Both the position numbers and the translations under genes were made by a program. 64,000 nt of DNA from a phage, in the sequence record PX246730.1; one strand, 5' to 3'. Each line of letters opens with the position of its first letter. The stretch's first letter is position 1. This document shows, one piece after another, positions 1 to 64,000 of this stretch. The notes under the pieces were generated by a model, which was given only the letters and a program-made list of their open reading frames with translations, did not search any database and was not told the origin of the DNA.

Positions 1-78
1 CTATTTAAACAGATATCTTTCTGGATATCTATCTTTTATCTTAAAAGCCTTTTAAGAGGTCTTATAAGAGGCATACCA

Positions 79-450
79 ATGAAAAACAGAACAAACAAAG
101 GCCAGTTTAAAAAAGGCCAGTCTGGAAACCCATCTGGAAGACCAAAAGGCTCTCGTAACAAAAGCTCTCTCGTAAAAGCTCAACTGACCATTGATAATTC
201 TGCTGAGTTTGCTGCAAAGTTGTTTGAGGCGATTGTTACAAGGGACGCTGCTAAGCTTGCAGAGTTCGGTTTGACGACTGACGATGTAAACCTGAAGTCG
301 ATGATGGAAGCTGGTAAAACTATCATGACCCACTCAGCAGGTGAGATGAAAGCCATTGCAGCAGATACTAAGAAGACCCCTGATAACGGTGGTCAGTCTC
401 AGACAGATAACAAACCAACGTTCTCTGCTGTAGCGACTCTCAAAAAATAA
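79..450 (+). CDS. hypothetical protein (123 aa, basic Gly/Lys-rich N-terminus)
   Basis: ORF track; no recognisable catalytic motif. Confidence 0.45.
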   Translation: MKNRTNKGQFKKGQSGNPSGRPKGSRNKSSLVKAQLTIDNSAEFAAKLFEAIVTRDAAKLAEFGLTTDDVNLKSMMEAGKTIMTHSAGEMKAIAADTKKTPDNGGQSQTDNKPTFSAVATLKK

Positions 451-462
451 TTTTAAAAGGTG

Positions 463-492
463 TTGACAGACTCTACAAAGTTGCTCTAAAGT
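463..492 (+). promoter_or_regulatory. sigma70-like promoter candidate (TTGACA-N18-TAAAGT)
   Basis: TTGACA at 463-468, -10-like hexamer about 487-492, upstream of CDS at 532. Confidence 0.4.
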
Positions 493-531
493 CTGTCACA
501 TCAAACAACAAATGAGAGAAGAGAGTAAAAT

Positions 532-1947
532 ATGAGCGAGTTATTCAAACATGCGCACCTTCATGCAGGTCGAACTGAAAATGGTGCTGTAAACCATACT
601 TCATCAATGTCTGCTCTGGTAGACTTCTACAAAGCCGCTGGCTCAAGCCGTAGCAATGTAGAAATCTTACCAGACCTGTTCTACAAAGCTTTGCGTGAGG
701 ATGTTGATGTTGCAGTTCGTATTTTACTGCATATGCGAGATGTACGAGAAGGTATGGGTGAGCGTAAAGCCTTCAGAACTGTTTTGCTTCAAGCGATTGA
801 AGACAAAGTTTTAGAGCCTACACAGGTTCTTCGCATTATGGATAAGATTGCAGAGCTTGGTCGTTTTGATGACTTCAAAATCTTCGTAGGTACTCGTTTT
901 GAGACAGATGCCTTTAAGCATTTAGAAGCAGCATTACTAGACCCTGAGACAGCAGGTTTAGCAGCCAAGTGGTTACCACGAGTAAAACCACGACACAAAC
1001 AGTTTGTAAAACGTTTCTGTAAGTTTGCAAACTTAAGCGAGAAAGAGTATCGCACACTGTTATCTGCACTGTCTGATACGGTTGAGCAAAAAATCTCTGC
1101 TAATGAGTTTGGTAAGATTGATTACAGTAAGATTCCTTCTCTTGCTGCTGCACGTTACCAAAAACTCTTTAACCGTAAAGATGGAGAACGCTACAAAGCT
1201 TACATTGAGTCGCTATCAAAAGGTGAAGCTAAGATTAATGCTGGTGCTGTCTACCCATACGATGTGATTAAATCTATCAAGCATGGTAATGCAGATGTTG
1301 CTAATGAGCAGTGGAAAGCACTACCAAACTGGATGGCAGAAGGTGAGAACATCTTGTGTATGACTGATGTCTCAAGCTCAATGTCTTGGGTGAATCTTGG
1401 TTCAATCACGGCTCTTGATATTGGTGTATCTCTTGCCCTGTATGTAGCAGAACGCAATACTGGTTGCTTTAAGAATGAGTTAATGGTTTATTCAACAAAC
1501 CCTCATTTCATTGAACTGAGTGGTGATTTACGAAACCGTCATCGTCAGGTGATGCGACACGTTGAATATGGTTCAACTAACTTACAAGCAGCTTTTGACC
1601 GTATTCTTGAGACAGGTAAAAGAAACAACTTGACTCAGAAAGATATGCCAAGTAAGCTTATCATCTTCTCAGATATGGAATTCAATCAGGTTGATGGAGC
1701 TAATGGTCGTACAAACTTTGAAGCAATTCAGAGTAAGTACAAAAAAGCTGGATATGAGATGCCACAACTGGTATTCTGGTACTTAGCAAACCGTAATGGT
1801 ACTTGCGAAGTGTCTGTTAAGGATAACGGTGTAGCAATGGTATCTGGTTTCTCTCCAGCCACTTTAAAAGCTCTGCTTGGTGGTGAGAAGTTTGACCCAA
1901 CCAGCGTAATGCTCAAAGCAGTAATGATTGACCGTTACATCTGGTAA
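532..1947 (+). CDS. vWA-domain protein (471 aa), possibly TROVE/Ro60-like architecture
   Basis: C-terminal MIDAS-like motif D-V-S-S-S (CMTDVSSSMSW) typical of von Willebrand A domains; about 270 aa helical N-terminal region. Confidence 0.6.
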   Translation: MSELFKHAHLHAGRTENGAVNHTSSMSALVDFYKAAGSSRSNVEILPDLFYKALREDVDVAVRILLHMRDVREGMGERKAFRTVLLQAIEDKVLEPTQVLRIMDKIAELGRFDDFKIFVGTRFETDAFKHLEAALLDPETAGLAAKWLPRVKPRHKQFVKRFCKFANLSEKEYRTLLSALSDTVEQKISANEFGKIDYSKIPSLAAARYQKLFNRKDGERYKAYIESLSKGEAKINAGAVYPYDVIKSIKHGNADVANEQWKALPNWMAEGENILCMTDVSSSMSWVNLGSITALDIGVSLALYVAERNTGCFKNELMVYSTNPHFIELSGDLRNRHRQVMRHVEYGSTNLQAAFDRILETGKRNNLTQKDMPSKLIIFSDMEFNQVDGANGRTNFEAIQSKYKKAGYEMPQLVFWYLANRNGTCEVSVKDNGVAMVSGFSPATLKALLGGEKFDPTSVMLKAVMIDRYIW

Positions 1948-1965
1948 AAAGTTTTAAAAAGGGTA

Positions 1966-1994
1966 TTGACAATGTGTTTGATACCCTTTAATAT
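1966..1994 (+). promoter_or_regulatory. sigma70-like promoter (TTGACA-N17-TAATAT)
   Basis: -35 TTGACA 1966-1971, 17 bp spacer, -10 TAATAT 1989-1994. Confidence 0.55.
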
Positions 1995-2056
1995 GTCCTA
2001 CATAGAAACGAAATGAGAGCTTTTCTAAGATACTGAAAAATATTTTAAAAAAGTTC

Positions 2057-2086
2057 TTGACAACCACTAAAAAATAATGTTAAAGT
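2057..2086 (+). promoter_or_regulatory. sigma70-like promoter candidate preceding tRNA cluster
   Basis: TTGACA 2057-2062, -10-like TAAAGT about 2081-2086, immediately upstream of first tRNA. Confidence 0.4.
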
Positions 2087-2112
2087 GGTTACATAGAGTT
2101 TGAAAAGTTTAT

Positions 2113-2186
2113 CTCTGTTTAGCTCAGCTTGGTAGAGCGTTCCGTTTGGGGCGGTAAGGCCGGAGGTTCAAGTCCTCCAACAGAGA
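2113..2186 (+). tRNA. tRNA-Pro(TGG)
   Basis: 7 bp acceptor CTCTGTT/AACAGAG, D-stem GCTC/GAGC, anticodon loop ttTGGgg, T-arm GGAGG-TTCAAGT-CCTCC, CCA encoded. Confidence 0.7.
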
Positions 2187-2196
2187 CCAAATTAAT

Positions 2197-2271
2197 GTTC
2201 CAGTAGACAAAATGGTATAGTCACCACTCTTTCAAAGTGGATATTTGAGGGTTCAAATCCCTTCTGGAACG
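2197..2271 (+). tRNA. tRNA-Glu(TTC)
   Basis: acceptor GTTCCAG/CTGGAAC, anticodon stem CCACT/AGTGG with loop ctTTCaa, T-loop TTCAAAT, CCA encoded. Confidence 0.7.
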
Positions 2272-2285
2272 CCAGTTTTGACAGA

Positions 2286-2352
2286 AGACCAATTGCAGCA
2301 AACTTAATCTTATTCATCTGAAGGTAAATCGGACAAAGAAGAGATTTGGTCT
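2286..2352 (+). repeat. spacer hairpin element copy a (CAGAAGACCAA ... TTGGTCTGG)
   Basis: inverted repeat AGACCAA/TTGGTCT flanking about 55 nt; conserved internal motif cagcaaaCTTAA; first of four paralogous copies. Confidence 0.6.
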
Positions 2353-2365
2353 GGTCATTAAGAAT

Positions 2366-2439
2366 TGCGGGTATAGAGAAAGGGCGTCTCACATGTCTCA
2401 TTAGCATGGTATCGGCAGGTTCGACTCCTGCACCCGCCT
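2366..2439 (+). tRNA. tRNA with CAT anticodon (Met, fMet or Ile2)
   Basis: acceptor pairs with ACCCGCC with 1:72 mismatch, D-stem GAGA/TCTC, anticodon stem CATGT/GCATG with loop ctCATta, T-arm GCAGG-TTCGACT-CCTGC. Confidence 0.55.
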
Positions 2440-2452
2440 CCAAATTTACAGA

Positions 2453-2511
2453 AGACCGTTTACAGCAATACTTATTAAATTTTTAGCGGAAAAAATTGAA
2501 AGATACGGTCT
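2453..2511 (+). repeat. spacer hairpin element copy b (AGACCGT ... ACGGTCT)
   Basis: same conserved 5' motif tttacagaagaccgtttacagcaa and 3' ggtctggtaat as copies a, c, d. Confidence 0.6.
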
Positions 2512-2526
2512 GGTAATACTAAACAT

Positions 2527-2600
2527 GGTTAGGAAGCACATAAGGTATGTGCGGTCGCCTGTTAAGCGAATGGCACAGGGTTCGAATCCCTGACTAACCG
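2527..2600 (+). tRNA. tRNA-Asn(GTT)
   Basis: acceptor GGTTAGG/ACTAACC (6 of 7 bp), anticodon loop ctGTTaa, T-arm CAGGG-TTCGAAT-CCCTG. Confidence 0.6.
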
Positions 2601-2611
2601 CAAAATTTAAA

Positions 2612-2698
2612 TGTGTCGTTATCCCGTAGATGGTAGCGGTGGGGACTGTAAATCCCTTGTCATTGAGACTCGGTAGGTTCGACTCCTACACGGCACAC
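2612..2698 (+). tRNA. tRNA-Tyr(GTA)
   Basis: acceptor TGTGTCG/CGGCACA, anticodon stem GGGGA/TCCCT with loop ctGTAaa, long variable arm, T-loop TTCGACT, CCA encoded. Confidence 0.7.
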
Positions 2699-2764
2699 CA
2701 ATTTTGAGAGGGCTATTTAGCCCCTCCCTTAAAGAGTTCTTACGAGTATTCTTTAAAGGAGCAG

Positions 2765-2833
2765 AAGACCAAATACAGCAAGTTACTTAAAATTTCAAGC
2801 CAATTTAATTTTGAAAAATTTAAAACTTGGTCT
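2765..2833 (+). repeat. spacer hairpin element copy c (AGACCAA ... TTGGTCT)
   Basis: conserved gcagaagaccaaatacagcaagttacttaa and cttggtctgg. Confidence 0.6.
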
Positions 2834-2852
2834 GGCTCAACAAATTTACAGA

Positions 2853-2978
2853 AGACCGTTTACAGCAAAACTTAAACAATCTATTTCTCTGGTAAAGAAA
2901 AGGCGAAGGTTCGATTCCTTCACTCGGCAGATGTCGAGTTGGTGTAATGGTAGCACTTAAGATGATAAACAACGGTCT
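2853..2978 (+). repeat. spacer hairpin element copy d, enclosing tRNA-like pieces
   Basis: inverted repeat AGACCGT (2853-2859) / ACGGTCT (2972-2978) flanks the permuted tRNA-Thr-like segment. Confidence 0.6.
2884..2957 (+). tRNA. tRNA-Thr(GGT)-like, apparently circularly permuted (3' two-thirds upstream of 5' third)
   Basis: 2884-2929: anticodon arm TTTCT-ctGGTaa-AGAAA, T-arm GAAGG-TTCGATT-CCTTC, 3' acceptor ACTCGGC plus discriminator; 2933-2957: 5' acceptor GTCGAGT (pairs 7 of 7 with ACTCGGC incl. one GU) plus complete D-arm GTGT-aatggta-GCAC. Confidence 0.35.
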
Positions 2979-3129
2979 GGTAATTATCTTTGTAGATAAG
3001 TTATTAAGCTTACCTGTGAGTATGCGACCACAAAGGGTGAAAGGGTAAATTCTAGATTTAAACCCAACAAGGCACATCGCTACAGACCTTAAGCAAGTCT
3101 GGGTAGCTTATCTACAAAGATAATTTAAT

Positions 3130-3202
3130 GGAAGTGTAGCAGAATGGTGATGCGGCAGACTTTTAATCTGACAGGCGATGGGTTCGAATCCCTCCACTTC
3201 TA
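3130..3202 (+). tRNA. tRNA-Lys(TTT) (probable)
   Basis: acceptor GGAAGTG/CACTTCT, anticodon loop ctTTTaa, T-loop TTCGAAT, CCA encoded; T-stem imperfect. Confidence 0.55.
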
Positions 3203-3209
3203 CCAATAT

Positions 3210-3283
3210 GGTTCAGTCGCAGATAAGGTAATGCAGGGGTCTCATAAGCCCTATGAATGTGGGTTCGATTCCCATCTGAACCT
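3210..3283 (+). tRNA. tRNA with CAT anticodon (Met, fMet or Ile2)
   Basis: perfect acceptor GGTTCAG/CTGAACC, anticodon stem GGGGT/GCCCT with loop ctCATaa, T-arm GTGGG-TTCGATT-CCCAT, CCA encoded. Confidence 0.65.
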
Positions 3284-3288
3284 CCAAT

Positions 3289-3361
3289 GCTGTGAAAGCA
3301 CATATGGATGTGCATTCGGCTGATAACCGAAAGGAAGAAGGTTCGAATCCTTCTCACAGTA
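3289..3361 (+). tRNA. tRNA-Ile(GAT)
   Basis: acceptor GCTGTGA/TCACAGT, D-stem GCAC/GTGC, anticodon stem TTCGG/CCGAA with loop ctGATaa, T-arm GAAGG-TTCGAAT-CCTTC, CCA encoded. Confidence 0.75.
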
Positions 3362-3379
3362 CCAATTTCAATAAAGTTG

Positions 3380-3408
3380 TTGACACTGAGATGTGACTAC
3401 TTTATAGT
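3380..3408 (+). promoter_or_regulatory. sigma70-like promoter (TTGACA-N17-TATAGT) inside tRNA cluster
   Basis: -35 TTGACA 3380-3385, -10 TATAGT 3403-3408. Confidence 0.55.
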
Positions 3409-3613
3409 AACCTTAGTTTTCGTTGCGTAGCGTCTATTTTGCAAATTTAAAATAAATGCAAACGACAATGTTTTTCTGGCAGTAGCTTGATAGGCTAAAC
3501 ACCAGTGAGGTCTTCCAATCCCTCATCAAAGAATTTGGCGTACTAGCCCACGGTATGATTAATAAGGTGGGCATCTTTAAGGGCTTTCTAAGAGAGTCTT
3601 TAAAGATTAATTA

Positions 3614-3692
3614 CGGGGCGTATCTCATCTGTCTTCTAAACAGACGTTAACCGAGTAAGTGGAGTATGCGGGTTCGAGTCCTGCCGCCTCGA
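3614..3692 (+). tRNA. tRNA-like element with TCT (Arg-type) anticodon loop, atypical D region
   Basis: acceptor CGGGGCG/CGCCTCG, perfect anticodon arm TCTGT-ctTCTaa-ACAGA, T-loop TTCGAGT, CCA encoded; only 7 nt between acceptor and anticodon stem, 22 nt before T-arm. Confidence 0.4.
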
Positions 3693-3838
3693 CCAATTTA
3701 GTTAGCAGATTACTTAGACGACCTAAGCGGGTCTTCCTGTAGGGAGGTGGTCTGTATCTCATGTTTTCCAGAACATGTAAATAATCTGAGAAGGGGCTTT
3801 ACAGTGTTGAGATAATACGGTAAGCTTCGAATTATAGT

Positions 3839-3918
3839 ATGGGACGATGTTAAGACTCTAAGGCATGAGCAACGGCTTCCAACACCGTTTCAAAGGGGTT
3901 CGACTCCTCCGTCCCATG
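3839..3918 (+). tRNA. tRNA, anticodon unresolved (possibly Trp CCA)
   Basis: perfect acceptor ATGGGAC/GTCCCAT, T-loop TTCGACT, CCA encoded; anticodon region ACGG-cttCCAaca-CCGT has a 9-nt loop. Confidence 0.45.
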
Positions 3919-3934
3919 CCAAAGTCTTATTAGG

Positions 3935-4022
3935 GGTAGGTAGCGGCTAATGGTAGCCAAACTGTCTTGAAAACAGTTGCCACTGTAGAGATACGGTGAG
4001 GGTTCGACTTCTTTACTTACCG
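3935..4022 (+). tRNA. tRNA-Ser(TGA)
   Basis: acceptor GGTAGGT/ACTTACC, anticodon arm ACTGT-ctTGAaa-ACAGT, long variable arm, T-loop TTCGACT. Confidence 0.7.
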
Positions 4023-4178
4023 CCTAATAAGATTTTAAAGCCAAGCTTCATTCGGATGTTGCTTTGGTATCCCTCGTGTTGTCGAACACACTAATAAAGC
4101 ACCTAGTAGGTGTCACGGAGAAGAGATAATATCAAGCTCTCCAAAGGTTCTAGTCACCGGATTAAACAAGACTATGCA

Positions 4179-4200
4179 AAGACCTTTTTAGGTCTTTTTA
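4179..4200 (+). terminator. hairpin plus T-run (possible intrinsic terminator or processing site)
   Basis: AAGACC-ttttta-GGTCTT followed by TTTA. Confidence 0.4.
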
Positions 4201-4278
4201 GAGGGCTTCTAAGGTTATTACAGCTTGTTGTGGAACCTTGTTGCTTAGGTTCTTAGAAGTTCTCTAAAAAGATTTAAT

Positions 4279-4353
4279 GGGAGATTGACGGTAATTGGTA
4301 AACCTATCTCGCTTAGAACGAGATGTTTGAGGGTTCGAATCCCTTGTCTCCTA
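4279..4353 (+). tRNA. tRNA-Leu(TAG), short variable loop
   Basis: acceptor GGGAGAT/GTCTCCT, anticodon arm ATCTCG-ctTAGaa-CGAGAT, T-arm GAGGG-TTCGAAT-CCCTT, CCA encoded. Confidence 0.55.
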
Positions 4354-4363
4354 CCAAATTAAT

Positions 4364-4436
4364 GCAGGTGTAGCAAAATGGTTATGCGGCTGACTCTTAA
4401 TCAGTAAGACGATGGGTTCAATTCCCTCCACCTGTA
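4364..4436 (+). tRNA. tRNA-Lys(CTT) (probable)
   Basis: acceptor GCAGGTG/CACCTGT, D-stem GCA/TGC, anticodon arm GCTGA-ctCTTaa-TCAGT, T-loop TTCAATT, CCA encoded. Confidence 0.6.
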
Positions 4437-4445
4437 CCAGATATT

Positions 4446-4518
4446 GGGGATGTAGTTTACATGGTTAAAACATAAGTTTTGCAAAATTAAGTACAGGGTT
4501 CAATTCCCTGCTTCTCCA
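4446..4518 (+). tRNA. tRNA-Ala(TGC)
   Basis: acceptor with G3:T70 wobble pair (Ala identity element), D-stem GTTT/AAAC, anticodon loop ttTGCaa, T-arm CAGGG-TTCAATT-CCCTG, CCA encoded. Confidence 0.65.
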
Positions 4519-4527
4519 CCAATTAGT

Positions 4528-4599
4528 GCATCCATAGTTTAAACGGGAAAATTACAGTCTTCCAAACTGAGGTTGAGGGTTCGATTCCCTCTGGATGCT
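4528..4599 (+). tRNA. tRNA-Gly(TCC)
   Basis: perfect acceptor GCATCCA/TGGATGC, anticodon arm CAGT-ctTCCaa-ACTG, T-arm GAGGG-TTCGATT-CCCTC, CCA encoded. Confidence 0.7.
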
Positions 4600-4608
4600 C
4601 CAAATAAT

Positions 4609-4682
4609 GCTGCTTTCGTATAATTGGCTATTACACATCCCTTGTAAGGATGGAAATGCAGGTTCGAGTCCTGTGAGCAGCA
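4609..4682 (+). tRNA. tRNA-Thr(TGT)
   Basis: acceptor GCTGCTT/GAGCAGC, anticodon arm CATCC-ctTGTaa-GGATG, T-arm GCAGG-TTCGAGT-CCTGT, CCA encoded. Confidence 0.75.
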
Positions 4683-4780
4683 CCAATTCAGAGGTCAAGT
4701 GAAAGACCGCTGGTGTCAACTGAAGACCGTAACAAATTCCACGGAGTTGAGTTAGCGGCACAACTTCAGACCTCTTTCAC

Positions 4781-4852
4781 ACTCGCTTAGTTTATATGGT
4801 AAAACACCACCCTTACAAGATGAAGAAAAAGGTTCAAGTCCTTTAGTGAGTA
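4781..4852 (+). tRNA. tRNA-Val(TAC) (tentative; weak anticodon stem)
   Basis: acceptor ACTCGCT/AGTGAGT, D-stem GTTT/AAAC, loop ctTACaa, perfect T-arm AAAGG-TTCAAGT-CCTTT, CCA encoded. Confidence 0.45.
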
Positions 4853-4856
4853 CCAT

Positions 4857-4931
4857 GTTCCAGTATCCCAATTGGCAGAGGATGCAAGCTCAAACCTTGT
4901 ACTAGTGACGGTTCGAATCCGTCTTGGAACA
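4857..4931 (+). tRNA. tRNA-Leu(CAA), short variable loop
   Basis: acceptor GTTCCAG/TTGGAAC, D-stem TCC/GGA with 11-nt loop, anticodon arm GCAAG-ctCAAac-CTTGT, T-arm GACGG-TTCGAAT-CCGTC, CCA encoded. Confidence 0.55.
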
Positions 4932-4939
4932 CCAATTTT

Positions 4940-5012
4940 GCAGGATTAGTTCAAATGGATAGAGCAACAGTCTACGAAGCTGTTAATAGGGGTTCGAATC
5001 CCTTATCCTGCG
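4940..5012 (+). tRNA. tRNA-Arg(ACG)
   Basis: perfect acceptor GCAGGAT/ATCCTGC, anticodon arm ACAGT-ctACGaa-GCTGT, T-arm TAGGG-TTCGAAT-CCCTT, CCA encoded. Confidence 0.75.
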
Positions 5013-5034
5013 CCAATTTAAAGAGGCTATTTAG

Positions 5035-5592
5035 ATGAGATATTTGAAGTATGCTTCATGGATTTTCTTAGCTTTGTTAGAGCCATTTGCAGCAATCTTA
5101 GCAGTAATTTTAGCACCCTTTGTGGTTCCATTCTACAGTGAAAAGAAAGGACACTTACCTTTTGGATTCAGATGGATGGAGACTTATGATAACCCAATTG
5201 ATGGTGACAAAGGCCACGTTGAGAGATGGGCTAAGATTAGAAAGATTGGTAAGCTCGGTGTTTATATGCAGAGAGTTGGATGGCTCTGGAGAAACAAAGC
5301 TTATAACTTCTCTTACCATGTGCTAGGAAGAGATGTAAAAGATGTTACTAAGTGGAAAGGTAATATCAACGTAAGTTCTAACCCTGAAGATAATCAGACA
5401 GGTTATCTCCTAATGTGGAACAGTAATGCTTGGGGATTATTCGCTTTTACCCCATCAATTAAAATCTTTGGTAAACAATTCTACTGGAGAATTTATGTTG
5501 GATGGAAACTTAAAAGTGTTGTCCCAGAAGAAAGAGCATTCTCAAGGGAAAGAGTTATGTTGGCATTCTTTATTCATCCACTAAGAAAGTAA
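5035..5592 (+). CDS. hypothetical membrane protein (185 aa) embedded in tRNA cluster
   Basis: ORF track; hydrophobic N-terminal segment (IFLALLEPFAAILAVILAPFVVPF); Trp/aromatic-rich. Confidence 0.5.
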   Translation: MRYLKYASWIFLALLEPFAAILAVILAPFVVPFYSEKKGHLPFGFRWMETYDNPIDGDKGHVERWAKIRKIGKLGVYMQRVGWLWRNKAYNFSYHVLGRDVKDVTKWKGNINVSSNPEDNQTGYLLMWNSNAWGLFAFTPSIKIFGKQFYWRIYVGWKLKSVVPEERAFSRERVMLAFFIHPLRK

Positions 5593-5600
5593 AGATTTAA

Positions 5601-5673
5601 AGGGGATTAGTTTACAAGGTTAAAACCTCGGTCTTTGAAATCGAAGAAGTTGGTTCAATTCCAACATCCCCCA
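5601..5673 (+). tRNA. tRNA-Gln(TTG)
   Basis: acceptor AGGGGAT/ATCCCCC (1:72 mismatch), D-stem GTTT/AAAC, anticodon arm TCGGT-ctTTGaa-ATCGA, T-arm GTTGG-TTCAATT-CCAAC, CCA encoded. Confidence 0.6.
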
Positions 5674-5678
5674 CCAAT

Positions 5679-5754
5679 GCTCCATTACTCCAATTGGCAG
5701 AGAGGCCAGACTTAAAATCTGTGTTATGTATCGGTTCGAATCCGATATGGAGTA
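5679..5754 (+). tRNA. tRNA-Leu(TAA), short variable loop
   Basis: acceptor GCTCCAT/ATGGAGT, D-arm paralogous to the CAA tRNA (caattggcaga), loop ctTAAaa, T-arm ATCGG-TTCGAAT-CCGAT, CCA encoded. Confidence 0.55.
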
Positions 5755-5762
5755 CCAAATTT

Positions 5763-5835
5763 AGCGGTATAGCATAACTGGCAATGCAGCAGTCTCTGAA
5801 GCTGTCCTATTAAGGTTCAAATCCTTATGCCGCTG
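5763..5835 (+). tRNA. tRNA-Gln(CTG)
   Basis: acceptor AGCGGTA/TGCCGCT, anticodon arm GCAGT-ctCTGaa-GCTGT, T-arm TAAGG-TTCAAAT-CCTTA, CCA encoded. Confidence 0.6.
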
Positions 5836-5869
5836 CCACTTCTAAGGGTTCTTACGAGAGTCCTTAAAT

Positions 5870-5942
5870 GTGGCCTTATCATAAAAGGTAATGACCCATG
5901 CTGTGAACATGGTCTATACGGGTTCAAATCCCGTAGGTCACC
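5870..5942 (+). tRNA. tRNA-His(GTG)
   Basis: acceptor GTGGCCT/AGGTCAC, anticodon arm CCATG-ctGTGaa-CATGG, T-arm ACGGG-TTCAAAT-CCCGT, CCA encoded. Confidence 0.75.
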
Positions 5943-5950
5943 CCAATTTA

Positions 5951-6024
5951 TAGTCCAAGTAGCTTATATGGTAAAGCGCGTGTCTGAAAAACATGAGAAG
6001 AGGGTTCAAATCCCACTGGACTAC
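5951..6024 (+). tRNA. tRNA-Phe(GAA)
   Basis: acceptor TAGTCCA/TGGACTA, anticodon arm CGTGT-ctGAAaa-ACATG, T-loop TTCAAAT. Confidence 0.7.
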
Positions 6025-6042
6025 CAATTTCAAAGGTGCTTA

Positions 6043-6777
6043 ATGAAAGAGATGACAGAACAAGGTAAGGAGATTTTTAATCTCTTAAAAACCGGTAGAG
6101 GGTTTTCTAATCCCCTTATTACTGGTGCAGCAGTTCTCGGTGGAACCGTAGCTGCCTCTACATCACTTGTAAGCTCTATTAGCTCTGTAACAGACCCTAC
6201 AATAAAAGATAAGCTTGTTGCTGCTGGGCTTACAACAGTCCTCCTAAACAGCTTTACAACAAGCCTGACAAGCACTACAGCAACTACTAAGACCCTGACA
6301 GACTACGGTCAAAAGTCTATTGATGAGTTTTCATCACGTATGCAGGTAGCAAAGGGATACTCCAATGTTATGGGTGCAGCAGGAGAACAAGTTGGTTGTA
6401 CACCATTCAGTGGTATTATGGGTGTTGCTACAGAGTATGGTCAAAAAGCTATTGACATGATGAACAGTACACTAGATAGTGTTAATGGTGTGTTAAGTGA
6501 CTTACAAGATGCTATTGATAAGGGTCTTGATACTGTTTCTGATTTAGCTAACCAAGCTGTTAGTAAGATTAATGAAGGTATCTCGAAGATTACAGCTTAT
6601 GCAGATGAAGTTGTGCAGATGATTGAAGAAGAAGCTGCCCTTATTGCAGAGTACCTTAAAACGAATATCAATGGGTTCTTAGCAGGTATCTTACCAGACT
6701 GGTTTGATGATGCCTGTAAAACTGGTGTAATTGACACTATTGCAACACCAGAAATGAAGAGCGCATTACAGAAATAA
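6043..6777 (+). CDS. hypothetical Ser/Thr-rich protein (244 aa)
   Basis: ORF 5827-6777 trimmed to ATG at 6043 because upstream part overlaps tRNA-His/Phe; no motif recognised. Confidence 0.5.
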   Translation: MKEMTEQGKEIFNLLKTGRGFSNPLITGAAVLGGTVAASTSLVSSISSVTDPTIKDKLVAAGLTTVLLNSFTTSLTSTTATTKTLTDYGQKSIDEFSSRMQVAKGYSNVMGAAGEQVGCTPFSGIMGVATEYGQKAIDMMNSTLDSVNGVLSDLQDAIDKGLDTVSDLANQAVSKINEGISKITAYADEVVQMIEEEAALIAEYLKTNINGFLAGILPDWFDDACKTGVIDTIATPEMKSALQK

Positions 6778-6778
6778 T

Positions 6779-6868
6779 GGAAGATTAACCCTAAAAGGTA
6801 AGGGAGCAGTTTGCTAAACTGCCAGTAGCTGAGAAATCGGTGTACCAGTTCAAGTCTGGTATCTTCCT
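6779..6868 (+). tRNA. tRNA-Ser(GCT)
   Basis: perfect acceptor GGAAGAT/ATCTTCC, perfect anticodon arm GCAGT-ttGCTaa-ACTGC, long variable arm, T-arm ACCAG-TTCAAGT-CTGGT, CCA encoded. Confidence 0.8.
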
Positions 6869-6875
6869 CCAATTT

Positions 6876-6948
6876 GAATCCGTGACAGAAATGGATATGT
6901 GCCTGTCTGCAAAACAGGTTTATAAGGGTTCGAGTCCCTTCGGATTCT
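6876..6948 (+). tRNA. tRNA-Cys(GCA)
   Basis: perfect acceptor GAATCCG/CGGATTC, perfect anticodon arm CCTGT-ctGCAaa-ACAGG, T-arm AAGGG-TTCGAGT-CCCTT, CCA encoded. Confidence 0.8.
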
Positions 6949-6988
6949 CCAAGTTATTTTACTCTCTCTCAATTAAAATAATAATAAT

Positions 6989-7048
6989 GCCCTGCTATAA
7001 GTATTCTTCCTTTCGCTACCGAAGAGTATTTTTAGACAGGGCTTTTTT
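6989..7048 (+). terminator. long hairpin plus T6 run, likely terminator at end of tRNA operon
   Basis: GCCCTG ... CAGGGC stem followed by TTTTTT (7043-7048). Confidence 0.55.
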
Positions 7049-7113
7049 ACAGAGTTATACTTTATAGGAAGACTTATACAGTATGTCTCTGACGTACATT
7101 GTGGTTTCTCCTT

Positions 7114-7137
7114 GACGGTCTCTGTGCCGTCTTTTTT
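7114..7137 (+). terminator. intrinsic terminator-like hairpin
   Basis: GACGG-tctctgtg-CCGTC followed by TTTTTT. Confidence 0.5.
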
Positions 7138-7173
7138 AAGGAGAAACAAGATTAATTATTTGGAGAAAACATA

Positions 7174-7374
7174 ATGAGTGAGAACGTTTATAAAGAACTT
7201 TATGAAGCTAACAAGAAGTTAGAGTTTATGCAGAATACTATCATGGCAATTGCAGATAGATTATCTGTAGCAACAGGTATTGATATTAAAGAAGCATCTA
7301 TGGATGCACTTCTTGATGCTGTTGATGCAAAGTTCGAAGTTAAGAAAGAAGAGACTGCTACAGACTCTGAATAA
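7174..7374 (+). CDS. hypothetical protein (66 aa)
   Basis: ORF track, RBS-like GGAG upstream; immediately precedes terminase. Confidence 0.45.
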   Translation: MSENVYKELYEANKKLEFMQNTIMAIADRLSVATGIDIKEASMDALLDAVDAKFEVKKEETATDSE

Positions 7375-7395
7375 TTCTATTTGCGGAGGCGCTTA

Positions 7396-8997
7396 ATGGA
7401 CTTAAATGCTGTTAAGCAGAAGCGAGTGGAAGATGTTAGGAAAGTCCTAGCTGGAGAGTTGGGGCTTTCTGATGAAGTAAAAGAAATTATCAAATCATTC
7501 GGTAAAGACCCCTCTAAATTCCTTCCAACTCAAATTCTGACTTTATTAAGATATACACCAGACCAAGTTCGCCTCATCTTTAAATTGATGACTGATAAGA
7601 ACTATGTAGCCCCTCAACCGGGTTCTCAAGAGGTCTTTTTAAATACTAATGCTGACTTGGTTCTTTATGGTGGTGCTGCTGGTGCTGGTAAAACTGCTGC
7701 ATTGTTAATGGACTCTTTAAGGTTTATTGAAGACCCTAACTATAATGCTGTATATTTCCGTCGAAACACAACACAGTTACAAGGTGGTTTATGGCCTGCT
7801 GCAAAGAAACTATTTGGTAAGTTTGGTGGGGTTCCTCACGAGCAGAAAATGACTATCACATTCCCTTCTGGGGCGACTATCAAGTTTACCTACCTAGAAC
7901 TTGAAAAGCACGCTGAAGGTCATCAGGGTATTGAATACTCAGCTATTTACTTTGACGAAGGTACACACTTCTCTGCTTCACAGATTTCATACCTACAAAC
8001 CCGTCTACGTTCTGGTGCTGAAGGTGATTCATACATGAAGATTTCCATGAACCCAGACAGAGACCACTTTATTTATGATTGGGTAGAACCATTCCTAGAT
8101 GAAGAAGGTTATCCAGACCCTGAAAAGTGTGGTCGTATTCGTTGGTATGTAATGAACGATGGTGTGATGGTTTCTGATTGGGAGAGAGACAAGATTCTTG
8201 AAATGTTCCCTCTTGAGATTCCTCAAACATACACCTTCATTTCTGGTACGATTGATGATAACCCAATTCTTGACTTCTTAGAACCAAAGTATCGTGGTAA
8301 GCTTGAAAACAACACTCCTGTAAACGTTGCAAGACTTCGTTTCGGTAACTGGAAGGCTCGTGCAGAAGGTTCAAACTATTGGCAAAGACAATGGTGTGAA
8401 ATTGTTGATTCACTCCCAGAAGATGTATTTGATGTTAGAGCATGGGACTTAGCAGCAACTTTACCATCTGAGGTTAACCCTAATCCAGACTGGACAGCAG
8501 GTGTTAAGATGGGTAAATCTAAAAAAGACGGTTGCTATTATATCATTGATGTAGTAAGATTTAGAGATAGACCCTCTGGAGTCGAAACACAAATTAATTT
8601 GACTGCTGAAAGTGACGGTAAGCGAACTGGTATTTTTATCCCTCAAGACCCAGGCGCTGCTGGTAAATCCTACGCAACATCCCTCATCAGGAAACTTGCC
8701 GAGAAAGGTTATCGAGCAAGAGCTAAACCAACAAATAAAGATAAAGTTACCCGATTTGCGGGGTTTTCTGCTGCTTCTGAAGCTGGACTTGTAAAAGTCT
8801 TGAGAGGTAGCTGGAATGAAGCTTACTTCCAAGAGCTTGAAGGCTTTTGTGGTGATGGTAAAACTAAAGATGACCAAGTGGATGCTACCAGTGATGCTTT
8901 CAACAGTCTTAACGAAGTTAAATTATTCAAGCCACCATCAATGGGTGCTCACACAGACTTAGTGAGAGGAAACCCATATGAGGGGCTTAGACGTTGA
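7396..8997 (+). CDS. terminase large subunit
   Basis: Walker A-like VLYGGAAGAGKT near N-terminus; position ahead of portal; ATG at 7396 preceded by GGAGG (track ORF starts at TTG 7381). Confidence 0.85.
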   Translation: MDLNAVKQKRVEDVRKVLAGELGLSDEVKEIIKSFGKDPSKFLPTQILTLLRYTPDQVRLIFKLMTDKNYVAPQPGSQEVFLNTNADLVLYGGAAGAGKTAALLMDSLRFIEDPNYNAVYFRRNTTQLQGGLWPAAKKLFGKFGGVPHEQKMTITFPSGATIKFTYLELEKHAEGHQGIEYSAIYFDEGTHFSASQISYLQTRLRSGAEGDSYMKISMNPDRDHFIYDWVEPFLDEEGYPDPEKCGRIRWYVMNDGVMVSDWERDKILEMFPLEIPQTYTFISGTIDDNPILDFLEPKYRGKLENNTPVNVARLRFGNWKARAEGSNYWQRQWCEIVDSLPEDVFDVRAWDLAATLPSEVNPNPDWTAGVKMGKSKKDGCYYIIDVVRFRDRPSGVETQINLTAESDGKRTGIFIPQDPGAAGKSYATSLIRKLAEKGYRARAKPTNKDKVTRFAGFSAASEAGLVKVLRGSWNEAYFQELEGFCGDGKTKDDQVDATSDAFNSLNEVKLFKPPSMGAHTDLVRGNPYEGLRR

Positions 8998-9013
8998 TAG
9001 CTAGGTGAGAAGA

Positions 9014-10480
9014 ATGGCAGATATTACAGAAACACAAGAAAGCTTACCACCATTTAGAATGGGTGAAGTAGGTTCTTTGGGTCTGAAGGTTAAGAATGGA
9101 AGAATCTATGAAGAACCTCGTCAGGCACTAAGGTTCCCTGAAAGTATTAAAACTTTCCAATTAATGATGCGTGACCCTGCTGTAGCAGCATCTGTAAATA
9201 TTATTAAGATGTTTGTCAGAAAAGTCAACTGGAGATTCGTACCTCCAAAGGGAAAAGAGCAAGACCCTAAAATGCTTGAAAGAGCAGACTTCTTTAATTC
9301 TTTAATGGATGACATGGAGCATGATTGGGCAGATTTTATTAACTCTGTAATGTCATTCTGCACTTATGGGTTCTGTGTTAACGAAAAGGTTTATAAGAAA
9401 CGTCAGGGTAAAAAAGGAAAGTACCAGTCAAAATTTGATGATGGTCTAATTGGGTGGGCTAAATTACCAATCAGAAACCAATCAACACTTGATAAGTGGT
9501 ATTTTGACGAAGACTTTAGAAAAGTTACTGGTGTCAGACAGAATCTGAGAAATGTTTCACATATTGCTGGAGCAATTAATCTTGGAGAAAGACCACTAAC
9601 AAGAAAACTTCCACGAGCTAAATTCATGCTGTTTAAGTATGATGATGAGTATGGTAACCCAGAAGGTCGTTCACCATTGCTTAATGCTTATGTACCGTGG
9701 AAGTATAAAGTTCAGATTGAAGAGTACGAAGCTGTTGGTGTTTCAAGAGACTTGGTAGGTATGCCAAAGATTGGTTTACCACCAGATTATCTGGATGAAA
9801 ATGCAGAACCTGAAAAGAAAGCTTTCGTACAATACTGCAAAACTGTTGTTAATGATATGATTGCTAATGACAGAGCAGGTTTAATCTGGCCTAGATATAT
9901 TGACCCAGATACTAAAGAGGATATTTTTGAGTTCTCATTAGTTTCTAGACAGGGTGCTAAAGCATACGATACAGGTTCTATTATTGACAGATATTCCAAG
10001 CAGATTATGATGGCATTTATGTCAGATGTTCTTGCTATGGGTCAGTCAAAATATGGTTCATTCTCTCTTGCAGATTCTAAGACAAGCTTACTAGCAATGT
10101 CAGTAGATATTCTGCTGAAGCAAATTAAGAACGTAATTAACCGTGATTTAGTTGCACAGACTTATGCTCTTAATATGTGGGATGATGAAGAACATGTGCA
10201 AATCACATATGATGATATCGAAACCCCAGACCTTGAAGTAATTGGTTCTTATATCCAGAAGACTGTTGCAGTAGGTGCTTTGGAAGTTGACAAAGAGCTA
10301 TCTAACAAACTTAGAGAGCATATTGGTCTTCCTCCTGCTGATGAGTCTCAGCCAGTATCTGAAAAGCTTTCTCCAAATAGCCAAAGCCGTTCAGGAGATG
10401 GTTATAAGACCGCTGGGGAAGGTACTGCAAAGACACCTTCAGCGAAAGACCCAAGCACAGCAAATAAGGCAAATAAATAA
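9014..10480 (+). CDS. portal protein (probable)
   Basis: about 490 aa ORF directly after terminase, acidic/Gly-rich C-terminus; synteny. Confidence 0.65.
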   Translation: MADITETQESLPPFRMGEVGSLGLKVKNGRIYEEPRQALRFPESIKTFQLMMRDPAVAASVNIIKMFVRKVNWRFVPPKGKEQDPKMLERADFFNSLMDDMEHDWADFINSVMSFCTYGFCVNEKVYKKRQGKKGKYQSKFDDGLIGWAKLPIRNQSTLDKWYFDEDFRKVTGVRQNLRNVSHIAGAINLGERPLTRKLPRAKFMLFKYDDEYGNPEGRSPLLNAYVPWKYKVQIEEYEAVGVSRDLVGMPKIGLPPDYLDENAEPEKKAFVQYCKTVVNDMIANDRAGLIWPRYIDPDTKEDIFEFSLVSRQGAKAYDTGSIIDRYSKQIMMAFMSDVLAMGQSKYGSFSLADSKTSLLAMSVDILLKQIKNVINRDLVAQTYALNMWDDEEHVQITYDDIETPDLEVIGSYIQKTVAVGALEVDKELSNKLREHIGLPPADESQPVSEKLSPNSQSRSGDGYKTAGEGTAKTPSAKDPSTANKANK

Positions 10481-10980
10481 TGGCTGAAGTTATCTCTATT
10501 TCAAATGCTACACGAGTGCATTCGTATAGGGGTGTCCTTATCATTACTGATAAGTTATCTGTAGAGGCTGGCTCAAGGGTCAGCCTTTCAGGTTATGTTA
10601 GTGATGGTGGAACCTCTGACGTTTTCACTATTTGCAGGTTACTTGATGCTTCAATGAGTGGAAAACCGTTTATTTCAGGAAATTGTAGTGAAATTGTTAA
10701 AATTCCATTTGACAGTTCATGCCTTTTGGGTGTAAAGTTATATAACTGCGAGAATAAACGTATCAATGTTAATAGCATTGAAGCCGCTTTCATTACCCTC
10801 GACACTGCATTTCAATCTCCAATGACAGTTGATAAAGAAACAAACAGACTTGAATACATTTTTTCACAAAATGATTACAAAGTACTTGTCAAAGGTAAAG
10901 TATATGATATGATTGTAAATGTGGTAGATGAATCTGGTAACCATTCAACAGTCCTTAAACAAAAAGTAAGGTTTAATTAA
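10480..10980 (+). CDS. hypothetical head-module protein
   Basis: ORF track; ATGA start-stop overlap with portal. Confidence 0.5.
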   Translation: MAEVISISNATRVHSYRGVLIITDKLSVEAGSRVSLSGYVSDGGTSDVFTICRLLDASMSGKPFISGNCSEIVKIPFDSSCLLGVKLYNCENKRINVNSIEAAFITLDTAFQSPMTVDKETNRLEYIFSQNDYKVLVKGKVYDMIVNVVDESGNHSTVLKQKVRFN

Positions 10981-11312
10981 TGGGAACATTAACTATTGAT
11001 GGTAAGAATAAAATCCTCGCCACGCTAACCCCAACGACTATTATTTTACACAATGTAGACCCAACGGCAGACCCTACAGCAAATAAGGTTACTCAGCCAG
11101 TGGCTATTTATTTTTCTGAACCGGATAATGGCTTAATTGCCTCAGAAGACACAGTTAACATTACTGTTCCAGCTTCTGTAACGGTCTCACACTATAGCTT
11201 GTGGGATGCTAACGATAAATGCGTGGCAACTGGTGCTCTTAGCAAACCTCAATTCTTTGCTGAAGAAGGTATCTATGTTATCTCTTCAGTCTCTGTAGAT
11301 TTAAACAAATAG
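10980..11312 (+). CDS. hypothetical head-module protein
   Basis: ORF track; translationally coupled. Confidence 0.5.
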   Translation: MGTLTIDGKNKILATLTPTTIILHNVDPTADPTANKVTQPVAIYFSEPDNGLIASEDTVNITVPASVTVSHYSLWDANDKCVATGALSKPQFFAEEGIYVISSVSVDLNK

Positions 11313-11323
11313 GGTGAGTAAAA

Positions 11324-12670
11324 ATGAGTTCGAATATCTTCAGACTTGCTGATAGATTATTCAACCAACCTTTACTAGCCACTGAATCATTAGCTCACTC
11401 AGCAGCAACTTATGTGAATAACAGATTGCTGGGTGATGTCCAAGCAGCAGTAAACTTTGATAAACCCAAAGGTGAAGCAAGAAGTCTTTTAAAAGTAAAA
11501 GATGACATTGCTATTATCCCTATTATGGGTGGTTTAACCCATCGCATGACATTCATTGATGCAATGTGTACAGGTGGATTAAGCTCTTATGAGGGTTTAC
11601 GTAGAGGCTTTGACGAAGCTTTAGCAGATGAGTCAATTAAGACTATCGTTCTGCATATTGATTCAGGTGGTGGTGAAGCTTCAGGTTGCTTTGAATTAGC
11701 ACGTCACATTATGGCTTCAAGAGGCCAAAAGAAAATTATTGCTTATGTAGATGAGTTCGCTTGTTCCGCTGCATACGCTCTTGCATCTTCTGCTGAAGAA
11801 ATTATTGCATCACCAGATGCAGATGTTGGTTCTATTGGTGTAATTATGGTTCATCAGGAATTAACTAAGGCATTTGAAAAGAATGGCGTAACAATTAACG
11901 TCATCAAAGCTGGTGAGTTTAAAGGTATGGGTTCACCATTCCAAGCACTTTCAGAAGAAAGCAAAGAAAGACTTCAAAAGAGAATTAATGATACCTACGC
12001 AACCTTTACAGGTTTTGTAGCCGAATCCCGTAATCTCTCTGAAGAAGCTGTAAAGAATACTGAGGCGAATGTTTATTCTGCTCAGGAAGCTCTTGAACTT
12101 GGTTTAATTAACTCAATCATGTCTCAAGATGATTTCTTAAATTACTTACAAGGTTCTGAAGAGGCTCCTGTAAGTTTAAACGTTAACAATTCAGGTGAAG
12201 AAATGACTGAACAAGAAAAGCAAGAACTAGAAGCTTTGCGTCTTCAGGTTGCTCAAATGAAAGCTAAAGAACAGGAAGCTGCTTTGTCAGATTTGACTAA
12301 TAAGATTTCTGCTTCTGCTGAAGCTTTTGGATTTGATGCAAAAGAAGCTGCAACGACTATTTTAGGTGCTGGTCTTGATAACCCTCTGAGTGTTCTGTTT
12401 ATGAATGCTATGGAAGGTGCTAACCAGAAACTTAATGAAACTATCGCGTCCCATGCTTCTGCAATGGAAGAAAAAGAATCAGAAATTACCAAGCTGAAAG
12501 AAACTGCTGGTGCTGTTCTTGAACATTCCAACGCTATGGAAGAAGTGGGTAATGACGGTGAAGCTGATTTGGTTGAAGAAGAAAAAGAACCAGCTAAGAA
12601 TGCTTCCGAAGACACTGCTGAACAACGCAAACTGGCTCTCCAGAATGCTCTAAAATCTCTTATCAAATAA
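11324..12670 (+). CDS. prohead protease (S49/ClpP-fold) fused to scaffold-like coiled-coil C-terminus
   Basis: motifs resembling SppA/ClpP serine peptidases (IPIMGG, HIDSGGGEASG, DEFACSAAYALAS); Glu/Ala/Lys-rich helical C-terminal half. Confidence 0.6.
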   Translation: MSSNIFRLADRLFNQPLLATESLAHSAATYVNNRLLGDVQAAVNFDKPKGEARSLLKVKDDIAIIPIMGGLTHRMTFIDAMCTGGLSSYEGLRRGFDEALADESIKTIVLHIDSGGGEASGCFELARHIMASRGQKKIIAYVDEFACSAAYALASSAEEIIASPDADVGSIGVIMVHQELTKAFEKNGVTINVIKAGEFKGMGSPFQALSEESKERLQKRINDTYATFTGFVAESRNLSEEAVKNTEANVYSAQEALELGLINSIMSQDDFLNYLQGSEEAPVSLNVNNSGEEMTEQEKQELEALRLQVAQMKAKEQEAALSDLTNKISASAEAFGFDAKEAATTILGAGLDNPLSVLFMNAMEGANQKLNETIASHASAMEEKESEITKLKETAGAVLEHSNAMEEVGNDGEADLVEEEKEPAKNASEDTAEQRKLALQNALKSLIK

Positions 12671-12681
12671 GGAACACAATA

Positions 12682-13059
12682 ATGGCATATCAAGGTTTTA
12701 CTAAGTTAGGTAACAGAGAACCTCTGAATGATATCATTCTTTGGGAACAGATTACCCCAACAGGCCACTCTCGCAAAGAGTACACTCCGGTTGCTTCAAC
12801 AGAATACCGTGTAGGTGAAGTTCTGAAAGCAGATGGTACTAAGGTTACAGCAGGGCAAGAAGCTCAGGCTGACTCTGTATGTATCGTTAACTTCTACGCA
12901 GACTCACAACTGTCTTATCATGGTCAGTTGAAAGTGGTAGGTATCTACCGTGATGCAGAACTGAAAGACATGCTTACTCTTGAGGCAAGCGTTGACGCTG
13001 CCGCAGTCAAGAAAGCTCTAGCTGCTAAAGGTATTGATTTCGTACCAACTGGCCTGTAA
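12682..13059 (+). CDS. hypothetical head protein (decoration-like position)
   Basis: ORF between protease and capsid genes. Confidence 0.45.
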   Translation: MAYQGFTKLGNREPLNDIILWEQITPTGHSRKEYTPVASTEYRVGEVLKADGTKVTAGQEAQADSVCIVNFYADSQLSYHGQLKVVGIYRDAELKDMLTLEASVDAAAVKKALAAKGIDFVPTGL

Positions 13060-13092
13060 TAACAATAATAAGACATTCTGGAGAATTTTACA

Positions 13093-14205
13093 ATGTTGAC
13101 TAATTCTGAAAAAAGCAGATTTTTCCTTGCTGACCTGACTGGTGAAGTCCAGTCTATCCCAAATACTTATGGGTATATTTCCAACTTAGGTCTGTTCCGT
13201 TCAGCACCAATCACCCAAACTACTTTCCTGATGGACTTGACTGATTGGGATGTTAGCTTGCTTGATGCGGTAGACCGTGATAGCCGTAAAGCAGAGACTA
13301 GCGCACCTGAGCGTGTTCGTCAAATCAGCTTCCCAATGATGTACTTCAAAGAAGTTGAAAGCATTACTCCTGATGAGATTCAGGGTGTACGTCAGCCAGG
13401 CACTGCAAATGAACTGACTACTGAAGCTGTAGTACGTGCTAAGAAGCTGATGAAGATTCGTACCAAGTTCGATATTACTCGTGAGTTCCTGTTTATGCAA
13501 GCTCTGAAGGGTAAAGTTGTTGATGCTCGTGGTACTCTGTACGCTGACCTGTACAAGCAGTTCGACGTTGAGAAGAAGACTATTCACTTCGACCTTGACA
13601 ATCCTAATGCTGACATCGACGCTGCTATTGAAGAACTGCGTATGCACATGGAAGACGAAGCTAAGACTGGCACTGTAATCAACGGTGAAGAAATTCACGT
13701 AGTTGTTGACCGTGTATTCTTCAGCAAACTGGTTAAGCATCCTAAGATTCGTGACGCTTATCTTGCACAGCAGACTCCACTGGCTTGGCAACAGATTACT
13801 GGTTCTCTGAGAACTGGTGGTGCTGACGGCGTTCAGGCTCATATGAACACTTTCTACTACGGTGGTGTTAAGTTTGTCCAGTACAACGGTAAGTTCAAAG
13901 ACAAGCGTGGTAAGGTTCACACTCTGGTTAGCATTGATGGTGTTACTCAGGATGGAACTGTAGGTGTAGGACATGCTTTCCCTAACGTTTCTATGCTGGG
14001 TGAAGCAAACAACATCTTCGAAGTGGCATATGGCCCATGTCCTAAGATGGGTTATGCGAATACACTTGGTCAGGAACTGTACGTATTCGAATACGAAAAA
14101 GACCGTGACGAAGGTATCGACTTTGAAGCTCACTCTTACATGCTGCCATACTGTACTCGTCCTCAGTTGCTGGTAGATGTTCGTTCTGACGCTAAAGGCG
14201 AATAA
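13093..14205 (+). CDS. major capsid protein (probable)
   Basis: 370 aa ORF after protease/scaffold, high-expression codon usage; synteny. Confidence 0.6.
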   Translation: MLTNSEKSRFFLADLTGEVQSIPNTYGYISNLGLFRSAPITQTTFLMDLTDWDVSLLDAVDRDSRKAETSAPERVRQISFPMMYFKEVESITPDEIQGVRQPGTANELTTEAVVRAKKLMKIRTKFDITREFLFMQALKGKVVDARGTLYADLYKQFDVEKKTIHFDLDNPNADIDAAIEELRMHMEDEAKTGTVINGEEIHVVVDRVFFSKLVKHPKIRDAYLAQQTPLAWQQITGSLRTGGADGVQAHMNTFYYGGVKFVQYNGKFKDKRGKVHTLVSIDGVTQDGTVGVGHAFPNVSMLGEANNIFEVAYGPCPKMGYANTLGQELYVFEYEKDRDEGIDFEAHSYMLPYCTRPQLLVDVRSDAKGE

Positions 14206-14226
14206 TATTCTTAAGGAGGGTTATGA

Positions 14227-14676
14227 ATGTGTTATACAGGCGACCCAGCCAATAACCCTCTTGATAGAGTAAGAATCCTCTGCACAGACACTAATAATGA
14301 TGAAATTCTTATTGAACAGTCTGTGCTAGAGTGGTTCTATCTAGAATCTGGAAAGGATGAAAAGAAAGCAGCCATCAAAGCTCTTAAATATTTACTCTTT
14401 CAAGTAGCCAAGATGGGAGATGAGAAGGTTGGTGGTGTTTATTTACGTAACTCTTCCAGATTCAAGTCTCTGAAAGCTGTTTATGACGACCTTGTTAAAA
14501 GCTCTGTTTCAGGACTACCCTATGTAGGTGGTATTAATCAGTGTGATATTGACATGCGTCGTCATAATCCTTGCTCTGTCAAGAAATACACAGAATATGG
14601 TGATGCTGCCAGATACGAAGGCAGAGATTACTGCAACCGTGTTAATGGCGTATTTATTATCGAGCGAGATGAATAA
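14227..14676 (+). CDS. hypothetical protein (149 aa)
   Basis: ORF track. Confidence 0.5.
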   Translation: MCYTGDPANNPLDRVRILCTDTNNDEILIEQSVLEWFYLESGKDEKKAAIKALKYLLFQVAKMGDEKVGGVYLRNSSRFKSLKAVYDDLVKSSVSGLPYVGGINQCDIDMRRHNPCSVKKYTEYGDAARYEGRDYCNRVNGVFIIERDE

Positions 14677-15158
14677 TGGTTAAAAGGGTTATTCACCCCG
14701 CTAGAGCAAAATTAGTCGGGGCTATGAAGAACTTGCAAACGGCTAATGCTCAAGTTGGGTATTTTCAAGAACAAGGTCAACATAGCTCTGGTTTTTCTTA
14801 TCCTGCTTTAATGTATTTACAAGAAGTTATTGGGGTTCCTTCAGCTTCTGGTAAAGTATATCGTAGGTTGTTTGAAATCACTATGATGCTAAACAAACAG
14901 ACCTTGTTAGAGCAGACTAAGAAGAATCTATATAAGCAACTTAGTAGTCTTAACACAGACCCTTCAAATACCTTAGAAGCATTTGCAAAGAATGCTCAAA
15001 AGGCAATTAAAAGGGGCTTTGGTAATTCTGCTATCCTCCCTCCTAACGCACCTTCCACAGTCAAGAAAAAAGGCTTTAACGCACCTCTTGTTGAGACAGG
15101 TGACTTAAGAGATAATCTTGCTTATAAAATTTCTACTAAGAAGGGTATTAAGAAATGA
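14676..15158 (+). CDS. head-tail joining protein (putative)
   Basis: position between capsid and tail genes; ATGA overlap. Confidence 0.4.
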   Translation: MVKRVIHPARAKLVGAMKNLQTANAQVGYFQEQGQHSSGFSYPALMYLQEVIGVPSASGKVYRRLFEITMMLNKQTLLEQTKKNLYKQLSSLNTDPSNTLEAFAKNAQKAIKRGFGNSAILPPNAPSTVKKKGFNAPLVETGDLRDNLAYKISTKKGIKK

Positions 15159-15556
15159 GACTCTTAAACAGACACAGCTTTGTAGTAAAGCGTAAAGTCT
15201 CTGAAGACGGTTATTACAATGATGATGGTGATTGGGTAGCTTCACAAGATATTGTAGAGGTTAACTGCAAAGGTAATATCCAGCCATACATTAAAGGTTC
15301 TGTAAAGAACGGTACACAGATTGCTTTACCGGAAGGTATCAGGCTTACCGATACAAGAATCCTGTATACCACATATAAACTTAGAACTTCAGATGATGTA
15401 GAGTGGAATGAGTCTGATATTGTTATGATTGATGGTCATGAGTATGAAGTATTTATGACTATGGATTGGTCACAGCAATTAGCCCATACGTCCCATTATG
15501 AATATATCATTATTAGAAGGGATAAAATGAATGCAGTTAGAAACAGCAGAACTTGA
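15155..15556 (+). CDS. head-tail joining protein (putative)
   Basis: synteny; overlapping start. Confidence 0.4.
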   Translation: MRLLNRHSFVVKRKVSEDGYYNDDGDWVASQDIVEVNCKGNIQPYIKGSVKNGTQIALPEGIRLTDTRILYTTYKLRTSDDVEWNESDIVMIDGHEYEVFMTMDWSQQLAHTSHYEYIIIRRDKMNAVRNSRT

Positions 15557-16130
15557 AAAAGGTCTAGTTAGAACCTTAGTGGATGTTATTGGTCACAGAT
15601 TGGCTCGTGATAAGAATAATAGACCAAATGTAATTAGAGCTTACCCTTCTGATAACTCAAATGACAAAGGTTTAAAACCTGACCAGCCATTTATTACCGT
15701 ATACTGTCAAGATGCTGCAACACCTTATGGTTGGGTTCTTGATAAGTTTGTTGAGGATGATGTAGTTTGCTACAGAATTGCTTTTCAGATTCCAGTATTA
15801 ATTACGGTAAATGGCAAAGGTGCTCACAGTATTATGCTTGAGCTTAAACAAAGATTAGAGATGAGTTCAGTCAGAGATTTAATCCTTGAAGAAACAGGAG
15901 CTACAGTACTGGACACTGGAGCAATCCCAAATGATTACACTTATCTCAATACAGATTTCGAAAATTCTGCACCTCTTGTTGTAACTCTTGTAAAAAACTC
16001 AGTCCTGAAAGATGAACGTGGAAGTATTATTGAGCGTGTCATTGTTGATGGTGAGTTAGTTTATGAAGAAGGACAAGAGCCACCAGAATATACTATCCAT
16101 CTAGATGTAGACTCCAAAGGGGTAAAATAA
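15531..16130 (+). CDS. tail completion/neck protein (putative)
   Basis: synteny. Confidence 0.4.
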   Translation: MQLETAELEKGLVRTLVDVIGHRLARDKNNRPNVIRAYPSDNSNDKGLKPDQPFITVYCQDAATPYGWVLDKFVEDDVVCYRIAFQIPVLITVNGKGAHSIMLELKQRLEMSSVRDLILEETGATVLDTGAIPNDYTYLNTDFENSAPLVVTLVKNSVLKDERGSIIERVIVDGELVYEEGQEPPEYTIHLDVDSKGVK

Positions 16131-17483
16131 ATGTGGAATCCAATTGTTAATGTAGATATTACATTGAACACCGCAGGAACTACAAGAGAAGGTTTTGGTT
16201 TGCCACTATTCTTAGCTTCAACAGATAACTTTGAAGAAAGAGTACGTGGCTACACTTCCTTAACTGAAGTTGCTGAAGATTTCGATGAGAGGTCTGCTGC
16301 ATATAAGGCTGCTAAACAACTTTGGAGTCAGACTCCTAAAGTAACTCAGCTTTATATTGGTAGACGTGCTATGCAGTACACTGTATCAATTCCTGATGCC
16401 GTTGCTGAAAGTACAGACTATTCAATTACTGTAGCTGCTGGCGGTGGAATTTCTCAACCATATCAGTATACAGCACAAAGCTCAGATACTGCTGAGGTAG
16501 TTTTGCAACAGTTTAAAACACAGATTGAAGCTGACCCAACAATCAAAGATAAGGTTTCTGTGAACGTAACTGGTAGTGGTGCTTCTACCACAATGATTAT
16601 TACTAAAGCTGGTGATAATGACTTTGTGAAAGTAACAACCACAGCACAGACTGTATATATTGCAGGTACAACTGCTGATACAGCATCAACTGCTCTGGCA
16701 GCCATTGAGGCTTATTCTACCGACTGGTATTTCATTGCAGCAGAAGACAGAACTCAACAGTTTGTCTTAGCAATGGCTTCTGAGATTCAGGCTCGTAAGA
16801 AAATCTTCTTCACTGCTAACTCTGATGTAACAGCACTGCAAGGTACAGAATTAGCCAGTGCAAATGATGTTCCAGCACAGCTTGCTAAGAGTATGTATAC
16901 TCGCACAGTTTGCTTGTGGCATCACGCAGCGGCAGAAGACTATCCAGAAATGGCATACATTGCTTATGGTGCTCCATACGATGCAGGTTCAATTGCTTGG
17001 GGTAATGCTCAGTTAACTGGTGTAGCAGCTTCTCTACAACCATCTAATAAGAGACCTCTGACAAGTATTCAGAAGTCTGCTTTAGATGCACGTCACTGTA
17101 ACTTTATTGACCTTGATGGTGGTGTTCCAGTGGTTCGTAGAGGGATTACTTCTGGTGGGGAATGGATTGATATCATCCGTGGTGTTGACTGGTTAGAATC
17201 AGACCTGAAAACTTCTCTGAGAGACTTGCTAATTAACCAGAAGGGTGGTAAGATTACTTATGATGATACTGGTATTACCCGTATTCGTCAAGTCATTGAA
17301 ACCTCTCTGCAAAGAGCAGTCAACAGAAACTTCCTGTCATCTTACACAGTTAATGTTCCTAAAGCCTCTCAAGTTGCTTTGGCAGACAAGAAAGCGCGTA
17401 TCCTGAAAGACGTTACCTTCGCAGGTATCTTAGCAGGGGCTATCTTGGATGTTGACTTGAAAGGTACAGTGGCTTACGAATAA
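16131..17483 (+). CDS. tail sheath protein (putative)
   Basis: 450 aa ORF immediately upstream of tube, chaperone pair and tape measure; order typical of contractile tails. Confidence 0.5.
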   Translation: MWNPIVNVDITLNTAGTTREGFGLPLFLASTDNFEERVRGYTSLTEVAEDFDERSAAYKAAKQLWSQTPKVTQLYIGRRAMQYTVSIPDAVAESTDYSITVAAGGGISQPYQYTAQSSDTAEVVLQQFKTQIEADPTIKDKVSVNVTGSGASTTMIITKAGDNDFVKVTTTAQTVYIAGTTADTASTALAAIEAYSTDWYFIAAEDRTQQFVLAMASEIQARKKIFFTANSDVTALQGTELASANDVPAQLAKSMYTRTVCLWHHAAAEDYPEMAYIAYGAPYDAGSIAWGNAQLTGVAASLQPSNKRPLTSIQKSALDARHCNFIDLDGGVPVVRRGITSGGEWIDIIRGVDWLESDLKTSLRDLLINQKGGKITYDDTGITRIRQVIETSLQRAVNRNFLSSYTVNVPKASQVALADKKARILKDVTFAGILAGAILDVDLKGTVAYE

Positions 17484-17498
17484 TAGAGGTAAATTGGA

Positions 17499-17945
17499 AT
17501 GGCTATGTATCAGCAATATTCCCCTAAAGACGTTGTATGTAGCTGGAATGGTATTGCCATTGAAGGCTTTGCCCCAGACTCATTCTTACGTCTACAGAGA
17601 ACATCACCACTTATCACACCAGTTGTAGGTGCGGGTGGTCAGGTTGCTCTGACAAGAAATGCAGACAAGACAGGTACTATCGAGATTGAGCTAATGCAGA
17701 CTTCTCTCTCTAACCAGATGCTTTCTGCAATTCAAGCTAAACAAGACAATATGGAACTTGAAGAAGATATCTCTTCTAACTTCGTAATCTACGACCCATC
17801 AGGCTCTGTTCTGGCAACTGGTATTAATGCTTGGTTGCAGGAATTACCACAGATTGAACTTGGTCGTGACCAGAACTCTAAAACTTGGATTTTTGGTTGT
17901 GAGAAGCTAGACTACACTTCTACAATTCCAGCGTCAAGTGTTTAA
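17499..17945 (+). CDS. tail tube protein (putative)
   Basis: 148 aa ORF between sheath and chaperones; followed by strong terminator. Confidence 0.5.
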   Translation: MAMYQQYSPKDVVCSWNGIAIEGFAPDSFLRLQRTSPLITPVVGAGGQVALTRNADKTGTIEIELMQTSLSNQMLSAIQAKQDNMELEEDISSNFVIYDPSGSVLATGINAWLQELPQIELGRDQNSKTWIFGCEKLDYTSTIPASSV

Positions 17946-17956
17946 TAAATCCTATA

Positions 17957-17990
17957 AGGGGGAGACTTTAAAAGGTCTTCCCCTTTTTTT
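17957..17990 (+). terminator. intrinsic terminator
   Basis: GGGGGAGAC ... GTCTTCCCC hairpin followed by TTTTTTT. Confidence 0.7.
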
Positions 17991-18019
17991 GTTTCTTTTA
18001 AAAGTATTAAGGAATCACA

Positions 18020-18418
18020 ATGAAAACAGAATTTAGAGTAATTAATGGTAAGAAAGTAAATATCGTTCTGCTTGGGGCAAGAGATGGTATTAAGATGTCT
18101 ATGAAGTTGGGTAAAATTGTTGTTCCAACTTTTGCGCAGATGCTGTCAAGTCTGACTGACAAGGGTAAGAAAGAAGCTCCGACGGTTCCATTCAAAGAGC
18201 TTGTTGAAGCTTGTTTTGACAGAATTGAAGAAATTAACCTTGAAGAAATGGCTACCCTGTTATTTCAAGGGGCAACTGTTGATGACTTCCCACTTAATAT
18301 TGATACGTACTTCCAAGCAAACTACGGTGAATTTATTGATTACTTAGCATTTGCGCTGGAGGCAAACTTCGGAAGTTTTTTCGAAGCAAGCATTTTCAAA
18401 AGCCTAACTTCTCAGTAA
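18020..18418 (+). CDS. tail assembly chaperone (G-like)
   Basis: small acidic ORF upstream of tape measure; slippery heptamer near 3' end. Confidence 0.6.
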   Translation: MKTEFRVINGKKVNIVLLGARDGIKMSMKLGKIVVPTFAQMLSSLTDKGKKEAPTVPFKELVEACFDRIEEINLEEMATLLFQGATVDDFPLNIDTYFQANYGEFIDYLAFALEANFGSFFEASIFKSLTSQ

Positions 18419-18420
18419 AC

Positions 18421-18659
18421 ATGGGTAACACTCTACAGACACCACTGACTGATGCTGCTGTAGAGTCAACCTATGAAGAAGCAGACGAGATGAAATTTGT
18501 GCTTGCTATTTATGGTATGGAAGGGTGTAAAGAAACACTTGACCAACTCTTTGCTATGACATTCTCTGATTTATTATCATTGAGACAATTTCTTGAAATT
18601 CAGAGGTCGTATAAAGAGGAAATTGCTTACAACGAACTTAGAAGAGCAGGAAAAATGTA

Positions 18660-18660
<1 letters not shown>
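18421..18660 (+). CDS. tail assembly chaperone -1 frame extension (GT-like)
   Basis: ORF in -1 frame relative to 18020-18418, open from about 18373; T TTT TTC slippery site at 18376-18382. Confidence 0.5.
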
Positions 18661-26661
<8,001 letters not shown>

Positions 26662-26663
26662 TA

Positions 26664-27836
26664 ATGGCAGTAGGTGAAATTCAAATTAGTGCCTTGCCTC
26701 AAGCAGCCTTACCAATTGACCTTAGTGATATCTTCCATCTTAAGCAGGGTATTGAGGATAAGAGATGTACTCTTGAGCAATTACTTGCTCCACACTCAAG
26801 CCTAAGAAATAACCCTCATGGTGTTACTAAAACACAAATTGGTTTAGATAATGTTATTAATGCTCTTCAGTTAGTTGCTGCAAATAACTTATCAGATATT
26901 GTTGATGTATCTGAGGCAAGAGCAAATCTACAGATTATGTCTTCCGAAGAGGTCAATAGTCTTGTTCAACAGCATATTAATGATAAGAGTAACCCGCACA
27001 ATACAACTAAGGCACAGGTCGGGTTGAGTAATGTCCAGAACTGGACAACATCTAACCTTTATAATGAAGATGCAGATAAGTACGCTACAGCAAGAGCAGT
27101 AAATAACTTGTACAAGGCTGTTCAGGCTTCTTATCCAGTAGGTACTATCCATCTTTCTATGAACTCTGCAAACCCTTCTACATATTTAATTTGTGGAGGT
27201 ACTTGGGAGTTAGTTTCAAAAGGTAGGGCATTAGTTGGTTATGACTCTGATACAAGACCAGCAGGTTCTGTATTTGGTGCTTCAACTGTCACTTTGTCAG
27301 TTAATAATATGCCTCAACACTCTCACTCTGTATCTCTTAGTGGTGGTGGTCATACCCATAATGCAACTGTGTCAATTTCAGCTTTTGACTATGGGACTAA
27401 GACTACCAACTCTTTTGACTATGGAACAAAGGATACCAATACAACTGGTAACCATACACACAACGTATCAGGGAACACAAGTACAAATGGCACTCACAAC
27501 CATGATGTATACCCTAGAGAAAATGATGGTACTGGTAATGCTGTAGCTGACTCTGATGGTGGTGGTGCATGGAGAACATCAAGAACTTCTAGTGACGGTG
27601 CACACTCACATAGTTTTAGCGTTACATCTGGTACATCTGGTAACCACAGCCACTCTGTAGGTATTGGTGCTCACAGCCACACAGTCGGTATTGGTTCACA
27701 TACACACAGTGGTACTGTGACAGTTTCTTCTTCTGAGCATACACATAGTGGGAACACTAACAGTGTTGGTGGAGGTCAGGCAGTTAATATTGAACAGCCA
27801 TCCTTCGTACTATATGTGTGGCAGAGAACAGCTTAA
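26664..27836 (+). CDS. tail fibre protein with His-x-His repeat tip
   Basis: C-terminal repeats [55 protein letters not shown] resembling metal-binding HxH motifs of T-even fibre tips. Confidence 0.6.
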   Translation: MAVGEIQISALPQAALPIDLSDIFHLKQGIEDKRCTLEQLLAPHSSLRNNPHGVTKTQIGLDNVINALQLVAANNLSDIVDVSEARANLQIMSSEEVNSLVQQHINDKSNPHNTTKAQVGLSNVQNWTTSNLYNEDADKYATARAVNNLYKAVQASYPVGTIHLSMNSANPSTYLICGGTWELVSKGRALVGYDSDTRPAGSVFGASTVTLSVNNMPQHSHSVSLSGGGHTHNATVSISAFDYGTKTTNSFDYGTKDTNTTGNHTHNVSGNTSTNGTHNHDVYPRENDGTGNAVADSDGGGAWRTSRTSSDGAHSHSFSVTSGTSGNHSHSVGIGAHSHTVGIGSHTHSGTVTVSSSEHTHSGNTNSVGGGQAVNIEQPSFVLYVWQRTA

Positions 27837-27845
27837 TTTCTTTAC

Positions 27846-27868
27846 AGGGGCTTTATAGCCCCTTTTAA
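27846..27868 (+). terminator. intrinsic terminator
   Basis: GGGGCT-ttata-AGCCCC followed by TTTT. Confidence 0.6.
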
Positions 27869-27882
27869 GAGGAAAAATTATA

Positions 27883-30240
27883 ATGGCAGATTACAAGTTG
27901 AGTGAATTAAACTCAATTGATACAATTCGTTCAGATGACCTTCTTCATGTCAGGGTTAAAAAGAGACCTGAGATGTTGGGTGATGAAGACCGTCGAATGA
28001 CCTATCAAGACTTCTTAGCATCTTTTAAACTTGAAAGATTTGTTCAGATTGCTGGTAGTACTATGACGGGTGACTTAGGGATTGTTAAGTTACTTTATGG
28101 TGGTAAGGCAGTATTTGACCCTACAGGTTCTTCTGAAATTACTATTGGGGATGTTTTAAAGACTTTTAAACTTAACGCAAGTGGTCTTAAACTAACTATT
28201 GCAGATGCTTCAAGGTCAGCAACTGTTTATCATACTCTGAATAAGCCAAGTCCTAATGAGCTTGGTATGAGAACTAATGAAGAGAATGACGCAAGATATG
28301 CAAGACTTGCTGTAAATAATACCTTCAGGGGCACTCAAACTATTTTATCTGATAATGAAGCACTTATTGTTAAGAATAACACACAGGGTATGCCACTAGG
28401 TATTCGTGGTCGAGATGCAGATGGAGCTAATAGATGGTATTTTGGCAATGATAATAGAGACTCAAATACTCTTGTATTATCGAATGTAAAGACTGGTGTT
28501 TCAATTGGTATTCTTGAAAATTTGGTGTCAGTCAACAGAACTCTTCAAATTGCTGGTCAAGTTCAGCCTTCAAGTTTTGCTAACTTAGATGCTAGATACT
28601 TTACTCAGACGGCAGCTAATCAGAGATTTGCACAGTTAGCTGCTGATAATACTTTCAGAGGCGCGAACACATTTACCCGACTAAGTGTTTTCAAAAAAGA
28701 TGGTGAGGCGATTAGGCTACAGAATAACAATGCTACACAGCCATTGTACATTATGGCGATGGATAGCGAAGGTGCCAAAAGATGGTACGTTGGTAATACT
28801 GATAGTAGTGGTAACGTAGTTCTAGAAAACTACAAAACTGGTGGAAAAATTACTGTAGGGACAAGTGTTAATATCAATAAAACACTAACTGTAACTGGTC
28901 AGGTTCAGCCTTCTGACTGGGCTAACATTGACTCTAGATACATTCCAGCAGCTACTTTGAGTAATCTTGCTAAACTCAGTGACATGAATACCTTTAGGTC
29001 TGCACAAATTATTACACAAAATGGTTCATTGTTGCGACTAAAAAACACTGTTCAGGATAATGAACTGTACTTGTCTGGTCATAATGCTGATAATGTGAGA
29101 AGGTGGTACATCGGGACTGCTGATAGAACACACCCATCTAGATTCATTATCCACAATGATAAAACTGTGACCACTATTTTTATGGAAGATGACTTTTTGC
29201 TAAATAAAACTGTAAGGATTACTGGTCAAGTTCAGCCTTCAGATTGGGCTAACATTGATGCAAGATACTACGGTAAATCAGAAACTGATTCGAAGTATTT
29301 CTGGTCAGCATCCAGAGGTCTGGTAGAAGAGACTGAAGGTGGTGTAGCTTGGAATCAACCTTCAGGAATCTATCTTGAGACAACTGAGACTGGTTGGTCA
29401 AACCGCTTAGTCTTGCACCTGTTTGCTAATACGACAGCATCGACACCATCTGCACAATTAAGGTTTGATTACAGAAATGGTGGAATGTGGTATAGAACAG
29501 CCAGAGATGCAAATGGTTTTGAGATTGAATGGTCTAGGGTTTACACTAGCGCCGACAAACCAACCCCTGCTGAGATTGGTGCATACACTAAAGCAGAAAC
29601 TGACCAGAAGATTGCACAGGCAATTAGTGACTCCACAGACCTTAATAAAATCTATCCAGTAGGTATTGTAACATGGTTTAATAGTAATGTTGACCCTAAT
29701 ACAGCACTACCTGGGTTAACTTGGACGTACCTTAACAATGGTGTTGGTAGGACTATCAGGATTGCAGCAGCAAATGGTTCAGATGTTGCTACAACTGGTG
29801 GTTCAGATTCTGTGACGTTAGCTGTTGGTAACTTACCATCACACACCCATAGTTTCTCTGCAACTACTTCATCTTTTGATTATGGTACGAAGGGAACTAA
29901 CACTACGGGTGGACACACTCACTCTGGTAGTGGTTCTACTAGCACAAATGGTGAGCACACCCACTACATTGAGGCGTGGAACGGTACTGGTAGAGGTGGT
30001 GATAAGATGTCATCATATGCCGTATCATACAGGACGGGTGGGAGTTATACTAATGCAGCAGGGAACCACAGTCATACTTTCTCTTTTGGTACTAGTGGTG
30101 CTGGTGACCATTCCCACTCTGTAGGCATTGGTGCTCACAGCCACACAGTTAGTGGTAACACTGGTGGTACAGGTTCTGGTTCAGCATTTAGTGTTACTAA
30201 CCAGTTCTACAAGTTAATGGCTTGGGTAAGAACTGCTTAA
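27883..30240 (+). CDS. long tail fibre protein with internal repeats and HxH tip
   Basis: 785 aa; three repeats of (I/V)(A/T)GQVQPS(D/S)(W/F)AN(I/L)D(A/S)RY; C-terminal HxH block and terminal WVRTA matching 26664 protein (WQRTA). Confidence 0.6.
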
Positions 30241-30247
30241 TCCCTTG

Positions 30248-30276
30248 TTGACTGATTGTTAAGATGGTGTTAATAT
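30248..30276 (+). promoter_or_regulatory. sigma70-like promoter (TTGACT-N17-TAATAT)
   Basis: -35 30248-30253, -10 30271-30276. Confidence 0.5.
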
Positions 30277-30319
30277 TCTTTATAGGTATTCTCACCATCT
30301 TGGCTGATGAGGTGATTAA

Positions 30320-30514
30320 ATGCCTACAATCCTAGCAATTCTTCTAAAAAATCTAGGTAGCTTCTTCTGGAAACTCATTTTATCCCTTCTAAGTGAATAC
30401 ATGATTGAGAAAGTGTTCTTTAAGCTTGCAAGATACCTTGCGAGTAAAACAGACACACCTATTGATGATGAGTTCGTAGATAACTTAGAAAAAGCTTTTA
30501 AGGGGGAGAAATAA
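30320..30514 (+). CDS. small hydrophobic protein (64 aa; holin-like?)
   Basis: N-terminal hydrophobic segment; position after fibres. Confidence 0.35.
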   Translation: MPTILAILLKNLGSFFWKLILSLLSEYMIEKVFFKLARYLASKTDTPIDDEFVDNLEKAFKGEK

Positions 30515-30886
30515 ATGAAGTGGCTAGAGGAAGCTTTTAAAAATAATATTGGTGCAATTGTAGTTGGTATTTTTAGTGTTATTGGGATGTATACCACGAT
30601 GCAAGTCTCAAGTGGTAAGCAAGAAGTATCTGTCACAACAAAGTTACAGCAGCTAGATAATTATTCCAAAAGTAACTATTCAGCTATTCGTGATTTGCAG
30701 TCTGACATGAGACTGATTCAGCTAGGGATGGAGAACCAGAAAGTTCAGTTAGAGAATGTTAAGGGTGAAAACGCAAAACTTACCAAAACTCTTGATAAAT
30801 TCTCTGACAGTGTGAATAATCTGGCTCAATCAGTATCAGCCCTCCAAGCTATTACTGAGAAGAACACAAAGAATACTGAAAAGTAA
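30515..30886 (+). CDS. membrane-anchored coiled-coil protein (123 aa; spanin-like?)
   Basis: TM segment IGAIVVGIFSVIGMY followed by heptad-rich region. Confidence 0.35.
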   Translation: MKWLEEAFKNNIGAIVVGIFSVIGMYTTMQVSSGKQEVSVTTKLQQLDNYSKSNYSAIRDLQSDMRLIQLGMENQKVQLENVKGENAKLTKTLDKFSDSVNNLAQSVSALQAITEKNTKNTEK

Positions 30887-30893
30887 AGTTTAA

Positions 30894-30925
30894 GGCTCCT
30901 TTTGATGGGAGCCTTTTTTGTTTTT
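30894..30925. terminator. bidirectional intrinsic terminator between convergent gene blocks
   Basis: GGCTCC-ttttgat-GGGAGCC flanked by A/T runs on both strands. Confidence 0.65.
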
Positions 30926-31823
30926 ACTTACCTACTGACAAAGGCGCTTCAATCTTTCCTGCATGTTGGTAGTTGTTAATTCCACCGATAAAATCACTTG
31001 CAGTAAGGTGTTTTAAATCACTTAGAGTGTTAAGCTGCACACCAATCTCAAAAGTAGGTGCATGGAACTCTTCATTATTCATCAGTTCATAAACCTGTTT
31101 CATATGGTTCTGATAAATCTGAGTATCTCCAAAGACACCTATCAAGTACCGTGGAGTGTATCCAGTCATCTTGCAAAGAACTTCCAGAATAAAACCATAA
31201 GATGCAATGTTAAACGGAAGTCCTAAAAAGGTGTCTACAGAACGTTGATACCATTGTAAGTCAACTTCACCTTCGTTAGTGATATAAATCTGAAACAGAA
31301 CATGACAAGGTGCTAAAGCCATTGAGTTAGCTGCAATATCTGCTGCATTCCAAGCATTAACAAGCATGTAACGGTCTGTGATATCACCTTTCATCTTCGT
31401 TACTAAGGTCTCTAACTGGTCTACAACACAACCATTATGACCTTCAAAGTTTCTCCACTGAACCCCGTAGATTCTCCCACCTGCATCCTCTAACCAGTCT
31501 TGTTCAGAAGAATAGTTAGAGCTTAACCAGCGTTTAAAATCATCTGACCAGATAGTCCAGCGTTCCCCATCATTTTCACCCCAAGTGCGATAACGGAGTT
31601 CACCAAGTTTATTCTCGCCATTCATGAACCATAAAGCTTCCCCAATAACTTGCCGTGTAAACACCTGTTTAGATGTTAAGAGTGGGAAACCAGTTCGCAT
31701 ATCAAAACGAAACTGTGGTGGAGCAAATGCAGAGATAACATCTCCAGTTCGTGTAGTACGCAGTTCACCAACGGATAAAACATGGTTCAGGATATTTTTG
31801 TAACTCAAATCAGCTTGTGACAT
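30924..31823 (-). CDS. thyA: thymidylate synthase
   Basis: motifs LAPCH, QRSVD, GLPFNIASY. Confidence 0.85.
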   Translation of the reverse strand: MSQADLSYKNILNHVLSVGELRTTRTGDVISAFAPPQFRFDMRTGFPLLTSKQVFTRQVIGEALWFMNGENKLGELRYRTWGENDGERWTIWSDDFKRWLSSNYSSEQDWLEDAGGRIYGVQWRNFEGHNGCVVDQLETLVTKMKGDITDRYMLVNAWNAADIAANSMALAPCHVLFQIYITNEGEVDLQWYQRSVDTFLGLPFNIASYGFILEVLCKMTGYTPRYLIGVFGDTQIYQNHMKQVYELMNNEEFHAPTFEIGVQLNTLSDLKHLTASDFIGGINNYQHAGKIEAPLSVGK

Positions 31824-31824
31824 A

Positions 31825-32370
31825 TCAAAAGTGTCCTTTTACTTGTGGAACATAAATTTCAAAGGTTGCTTTACCATCATCCGATGGCCTTGACTGTACC
31901 TTTGCAAATACACGGCTATCATACAGCTTCTCAAAGAAGTTTTCAAAAGGTAAATACACAGTGGCCTCTTCAGTAACTTTATGGAAAACTGTATGGAAAA
32001 CTACACCAGCATACGGTAAAGCACTGACAAGAACACCTGCACCACCAATTACAAAGACATCTTCATCAATAGAGCTATCAAGATACTTCAAAAATGCTCC
32101 AAATGACTCTTTGCTGGCCTTAGCATACATTACATCATCTTTGTCAAAGTCTATACCCAAATATGGAACAGAGTTCGTTAAGACGAGGTTTGTGCGTTCT
32201 GGTAAAGGTTTACTACCCAGAGTCTTAAAAGTTTCATTACCCATGACTACTAAGTTGTCTTTAGTGAGTCTCTTAAACTCTTGCATATCCTGTTTATGTC
32301 GAGGCCACGGCATACCAGTTGGAGTACCAAACTCCCCATTTTCACCACTTGCAAAGATTAATTTAATCAT
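31825..32370 (-). CDS. folA: dihydrofolate reductase
   Basis: N-terminal IFA..NG.FG...MPW motif, about 180 aa, adjacent to thyA. Confidence 0.8.
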   Translation of the reverse strand: MIKLIFASGENGEFGTPTGMPWPRHKQDMQEFKRLTKDNLVVMGNETFKTLGSKPLPERTNLVLTNSVPYLGIDFDKDDVMYAKASKESFGAFLKYLDSSIDEDVFVIGGAGVLVSALPYAGVVFHTVFHKVTEEATVYLPFENFFEKLYDSRVFAKVQSRPSDDGKATFEIYVPQVKGHF

Positions 32371-32627
32371 TTTGTAAACCCTTTCTTAATGAACCAGTTG
32401 ATAACATTCTTCACAGCTTTATTGCTATGGTAGATTAAGTGCGGTGTAGGTTGGTATAAACCATAAGCCCAGAAAGCAATGATTTCATTACATCCTGTAC
32501 ACCTTGTACTCTCTTCAGCAATATGACCGTTGACTATTTCACTTACCTCGCCTTGTAAGTCTGTACACCCACAATGTGGGCATCGGATAGGTGTTCCATC
32601 AGACTCATAGCAGTGTTCAATTTTCAT
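32367..32627 (-). CDS. zinc-ribbon protein (86 aa)
   Basis: CPHCGC ... CTGC cysteine pairs. Confidence 0.45.
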   Translation of the reverse strand: MKIEHCYESDGTPIRCPHCGCTDLQGEVSEIVNGHIAEESTRCTGCNEIIAFWAYGLYQPTPHLIYHSNKAVKNVINWFIKKGFTK

Positions 32628-33143
32628 CTATTTAACCTCAAAAACTGGCTCAAGAACCAATATAAAGTCTACACAGTCATCTTCTTCATCCAGAATACCA
32701 TCAAAGTTCTTAGGAACGAAGTCGAAGAGGCTCATCACAAAGCAGTCAGAAGTGACCTTGATAGTTCCTCCCATGTTCTCTACAGTTAACACTGTACGAC
32801 TTTCTTTTACCTCCCTCAGAAGATTACCCACAAAGTCATCTAAGAAGTACTTCATTAGTGACTTAAAACCTTTAGGATAATCTGTACCAGAGTATGTTTC
32901 AATCTGAGGCACAAGCTTAACATTTATACTAGTCTTTGTTAAGAACGTGTTAGAGAACATACTATCAGGTAACTTACAAACACTCTTTCCAGTACCTTCA
33001 TGTTCAATCTCAACAAAACCAGCTTCGTCGCCACATGTAACTATTTTAAAAGATGCTTCATTCTCATACTGTGAAGCCATAAACTTTTTAAGCATCTCTT
33101 TAAGGAAATCTGCATGAGCATCTTGTAAGTAGATATCAATCAT
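32628..33143 (-). CDS. hypothetical protein (171 aa)
   Basis: ORF track. Confidence 0.45.
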   Translation of the reverse strand: MIDIYLQDAHADFLKEMLKKFMASQYENEASFKIVTCGDEAGFVEIEHEGTGKSVCKLPDSMFSNTFLTKTSINVKLVPQIETYSGTDYPKGFKSLMKYFLDDFVGNLLREVKESRTVLTVENMGGTIKVTSDCFVMSLFDFVPKNFDGILDEEDDCVDFILVLEPVFEVK

Positions 33144-33156
33144 AGTTAATCACCTA

Positions 33157-33516
33157 TTATGGGAACAAACACTTAATGTCATCGTTTTTGAAAACGAAAC
33201 TTGTGTAGTTATGACCATCAACATCCAACCAAACAGCCTGAACATCTACACCATCAAGATTCTGGTAAAGCTCTTTGATGAAGTGGTCTTTCACAATCTG
33301 GCTACTAGTGGTTTCCAGCTTGATGTTTGAGATTGCTGAACCTACAGCCATATAGCCCATGACACGTTTCTTCTCAGTGTGCTTAATCTTACCATCTTTG
33401 TAAGCCATAATGAGATTGGAGAGAACCTTCACACCATAATACTTTTCAAGGTGAGTTGGTACGCCATAAAAGCCTAATGCGAAGTTTTCAGAGTGGATAA
33501 TGTTTTCACGTTTCAT
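33157..33516 (-). CDS. hypothetical protein (119 aa)
   Basis: ORF track. Confidence 0.45.
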   Translation of the reverse strand: MKRENIIHSENFALGFYGVPTHLEKYYGVKVLSNLIMAYKDGKIKHTEKKRVMGYMAVGSAISNIKLETTSSQIVKDHFIKELYQNLDGVDVQAVWLDVDGHNYTSFVFKNDDIKCLFP

Positions 33517-33517
33517 A

Positions 33518-33817
33518 TTAATCTGCCAACCTTAAATTGAAATTAACACCAAATTTTTCACACACTTCCAACATATACTCAAGAGAGACATTACCAGTGA
33601 GGTGGATTATGTTGGATACACGAGCCTGAGAGATACCACAAATTTTAGCAACTTGCTCTTGAGAAAGACCTCTGGATTTAATCTCTCTCTTAAAACGATG
33701 TGCAACGAAATCTCTCATTTCGTCTACATCCATTGGACAAATATAACTCTCCATTTCAGCCTCTCTGTCAGCCCCCCAATCATCTTGTGGAGCATAAGGG
33801 TCAAAAACCTCATTCAT
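33518..33817 (-). CDS. HTH (XRE/Cro-type) DNA-binding protein
   Basis: helix-turn-helix signature GLSQEQVAKICGISQARVSNI; start trimmed to internal Met. Confidence 0.55.
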   Translation of the reverse strand: MNEVFDPYAPQDDWGADREAEMESYICPMDVDEMRDFVAHRFKREIKSRGLSQEQVAKICGISQARVSNIIHLTGNVSLEYMLEVCEKFGVNFNLRLAD

Positions 33818-34022
33818 CTTTCTTCTTCCGTTTTCGTGAAGTGTCAATCAATGAATCTATGTTTGTAGCCCTAACCTTTTCACGTTCATCATTAAGATAA
33901 TCATCAAGAGTCTTTTCAATCTGTGAATCATCTTGACAGATAACGGTAAAGACTGTAAAGCCATCTGTATCGTCAATTATCTTACCATAACCGCTTCTGG
34001 GATGTAACTTTTTAAGAGCCAT
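33810..34022 (-). CDS. hypothetical protein (70 aa)
   Basis: ORF track. Confidence 0.35.
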   Translation of the reverse strand: MALKKLHPRSGYGKIIDDTDGFTVFTVICQDDSQIEKTLDDYLNDEREKVRATNIDSLIDTSRKRKKKDE

Positions 34023-34023
34023 A

Positions 34024-34407
34024 TTAGATACCTGTACAGCTTCTGTTTTCTAAGAAATACTCAACACCATACATAGCTTTTTGCATCAAATCTTCTTTAA
34101 ACTGAATACGATGATTGAGCATAGTTTGTACATCAATATCGTCATGGTGTTTCTCTTTAATATTTGCAGATTGTAGGAAATACTCTGCAAGAACACGATA
34201 CTGATAGTCAGTTACCTTATCAGTCATCTCTGTCAAAGACTCTTCAGAGATTGGTTTAAGTAACTCACCATTAGATAGAGCAACACCTTTTACAATCTGG
34301 CAAGTGTCTTCTGGGACACCTGATAAGTCCACATTTGGGAGTTCTGTTGCATTGACTGGTAAATTCATTGCCATAACCATTGCAGCAGCTAATAAAATCT
34401 TTTTCAT
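34024..34407 (-). CDS. secreted/periplasmic protein (127 aa)
   Basis: signal peptide-like N-terminus MKKILLAAAMVMAMNLPVNA. Confidence 0.5.
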   Translation of the reverse strand: MKKILLAAAMVMAMNLPVNATELPNVDLSGVPEDTCQIVKGVALSNGELLKPISEESLTEMTDKVTDYQYRVLAEYFLQSANIKEKHHDDIDVQTMLNHRIQFKEDLMQKAMYGVEYFLENRSCTGI

Positions 34408-34499
34408 AATGACCTCAAAGTTATATTAAATTTTGTATTACATTGAGTATAAAATAAGCTATAACACCTGACTTGTCAACAGATTTTATAGCTTATTTA

Positions 34500-34930
34500 G
34501 CAGATTTTTTATAAGGCTACTGCCATCCTTCCATACATTACCTTACCACACCCTACCATACCTAACCAAACTACACCATACCATACCTAACCAAACTACA
34601 CCATACAATACCTTTTTAAAAGACCTTGTTTAAAGGCCTTTTAAAAAGGTAAGTCTCATTTTAATGTAGCTGAGACTAACTACCCATACATTACCTTACC
34701 ATACCAGACCTCACCCTACCTTAACTTACCTTACTCTATCCTACCAAACACCACTTAAAAACCCTCTTAGAAGACTCTTAAGTGATGTAATCGGATTTTT
34801 ATGTAGCTCCGATTAACTACCCATACCAAGCCTAACCTGACCGCACCAAACCTTACAACACCACACCATACCAAACCTCATTAAAAGACCCTCTTAAAGA
34901 CCTTTTAAAAAGGAGCCTCCGAAGAGGCTA
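34500..34930. repeat. long intergenic repeat region, copy 1 (G-free A/C-rich tracts plus hairpins)
   Basis: blocks 34500-34542, 34617-34705, 34752-34787 near-identical to 36049-36091, 36151-36239, 36316-36351. Confidence 0.8.
34901..34930 (-). terminator. intrinsic terminator (minus strand)
   Basis: on minus strand AGCCTC-ttcg-GAGGCT followed by CCTTTTT. Confidence 0.55.
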
Positions 34931-34940
34931 CCTAGTCAAC

Positions 34941-35381
34941 TTAGAAAGGTTTTCTACGTTGCTTGTTAATGTTAGCTTTCATAGCAGCTAAATGGTTTTG
35001 CTGTTCAATCAGTCGTGAACGTTCTTGATGACTAAGTGCCATAGTGTTCACATTCTCAATCGCTTGAGTGGCTTGCTTTAAAGCGCGACCAATCTTACCA
35101 GACATTTTACGTTTTGCAATAGTTGCTTGATGCTTAGGTTCAACCACACGATAACCAACACCCATTGAAGCAACCAGATAAATCTTCTCTTCTTTAAGAA
35201 GCTTCTCAATAAACTTCTCAAGTCGGTTTAGACGTGTAAGCGCATAAGCCTTCATTTCATCTTCGTACTTAACAATGTCGCCTTGATAAGTTGGCTTCAC
35301 AATACCTAAGAAGGTATCCATCTCAGAGTGTGATACAGTGTCACCGTAACTAAACTTTGCTGCTAATGCTTTTGTATTCAT
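34941..35381 (-). CDS. hypothetical protein (146 aa)
   Basis: ORF track; flanked by long direct repeats. Confidence 0.5.
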   Translation of the reverse strand: MNTKALAAKFSYGDTVSHSEMDTFLGIVKPTYQGDIVKYEDEMKAYALTRLNRLEKFIEKLLKEEKIYLVASMGVGYRVVEPKHQATIAKRKMSGKIGRALKQATQAIENVNTMALSHQERSRLIEQQNHLAAMKANINKQRRKPF

Positions 35382-35383
35382 AA

Positions 35384-35989
<606 letters not shown>

Positions 35990-36048
35990 TTAGTTGATTG
36001 TTAAGTTGTTTGTAAAGAACCCTCAACAGAAGACTCTTTAGAAACTTG

Positions 36049-36351
36049 GCAGATTTTTTATAAGGCTACTGCCATCCTTCCATACATTACCAAACAGTAC
36101 CGTGCCACAACACACCATACCCAACCCCACCTAACTCTACCACACCTCATTAAAAGACCTTGTTTAAAGACCTTTTAAAAAGGTAAGTCTCATTTTAATG
36201 TAGCTGAGACTAACTACCCATACATTACCTTACCATACCGTACTTTACCTTACCGTACCGTACTTTACCCTACCGTACCGGACAATACTTAACCCGACCT
36301 CGCCCTACCGGACATCACTTAAAAACCCTTTTAAAAGACTCTTAAGTGATG
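36049..36351. repeat. long intergenic repeat region, copy 2
   Basis: near-identical blocks shared with 34500-34787; contains G-free tract ccgtactttacc repeats. Confidence 0.8.
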
Positions 36352-36416
36352 CTGGTGAGTACCCGTTGGTTTATGCTGCTCAGTATACTCACCAAATTTT
36401 CTATGTCAACAACTTT

Positions 36417-37520
36417 TTATTCGTAGTCTCGAATAACTAACCCAACAGGGAACTGTAAAGAACCTTTACGAGTCATCTTCTGGAACTGAACCGTTAAAGG
36501 CTTCCCGATAAACTCTTCAGGATGTTCAGCAAGATACTGTTTCTTCTCATGAGTAGTCTTCCATGAGACATCTACAAAGACGTTAGGAAGAGTCTCTACA
36601 ACAAACTTGCCATGACCACGCTTATCAGTCTTTACACCAGTCACTTTAAACTCTTCAGTGTGCATCTTCTTGTGCTTAATCAAGAAGTATGAACGGTGAC
36701 AACACTCATAGAAGGAGTCTTCAGAGATTGAACGGTACATTGCACCTTCAAACTTAGCTTCAACCCACTTATCATGAGCTTCATCGAACTCTTCCCAAGA
36801 ATTTACACGACGAGACTTAACAGGGACAACTTTACAACCATCTCTCAAATCATTCAATGGTGAAGTCTCAATAATATCTCTACGCTCAGGCCACGTTTTA
36901 GTACTGTCACAGATATCATACCAGTAGAACTTAAGTAAGTGTCTGTCAGGATTGTCTTCATTTTTAATCATGGAGACAATATCTTCTAAGTCCCAACCAT
37001 GAGCATAAATCTCTCCATCAAATTCATCAACATCTTTGTGGAGCCTTAACATTGCCATAATGTCGGGTATTAGTTCAGTAGGGATTTTATAAACAGTATT
37101 TTCACGAGAGTATGCTGTGAATACACTACCAATGCTTAAGTGTCTTGAAATTCTACAACGGACACCATCAAGTTTTGGTTGAGCATCAGCAGGGAACTTC
37201 AGATACTTTGCATGACTAACCTTTGCAGCATCATGAGCAAGCTGTACACCTACCTTCTCAGTATTCTGTGCAGACTCTTTTGTGTAAGCGTAACCTTTGC
37301 GGTCAACTTGCTTTTTATACTTAGCAGCAACTTCAAAGAGAGCTTGCTGTTCAGCGTTACGCTCATTCTTTTTACCGATGTTTTTAGGTTCTGCTGTATA
37401 CTCTTCAAACATCATCTTGCCATTTTCTTTACCATAGGTTGTAATAACTTTGTCACCTACAGCAACACACGACCAGACGTTGAAGGAACCATCTTTATTT
37501 TGTTTGTACAGAATTGTCAT
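36417..37520 (-). CDS. ATP-dependent DNA ligase
   Basis: ligase motif I KxDGxR (PKLDGVRC); about 367 aa. Confidence 0.75.
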   Translation of the reverse strand: MTILYKQNKDGSFNVWSCVAVGDKVITTYGKENGKMMFEEYTAEPKNIGKKNERNAEQQALFEVAAKYKKQVDRKGYAYTKESAQNTEKVGVQLAHDAAKVSHAKYLKFPADAQPKLDGVRCRISRHLSIGSVFTAYSRENTVYKIPTELIPDIMAMLRLHKDVDEFDGEIYAHGWDLEDIVSMIKNEDNPDRHLLKFYWYDICDSTKTWPERRDIIETSPLNDLRDGCKVVPVKSRRVNSWEEFDEAHDKWVEAKFEGAMYRSISEDSFYECCHRSYFLIKHKKMHTEEFKVTGVKTDKRGHGKFVVETLPNVFVDVSWKTTHEKKQYLAEHPEEFIGKPLTVQFQKMTRKGSLQFPVGLVIRDYE

Positions 37521-37723
37521 TTTCTCTTACCACCAATTTCTACGTCAATAACTTGAACATCGCCAGCAACATCAAACTTATGAATGATGCTTTCCACAGT
37601 GTAAGTCCAATCCTCAATGCGAACCAACTCACCTTCTCGTGGGACGATTGGATTACGTTGAGCTACCGTTGTAGTGGAGTGAACAACATCATAACGGTAG
37701 ATATAGTTTACTAGGACTTCCAT
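37517..37723 (-). CDS. hypothetical protein (68 aa)
   Basis: ORF track. Confidence 0.4.
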   Translation of the reverse strand: MEVLVNYIYRYDVVHSTTTVAQRNPIVPREGELVRIEDWTYTVESIIHKFDVAGDVQVIDVEIGGKRK

Positions 37724-37732
37724 AGTTTTTCC

Positions 37733-37966
37733 TTAAAAGGGTAAGTCGATATCAATACGTTCACCCTTAAGGACTCCAGTACGGTCTTTTGCAATCTTCC
37801 CTTCAACAATAAGAATGTGTGCAGACCTTAAAGTGTCACTGTTAAAGGCTTTTACGAACTTACTAGGCATCACTACAATGGACATCTCCTGAATCAACTC
37901 TGGAGTATAGCAATTGTCGTGAAGTTGCTGAATAACGTCTGCAAGTGTCATTTTTGATGTCTCCAA
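37733..37966 (-). CDS. hypothetical protein (77 aa)
   Basis: ORF track. Confidence 0.4.
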   Translation of the reverse strand: METSKMTLADVIQQLHDNCYTPELIQEMSIVVMPSKFVKAFNSDTLRSAHILIVEGKIAKDRTGVLKGERIDIDLPF

Positions 37967-38157
37967 TACTCAATGTCAATAAGTTCTTGTGCAATGCTTT
38001 TCAGATTACCTTTCAAGAAAACCTTCTCAGAACCTGAAAGAGATGAATTGTCAATTAACCTGTTCATTCTCTCAAACAACTTCTGTTTACGATTCTTGAT
38101 AGTTTCCTTTGAAGCATCTTTCATCATCGCTGCATGGGTTCTTCCACGGTGGCTCAT
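37948..38157 (-). CDS. hypothetical protein (69 aa)
   Basis: ORF track. Confidence 0.4.
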   Translation of the reverse strand: MSHRGRTHAAMMKDASKETIKNRKQKLFERMNRLIDNSSLSGSEKVFLKGNLKSIAQELIDIEYWRHQK

Positions 38158-38208
38158 AAGCCCTCCTATACAAGATGTAGTATAAGGTACTCTTCCCTGA
38201 GCACCTTG

Positions 38209-38724
38209 TCAACTTAGTTTTGCAAACTCTCCGTGAAGTTTAATAGCAGCTTCACAGTAAGCTTTATGGGCTTCTTCTTCTGTTGTGTATGTCCCTATAT
38301 GTATAGTCTTGCCATTATGGTTAATCTGGGCTTTCCACTTACCAGACTTACTTCTACTTGTACCTTTTAAGTTTTTTGATGTTCTAGGTTGTCTCCTATT
38401 AGACATATTCTGTTCTTTTGTGGCCTCTCTTAGATTGTCCCAAGCGTTATTCAAACCATCTCCATCTTTGTGGTCAATTTGCTTATCAGGCCACTTGCCT
38501 GTCATCCAGAACCAAGCAATTCGGTGATTGCCTGTCCTGTATCCTAAAATCTGTGTGTGCATATACACACCAGACCTTGTGCGCTTAATTGCTCCGGCTT
38601 GGCTTCCAATAACCACCCTACTACTGTGTGGAGGTCTGCCAATCCATGTTAAGACCCCTGTTTCGGGGTCATAATCTAACCAAGATTTTAACTGTTCATG
38701 TGTGAATCCACAATCTCTCATCAA
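38209..38724 (-). CDS. HNH endonuclease with AP2 DNA-binding domain (free-standing homing endonuclease-like)
   Basis: HNH signature IDHKDGDGLNNAWDNLREATKEQN; AP2-like SKSGKWKAQINHNGKTIHIGTYTTEEEAHKAYCEAAIKLHGEFA; 4-nt overlap with polymerase exon 2. Confidence 0.7.
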   Translation of the reverse strand: MMRDCGFTHEQLKSWLDYDPETGVLTWIGRPPHSSRVVIGSQAGAIKRTRSGVYMHTQILGYRTGNHRIAWFWMTGKWPDKQIDHKDGDGLNNAWDNLREATKEQNMSNRRQPRTSKNLKGTSRSKSGKWKAQINHNGKTIHIGTYTTEEEAHKAYCEAAIKLHGEFAKLS

Positions 38725-39285
38725 TGTACCTCATACCACGATTTACCAACCTTTGCTGTACCAGTTACAAGTGTTTCTTTCCTCAAACCTAAGTTTTTTG
38801 AAGCTTGTCCATACATCCAGTCAGCAATTGCTTTCATATCCTGTGTCATACCCTCTGGACATTCCCAACTATTTTCATCGTGATATGCCAGAAGTAACCT
38901 TGCTCCGATAGCTGGTTTTCGAGCATTCAGTTTTGTCAGGCCATCTTCACAGGCTTTTCTTGCTGCTAGGTTGATGGCCTCATTCTGAATCTGGGCTTCC
39001 GAACTCATCAAGAGGTAGTTCAGTAGTTTATGTGGAGATTTGCACCATATCCATGCTCCAGCGACCCTGATATAACCACCTTTAGCAATTGAAGAATTCT
39101 TCCCAAAAACCTCTTCCAGAGCCTTTTTAGACGCCTTAAAATCGGCTTCTAAGCTATCAAGTAACTTCTTAATCTTTGGCAGACGCATATAGTAAGTTTG
39201 TTTAGTCAATGCACCTTCTTCCGTAGATGATGCTTTGATAGTTTTTGCAAACTTCTCATCACCTGCACCAAACAATACATCTGGT
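38721..39285 (-). CDS. DNA polymerase (family A) exon 2
   Basis: FGAGDEK (motif B continuation) and YHDE motif C; frame open upstream only to 39284. Confidence 0.75.
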
Positions 39286-39553
39286 CAATACACTCGCAAG
39301 GTGTACCAGTTCTCTTATGAACTTCTCCGCATTTCTACGGAGTGTCGGACTATATCACGTAGTAGTAATACTACCGTTGCACTTGGGAATGGTCATTAGC
39401 TTACCACCCTACTCTACTCAGTTCATACATTAAGTATGCTTTTCGATAGTCTCTGAACGTTCCTCTTAAGAGGCTTCGCTGCTGATTACCATATCTTTAC
39501 AGACTTAGGCTTCCAGCAATTCACAACGTTTTACATGCGCCACTGACGCATAA
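39286..39553 (-). mobile_element. group I intron in DNA polymerase gene (no internal ORF)
   Basis: on minus strand, in order: P-like AATTGCTGGAAG (about 39510-39521), Q-like AATCAGCAGC (39478-39487), R GTTCAGAGACTA (39447-39459), S GATATAGTCC (39346-39356); 5' exon ends in U, intron ends in G. Confidence 0.7.
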
Positions 39554-41718
39554 ATGCCATTTTTGGCTTTCTTACGACCTTTTGTAATCTCGTGGAGAAG
39601 TTCCTCATCCTGTGTCTCCCTACAACGAACAATGTCTTCTTCCTTGTTCAGACCAAAGTAAATACTGTTCAGTGTATGCGCATCAGTCCCTGTGTAGACT
39701 TCATAGAGGTCGTTCTCAGCATCATAACGAAGATACTTGTCAGTTTCTGGATTAAGATACTTATCGAGATGCTTGCAATAGTATCTACCGTCATCTTGCT
39801 TAGTGAACTCTACTGACTCTTTACCCTCAGTTACTGCTTTGGTGAACTCTTTATCACCCATAAAGTTACAAAGGAGAACTAGCTGTGCAGAGTTCTGGTC
39901 AACTGAAACGATATTAGTCCCTTCCTCGCAAATCCACACCTCCCTCATAGGCGCTCCATAGACAGCAGCACCAGACGGTACGTTTACAATACCATATTGT
40001 GTCATACGTCCAGTTGAAGTACCAAACACCATTGCACCAGCACTAAGGCGACCATCAGGACGAATCTGGTTCAACCAACCTTTTTCATCATCCTTTGAGT
40101 TCTCAATAGTTCTACGTCGGTGCATCAAAGTATAGTACTTAGCAATCTTCTGTCCAAGCTCACCTTCAATCGTGTCATAAGATGACTCAGTAAGCTTTGG
40201 TGAAGTACGGATTAAACAAGGCTCAAGCAAATCTGTGTATTTTTTCACAGACCAGTTATGCTCAATGTACTGTACACCTTCATGCTCAACATAGCTCAAA
40301 CCACACCGCTCAACCATTTCCTGCCACTTAGGATGTTTTGTAATCATCTTTTTATTGTCTTTGAAACGACAAACCTTAACAGGGCGACCGTCTGAGTCTT
40401 TCTTGTAGTTCCAGTCATCTGGAATCCAACCAACTGATTTCAAGTAGTCTTTAACAACTGCTACCTGAGTCATACGAGAAACTTCAAACTCAATTGGTGT
40501 ATATGGTGCATCAATCAAACCTGTGTAGCGACTTGACTCAAGTTCAAAGTGGTTAACAACATGACTGTTATAGTACTTCACGGTTTTGACTGTTTTTACT
40601 GGCTTCCAGTCTTTGCATTTCTTACCAATCTTTGCGTTCAAATCATTGCAAATTGCACGAGCATCCTTCATTGCTACAAAGCCTTCCTTGTACTCTTCAC
40701 CAGTTACAGAGTTGGTTGGTGTATAGCAATTTCTCTTTTCAATGTTAAAAATCTTTGTAGTTGGCTTACCAAATGGTTTGATTTCGTATGTCTGCATCTC
40801 ACCGTTACGTACCTGTTGACGATACTTTGTCTTAGGATACTTGGTAATTCTTTTCAGTCCATCTGCATGACCAAACGTTTCAACATACTCATTCCAAGCT
40901 TTTGCAAACTCTTCTCCAGTCACTTTACCTTTGGTCTTAATAGTTGGAGGAAGGTGTGGTTCAACCTCTGAAGCAAGCTCATTAGTCAACTTGTCAAGTT
41001 CCTTTACATGGAACTCCATAAGCTCCTTATCAGCTTTCCAACCATTGATAGCCTGTTGACTCATCCAGAAAGATGTTTCTTTAGCTCGCATGTAGGTTTC
41101 ATAAGTGTCTATGCCACACTTCTTAAGCTTGAGATACTCGTTATCAAGTGCCCGTTTAGTTTTGGCGTTAATACGGATATCTTCTACAACACGAGTGAAG
41201 ATTTCTGCATTCCACACACCCCAATGTTCAATCTCTGGTTTACGAACACCAACACGAGCACCCCATGCAGCCAAACCATGAGCACCTTTATAGCCCTTTG
41301 GAGTTGGTCTATCCATCCACTGAACACGAGACTGAATAAGAGAATCCTGAAAGAAATTACTCCACGGCTTACACTTTGGATTATCAAAGTTCCATAAATC
41401 AGGTGCAATGTGATTGAAAACCCACCAGTCATAACCGAGACCATTATGGATGCAAAGGCGTTTTGCCTTTAACGCAAATTCAACACCTTCACGTAAGCCG
41501 CCCTTGATGTACTTGGTATACTTGTGACCGAGGATAGGCTCATCTGTAAAGACCCATACAGGTGGCTCTTCATCGTCAGATTTATAGTCTGCGAAAGCCA
41601 TTACGTGAACTTTAGTGAACTCAAGGAGTAAACCATCAGTTTCTGTATCACCAACCAAATGTAAGTTTTTAAAATCTACGTTTTCCATTTTCACTCCCTC
41701 TAAAATCATTAACCACAT
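39554..41718 (-). CDS. DNA polymerase (family A) exon 1, with 3'-5' exonuclease domain
   Basis: Exo I motif GDTETDGL; polymerase motif A region VDQNSAQLVLL; motif B start RKKAKNGI; ORF continues into intron to stop at 39505. Confidence 0.75.
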
Positions 41719-41944
41719 ACATTACTGCAAAAAATTATAAAAAGCAAGTTGACAATGTACTTGACAAGGTGTTAATCTTTGCGAAGTGGGTTTTTACTTA
41801 AAAGGTTACTTAACAGTTTAACTATACAGATACTTTAAAACTCTTAAAAGATTATTTAATAGCTTTTAAAAGCTTTAAAGTATAACGTATAGAATACGTT
41901 AAGATAAAAGATTAAAACTTAATAGTTACTTAAAAGAGGCTTAC

Positions 41945-42367
41945 ATGCAGAAAATGTTTGTTCACCCAGACATAGCTGACTTTGTTAGAGCTTTGCAGAA
42001 GTTGGAAGAACTTGACATTGCTGCTCAACGGGAATATGCTCACCATCACAGGAGGATGGTTGATATACAACATGAGATAGAGTTGTCTGAAAACTATGAA
42101 GATGACTTAAAATGCTCTGTATTTGAGCATATGAAAGATGTTGCTACAGCGAGACGTAAAGCTAAAGACACAGTTGCTTTACTAGATTCTCTTAAAAAGA
42201 GGTTGCAAAGTGGTACAGACCTGTGTAATCTAGCGTCACTGATTAACGATGTTGAAACTTCTTGGGATAGGCACTATTATCCACGTTCTGAAAAGACACT
42301 TGACTTTTCTTCATCTGAAAACTTAAAATGTTCTAGAAAGAAACTTAACCAACTGAGAGAGAAATAA
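41945..42367 (+). CDS. hypothetical protein (140 aa)
   Basis: ORF track. Confidence 0.45.
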   Translation: MQKMFVHPDIADFVRALQKLEELDIAAQREYAHHHRRMVDIQHEIELSENYEDDLKCSVFEHMKDVATARRKAKDTVALLDSLKKRLQSGTDLCNLASLINDVETSWDRHYYPRSEKTLDFSSSENLKCSRKKLNQLREK

Positions 42368-42368
42368 T

Positions 42369-43169
42369 ATGAATATTGATGTAGAAAAGATGCTTGAAGA
42401 GAAAGGTGTTGATGAAGCATTCTTAATCAATGCCGTAGAAAGCATGGCTATGATTCTTCGTGGTAATAACTACACAGAACAGTTTATGCCTGCAAGCTAT
42501 AACTTGCCTGAAGACAAGTCTGATAACGGTGCTTTTGCAGAACAGGTTAATATGATGCTATGCGACAAAACACTTGCTTTAGCATCTATCGTTGTAGGTG
42601 TTGATGCTCTTGCAGAGTTCATTTTTTATGAAATGCAGAAAAATGACTATATTGCCATGACCGCTGAAGAAAAAGACTTGCTACTACTCGCAGGTAATGA
42701 TGAACTAATCGACCTGTTAATTTCATCAACGAGTGCTGTTATGGCTGTTCTTGAGAAGCGCATGGAAGAGAAACTTTCACGATATGAAAAACTTGATTGG
42801 GGTGTAGAAGAATTAAACCCACGAATCAAAGAGATTATCCAGCAAACTAAAAAGTCTTTGGAAGAAGCTGTTGAAAATGACTCTGTAGCTGACATTGAAC
42901 CACTTCAGGTGAAAGTTGCACTGATGATTCCAGCTATCTCTACGATGATGAATATCGTTGCACTAATCCAACTTTCACAGATGATGGGTGTGAGTATTGA
43001 GTTCATTGAGGAAATGACTGGTGGCGTTAGTATGCAAGCAATCAATGATGTTTTGGTGAATATTGGTGCTTCAATCATTGAAGAGAAGCTACGCATTAAC
43101 TTCGGTGATGATTTTGTGAAGCAAATCTCAGCTATGGCTGAAAAAGAGTATGCTGACCAACTGCACTAA
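42369..43169 (+). CDS. hypothetical protein (266 aa)
   Basis: ORF track. Confidence 0.45.
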   Translation: MNIDVEKMLEEKGVDEAFLINAVESMAMILRGNNYTEQFMPASYNLPEDKSDNGAFAEQVNMMLCDKTLALASIVVGVDALAEFIFYEMQKNDYIAMTAEEKDLLLLAGNDELIDLLISSTSAVMAVLEKRMEEKLSRYEKLDWGVEELNPRIKEIIQQTKKSLEEAVENDSVADIEPLQVKVALMIPAISTMMNIVALIQLSQMMGVSIEFIEEMTGGVSMQAINDVLVNIGASIIEEKLRINFGDDFVKQISAMAEKEYADQLH

Positions 43170-43187
43170 GTCTTTATAAATCTTACA

Positions 43188-43212
43188 AGCCTCCTTAGTT
43201 GGGGGCTTTTTA
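43188..43212 (+). terminator. intrinsic terminator
   Basis: AGCCTCC-ttagtt-GGGGGCT followed by TTTTT. Confidence 0.6.
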
Positions 43213-43230
43213 GTAATTAAGGGAGATAAA

Positions 43231-43974
43231 ATGAGTAATATTATTGCATTTACTGGAAAGGCACGTTCTGGAAAAGACACCTCGTGTTCTATTGTGAAGA
43301 ACATCTTAGAAGATGAATACGGCTATAATGTTGCCATAATGGCTTATGCAGACAACCTTAAGCTATCTGCATCAAAGATATTTGACCTGACTTGGAATGA
43401 CCTGTATGGTGAAACTAAAGAGACTCCACAGGTTTTTGACTTATCATATCATGAACTGATGTTCAAAGTTACAGAAGCTATGGAGTTCACCTTCAAAGGT
43501 GAGCGTTACCATATGGATTTTAAGCTTATGTCAGAGTTAACAGGACGATTGATTATGGAGCTTAAGAAAGTCTCTAAACCAACTCTATTGACACGTCTGG
43601 GATTTAGCAAGAAGTATAAATTCTCATCAAGACAAATTCAACAGATTTGGGGCACTGAAGTTATCCGTAAAGTTATGGGTGACAAGTTCTGGGCTAAAGA
43701 CCTTGAAAAACGAATGGCTCGCTTCTTTGAATCTTGTTCACTTATGAATCAAGAGGGTGTTGTTTTAATCAGTGACTTAAGGTTTGACTCTGAAGCTGAG
43801 TGGTTGAGTAGATTTGCACACCAGATTATTGAAGTAAAAAGAGACAATGTGGACAAGGTTTCATCACATGTTTCAGAAAATGGAATTTCTACCAAATATG
43901 CGCGTGACATTATCCATAATAATGGTACTCTTGCAGACCTTGAAAGTAAGCTAAGAGCTATCCTGAAGATTTAA
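43231..43974 (+). CDS. P-loop kinase, putative deoxynucleoside monophosphate kinase
   Basis: N-terminal P-loop FTGKARSGKDT. Confidence 0.5.
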   Translation: MSNIIAFTGKARSGKDTSCSIVKNILEDEYGYNVAIMAYADNLKLSASKIFDLTWNDLYGETKETPQVFDLSYHELMFKVTEAMEFTFKGERYHMDFKLMSELTGRLIMELKKVSKPTLLTRLGFSKKYKFSSRQIQQIWGTEVIRKVMGDKFWAKDLEKRMARFFESCSLMNQEGVVLISDLRFDSEAEWLSRFAHQIIEVKRDNVDKVSSHVSENGISTKYARDIIHNNGTLADLESKLRAILKI

Positions 43975-43982
43975 AAGAGAGA

Positions 43983-44183
43983 ATGAAGATGAGAGTAAAA
44001 GACAATTTTAAAGTTATTGACCACCGTTTAGTGGAACTCTCATCTCTTTCCAATGAGGTAATGATTGAACGTCTTAAGAGAGTTGAATCACGAAGGAAAG
44101 AGATTGCAGATGAAATTCATGAACTGGACAAGATTGAAAATGGATTGAAGGCAGAACTACAACGAAGAGGTGCTAATGTCTAA
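43983..44183 (+). CDS. hypothetical protein (66 aa)
   Basis: ORF track. Confidence 0.4.
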   Translation: MKMRVKDNFKVIDHRLVELSSLSNEVMIERLKRVESRRKEIADEIHELDKIENGLKAELQRRGANV

Positions 44184-46161
44184 AGGTCGTAAATTGAAAG
44201 AGGCTGGTCAGTTTATTGGTCATTGTGCATGTCCACGTTGTGGTTCATCAGATGCTGGTTCAATCTATCATCATGACGATGATTCTTATTCGATGACTTG
44301 CTTTAGCTGTAACAAAGGTTTCCCAGAGTGGGATTTTGATAAAGGACAAATCGTGAGCACTTATTCTACTGGTTCAGACAATAAAAACCGTACTTTCCGT
44401 GGAATGGATTTAGACGATGTAAAAGAAAACCTAGAAGCAATGGACTTGAAAGACAGGAAGATTCCTGCAAAAGTCCTTGAACGTTTGGGTATCAAGGTTG
44501 ACATTGATAGTGACGGTGAAATTGATGCACATTTCTACCCAACTTACAAACGTAATGAAGATGGCAAGCTAGAGCATGTTGGCTACCGTGTTCGTCACCG
44601 TTACCCAGAAGACCATCCAAAAGAACACCTACGTGGTAAGCTAAAAGACTTTTCAGGTGGTGTTGGAGACATTAAAGGTGAACTGGCAATGTTCGGTTCA
44701 TGGATTGCTCCAGAAGGTGGCAACCGTTTATTCATCTGGGAAGGTGAGATGGAATGCGCTACAGCAATCTACATGACTTCTCTGGCAATTAAAGATAAGT
44801 CTCGTCGTAAGAATTACTGTCACGTATCTGTTCCATCAGGTGCAAACATTAAGTCTATCAAAGACAACTATCAGTACATCACATCATTTGATGAAATTTA
44901 CTTGTGCTTTGATAACGATGAAGCAGGTGCTAAAGCCACTAAAGAGGCTGCTGGCATTCTCCCTATCGAGAAGGTTCGTTTATTCCAGTATCCAGAGGGT
45001 GTAAAAGACCTTAACGAGTGGTGGACAAAGTTCTATAAAGAAAAAGATACAGTTCTGGAAGGATTTAAGCAGCGTATCTACAATGCACCTCGTTACTGTC
45101 CTGCTGGTATCAAGAACTTCGCAGATGGTTTTGAGGCAATGAAGAATCGTGGTCAAATTCCATTGATTCCTTTCCCAGAGTCTTTCGGAGATTTGAACAG
45201 GCTGACTTATGGTGGTTATGGATTAGGTGAGATTACAACTCTGGCAGCACCATCTTCAGTGGGTAAATCAGCTTACACTCGTGAGATGATTTATTCAGCT
45301 TGGAAAGAAACTGATTACAATATCGGTGTAATTCCTGTAGAAGATACTTACGAAGAACTTATGGAAATGCTCTGTGCAATCCACCTGAGCAAGCAGATTT
45401 CTGAGATTCCTTATGACGAACGTGATTGGGATGAACTAAAAGGGGCACACGCAGAACTGTCTAAAGGTCGTCGTATCCACATCGTTGACCATCAAGGGGC
45501 AATTGACCAAGATAACTTGCTGGAATTTGTCGACTATCTTGTTAACAGTTTAGACTGTAAGATTATTATTCTTGACCCTATTACGTTGGCTCTGTCACGT
45601 TCCGATACGGATGAAGAGGAAGTTTTGTCTGAGCTATTGCGTCGTTGCAAACGCTACCAGTATGCACAGGTGAACGTCTGTCACGTCCGTAAGAGTGCAG
45701 GTGGTCAGAAAGCCAACTCTGAAGGTGGAGATATCTCTGAAGAGGATATCAAAGGCTCTGGTGCGTATTTCCAGATTTCTATGAACAACATTCTGTTAAT
45801 GCGTAACAAGGTTGACCCAGACCCTGTTAAGAAAAACTTGACAAAAATCAAGCTAACTAAATGTCGTCGTCACGGTAAGTCAACGGGTATTGCTGGTCAT
45901 ACTTGGTACAATCCAGATACAGGACGCCTCATCAAAGCATCTGGTTGTGGGGTTGACATTGATGGTGCAGCAGAAAATATTCGCCAACAGTTTGGTATTG
46001 GTGAAGCTGAAGACCATTACGATGACTCTTTACCGCATTATGAGGATGAAGTGTTTGACCGTGAGACTGGTGAAGTCTATACTGAAGAGCAGCGTCAAAG
46101 CTCAACGATTCCACCTGTATTAAGTGAGGATGCAGATGACTGCCCATTCGAAACTGAGTGA
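44170..46161 (+). CDS. DNA primase-helicase (putative)
   Basis: N-terminal zinc-binding CxxC...CxxC (CACPRCGSSD ... CFSCNKGF); central P-loop-like AAPSSVGKSAYTRE. Confidence 0.6.
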   Translation: MLMSKGRKLKEAGQFIGHCACPRCGSSDAGSIYHHDDDSYSMTCFSCNKGFPEWDFDKGQIVSTYSTGSDNKNRTFRGMDLDDVKENLEAMDLKDRKIPAKVLERLGIKVDIDSDGEIDAHFYPTYKRNEDGKLEHVGYRVRHRYPEDHPKEHLRGKLKDFSGGVGDIKGELAMFGSWIAPEGGNRLFIWEGEMECATAIYMTSLAIKDKSRRKNYCHVSVPSGANIKSIKDNYQYITSFDEIYLCFDNDEAGAKATKEAAGILPIEKVRLFQYPEGVKDLNEWWTKFYKEKDTVLEGFKQRIYNAPRYCPAGIKNFADGFEAMKNRGQIPLIPFPESFGDLNRLTYGGYGLGEITTLAAPSSVGKSAYTREMIYSAWKETDYNIGVIPVEDTYEELMEMLCAIHLSKQISEIPYDERDWDELKGAHAELSKGRRIHIVDHQGAIDQDNLLEFVDYLVNSLDCKIIILDPITLALSRSDTDEEEVLSELLRRCKRYQYAQVNVCHVRKSAGGQKANSEGGDISEEDIKGSGAYFQISMNNILLMRNKVDPDPVKKNLTKIKLTKCRRHGKSTGIAGHTWYNPDTGRLIKASGCGVDIDGAAENIRQQFGIGEAEDHYDDSLPHYEDEVFDRETGEVYTEEQRQSSTIPPVLSEDADDCPFETE

Positions 46162-46417
46162 TAGCTATAAAAGAGAGGGGTTCACACCCTTCTTTGAAGA
46201 AAAAAGTTTAAATAAATTTCGGGAAGAGTGTTTGACAAAGATTGATAGGTTCTATAGAATGCTCTACATGAAATGTGATGGAGGTGTTGAGGTAGAAGAA
46301 AAGTTCCATCACAGTATTATCACAGCCACTATTACTATACCTGAACGTAATATTGGTTGGCTGTTTATAATGAAAGAAAATGTGTTTGAATATCAAGTAT
46401 ATCGGAGAATATCATGA
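46124..46417 (+). CDS. hypothetical ORF overlapping primase 3' end (doubtful)
   Basis: ORF track only; contains a promoter-like sequence. Confidence 0.25.
   Translation: MRMQMTAHSKLSDSYKREGFTPFFEEKSLNKFREECLTKIDRFYRMLYMKCDGGVEVEEKFHHSIITATITIPERNIGWLFIMKENVFEYQVYRRIS
46232..46260 (+). promoter_or_regulatory. sigma70-like promoter candidate (TTGACA-N17-TAGAAT)
   Basis: -35 46232-46237, -10 46255-46260. Confidence 0.4.
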
Positions 46418-46563
46418 AACACTCTAAAGCATTTGAAAAAGTTTTTGGGGATTCCTTAAAAGCCACTGCTGGAAAACCAGCAAAATACTATGAAGAAAAA
46501 CGTGTAAGAACTGGAAAAACTGCACGTAAAGCAGCTTCTAAAGATAAGCACAACTTCCAGTAA
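46414..46563 (+). CDS. small basic protein (49 aa), not in ORF track
   Basis: ATG at 46414 with GGAG 7-10 nt upstream; Lys/Arg-rich. Confidence 0.3.
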   Translation: MKHSKAFEKVFGDSLKATAGKPAKYYEEKRVRTGKTARKAASKDKHNFQ

Positions 46564-46570
46564 TTAATGT

Positions 46571-46599
46571 TTGACAATAGAGTATCAACAAATTAGAAT
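46571..46599 (+). promoter_or_regulatory. sigma70-like promoter (TTGACA-N17-TAGAAT)
   Basis: -35 46571-46576, -10 46594-46599, upstream of CDS at 46636. Confidence 0.55.
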
Positions 46600-46635
46600 T
46601 GGTACTCTTCATAAATTGAGATAGAGGTTTAAATA

Positions 46636-47493
46636 ATGTCTAAAGTTGTTAAAATGAAAGCTCCGGTAGAGAAGTACAATGGTACTGAACGTCAAACTCT
46701 GCGTTACCTTCTGAAAGATGTTTGGTTTTATTACCTGAACACTTCACCACGTCCGGGAAAAGGCAAATCCATTGATAAGAAATTCCCAGGCAAAGATTGT
46801 AACTACAGCGTATCAATTCTGGCAGAAGACGGTAACAAACTGTTTAAAGAGTTTACTAAGTCTAAGAAGAACCCAGAAGGCTGGGATAAAGTCACTACTG
46901 AAGCAGTTGATGCAGACGACTTCGAAGAGAAGTTTGGTTGTAAACCACCTTTTGAAGCAGACACTTACTACATCTTGAAAGTAAGTCGTGCAGCAGCTTA
47001 TAAAGATGGTGCTGTATGGACAGCTAAACAGTCATTCCCTGTTATGCTTATTGAAGAAGTAAATGGTAAGCGTGTAGCTGTTAAACAGCCGATGAAGAAA
47101 ATCAAAGCTCAAGCATCTGACAAACATGAAGATGACAAGAACTATGATGTAATTCATCCAGATATTGCAGTCGGTAACGGTTCTTTTGGTAGTGTGATTC
47201 TTTCTACTCACTTCTACACTTTTGAGAACAATGTTCTGACAAAACCTATTCAGGAACAGTTTATCATTGATACTCTTGTACCTTACACTGGTGGTAACGG
47301 TGCTAATGGCGAACCTGAACTGGATGAAGACGAACTGGCTATGCTTGGTCTTGATGGTGTTGAAGATAACGGTGAAATCACTGAAGAAGACGCAAAAGAC
47401 CACAAACCTTCGAATGATTCTGATGATGGTGACGATGAAGACTTGCCAGACCCAGATGACGAAGAGGATGAAGACTTCGATACAGAAGACTAA
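46636..47493 (+). CDS. ssDNA-binding protein-like (acidic C-terminal tail)
   Basis: highly acidic C-terminus DDGDDEDLPDPDDEEDEDFDTED; position within replication module. Confidence 0.4.
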   Translation: MSKVVKMKAPVEKYNGTERQTLRYLLKDVWFYYLNTSPRPGKGKSIDKKFPGKDCNYSVSILAEDGNKLFKEFTKSKKNPEGWDKVTTEAVDADDFEEKFGCKPPFEADTYYILKVSRAAAYKDGAVWTAKQSFPVMLIEEVNGKRVAVKQPMKKIKAQASDKHEDDKNYDVIHPDIAVGNGSFGSVILSTHFYTFENNVLTKPIQEQFIIDTLVPYTGGNGANGEPELDEDELAMLGLDGVEDNGEITEEDAKDHKPSNDSDDGDDEDLPDPDDEEDEDFDTED

Positions 47494-47510
47494 TCTATAA
47501 AAGTTACTTT

Positions 47511-47541
47511 AAAGCCCTGTACTTAGTATGGGGCTTTTTCA
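47511..47541 (+). terminator. intrinsic terminator
   Basis: AGCCC ... GGGGCT hairpin followed by TTTTT. Confidence 0.55.
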
Positions 47542-47555
47542 TATGGAGAGCCATA

Positions 47556-48596
47556 ATGGAGAAGTACACATTAACAAAGCTTCCCGATTCAGTTACACAT
47601 GTCTTTATTGACTCTGACAGTATTGCCTATAAAGGTGCTTGTGTAGTTGAGAAAGCAAAATATAAATATGTCAATAAACTCACAGCAGAAGAATCTGAGC
47701 CATTTGATAATGCGAAAGATGCTGCAAGATGGTTAGCAGACCAGAGAATCCTTGTGGAAGAGCTTGGCCTGACATTTGATGAAGATGAATGGGAAAGACA
47801 GACTTGGAAAGAAGCTAAGAGTGAAAAAGAAGCTATCATGGCTACTCAACAGGTGCTTCAGGAATGGCTTAAGATTGTTGGTAAAGAGAGAACTTGGGTA
47901 GGCTATTTAACAGAGAAAGGTGTGCATAAACATAAAGACATTAAAGGTCTTGAGCACCAATATCAAGGTAACCGTAAAGATGCTGTCACACCAACACACT
48001 TAGTTGCTTGTCGTGAGTATCTTCTGTCAAGACCAGAGTTCAAGCTCTTAAAGGGTGGCTTCGAAGCCGATTCAATCGTAATTGCTAAAGCTGAAAAGAT
48101 GGGTAAGAAAGCTGCTCTTATGAGTATTGACAAAGACCTTCGACAAGCTGAAGGGACTTATTGTATTGATATGACTTATGAAAAATCACCATTAATTTTT
48201 ATTGCTGACAACAATGTTGGTGATATCTGGGATTGTCCTATCAAATCAAAACCAAAAGCTGCAAAAACAGTTGGTGTAGGTTTTAAATTCTTGTGTTATC
48301 AGGCTGTTGCTGGAGATAATGCAGACAACTACTTCGGCCTAAAAGGGGCTGGTAAAGTAGCTGTGATGAATGCTTTAGATGGTAAAGAGACCTACAAAGA
48401 GTGTCTTGATGCTATCTATGAACTCTATGCTAAAAAAGACTCTTATACCTATGTGTCATGGGATGGACAAACTGTTACAAAGACACCGTTAGAGTTAATG
48501 GAACAGCATTTCTGGATAGCATATCAAGAGAGAAATCCAAAAGACAATTTCTCTTTCAAGAAATATAATTGGGAGCCGTGTATGAATGAAGATTAA
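47556..48596 (+). CDS. 5'-3' exonuclease / flap endonuclease (RNase H-like)
   Basis: N-terminal VFIDSDSIAY and helix-3-turn-helix GDNADNYFGLKGAGKVA matching FEN-family GDxSDNxPGxxGxGxKTA. Confidence 0.6.
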   Translation: MEKYTLTKLPDSVTHVFIDSDSIAYKGACVVEKAKYKYVNKLTAEESEPFDNAKDAARWLADQRILVEELGLTFDEDEWERQTWKEAKSEKEAIMATQQVLQEWLKIVGKERTWVGYLTEKGVHKHKDIKGLEHQYQGNRKDAVTPTHLVACREYLLSRPEFKLLKGGFEADSIVIAKAEKMGKKAALMSIDKDLRQAEGTYCIDMTYEKSPLIFIADNNVGDIWDCPIKSKPKAAKTVGVGFKFLCYQAVAGDNADNYFGLKGAGKVAVMNALDGKETYKECLDAIYELYAKKDSYTYVSWDGQTVTKTPLELMEQHFWIAYQERNPKDNFSFKKYNWEPCMNED

Positions 48597-49083
48597 AGGA
48601 TTTGGCAATTGCCCTACCTACGGTCATTGGGTATCTTTATGTGGGGAAGTTGACCCCACTAAACATTTTGGCTTTGTCTATTTAGTACACTGTAAGAAGA
48701 CTGGACAATATTATATAGGAAAGAAACAGCTTAACAGTGTGAACAAAAGAAAAGTTGCTGGGAAGACTCGGAAGAAGGTAGTCACTAAGGAAAGTGATTG
48801 GATGACTTACGAAACCTCTTCTGAGTATATTAAAAAAGATATTGAGAGCTTTGGAAAAGAATTTTTTGACTTTTACATTATCCAAACCTACTACACGAAA
48901 GGTGGTCTAGTTTATGGTGAAGCAAACCTCCAACATAAATTCGATGTAATGACAAAAAGGATTGACTCTAAGCTCAGACTCTTCTACAATGCCAATATTG
49001 CAGCAATTAAGTTTATTACTAAAGAAACTTATGAAGATGCTGAAAAAAGAATCCATAAGGTAATGAAAGCAAACTGTACTTGA
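48586..49083 (+). CDS. GIY-YIG-like endonuclease domain protein (putative)
   Basis: FVYLVHCKKTGQYYIGKK resembles GIY-(10-11)-YIG motif. Confidence 0.4.
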   Translation: MKIKGFGNCPTYGHWVSLCGEVDPTKHFGFVYLVHCKKTGQYYIGKKQLNSVNKRKVAGKTRKKVVTKESDWMTYETSSEYIKKDIESFGKEFFDFYIIQTYYTKGGLVYGEANLQHKFDVMTKRIDSKLRLFYNANIAAIKFITKETYEDAEKRIHKVMKANCT

Positions 49084-49089
49084 TAACTA

Positions 49090-49335
49090 TTGAGAGAGAA
49101 TAAAATGTTTAACAAAAGTAAAGCTGTGAGTCATGTAGCAAAGGTTGACAGCAAGATTGAAGAACTTGAGCGCATTCTTGCAAATGCCAGAGAGTCAATA
49201 ATTAAAGAAGTTGAAGCTGTTGAGTCTCAAATGCAGCACCTAATGCTTAAACGTCAAGAGCTACGTGAGCATCTGGAATATATTGAAACACGAGAGCTAA
49301 AGGTTAACAGATTTTTAAGGAGTCCAAATGTTTAA
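49090..49335 (+). CDS. hypothetical coiled-coil protein (81 aa)
   Basis: ORF track. Confidence 0.4.
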   Translation: MRENKMFNKSKAVSHVAKVDSKIEELERILANARESIIKEVEAVESQMQHLMLKRQELREHLEYIETRELKVNRFLRSPNV

Positions 49336-50083
49336 CTCAAGAGAAGCAGTAAAAAACTGGAATCTTCGTTGTGGAAACACTCAAAAGCAACCTTACAGTG
49401 ATGAGTATTGGGAATCTTTAAAATCCCAGTCTCTGTGTATGCTTGAAGAAGCAAAAGAGCTTGTAAAAGCAATTGAAGAAAAAGACCCCATTGAGACACT
49501 GGATGCTCAGGCAGATTTGCAATATGTTCTTGATGGTCTGATTTATCTGTCACAACATGACCATAACGGTGCTATGAAAGCTGTTTGCCATAATAATGAC
49601 CTGAAGTACACAGATGACTATGAAGAAGCTTTAAAACGTCTTGCAGATATTGAGAAGCGTACTGGTCAAGAGTGTATCATCAGAATGTCAGTGGTTGATG
49701 GTAAAGAGTGGTATGCGATTGTCCGTGCAGCCGATGGGAAGATTATGAAGCAATCAAATCTCCCTAAAGTACAGCTTGGTGAATACATTGTAGAGCTTGA
49801 AAGCCAAGAACTTTTTGTGGTAGTATCTGATACATGCGTTATCTGCAAAGGTATTGTATGTAGCTTAAAGGATTTGGGTGTAGATGGTTTTGTAGAAGTT
49901 AATCCAATTACCTCTAAAGCAGATAAAGATTTCTGTAAAGAGAATGGACTATGGATTGCAGATATTGTCTACTACGATGGTGAGCAGTTCCATGTAACCT
50001 CATACCCGAAACTGAATTATGATGCTAATAACCTGAAGTGCTGGTTAAAAGGGGTTGGTTATAATGGATTCACAGAACATTAA
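49328..50083 (+). CDS. hypothetical protein (251 aa)
   Basis: ORF track. Confidence 0.45.
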   Translation: MFNSREAVKNWNLRCGNTQKQPYSDEYWESLKSQSLCMLEEAKELVKAIEEKDPIETLDAQADLQYVLDGLIYLSQHDHNGAMKAVCHNNDLKYTDDYEEALKRLADIEKRTGQECIIRMSVVDGKEWYAIVRAADGKIMKQSNLPKVQLGEYIVELESQELFVVVSDTCVICKGIVCSLKDLGVDGFVEVNPITSKADKDFCKENGLWIADIVYYDGEQFHVTSYPKLNYDANNLKCWLKGVGYNGFTEH

Positions 50084-50387
50084 TAAAGAAGGTGTGGCTC
50101 AGAAGAGCCACTTCTCAAACTACAATATCTCTATGACGGTGTTTATGAATGACCCGTTACTTGAGAAGTATGGTGAGACTCCAGATACACTTCTGGATAA
50201 TGAACAAGTTTTAAAAGCAGTCCTGTACAAATACGGGATTGATATTGAGAAAGAGTATTCCTTTGAAATCTGCCAACACAGAAATACTTTTGGTAAAGTT
50301 GTGATGGCTCCACTTTTTATGGGTGTAGAAAGGACTGACTACGGTTGGTTATATCTAAAAAGAAACTTGGAGAAATACCGTGTCTAA
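50064..50387 (+). CDS. hypothetical protein
   Basis: ORF track, start trimmed to internal ATG. Confidence 0.4.
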   Translation: MDSQNINKEGVAQKSHFSNYNISMTVFMNDPLLEKYGETPDTLLDNEQVLKAVLYKYGIDIEKEYSFEICQHRNTFGKVVMAPLFMGVERTDYGWLYLKRNLEKYRV

Positions 50388-50718
50388 AGCAAAAAAGCTA
50401 TCTTATGATGACATTATCTCAGGTGCTAAGCTAGGTGTTGACAGTATCGGACAAGACGTTAAGCACGGAGACACAGTTATGTACTGTGATGACCGAAGAG
50501 GTAGAAGTGCAATCTTGTTTGGAAGAATTGTTTGCAAGATGCGAGGTAATTATGTTGTTGCAGACATGGATGTGAACGTTACACAAAAACTTGAAACACT
50601 TATGGATGATAATACATCATCATGGTTCTCCCTGAATTGTATGCACACTTCTTCAGTCACAAAAGTAAGTGATAAGTTTTACGATATGTGGCAGAATGAG
50701 CAAATTTTCAAGATTTAA
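50380..50718 (+). CDS. hypothetical protein (112 aa)
   Basis: ORF track. Confidence 0.4.
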   Translation: MSKAKKLSYDDIISGAKLGVDSIGQDVKHGDTVMYCDDRRGRSAILFGRIVCKMRGNYVVADMDVNVTQKLETLMDDNTSSWFSLNCMHTSSVTKVSDKFYDMWQNEQIFKI

Positions 50719-50723
50719 ACTAG

Positions 50724-50747
50724 GGAGCCTCTTCGGAGGCTCTTTTC
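50724..50747 (+). terminator. intrinsic terminator
   Basis: GAGCCTC-ttcg-GAGGCTC followed by TTTTC. Confidence 0.65.
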
Positions 50748-50764
50748 ATCTGTAGGATTCAAAA

Positions 50765-52999
50765 ATGATTAAGACAATTAAAAAATCAAATGGTACAGTA
50801 GTAAACTTTGACCCAGAAAGATTGAATAAGTGGGCATCATGGGCAGATAAGCGTGGAATTATCTGGTCAGAAGTCACTATGGAAGCCATGAAACGTGTCT
50901 ATGAAGGTTGCACTACAAAAGAGATGCACCAAGCCATGATTGATGTTTGTGTTGATAAACAAACTCAAGAGTACTCAGATATGGCTGGACGGCTACTTCT
51001 AGGAATTATCTACAAAGAAGCCTTTGGAGGTTTTACTAAGGTTCCTACGCTGATTACCTTCGTTAAAAATATGGAGAGAGCAGGACTTTGGGAGAAGATG
51101 GATTATTCACAGGAAGAGCTTGAATACCTGCAAGGTTACATCGTGCACTCAAAAGATATCTCTTACGGCTATGCAGTATTGAAACAGTTCAGAGACAAGT
51201 ATGGTATCCGTGATATTAAAACTGGAAGACTTTTTGAGTCACCGCAATTTATGTTTATGGGTATGGCTATGAAAGCCTTTGAGAAGCAACCAAAGCACCG
51301 TAGACTGCAAGATGTTATCAAGCTGTACACTTACCTATCTGACCTGAAGATTAACGCTCCTACGCCTTATCTGAATGGTTTAAGAGCCACTAAATCAGGT
51401 TATGCGTCATGCTGTTTGATTAAGGCGAATGATACCGCTGAATCACTTGGTATTGCTGCAAAGGTTGCTTATGATATGACTACAAAGCAAGCTGGTATTG
51501 GGATGCTGATGGAAACTCGCACCATTGGCGATGGTATCCGTCAAAATACTATTGAGCATATGGGTAAACTGCCTTATTACAAGCTTGTACGTTCATCTGT
51601 AGAGGCAAACAAACAGAAGAGCCGTGGTGGTTCAGCTAACAACTTCTACACTGCTCTAGACCCACAGATTGAAGATTTACTGCGTTTGAAGCACCCTACA
51701 ACGGTTCCTTCTAAACGTATTAATGAGATGGACTACTCATTCGGCACAAACGATTATTTCTGGCAGTGTGTTCAGTATGATACAGACTGGTTGCTATTCT
51801 CTTACAAAGATGCACCAAAACTCTATGACATGTTCTACACAGCATCTGCTGATGAGTTTGCTATGGCAGTTGGTCACGCAGTGCATTCAGGAGTTAAGCA
51901 CAGACGAGTCAAGGCTCGTGAAATTGCTAAGCTGTTTATTCAACAGCGTTATGCAACAGGCCGTGTGTACCCATTCTTCACAAATAATGCAAACACACAT
52001 ACACCATTTAAAGAACCATTGAAGATGTCAAATCTTTGTATGGAAATTGTGTTGCCAGTGTATGGTTTTGAGAAAGAGACAGACCTTTACAGAGATGATG
52101 CTGTGAAAGAGGATGGTGAGGTAGCTCTTTGCTTCCTAGCTAGTTTGGTTGCAGGGAGAATTTCAGAAGATGAATACGCTGACGTTGCTTATTATGCTCT
52201 TGCAATGGTTGACTCCGTTATTGACCTTATGGATTATCCGTATCCGTCGATGCGTAACCATGTTCAGAAGCGTCGTTCTGTTGGGATTGGCCTTACAAAT
52301 GTGGCTCATTACCTTGCGAAGAACTACGTGAACTACTCTTCACGAGCAGGTAAAACGAAACTTCATGAACTTGCAGAGATGCACTCTTACTATCTGCATG
52401 AAGCTTCTCTGAGACTTGCTAAAGAGCGTGGCGTTCCAGAGTACATGAAGTTCACTAAGTATCCTGAAGGCTGGGTTCCTCCAAAGACAGCTAACAAGAG
52501 GATTGATGAAAAGCATGATGCAAAACTACGATATGATTGGGATGACTTAGCACAACGTATCAAAGAAAATGGTGGAATCCGAAACTCTGTATTAGAAGCT
52601 TACATGCCTAATGAGAGTTCTTCACTAGCAACTAATACGACAAATGGCTTGTACCCAATTCGTGACTTTATTTTAACTAAAAAGTCTGCAACTGGTAACG
52701 TACTGTTTATTGTTCCAGATTATGAAGAGTTGAAGTATGTCTATGAAATTGCTTGGGATATCGACACCTTTGACATGATTGACTGTTATGCAATTGTTCA
52801 AAAGTTCACTGGTCAAGCTATCTCTTCAGATTTCTATGTTGACTACGCAAAGTCTAAGAAGGTATCATTGGCTCAAGCTTTGAAGTACATGATTTATGCC
52901 AACTCGGTAGGTATGAAAACCATGTACTACCTTAACAGTCGCATTGGTGTAGGTAAATCTGCACTGCAAGATGCTTATTGCGAGGGTTGTGGTGTTTAG
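50765..52999 (+). CDS. nrdA: ribonucleotide reductase class Ia large subunit
   Basis: 744 aa, N-terminal ATP-cone-like region, followed by nrdB and glutaredoxin. Confidence 0.75.
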   Translation: MIKTIKKSNGTVVNFDPERLNKWASWADKRGIIWSEVTMEAMKRVYEGCTTKEMHQAMIDVCVDKQTQEYSDMAGRLLLGIIYKEAFGGFTKVPTLITFVKNMERAGLWEKMDYSQEELEYLQGYIVHSKDISYGYAVLKQFRDKYGIRDIKTGRLFESPQFMFMGMAMKAFEKQPKHRRLQDVIKLYTYLSDLKINAPTPYLNGLRATKSGYASCCLIKANDTAESLGIAAKVAYDMTTKQAGIGMLMETRTIGDGIRQNTIEHMGKLPYYKLVRSSVEANKQKSRGGSANNFYTALDPQIEDLLRLKHPTTVPSKRINEMDYSFGTNDYFWQCVQYDTDWLLFSYKDAPKLYDMFYTASADEFAMAVGHAVHSGVKHRRVKAREIAKLFIQQRYATGRVYPFFTNNANTHTPFKEPLKMSNLCMEIVLPVYGFEKETDLYRDDAVKEDGEVALCFLASLVAGRISEDEYADVAYYALAMVDSVIDLMDYPYPSMRNHVQKRRSVGIGLTNVAHYLAKNYVNYSSRAGKTKLHELAEMHSYYLHEASLRLAKERGVPEYMKFTKYPEGWVPPKTANKRIDEKHDAKLRYDWDDLAQRIKENGGIRNSVLEAYMPNESSSLATNTTNGLYPIRDFILTKKSATGNVLFIVPDYEELKYVYEIAWDIDTFDMIDCYAIVQKFTGQAISSDFYVDYAKSKKVSLAQALKYMIYANSVGMKTMYYLNSRIGVGKSALQDAYCEGCGV

Positions 53000-53054
53000 T
53001 TTTAACAACTATGAGGGTCGTAAAAGACCCTCTAAAAATAACTTTGGAGAGACC

Positions 53055-53312
53055 ATGAAAGATTTAATAGAAAAACATGAGCGACCTATATACTTGCTAC
53101 ACAAGCCTCGGAAAACGATGTACTATGTGAGTAGCACAGATATGATGATAAAACAAAAGGATGACTCATGGGTTGCTGGTATCTCTTACATCTCTACAGC
53201 AGATGGTAAAATCTACGCAAGACCTTATGAGATGTTTAACAAAGAGAATTGGGAAGTTTTAGACAGGAAACAAGCCTCAGAAATGATAAAGAAAGGAGAA
53301 ATCACGCTATGA
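53055..53312 (+). CDS. hypothetical small protein between nrdA and nrdB
   Basis: ORF track 52971-53312 trimmed to internal Met. Confidence 0.3.
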   Translation: MKDLIEKHERPIYLLHKPRKTMYYVSSTDMMIKQKDDSWVAGISYISTADGKIYARPYEMFNKENWEVLDRKQASEMIKKGEITL

Positions 53313-54382
53313 TTAACCAGCACCCAATCTTTTTAGGTGGTGAGAGAAAAACTTTTGACTCACTTAATAAACACTACCCAAAAATCTTTGAGCTTTATAA
53401 ACAACAAAAAGCACAAGATTGGTCAGAAGATGAGTTCCCTTTTGAACAATCCCGTCTTGATTTTGAGAGTGTCCCAGCATCAATGTCAGGTGTAATGCTT
53501 GAGATTCTTAAGTGGCAGTGGGAAGCAGATACTCAAGTTGCTAAAAGTTTAGCGTTTGCCTTTGCACCATTCATCTCTGATGACATCTATGCGACTGCAA
53601 TTATGAAGCAGTCTGAGATTGAAAACCTACATGCTCTTACTTACTCAGAGATTGTAAGGCAATGTATTAAAAACCCTGAAACAATCTTAGATGAGATTAA
53701 CCAGAATGTTGCTGTACAAGACCGATTAAAAACTGTGAATCGTGTTCTTGAAGAATTACTGGATGAAGGTATAAACTATCGTCTGAGTTATGTGCGTGAC
53801 TCACTTCTGGACAAAGACCCTTTACACTTCCATAAAGTGATTCTAAAAGGTCTCTTTGCAGTGACTGCACTGGAAGGTATATCTTTCATGGCATCCTTTG
53901 CATGTACCTTTGCACTTGATGCTCAAGATAAATTTCAGGGTATTGCTCAAGCTGTCCAGAAAATTATGCTTGACGAAATCCTTCACACTAAAATTGATAT
54001 TGAAGTTTTAAAAGAAACTTTAAGAGATGATGAGTGGCAGAAAGCTTTTCAACAAATTCTTCCAGAGATTAAAGTAATCTTAGATGAAGTAGTTGAAAGT
54101 GAAGAGAAATGGTCGTATTATATCTTCTCCGAAGGACGTGCTGTAGTTGGCTTAAATACAAAGCTTCTTCATGAGTGGGTTTACTATAATGCTGCCCCAC
54201 TGTATGATATGTTTGGCATTCCCAGAGATTTTGTAGCTCCTAAAGAACCACCTTTGAAGTACATGATTAAGAAGATGGAAATTGATAAAGAGCAGAATGC
54301 TAATCAGGAGCAACAGAACGGTGCGTACCTATTGAATACTGTTGTAGATGATTTGAATAGTGGATTTTTAGAGGTTCCTTAA
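53309..54382 (+). CDS. nrdB: ribonucleotide reductase class Ia small subunit
   Basis: about 357 aa from ATG at 53309 with AAAGGAG RBS; position after nrdA. Confidence 0.7.
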   Translation: MINQHPIFLGGERKTFDSLNKHYPKIFELYKQQKAQDWSEDEFPFEQSRLDFESVPASMSGVMLEILKWQWEADTQVAKSLAFAFAPFISDDIYATAIMKQSEIENLHALTYSEIVRQCIKNPETILDEINQNVAVQDRLKTVNRVLEELLDEGINYRLSYVRDSLLDKDPLHFHKVILKGLFAVTALEGISFMASFACTFALDAQDKFQGIAQAVQKIMLDEILHTKIDIEVLKETLRDDEWQKAFQQILPEIKVILDEVVESEEKWSYYIFSEGRAVVGLNTKLLHEWVYYNAAPLYDMFGIPRDFVAPKEPPLKYMIKKMEIDKEQNANQEQQNGAYLLNTVVDDLNSGFLEVP

Positions 54383-54624
54383 TGACTTATGTAATTTACT
54401 CCAAAACTGGATGCCCTCAGTGTGAGACTGCAAAGAATTTTGCAAAAGCTCGTGGTATTGACCATGTTGTGAGAATGTTAGGGCAGGATTATGAGCTATC
54501 AGAACTAATGGATATTGCACAGATGCCAGTTCGTCAGATGCCATTCATTATGAAAACTGATGGACAAAACCTAAAACCTGTTGGGACGCTACAGAATTTT
54601 ATGGCAGAGGTGAATAATGCTTAA
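54382..54624 (+). CDS. glutaredoxin/NrdH-like redoxin
   Basis: 80 aa with CPQC active-site motif near N-terminus. Confidence 0.6.
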   Translation: MTYVIYSKTGCPQCETAKNFAKARGIDHVVRMLGQDYELSELMDIAQMPVRQMPFIMKTDGQNLKPVGTLQNFMAEVNNA

Positions 54625-54823
54625 ACGCCTTTGGGAAGGTTTGGTTATTGATGCACCAGTTATTGTAATTGGTATGCTTATTGCTAACCTATTTACTGAC
54701 TTTAAACAAGGTTTGTTGTTTGGAGTCATGTTACTATGGGTTATATTTGAAATATTAGAGATACAGTTAGGTATCACTGAAAAACTAAGAGAACTCTTTG
54801 CGAAGTTTTCTAAAAAGATTTAA
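54617..54823 (+). CDS. small membrane protein (68 aa)
   Basis: hydrophobic ORF. Confidence 0.35.
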   Translation: MLKRLWEGLVIDAPVIVIGMLIANLFTDFKQGLLFGVMLLWVIFEILEIQLGITEKLRELFAKFSKKI

Positions 54824-54829
54824 AATGAA

Positions 54830-54853
54830 AGGGTCTCTTCGGAGACCTTTTTA
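54830..54853 (+). terminator. intrinsic terminator
   Basis: GGTCTC-ttcg-GAGACC followed by TTTTT. Confidence 0.65.
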
Positions 54854-54871
54854 ACATGTAAAGGGGCAATA

Positions 54872-56068
54872 ATGAACAAAGTACAGATTATTAAAAAGAA
54901 TGGCTCACTCGAAGAACCTGATATCAAAAAAGTTTTAGTAGCAGTCACAAAGTCAGCTAACAGAGTTGGTTATAAAGAGCTTCCACCAGATGTTACTCAA
55001 GCTCTTGAGTCAGCATTTATGAGGATTCTGGTAAAGTCCACTAAGCAGAATAATTTGCTAATTTCTGTAAATGATATTCACAGTATTGTTGAAGGTGCTT
55101 TGGCAGAAGTCAATCACGAGATTTATGAGTCTTACTCAACATACAGAAATTATCGTAAAGAGGTTGCTCAAAATTGGGATGAGCTTTACCAAAAGACTAA
55201 AGACACACTCTTCTTAGGTGACCGTGAAAACGCTAACTTTGACAGTAGTTTAATTTCTACAAAAGGCTCAATTATTCGTGGTTACCTGACTAAAGAAATC
55301 TTTAAACAGTACCATTTAACACCAGAGGAACTCGAATCCATTGAAAAAGGGTTTATCTACATCCATGACTTAAGAGACCTAATTTTTGGTGGGATTAACT
55401 GTTGCCTGTTTGACATTGGTAAAGTACTGAAAGGTGGCTTTGAAATGTCTGGCATCGAATACTGTGAACCAAAATCTGTACTGTCAGCCTTACAAGTTAT
55501 TGGTGATGTAGTTCTTTCAGCAACTGCACAGCAATTTGGTGGCTTTACTTTAGCAGAGATTGATAAGGTACTTGTACCGTATGCTAAGAAGTCTCTACGC
55601 TATCATGCTGAGAAAGCAGCATCTTATGGTATTCCTAAAGAACATTACCACAATTATGTCATGGAGCAGCTACAGATTGAACTGACTCAAGGTTTCCAGT
55701 CACTTGAAATGAAACTAAACACTGTGCCTTGTAGTCGTGGGGATTTTGCATTCACAACTTTGACATTCGGGTTGCTTGACTCAGATATGTCCAATGAAGA
55801 TAACCGACTGCAATATATGATTGCAAGTACTCTCCTAGATGTTCGTATGAATGGACAAGGTAAGAGCAAGAAGCCTGTTGTATTCCCTAAACTGGTTTAT
55901 ATTTATGACCAGAAGAGACACGATGAGAATATCTGTCAAGGCCACCTGTACAGTAAAGCTATTGAGTGTTGCTCTAAAGCTATGTATCCAGATTTCTTAA
56001 GTGTATCTGGTCATGGTGCTGTAGCAGAGGCTTTTGAGCGTTCTGGTAAGGTTATTTCACCGATGGGT
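54872..56068 (+). CDS. nrdD: anaerobic ribonucleotide reductase exon 1
   Basis: N-terminal ATP-cone-like region; ORF ends SPMG then in-frame stop inside intron. Confidence 0.75.
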
Positions 56069-56384
56069 TAACAAGCTCTATAGCTCATCTAAAACGTGCC
56101 TAAACAGGGAAACTCTACAGATGTAGACAATCCTGTGCTAAATGATGTATGATGTAAGAAACTATACAACATAGGAGTCTTACATGCCAAATAACTTCGA
56201 ATACGAGTTTGAATACATCTAAATGCCGAACGACTAACCGTGATGAATGTAGCGGTGTAGGGTCAAGCGACTCGAAATGGTACGCTACTTAGAAATAAGT
56301 AGAAGATATAGTCTGGACTTACTGGCGACAGTAAGCAGCTTGAATAAAGCGGGGTAAGCTTAGCGAACTTACCTGAACAACAAG
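56069..56384 (+). mobile_element. group I intron in nrdD (316 nt, no internal ORF)
   Basis: P-like CAGGGAAA (56105-56112), Q-like AATCCTGTGC (56129-56138), R-like CGAACGACTAAC (56227-56238), S AAGATATAGTC (56303-56313); 5' exon ends in T, intron ends in G; splicing gives in-frame SPMG|CRAFLSP. Confidence 0.7.
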
Positions 56385-57332
56385 TGTAGAGCATTTTTAT
56401 CACCATACCATAACGAATATGGTGAAGAGTTTTATGTAGGTCGTGCTAACATTGGTGCTGTATCTTTGAACTTGCCAATGATTTACCAGTATTCTAAAGA
56501 TAATGGTTTAGATTTCTGGAAAGAGCTTGATAAGTACCTAGAGATGATTCGCAGCTTCCATAAGAAACGCTACGAAATGATTGCTAATATGCCAGCAAGT
56601 TCTAACCCTCTTGCATTCACACAAGGTGGTCTGTACAAAGGGAATAAGAAACCTACTGACAAGGTTGGTTGGGATATCGTGAAGTCCTTCACAGCTTCTT
56701 TTGGGGTTACTGCGCTTGATGAGTTGTCTGTTCTTGCTGAAGGTAAACGACTTCATGAAGCTGGAAGCTGTAGTTTTGCATACGATGTTCTGGAATACAT
56801 CAACATGAAAACTGAAGAGTTTAAAAACGAAGACGGCTTCTTATATGCAGTCTATGGCACTCCAGCAGAATCACTTTGTGGAACTCAGCTAAAACAGTTC
56901 AGAGATATGTTTGGCGTTATCAAAGGTGTTTCTGACAAGGAATATTTTACAAACAGTTTCCATATGAATGTTGCAGCAAACATCTCACCATTTGAGAAGC
57001 AGGACTTAGAAGAACCATTCTTCCATATCTGTAGAGGTGGCAGAATCCAGTATGTAAGGGTAGCTAACCCAGAAAACTTAACAGCACTTAAAAGTTGTAT
57101 TACAAGAGGGATGTTGAAAGGTTTTTATCAGGGACTTAACTTTGACTTAGCAATCTGTGAACATTGTGGTAACAGACCAAAGGCTGATGTTGAAGAATGT
57201 GAGGTTTGTCATTCACATGATATCTCTGTGATTAACAGGGTGTGTGGGTACTTGTCATTCACAAAAATTAAAGGTCAGTCTCGAATGAATGACGCTAAGA
57301 TGGCAGAAATTAAGGATAGGATTTCTATGTAA
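56385..57332 (+). CDS. nrdD: anaerobic ribonucleotide reductase exon 2
   Basis: C-terminal Zn site CEHCGN...CEVCHSHD and glycyl-radical motif RVCGYL; combined length 714 aa. Confidence 0.75.
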   Translation, partial: CRAFLSPYHNEYGEEFYVGRANIGAVSLNLPMIYQYSKDNGLDFWKELDKYLEMIRSFHKKRYEMIANMPASSNPLAFTQGGLYKGNKKPTDKVGWDIVKSFTASFGVTALDELSVLAEGKRLHEAGSCSFAYDVLEYINMKTEEFKNEDGFLYAVYGTPAESLCGTQLKQFRDMFGVIKGVSDKEYFTNSFHMNVAANISPFEKQDLEEPFFHICRGGRIQYVRVANPENLTALKSCITRGMLKGFYQGLNFDLAICEHCGNRPKADVEECEVCHSHDISVINRVCGYLSFTKIKGQSRMNDAKMAEIKDRISM

Positions 57333-57343
57333 AACTTGACAAG

Positions 57344-57730
57344 GTGGTGTGGGTCTTGATAGGCTTACATCACCTTTTTATTTGGAGTTACATTATGGAC
57401 TTGTGGCTTTATGTAGCAGTTTGTGGGGTTGTATGTCTGATAATCTTATTTATTCTTGGAGTAATGCGATTTAGAGACATCATACAGTCAGATTTTTTAC
57501 CTGAGTTTGCCATGATAGTTGGGGTTATTACCCTTTGTGTCTTGGCGGTGTTCTATTCATACAAAGCTGTGATATGGATGGAGGCAAACAATTGTGTAAA
57601 AACTCATCAGCATCGTGAGGTTACTTATTATGTGAGTGTACTTAGTGGTAGCACCACTATACTTGTCCCACAAACTTCTGTAGAGTATCTTTACACATGC
57701 GATAATGGTAAAACTATATGGTGGAATTAA
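57344..57730 (+). CDS. hypothetical membrane protein
   Basis: multiple hydrophobic segments. Confidence 0.4.
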   Translation: MVWVLIGLHHLFIWSYIMDLWLYVAVCGVVCLIILFILGVMRFRDIIQSDFLPEFAMIVGVITLCVLAVFYSYKAVIWMEANNCVKTHQHREVTYYVSVLSGSTTILVPQTSVEYLYTCDNGKTIWWN

Positions 57731-57933
57731 CAATGACAACACTCTTAAAAGTATTGATACCCATACTGCATATAGCAGTCTTCTTCTTTGGGGTTAGTGT
57801 TATGGTATGGGGTTTTTCAGACCCACAATGGGGTTTCTCATATCATGGTCAGATGGATTTATGGTCATGCTTCAAACCATTTTTAGGGTTAGCTATAGCA
57901 TTCAGTGCATTACCAACTAAGGTGAAATTATGA
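57718..57933 (+). CDS. hypothetical membrane protein (71 aa)
   Basis: hydrophobic ORF. Confidence 0.35.
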   Translation: MVELTMTTLLKVLIPILHIAVFFFGVSVMVWGFSDPQWGFSYHGQMDLWSCFKPFLGLAIAFSALPTKVKL

Positions 57934-58325
57934 TTAAGTTAAACCAAAAACAGTTAGAGTGGCTTAAAGATTACGCCTCAGAGTGTGGCTCTTGCGAAAA
58001 GAATCACGTCAGGTACTCAACATTCCATACGACCTTTACATTGTATATCAGCGACAACGTTCTAATCGATTCCGTAGAAGATGGTGTAGCATTGCCTAAT
58101 GAATTACTTGATAAATTAGCTGTAGTCACTGGAACGTGGAGTGAAGAAGATGGTCATGAACTATCTAACGATATTGTCTTCTACAGTCTTGAAAACATTA
58201 TGAATCCAGAGTACATTATGCTAATGACTTGTGCACAAGACTGTGTACCATTACAAAACTTCATTAAAGAGCACTGTGAAGAATTTATTACTAAACAGGT
58301 TCCTTGTCAGGTGGTGTTTGAATGA
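57930..58325 (+). CDS. hypothetical protein (131 aa)
   Basis: ORF track. Confidence 0.4.
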   Translation: MIKLNQKQLEWLKDYASECGSCEKNHVRYSTFHTTFTLYISDNVLIDSVEDGVALPNELLDKLAVVTGTWSEEDGHELSNDIVFYSLENIMNPEYIMLMTCAQDCVPLQNFIKEHCEEFITKQVPCQVVFE

Positions 58326-58621
58326 GTAAAACAATTCGAAGAAAAGGTTTAAAGAACGTTCATGGACTTTATGAGTGGAGAAATGAGGTACGTAACAGAG
58401 AAAATGCTTCAGAGGTCTACTATCACTCTGATATGATGTCCAGAAAAGGTGGCTCTTATGACTTCACAAGTCAGCCTTGTAGAGAGATTAAGAAGGCTAC
58501 TAAACGTCTTACAAGAACACAAATAAGGCAGCTTTCTAAGACATCCTTCTTAGATGAAGATTTTGACATTGATAGTAAGTCTCCAAAGAAAGCTGCTCAG
58601 AGCACTTATATGTATTGGTGA
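58322..58621 (+). CDS. hypothetical protein (99 aa)
   Basis: ORF track. Confidence 0.4.
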   Translation: MSKTIRRKGLKNVHGLYEWRNEVRNRENASEVYYHSDMMSRKGGSYDFTSQPCREIKKATKRLTRTQIRQLSKTSFLDEDFDIDSKSPKKAAQSTYMYW

Positions 58622-58630
58622 GGTAACTAG

Positions 58631-59116
58631 ATGAATTACATGGAGATTAGACAATTTGACACAGCTAATGGTGAAGGGGTTCGTGTAAGCCTCTTCGTAG
58701 CTGGTTGTAAGCATCACTGTGAAGGCTGCTTTAACAGGGAGTCTTGGAAGTTTAATGCTGGTAAAGAGTTTACTTATGCAAATCTCTACGGAATCATCCA
58801 GTTAATGGGTGACAATGCTGTCAGTGGGCTGTCAATACTTGGTGGAGAACCTCTGGATGATAGAAATATTCAAGAGGTTACCAATATATGTAAACGTATT
58901 AAAACTGTTTATCCAGAGAAGACTATATGGCTCTGGACAGGTTTTCAGTTACACGAAAAAATTCACCTAGATGTAATGAAATATGTTGACGTGGTGATTG
59001 ATGGTAAGTATGATTCATCTAAACCAACAGTTAAACCATATCGTGGTTCTGATAACCAAAACCTCTGGAGAAAAGAGTATGGATGGCAAGGCGACTGTCA
59101 ATGGCGAGCCGAATGA
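58631..59116 (+). CDS. nrdG: anaerobic ribonucleotide reductase activating protein (radical SAM)
   Basis: CKHHCEGC cysteine motif, about 160 aa, downstream of nrdD. Confidence 0.75.
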   Translation: MNYMEIRQFDTANGEGVRVSLFVAGCKHHCEGCFNRESWKFNAGKEFTYANLYGIIQLMGDNAVSGLSILGGEPLDDRNIQEVTNICKRIKTVYPEKTIWLWTGFQLHEKIHLDVMKYVDVVIDGKYDSSKPTVKPYRGSDNQNLWRKEYGWQGDCQWRAE

Positions 59117-59354
59117 TTATTCTGGCAAGTGGACTTACGACATCAACAAGTTAGATGCTTGGATGATTTACACAAGAGAAAAATTTGGTGCACATTCATT
59201 ATGTGCTCTTGCAACGATTGTAAAGAATGTCACCTTTATCATTCATGAATCTGATAAGTTTGGAGACCTCTACATAATTCAAAACATCAGAGAAGGTATA
59301 ACTCCAATCGGTATCACTGAAGAAGAGCTTCATAAGTTCTGTATCAAACTTTAA
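59079..59354 (+). CDS. hypothetical protein
   Basis: ORF track 58998-59354 trimmed to ATG at 59079 with GGAG upstream. Confidence 0.35.
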   Translation: MDGKATVNGEPNDYSGKWTYDINKLDAWMIYTREKFGAHSLCALATIVKNVTFIIHESDKFGDLYIIQNIREGITPIGITEEELHKFCIKL

Positions 59355-59357
59355 TGA

Positions 59358-59636
59358 GTGAGACTAAAAATGGGAATTTTAGGTAATATGAAAGCTGGCT
59401 TCTTGAAGGCACTGGCAAAAGCAGCAGCAATCATTTCTATGACTGGAAAGCAGGTTGGTGTGGATGCTTCAGCAATTGCACAGGTTCTTGCAAGCCAAAT
59501 TGAACAGCAGCCTTACATCCACGTTGGACGTGGTAAAGGTGGTAAAAAACAAGCACATCGACCAACTGGTGCAGCAGCTATTAAACGAGCAGCTAAGAAA
59601 GCTCGTAACCGTAAACGCAATAAGAAGGCTAAATAA
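59358..59636 (+). CDS. small basic protein (Lys/Arg-rich C-terminus)
   Basis: ORF track. Confidence 0.4.
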   Translation: MRLKMGILGNMKAGFLKALAKAAAIISMTGKQVGVDASAIAQVLASQIEQQPYIHVGRGKGGKKQAHRPTGAAAIKRAAKKARNRKRNKKAK

Positions 59637-59638
59637 TC

Positions 59639-59959
59639 ATGAGCAAAGTTTATAACACTCGCAAATTACAGATTTTCGTACTGTGCCAGTTTATGGCTAA
59701 AGAATACAACTTCTACTATTGTGGCACAGGTTTTATTAGCGACGATGACGGTTCATACCTACCATTCAAAGAAGCTGTAAAGCTCTTTAATGAAGAGAAA
59801 AGCTCTAAGAAAGATATTGAAAAGGTTAAACTAACCTACAGCAAGAAAGATAAGAAGATTATCTGCCTAGATAACTTTGTAAAAGTTACTGGAGAAGCAA
59901 AAGAGTTTATGGATGAGAGTGAGATTTCATTCACAAGCATCTTGAAAGTAGCTCAGTAA
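59639..59959 (+). CDS. hypothetical protein (106 aa)
   Basis: ORF track. Confidence 0.4.
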   Translation: MSKVYNTRKLQIFVLCQFMAKEYNFYYCGTGFISDDDGSYLPFKEAVKLFNEEKSSKKDIEKVKLTYSKKDKKIICLDNFVKVTGEAKEFMDESEISFTSILKVAQ

Positions 59960-60010
59960 ACAGATACTATAAGGGGACTGTAAAGGTTCCCTTTTTATTT
60001 TGGAGATAAA

Positions 60011-60526
60011 ATGTATCTGTCAAACCTGAAACGTTCTGCTGCAATGTCTGTCCTAAGACTGAGCTTTGAGGAACGTCAAGAGTTCATTGACTCCCACCAA
60101 TATGACCCTTCTAACTCTAATCACATGATTCTCTGGAATCGTGACAGCACTCGTGAAAGAGCACTATTCCGCTATTACCCACATTACACCATAGATAATC
60201 TGTATGAATGTTTTGTTGTGAAGAACACTATTGCAGTGCTCAATAAGCTTTGTAGATACACAGGTAACCAGTCCTTCACATTAGGTCACCACAAGCCTGT
60301 TACAAAAGGTGGTGAACATCACTGTGCAAACTGGTTTATTCAGACTAAACTTGATAACCAGAAGCAAGGAGATAGTCTTCTAAGCACACCGAAGATGACC
60401 TATGAAGAGCAAGAGAAATATATCAAAAATAATATGCCAGATGTGCTTGACAACAACTATACAGATTTGGCAATATCTCTCCTGTTGAAGTTCGAGGCAG
60501 TTTATAGGGCAACTTACAATGGCTAA
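60011..60526 (+). CDS. HNH-like nuclease domain protein (putative)
   Basis: CRYTGNQSFTLGHHKPVTKGGEHHCANWFIQTKLDNQKQGD resembles HNH pattern (C..G...HH.P...GG....N......N). Confidence 0.4.
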   Translation: MYLSNLKRSAAMSVLRLSFEERQEFIDSHQYDPSNSNHMILWNRDSTRERALFRYYPHYTIDNLYECFVVKNTIAVLNKLCRYTGNQSFTLGHHKPVTKGGEHHCANWFIQTKLDNQKQGDSLLSTPKMTYEEQEKYIKNNMPDVLDNNYTDLAISLLLKFEAVYRATYNG

Positions 60527-60641
60527 AACCTGTACCAGACAGCACAGGTAACTGTAGTGTACTTTATCACGTTGTAGACCCTACAAAATGCAAATCTGCA
60601 ATGGCAGTGACAAACGTAACTTTTGATTGAGAGAGAAAACT

Positions 60642-61523
60642 ATGAAAACATCTATCCGTGTTACAGTTCATTCACCAACTAAAGGGACTCATGAAGAAGA
60701 GTTTAACATCGTACAATTTCCTTCTGGTGAGATTGGTGGGCACTTTTCGCCAGAGTTTGTCGATTTTACTACTTATGCAGCATCATCCATCAACAATGTG
60801 ATTATGATTGTAAAAGGTTATGATAAGGACACATTGTTTGCTGTGGCGCTTGCTAAAGAAGCAATTGATGATTTAGTTCCTCATGATTATGCTCTGAAGA
60901 CTGTCATTTTTTACTACTTGCCGAATGCACGATATGACCGTCACATGTTTAAAGGCGACGCAGCAGCTTTAAAGGTTTTTGCTAAACAAATTAATGCAAT
61001 GGGGTTTGGCGCAGTCTGTGCAGTTGACCCTCATAGTTACGTTCCAGATAACCTGTTTAACTGCTTCCAGAGTATCCCTCAAAAGGAAATTGCAGTCCAC
61101 TATGCAAATGACCCACTGGTTGATTACTTAGTCGCCCCAGATGCAGGTGCTTCTAAGAAGATTGCAGAGACTGCTAAAGAGGTGGATAAACCATATATCA
61201 CAATGTCTAAAGTACGCAACCTTAAGACTGGTGAAATTACTGGTATGCGAATCCTTGATGATGTTGATTTGACAGATAAAACTGTTATGATTCTTGATGA
61301 TATCTGTGATGGTGGTCGAACCTTCATAGAAGCAGCTAAACATCTTCGTGAAGCAGGTGCAAAACGTGTGGAACTCTATGTAACACATGGCATCTTCTCT
61401 AAAGGTGTTGAAAATTTACTTGACAATGGTATTGACCATATCTACACTACAAACTCTTTAGGCGAAGCTAAAGACCGTGGCTTAACACATTATAGCCAAG
61501 TTACTGTAGCAAACCTTGATTGA
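60642..61523 (+). CDS. ribose-phosphate pyrophosphokinase (Prs) family protein
   Basis: Prs-like motifs VDPHSYVPDN, LVAPDAGASKK, MILDDICDGGRT; ATG at 60642 after GAGAGAGAAAA. Confidence 0.75.
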   Translation: MKTSIRVTVHSPTKGTHEEEFNIVQFPSGEIGGHFSPEFVDFTTYAASSINNVIMIVKGYDKDTLFAVALAKEAIDDLVPHDYALKTVIFYYLPNARYDRHMFKGDAAALKVFAKQINAMGFGAVCAVDPHSYVPDNLFNCFQSIPQKEIAVHYANDPLVDYLVAPDAGASKKIAETAKEVDKPYITMSKVRNLKTGEITGMRILDDVDLTDKTVMILDDICDGGRTFIEAAKHLREAGAKRVELYVTHGIFSKGVENLLDNGIDHIYTTNSLGEAKDRGLTHYSQVTVANLD

Positions 61524-61531
61524 AAGTTTAT

Positions 61532-61554
61532 AGGGGCTTAAAAGCCCCATTTTG
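61532..61554 (+). terminator. intrinsic terminator-like hairpin
   Basis: GGGGCTT-aaa-AGCCCC followed by ATTTTG. Confidence 0.45.
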
Positions 61555-61568
61555 AGAGAGATTAAAAG

Positions 61569-63350
61569 ATGACTAAATCACTTTATGCAGTACCAGTAGG
61601 TTTAAACGCAGATGCTTACAAATCTGGTCATGTTTACCAGTATCCTAGTGCAACAGAGTACTTGATGTTCAACCTGACACCACGCAGTGATAAATGGTTT
61701 AACAGTCCTTTAGCAATTGACGGTGTAGTGGCTTTTGGTATTCAACGTTTCGTTAAAGATTACTTGATAGACCACTGGAACGCCACTTTCTTTGAACGTG
61801 ATAAAAAAGAAGCAATTGATGAAATCTTAGAAGTCATGAATGGTGTTCTGGGTAAAGATGCTATCGGTCGAGAGCACTGGGAAGCACTTCACGACTTAGG
61901 TTATCTGCCAGTCGAAGTATACGCTGTAGAAGAAGGCACAGTTGTTCCGATGCGTGTCCCAATGATTGTCTTCCAGAACACTGTTTCAGGTTTCCATTGG
62001 GTAGCGGGGTATCTGGAAGATGCTTTCTCTGCTGAGATTTGGAAGGCTTGTACCATTGCAACTATTGCATTGCATTATAAACGCATCTGTAAGAAGTGGG
62101 CTGACCTTACTTGCGACAACGACTTACATTTACCTTATCAGTGCCATGACTTTGCTATGCGTGGTATGTCCGGCTTTACTGATGACGCATTTAACGCTGT
62201 AGGCCACTTAACCAGCTTTAAAGGAACTGATAGCTTCCCTGCTGTATACACGGCTAAACGCATCTATGGGCAGTCTTACCCAATCTCTGATATTGGTAGT
62301 TCTGTACCAGCCACTGAACACTCTGTAATGTGTGCAAACATTGCTTGGGAAGGTGGTAATGAGTTGATTGAAGAAGAAAGACGCTTTAAAGGTGAGTTAC
62401 AAACCTTCCGTCGATTCTTAACAGAAACTTACCCAACTGGTATTGCAAGTGTTGTTTCAGATACTTATAACTTCTGGAGAACTGTATCAGAAATCTTACC
62501 ATCGCTTCGTAAAGAGATTATGGAACGTGATGGCAAACTGGTCATTCGTCCTGACTCTGGAGACCCTGTACATATTGTCACAGGTTATAAAGCAATCCAC
62601 TTAGAATGTGCTAAGAAGGCTTATTACGAGCACCTAAGCAAGCTTGAAGCCAGCGACACAATGTTGAACGCTGTTCTGAACATGAAGCTTGAAAACATCA
62701 ATTATGGTATTGCTGGATGGCTACTGTCAGAAGGCTACGAAATGGTTGTTGACAGAGAAGACTTTGAAGTTGCTGATACAGTGTTGTTGAAAAACGCTTA
62801 TATGGTTGGTTCTGCAAATGTTGTAACACGTCCTGTAGCAGAGATTGATGGGGCTATTAAGACCCTGTATAACATCTTTGGAGGGACTATCAACTCTAAA
62901 GGCTTTAAGGTACTGGATGAGCACATTGGCCTTATCTATGGTGACTCTATCACGTTGGAACGTGCAAACGAAATCCTGAAGCGTTTGTATGAAATGGGTT
63001 TTGCAAGCTCTAACGTAGTGTTTGGTGTAGGTTCTTACACTTACCAGTACATGACTCGTGACACCTTTGCATTTGCTGTCAAAGCAACTCTTGCAAGCAT
63101 TGGTGGTAAAGAGATTATGCTTGCAAAAGACCCTAAAACAGATAGCGGTGTTAAGAAGTCTGCTTTTGGTGGTGTAGCGCCCATGTGGGATGGGGATAAG
63201 CTGAAAGCTGTAGATGGCTATGGATTCCAGAGCTTTGCAGATGTGCTTGAACATCCAGCTTGTGCTTTACGTTTAGTCTTTAGTGACTCTGAGCAGTTCG
63301 GTTACACAACTCTTGGTGATATTCGAAATAATATTGACAAGCAGCTTTAA
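61569..63350 (+). CDS. nicotinamide phosphoribosyltransferase (Nampt/NadV) family protein
   Basis: 593 aa; N-terminal YxxxxY..GH region and overall resemblance to Nampt-family enzymes; immediately downstream of Prs-like gene. Confidence 0.7.
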   Translation: MTKSLYAVPVGLNADAYKSGHVYQYPSATEYLMFNLTPRSDKWFNSPLAIDGVVAFGIQRFVKDYLIDHWNATFFERDKKEAIDEILEVMNGVLGKDAIGREHWEALHDLGYLPVEVYAVEEGTVVPMRVPMIVFQNTVSGFHWVAGYLEDAFSAEIWKACTIATIALHYKRICKKWADLTCDNDLHLPYQCHDFAMRGMSGFTDDAFNAVGHLTSFKGTDSFPAVYTAKRIYGQSYPISDIGSSVPATEHSVMCANIAWEGGNELIEEERRFKGELQTFRRFLTETYPTGIASVVSDTYNFWRTVSEILPSLRKEIMERDGKLVIRPDSGDPVHIVTGYKAIHLECAKKAYYEHLSKLEASDTMLNAVLNMKLENINYGIAGWLLSEGYEMVVDREDFEVADTVLLKNAYMVGSANVVTRPVAEIDGAIKTLYNIFGGTINSKGFKVLDEHIGLIYGDSITLERANEILKRLYEMGFASSNVVFGVGSYTYQYMTRDTFAFAVKATLASIGGKEIMLAKDPKTDSGVKKSAFGGVAPMWDGDKLKAVDGYGFQSFADVLEHPACALRLVFSDSEQFGYTTLGDIRNNIDKQL

Positions 63351-63364
63351 AAGTATATGATAAG

Positions 63365-63390
63365 AGGCTCCTACGGGAGCCTTTTTAATT
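63365..63390 (+). terminator. intrinsic terminator
   Basis: GGCTCC-tacg-GGAGCC followed by TTTTTAATTT. Confidence 0.65.
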
Positions 63391-63403
63391 TCTGGAGAAG
63401 ATT

Positions 63404-63739
63404 ATGAAAATCAAAGAAATGAACATCAACATTGTCTTAGAAGAACGCTGGGAGAACATTAAGAAGCCTGAAAATGGTCATAAGTTCCTTAACAAAATTT
63501 TAGTAGCAGCTAAAGAAGAACTGACTGGTAAGATTGCAGCAGCAATCACAATAAAGGTCTGTGTAAAAGGTCTTCCAGACAATCACCAATTTGCACTTGA
63601 CGAGTTTAAAGAAAGCTTCTACAATCCAAACAAACAGATGCTTGAAAGTAACTTTGCAGTATCTACAAGTATCGTTCATGACAGAAGCTTTATCCTTTAC
63701 AAGAATATGAGAGGTGAGTCATGCAAGCATATTGGATAG
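63404..63739 (+). CDS. hypothetical protein (111 aa)
   Basis: ORF track. Confidence 0.45.
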   Translation: MKIKEMNINIVLEERWENIKKPENGHKFLNKILVAAKEELTGKIAAAITIKVCVKGLPDNHQFALDEFKESFYNPNKQMLESNFAVSTSIVHDRSFILYKNMRGESCKHIG

Positions 63740-63897
63740 AAATTTTACTGTCACTTGGTAGTGTAGCAGTATTTGTTTACCTTCTTTGCAAGTACTATGC
63801 AGAACACAAAAAATGTGACTTCTGTAATGGAGAAGGTTATACAAGAGCAGGTTGTTGCCCTGTGTGTGGCGGTTCTGGTAAAATGTTTAATAAGTAA
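63721..63897 (+). CDS. small membrane/zinc-ribbon protein (58 aa), not in ORF track
   Basis: hydrophobic N-terminus then CDFCNGEG...CCPVCGGSG. Confidence 0.3.
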   Translation: MQAYWIEILLSLGSVAVFVYLLCKYYAEHKKCDFCNGEGYTRAGCCPVCGGSGKMFNK

Positions 63898-63926
63898 TTC
63901 AACAGTAAATTAAGAGGAAAGTATTA

Positions 63927-64000
63927 TGCGCATGGTAAACGACCACGCAGAAGTGATTAAGAGTTCAACTTCTTTGGAGACATCTCAAGCACAGATTACA
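63927..64000 (+). CDS. partial CDS (5' end only; continues beyond window)
   Basis: ATG at 63927 preceded by AGGAAAG; open to window end. Confidence 0.3.

Follow-up and report, generated by a model that had tools for sequence, protein, structure and literature searches.

A probable core NARP1 operon in a wV8-like Felixounavirus, syntenic with genes 79 and 80 of phage Bas63

RESULTS AND DISCUSSION

Layout of the locus

The window analysed here is a stretch of 64,000 nt of phage DNA. It is that of a wV8-like Felixounavirus, and across the locus its nucleotide sequence is 95.8% identical to wV8. A Prs-like gene (adps) lies directly 5′ of a Nampt-like gene (namat) on the same strand, with a spacer of 45 nt between them (Table 1). 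This arrangement had been described in a sequence-only reading of the DNA, and an ORF check found both frames exactly where that reading had placed them. A TTG at position 60627 is an alternative start for adps and would add 5 aa to the protein.

The same reading had the pair bracketed by terminators. On the downstream side this holds, as a strong terminator-like hairpin follows namat, but nothing terminator-like is present immediately 5′ of adps. The nearest upstream terminator on the plus strand precedes the 171-aa ORF, so that the two terminators bracket a block of three genes. The upstream hairpin has the architecture AAGG...CCTT (TTTATTTGGAG), which is shared with the sites at 57341-57376 and 63362-63385. 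Transcription of the block to which the NARP1 operon belongs likely starts here. The scan found no promoter-like site in 60527-60641. A further hairpin, ACCTGT...ACAGGT at about 60530-60551, was considered as the upstream terminator and rejected, as it has no T-run, was not called by the scan and lies inside the remnant of a deleted gene.

The 171-aa ORF is not part of NARP1, yet it lies inside the same terminator-bounded block. It gave no significant match in a Pfam search, and its Bas63 orthologue gp77 has been reported to counter the Ec67 retron (10.1101/2024.10.10.617714). Alignment with Bas63, wV8, D4 and BPS15Q2 revealed a deletion of 167 bp at 60525/60526 that destroys the small gene preceding adps. 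In Bas63 this gene, bas63_0078, is intact and located between gp77 and adps. Among the top matches, every record with itemised flanking features spans about 165 bp more than the query does.

The spacer between adps and namat contains a weak hairpin. The 55-nt stretch around it has a minimum free energy of -12.6 kcal/mol (z = -2.45), and the hairpin is not among the terminator-like sites listed by the scan. It may act as an attenuator or stabilise the RNA. In some relatives, a gene for an HNH homing endonuclease is inserted at the spacer boundary, 61524/61525.

Table 1. Features of the adps-namat locus (positions in the 64,000-nt window)
Feature	Position (nt)	Strand	Remarks
Promoter-like site	59942-59970	+	5′ of hairpin 59971-59993
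Upstream terminator-like hairpin with T-run	59971-59993	+	Before the 171-aa ORF; terminator/promoter scan
171-aa ORF	60011-60526	+	Bas63 gp77 orthologue, 96% identity
Small-gene remnant	60527-60641	+	115 nt; relatives wV8 gp135 / bas63_0078, 279 nt; alignment
adps, ADP-ribose pyrophosphokinase (predicted, Prs-like)	60642-61523	+	293 aa; ATG at 60642
Adps diverged wV8-type allele stretch	~60654-61193	+
Adps catalytic Lys190	61209-61211	+
Adps ribose-phosphate loop DDICDGGRT	61296-61322	+	aa 219-227
Weak hairpin GGGGCU-UAAA-AGCCCC, then AUUUUG	61533-61548	+	In adps-namat spacer
namat, nicotinamide ADP-ribose transferase (predicted, Nampt-like)	61569-63350	+	593 aa; ATG at 61569; stop ends at 63350
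Namat clamp loop (SCL)	61677-61724	+	With K42-W43
Namat catalytic His251	62319-62321	+
Namat 77-aa inserted subdomain	62619-62849	+	aa 351-427
Namat clamp-helix motif (SCH) GSYTYQYMTRD	63030-63062	+	aa 488-498
Promoter-like site for the next gene	63334-63361	+	3′ side overlapped by hairpin 63362-63385
Downstream intrinsic-terminator-like hairpin, strong	63362-63385	+	10 pairs, then T-run; scan

The gene pair is orthologous to Bas63 genes 79 and 80

The pair is the positional (syntenic) orthologue of genes 79 and 80 of Bas63 (Escherichia phage JohannRWettstein), where bas63_0079 encodes Adps and bas63_0080 encodes Namat. NAD+ reconstitution pathway 1 (NARP1; Adps + Namat) was defined in this phage, which is itself a Felixounavirus (bioRxiv 10.1101/2024.02.11.579819). 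Bas63 and the window share the gene order, the protein lengths of 293 and 593 aa, an identical 45-nt spacer and the neighbouring genes, with gp77 upstream and the rIIA/B region downstream. The two Namat proteins are 98% identical, including both insertions as well as SCL and SCH. The Adps proteins are 78% identical overall. Their C-terminal 113 aa are 96% identical, whereas the N-terminal region of Bas63 Adps is another allele, with 60% identity over aa 1-95 and 74% over aa 96-180. A search of a public gene-position index with the exact sequence of the window Namat returned no record; its closest relatives are metagenomic proteins with 99% identity and the wV8-like phages.

Linkage of the two genes is also found beyond this genus. 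A Prs-like ORF was present within 3 kb and on the same strand at 77 of the 79 viral loci carrying a Namat homologue. In the founding paper, 97% of the Adps clade was found to be encoded beside a Namat gene. Among bacteria, Klebsiella michiganensis has a Prs-like/Namat-like pair that is linked to NrtR, and Shewanella oneidensis has the classical prs-nadV pair.

Namat carries the adenine-clamp signature

The Namat protein matches the Pfam families NAPRTase and NAMPT_N and scores 468 bits against NF006629 (cut-off 405) and 673 bits against phrog_448. For both Namat and Adps, the E-values of the family matches are far beyond chance. The Nampt-like core is present: Y17, F195, R198, D221, H251, R327 and D329 correspond to Y15, F189, R192, D215, H245, R306 and D308 of the enzyme from Bacillus phage SPbetaL1 (SpβL1). 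All nicotinamide, NMN and AMP contacts of the SpβL1 enzyme (residue list in PMC12774641) are conserved or conservatively replaced, and this set also includes D15, G458-D459, G488-S489-Y490, Y494 and T496-R497-D498. Superfamily, fold and core catalytic residues are likewise shared with NadV of H. ducreyi (HdNadV, 9KE8), Nampt of Xanthomonas (Xcc Nampt, 7YQO) and human NAMPT.

In addition to this common core, the window Namat carries the published adenine-clamp signature in its clamp helix (PMC12774641). Both this protein and SpβL1 Namat fit the SCH motif GS[FY]TYQY[NM]TRD. In the canonical enzymes, the corresponding segment reads GAQTYQRNTRD (HdNadV) or GGALLQKVDRD (Xcc Nampt), and the aromatic clamp residues are absent. 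A closely similar segment was found at all 79 viral Namat-like loci, a few of which lack the aromatic residue at the seventh position. The motif serves as a quick sequence test for Namat. For the clamp loop between β1 and β2, two modes of stacking have been described, either with an Arg at the third position or with a Lys or Tyr followed by the stacking residue, and Bas63 is an example of the latter (PMC12774641). The loop of the window protein (TPR-SDKW) is identical to that of Bas63 Namat, with K42 in third and W43 in fourth position, whereas SpβL1 uses Arg40.

Comparison with solved structures points in the same direction. By sequence, SpβL1 Namat (9W5W/9W5X) is the nearest match with 430 bits, compared to 351 bits for HdNadV, 181 bits for Xcc Nampt and 142 bits for human NAMPT. 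A Foldseek search with the AF2 model (pLDDT 92.7) also gave 9W5X as the best match (E 2e-52, target TM-score 0.95), with E-values of 2e-45 for HdNadV and 1e-37 for mammalian NAMPT.

Adps groups with Namat-linked proteins

Adps matches the Pfam families Pribosyltran and Pribosyl_synth. It scores 328 bits against phrog_619 and 122 bits against the ribose-phosphate diphosphokinase model TIGR01251 (cut-off 113), but stays below every canonical Prs equivalog cut-off (92 versus 297 bits for NF002320, 105 versus 296 for NF002095 and 56 versus 536 for NF003428). As a clade profile, an HMM was built on 50 viral Prs-like proteins, all of them distant and linked to a Namat, with E. coli Prs as the cellular comparator. 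The window Adps scored 235 bits against this profile and Bas63 gp79 scored 241 bits, compared to 129 bits for E. coli Prs.

The identity between Adps and E. coli Prs is 25-29%, and the two have superfamily, fold and core catalytic residues in common. Residues R97, D99, R100, H131, D219, D220 and T227 are invariant between them, and K190 aligns with the essential K162 of SpβL1 and with K194 of E. coli. The ATP-site and catalytic residues of the Prs superfamily are retained, including this equivalent of B. subtilis K197. The differences lie in the loops. The flexible loop, SKVRNLKTGEI, matches the clade pattern K.R[DN]..TG.I, whereas E. coli Prs has DKRRPRANVSQ. In the ribose-phosphate loop, where E. 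coli Prs has DDMIDTGGT, four of five residues match the clade consensus.

No structure of an Adps was found in the PDB, where the best match is an archaeal Prs (4TWB, 71 bits), and the Adps assignment therefore rests on clade HMM, motifs, linkage and orthology. By these comparisons, the window Adps appears to be a member of the clade associated with Namat and not of cellular Prs; its distinction from Prs depends on this placement and on the linked gene. The sequence-only reading held that canonical Prs and Nampt cannot be told from Adps and Namat by sequence alone. This view is outdated, since a Namat-specific motif (PMC12774641) and membership in the Adps clade can now be looked for, and both were found here. 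The profile and structural comparisons which that reading had proposed place Adps with the Namat-linked clade and Namat nearest to 9W5X.

Proposed reconstitution of NAD+ from ADP-ribose

With a probability of about 0.92, the gene pair is a core two-gene NARP1 that rebuilds NAD+ from ADP-ribose and nicotinamide. The sequence-only reading had named NARP1 as a candidate, and the synteny with Bas63 genes 79 and 80, the clamp motif and the clade HMM bear this out. In the window itself we observe the two genes, their orthology, the conserved catalytic and clamp residues, the clade membership and the fold. The identification as NARP1 is correct but already known, because the window comes from the phage genus in which NARP1 was found and the system was described in 2024.

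In the proposed mechanism, a NAD+-depleting defence system of the SIR2, TIR or SEFIR type would split NAD+ into ADP-ribose and nicotinamide. Adps would then pyrophosphorylate the 1″ position of ADP-ribose at the expense of ATP, yielding ADPR-PP. Nicotinamide would displace the pyrophosphate of ADPR-PP on Namat, so that NAD+ is formed directly. In the window Namat, the clamp would consist of W43 in the loop together with Y490 and Y494 in the helix. Since the adenine-binding clamp narrows the entrance of the pocket, Namat would prefer ADPR-PP over PRPP. This preference, together with direct formation of NAD+, has been shown for the homologues of SpβL1, P. foliorum and DyoEdafos. Enzymology and crystal structures were obtained by others with the SpβL1 homologues and would extend to the window proteins by analogy. 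SpβL1 shares with the window the two-gene order, the catalytic and clamp residues and the fold of its NARP1 (9W5W, 9W5X; PMC12774641), at identities of 46% for Namat and 28% for Adps. Experimentally validated Adps proteins include those of SpβL1, FADO, Bas63, Gary, DyoEdafos and P. foliorum. That the window proteins have the same activities is an inference, above all for Adps with its diverged N-terminal allele.

The anti-defence phenotype and the detection of ADPR-PP in vivo come from the work of others on the Bas63 orthologues, and by analogy the window pair may be expected to behave alike. Deletion of g79-80 renders Bas63 sensitive to SIR2-HerA (10.1101/2024.02.11.579819). In an independent study, deletion of g79 or g80 singly reduced the plating efficiency on Sir2-HerA cells by a factor of 10^4-10^6.

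In GenBank, the two products are named ribose-phosphate pyrophosphokinase and nicotinamide phosphoribosyltransferase in all relatives. On that annotation, Prs would make PRPP from ribose-5-phosphate, Nampt would make NMN from PRPP and nicotinamide, and the host would finish NAD+. Both proteins do pass the family-level models of Prs and Nampt, and in vitro SpβL1 Namat still converts PRPP to NMN, about half as fast as human Nampt does (PMC12774641). As Namat homologues keep this PRPP-dependent synthesis in vitro, some classical salvage activity is possible. As the reading of the gene pair, however, classical salvage is very improbable. Bas63 still overcomes SIR2-HerA in ΔpncCΔnadR cells, where NMN cannot be used, and ADPR-PP (m/z 720.010) was seen only when the Bas63 operon and the defence system were both present (10.1101/2024.02.11.579819). 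The adenine-clamp signature that is absent from canonical NadV and Nampt, the failure of the Prs-like protein at all canonical equivalog cut-offs, and its grouping with the Namat-linked clade argue against it as well. Furthermore, a search for the (H/T)xGH nucleotidyltransferase motif of an NMN adenylyltransferase found none in the six frames of the window, although this crude regular expression is a weak test.

Other known systems were compared with the core NARP1 assigned here. Two extended forms contain the same Adps/Namat core: NARP1-AP of Vibrio phage Gary, with the Macro-domain ADPR-1″-phosphatase Adpp, and the RyDEP-extended NARP1 of phage DyoEdafos, with a third gene. The window has the core only. 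Its 45-nt spacer is too short for an ORF, and none of the eight neighbouring ORFs, among them those within two genes on either side, has a Macro or RyR Pfam match at E <= 0.01, their Pfam matches being DUF-level and NrdG activase only. An extended NARP1 with a Macro phosphatase or a RyR cADPR glycosidase was therefore rejected. NARP2 of Vibrio phage KVP40 (canonical Nampt NadV + Nmnat NatV) also restores NAD+ in a phage with a Nampt-family enzyme, but it starts from PRPP and requires an NMN adenylyltransferase; it was rejected on the Prs-like partner, the Namat clamp and, within the 64,000-nt window and by the crude motif search, the missing Nmnat motif.

NARP1 explains the resistance of about 4% of sequenced phages to SIR2-HerA, Thoeris type I, DSR1/2 and SEFIR. 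Its recognition corrects the annotation as Prs plus NadV salvage on essentially every Felixounavirus record. The phage is predicted to plate on hosts with NAD+-depleting systems and to fail against aRES-type systems that produce ADPR-1″-phosphate, in line with the published result that a core NARP1 is not expected to overcome this type of NAD+ depletion. The assignment is useful for the choice of phages in therapy and typing, and adds no new biology.

The Adps allele and the Namat insertions

What is new at the locus is small and comprises only the N-terminal allele of Adps, the 77-aa subdomain of Namat and the 167-bp deletion upstream of adps. The N-terminal third of Adps is a diverged wV8-type allele with about 60% identity to Bas63, and its function is putative. 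At the nucleotide level, identity to the Bas63/FelixO1-type allele is 57-62% over 60654-60923 and exceeds 93% on both flanks. This drop between highly similar flanks is the pattern of a recombination mosaic. Within the first 95 aa, the Bas63 type and other Ounavirinae genera are about equally far from the window allele (58-65% identity), whereas identity between the Bas63 type and these genera is 65-75%.

Such divergence might suggest that the pair is NARP1 by descent, with altered properties of the wV8-type Adps, for instance a different substrate range (such as phosphorylated ADPR derivatives), a different regulation or oligomerisation, or evasion of a host factor that recognises Adps. The mosaic and the about equal distance of the window allele from the Bas63 type and from the other genera would fit this explanation. 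We nevertheless regard it as highly unlikely. The motifs RYDRH, DPHS, K190-x-R and DDICDGGRT are identical in both alleles, and the Namat partners of both are almost identical. In addition, the wV8 type is the commoner allele, being found in 17 of 20 Felixounavirus-like viral contigs sampled, which argues for an ordinary functional variant of NARP1.

It is also doubtful that the two deeply diverged, recombining alleles of the Adps N-terminal domain kept by Felixounaviruses and/or the 77-aa subdomain of Namat are functional adaptations and not neutral variation. If they were, they could for example change the substrate range or the regulation, or protect the NARP1 enzymes from being sensed or inhibited by a host factor.

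Two insertions in Namat, one of about 15 aa (258-272) and one of 77 aa, are absent from the crystallised SpβL1 enzyme, which has a 10-aa linker in place of the longer one. In the AF2 model the longer one is predicted with confidence to form a folded subdomain. An origin from an intein or a mobile element was rejected, as the insertion is in frame, is conserved across Ounavirinae and folds within the enzyme. Its site also speaks against such an origin, being a length-variable position common to many viral Namats that spans 10 to 92 aa.

Orthology of the gene pair to the Bas63 operon

The sequence-only reading had placed a Prs-like gene beside a Nampt-like gene, and the ORF listing of window 58000-64000 contains both ORFs at exactly those positions, separated by 45 nt. 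An alternative TTG start of adps at 60627, upstream of the ATG, would lengthen Adps by five residues. The same purine-rich stretch, TTGAGAGAGA, lies upstream of both start codons. Adps matched Pribosyltran and Pribosyl_synth in Pfam, TIGR01251 (ribose-phosphate diphosphokinase) in NCBIfam (122 bits, cut-off 113) and PHROG 619 (328 bits). Namat matched NAPRTase and NAMPT_N, NF006629 (468 bits, cut-off 405) and PHROG 448 (673 bits). Positions and family matches agree, and the pairing is therefore real.

Coordinates of the features discussed (window positions unless another record is named)
Feature	Position	Strand	Basis or remark
171-aa upstream neighbour ORF	60011-60526	+	96% identical to Bas63 gp77
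Remnant of small gene	60527-60641	+	alignment with Bas63, wV8, D4, BPS15Q2
adps	60642-61523	+	293 aa counted from ATG
Weak hairpin, then AUUUUG	61533-61548		adps-namat spacer; z = -2.45
namat	61569-63350	+	593 aa
Namat insertion, aa 258-272	62340-62384	+	alignment with SpβL1 Namat
Namat insertion, aa 351-427	62619-62849	+	alignment with SpβL1 Namat
Terminator-like hairpin with T-run	63362-63385	+	3' of namat
Nearest terminator-like site upstream of adps	59971-59993	+	ahead of the 171-aa ORF
Same-style hairpin elements	57341-57376, 59942-59993, 63334-63385	+	two with promoter-like site directly upstream
bas63_0079, 882 nt	MZ501086		annotated ribose-phosphate pyrophosphokinase
bas63_0080, 1782 nt	MZ501086		annotated nicotinamide phosphoribosyltransferase
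HNH homing-endonuclease insertion	L011 2391-2882; L012 2116-2607		comparison loci of relatives
Prs-like/Namat-like locus, Klebsiella michiganensis	GCA_023685665.1 contig (L092) 3211-6491		
Enterobacterial Namat-like proteins			P0073, P0085, P0112, P0068

Megablast of window 60400-63500 against phage genomes returned 259 records, nearly all from Felixounavirus and related Ounavirinae infecting Escherichia, Salmonella, Shigella and Citrobacter, with wV8 as the top match (95.8% identity). Every annotated relative carries the labels ribose-phosphate pyrophosphokinase and nicotinamide (or nicotinate) phosphoribosyltransferase. In the Felixounavirus Bas63, the gene lengths, the spacer length and the neighbours of the corresponding pair are all the same as in the window. 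Bas63 gp80 is 98% identical to the window Namat (584/593) and gp79 is 78% identical to the window Adps (228/293), both without gaps.

The Bas63 operon has been studied experimentally. Without it, the phage is sensitive to SIR2-HerA and NAD+ is reduced in infected cells; Bas63 still prevails on a ΔpncCΔnadR host, which is unable to use NMN, and the new metabolite ADPR-PP (m/z 720.010) appeared only with operon and defence system together (bioRxiv 10.1101/2024.02.11.579819). In an independent knockout screen, single deletion of g79 or g80 lowered plating efficiency by 10^4-10^6 on Sir2-HerA cells, and complementation restored plating (10.1101/2024.10.10.617714). The founding paper performed the enzymology on the SpβL1 homologues and counted NARP1 in 859 phage genomes (bioRxiv 10.1101/2024.02.11.579819). 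In these orthologues and homologues, Adps converts ADPR and ATP into ADPR-PP, and Namat forms NAD+ and PPi from ADPR-PP and nicotinamide. Phages are thereby shielded from SIR2-HerA, type I Thoeris, DSR1/2 and SEFIR.

Discrimination from canonical Prs and Nampt

The Namat 'selectivity clamp' was defined in two parts by the 2026 structural paper, one being the β1-β2 loop, which provides one further stacking residue (PMC12774641). The clamp-helix segment of the window Namat reads GSYTYQYMTRD (aa 488-498), whereas canonical H. ducreyi NadV has GAQTYQRNTRD and Xanthomonas Nampt has GGALLQKVDRD at the aligned position. Its clamp loop, TPRSDKW, follows the 'Lys then stacking residue' mode for which Bas63 is the example in PMC12774641. 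The residues contacting nicotinamide and ribose phosphate and the catalytic His are all conserved or conservatively replaced. By sequence, the solved structures closest to it were 9W5W/9W5X (430 bits), compared with 181 bits for Xanthomonas Nampt and 142 bits for human NAMPT. These entries are assigned to SpβL1 by the data statement of PMC12774641, and the 9W5W-derived sequence matched OQ921341 at 100% in tblastn. An AlphaFold2 model of the window Namat built on 35 homologues was confident (mean pLDDT 92.7, pTM 0.90). The Foldseek top match was 9W5X (E 2e-52, target TM-score 0.95), with HdNadV and mammalian NAMPT ranking below it.

No Adps structure was found in the PDB and no residue-level Adps signature in the literature searched; Adps was therefore judged by the founding paper's criteria, clade membership and linkage. 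A same-strand Prs-like ORF was present inside the 3-kb flanks in 77 of 79 viral contigs encoding Namat homologues. On an Adps-clade HMM made from 48 linked Prs-like proteins less than 60% identical to the window Adps, plus the SpβL1 and FADO Adps, the window Adps scored 235 bits and Bas63 gp79 241, against 129 for E. coli Prs. It also falls far under all canonical Prs equivalog and subfamily cut-offs in NCBIfam (e.g. 92 vs 297). K190, its catalytic Lys, lines up with SpβL1 K162, mutation of which abolishes the pathway (bioRxiv 10.1101/2024.02.11.579819). Both its flexible loop (SKVRNLKTGEI) and its ribose-phosphate loop (DDICDGGRT) fit the consensus patterns of the clade for the most part (K.R[DN]..TG.I and DDiCdgG.T); the counterparts in E. 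coli Prs read DKRRPRANVSQ and DDMIDTGGT. The sequence-only reading had held that sequence alone cannot tell Prs/Nampt from Adps/Namat, but the clamp motif and the Adps-clade tests separate them. Classical salvage by Prs and NadV, which fits the annotations and the TIGR01251 match, is highly improbable in view of these tests.

For the window pair, gene identity, orthology, conservation of catalytic and clamp residues, fold and linkage were established in this analysis. Orthology to Bas63 g79/g80, the clamp motif, the clade HMM and linkage support the proposed reading as NARP1, with enzymes acting like their characterised orthologues and homologues (probability about 0.92). Adps of this phage would turn ADPR and ATP into ADPR-PP, and Namat would turn ADPR-PP and nicotinamide into NAD+ and PPi. 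The pair is a re-identification, within the genus of its discovery, of a system published in 2024 and will not surprise a specialist; the residual interest lies in the wV8-type allele of Adps and in the subdomain inserted into Namat.

Two Adps alleles and the NARP variant

Compared with Bas63 and the FelixO1-like BPS15Q2, nucleotide identity drops to 57-62% over window 60654-60923 and is 73-86% over 60924-61193, with more than 93% on both flanks; wV8 and D4 remain 91-98% identical to the window throughout. Between the wV8-type (window) and Bas63-type Adps, amino acid identity is 60% for aa 1-95, 74% for aa 96-180 and 96% for aa 181-293. Over aa 1-95, Adps of other Ounavirinae genera is roughly as far from the wV8 type (62-65% identity) as the Bas63 type is; with the Bas63 type it shares 65-75% identity. 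Of 20 Felixounavirus-like contigs sampled, 17 have the wV8 type, which is thus the more frequent allele there. Judged from these alignments, the 5' half of adps is mosaic, and Felixounaviruses carry two recombining Adps N-terminal alleles. The experimentally deleted Bas63 operon carries the FelixO1-type allele and the window the wV8 type, which is the main caveat in transferring function to the window Adps. Since the catalytic motifs are identical between the two types, we consider an allele-specific functional departure of the wV8-type Adps very unlikely despite this divergence.

The NARP variant is the core two-gene form. The spacer of just 45 nt excludes a third gene between adps and namat, and neither a Macro domain (NARP1-AP phosphatase) nor a RyR domain (RyDEP glycosidase) was found in the eight surrounding ORFs. 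A crude six-frame motif search of the window found no NMN adenylyltransferase. By published result, core NARP1 is unable to use ADPR-1''-phosphate, and NAD+ depletion of the aRES type should therefore still be effective against this phage.

The crystallised SpβL1 Namat lacks two insertions of the window Namat, of ~15 and 77 aa. The main text of PMC12774641 does not contain the word 'insertion'. The AlphaFold2 model is confident for the larger block (pLDDT 93-96) and shows helices and strands within residues 342-427. In 79 viral loci and 35 database homologues, this site is anywhere between 10 and 92 aa long, whereas the clamp motif hardly changes; by this alignment it is a general length-variable Namat site and no peculiarity of this phage.

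Local layout and neighbouring genes

The pair had been described as bracketed by terminators. This holds downstream, where a T-run hairpin follows namat, but nothing terminator-like directly precedes adps. As the nearest upstream site lies ahead of the 171-aa ORF, the block between the terminators consists of this ORF followed by a gene remnant, adps and namat. The terminator scan did not list the spacer hairpin. Three plus-strand terminator-like hairpins share one style, AAGG…CCTT, TTTATTT and then the GGAG Shine-Dalgarno of the next gene, and two have a promoter-like TTGAMA-N16/17-TAnnAT directly 5'. They are reminiscent of the promoter-plus-stem-loop units found on either side of gene cassettes in T4-like phages.

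Relative to Bas63, wV8, D4 and BPS15Q2, the window has a 167-bp deletion at 60525/60526, which may be natural or an assembly artefact. It destroys a small gene (wV8 gp135 / bas63_0078) between the gp77 homologue and adps that is present in 4/4 aligned relatives; in every top match with flanks itemised in the feature list, the record spans ~165 bp more than the query. The window spacer is free of the HNH homing-endonuclease gene that many relatives have there, among them D4, BPS15Q2, pinkbiff and VpaE1 (a 468-bp insertion in D4, BPS15Q2 and others, at the point 61524/61525). In HNH-carrying genomes namat is diverged over roughly its first 180 nt (68-80%), a pattern resembling a co-conversion or immunity tract.

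Bas63 gp77 was reported as an Ec67 retron counter and described as GIY-YIG (10.1101/2024.10.10.617714). The homologue gave no significant match in a Pfam scan, and by eye its sequence (…GHHKPVTKGGEHHCANW…N…) resembles an HNH/His-Me finger motif more than GIY-YIG. rIIA/rIIB, downstream in Bas63, are reported qatABCD counters. With these and the gp77 homologue, NARP1 is located in an anti-defence gene cluster.

A related chromosomal pair beside NrtR

Chromosomal proteins of Klebsiella, Cronobacter, Kosakonia and Erwinia are the nearest relatives of the window Namat that lack the insertions; they share ~46-48% identity with it and carry the clamp motif GS[FY]TYQYNTRD. In K. michiganensis, the Namat-like gene follows a Prs-like gene scoring 225 bits on the Adps-clade HMM (E. 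coli Prs 129), and a gene for an NrtR-type regulator (NUDIX + WHD_NrtR) is oriented divergently to the pair. ADP-ribose releases NrtR from prs-nadV operators, and the dedicated second prs paralogue was termed unexplained in 2008 (PMC2330246). Given the clamp motif, the Adps-clade score and the ADP-ribose-released NrtR, the operon classically described as 'prs-nadV' under NrtR control may be a NARP1 of bacteria that its own substrate induces. No mention of NrtR together with NARP1, Namat or Adps was found in the literature searched. A Namat-signature pair beside an ADPR-responsive NrtR in enterobacteria may interest the field of bacterial NAD metabolism.
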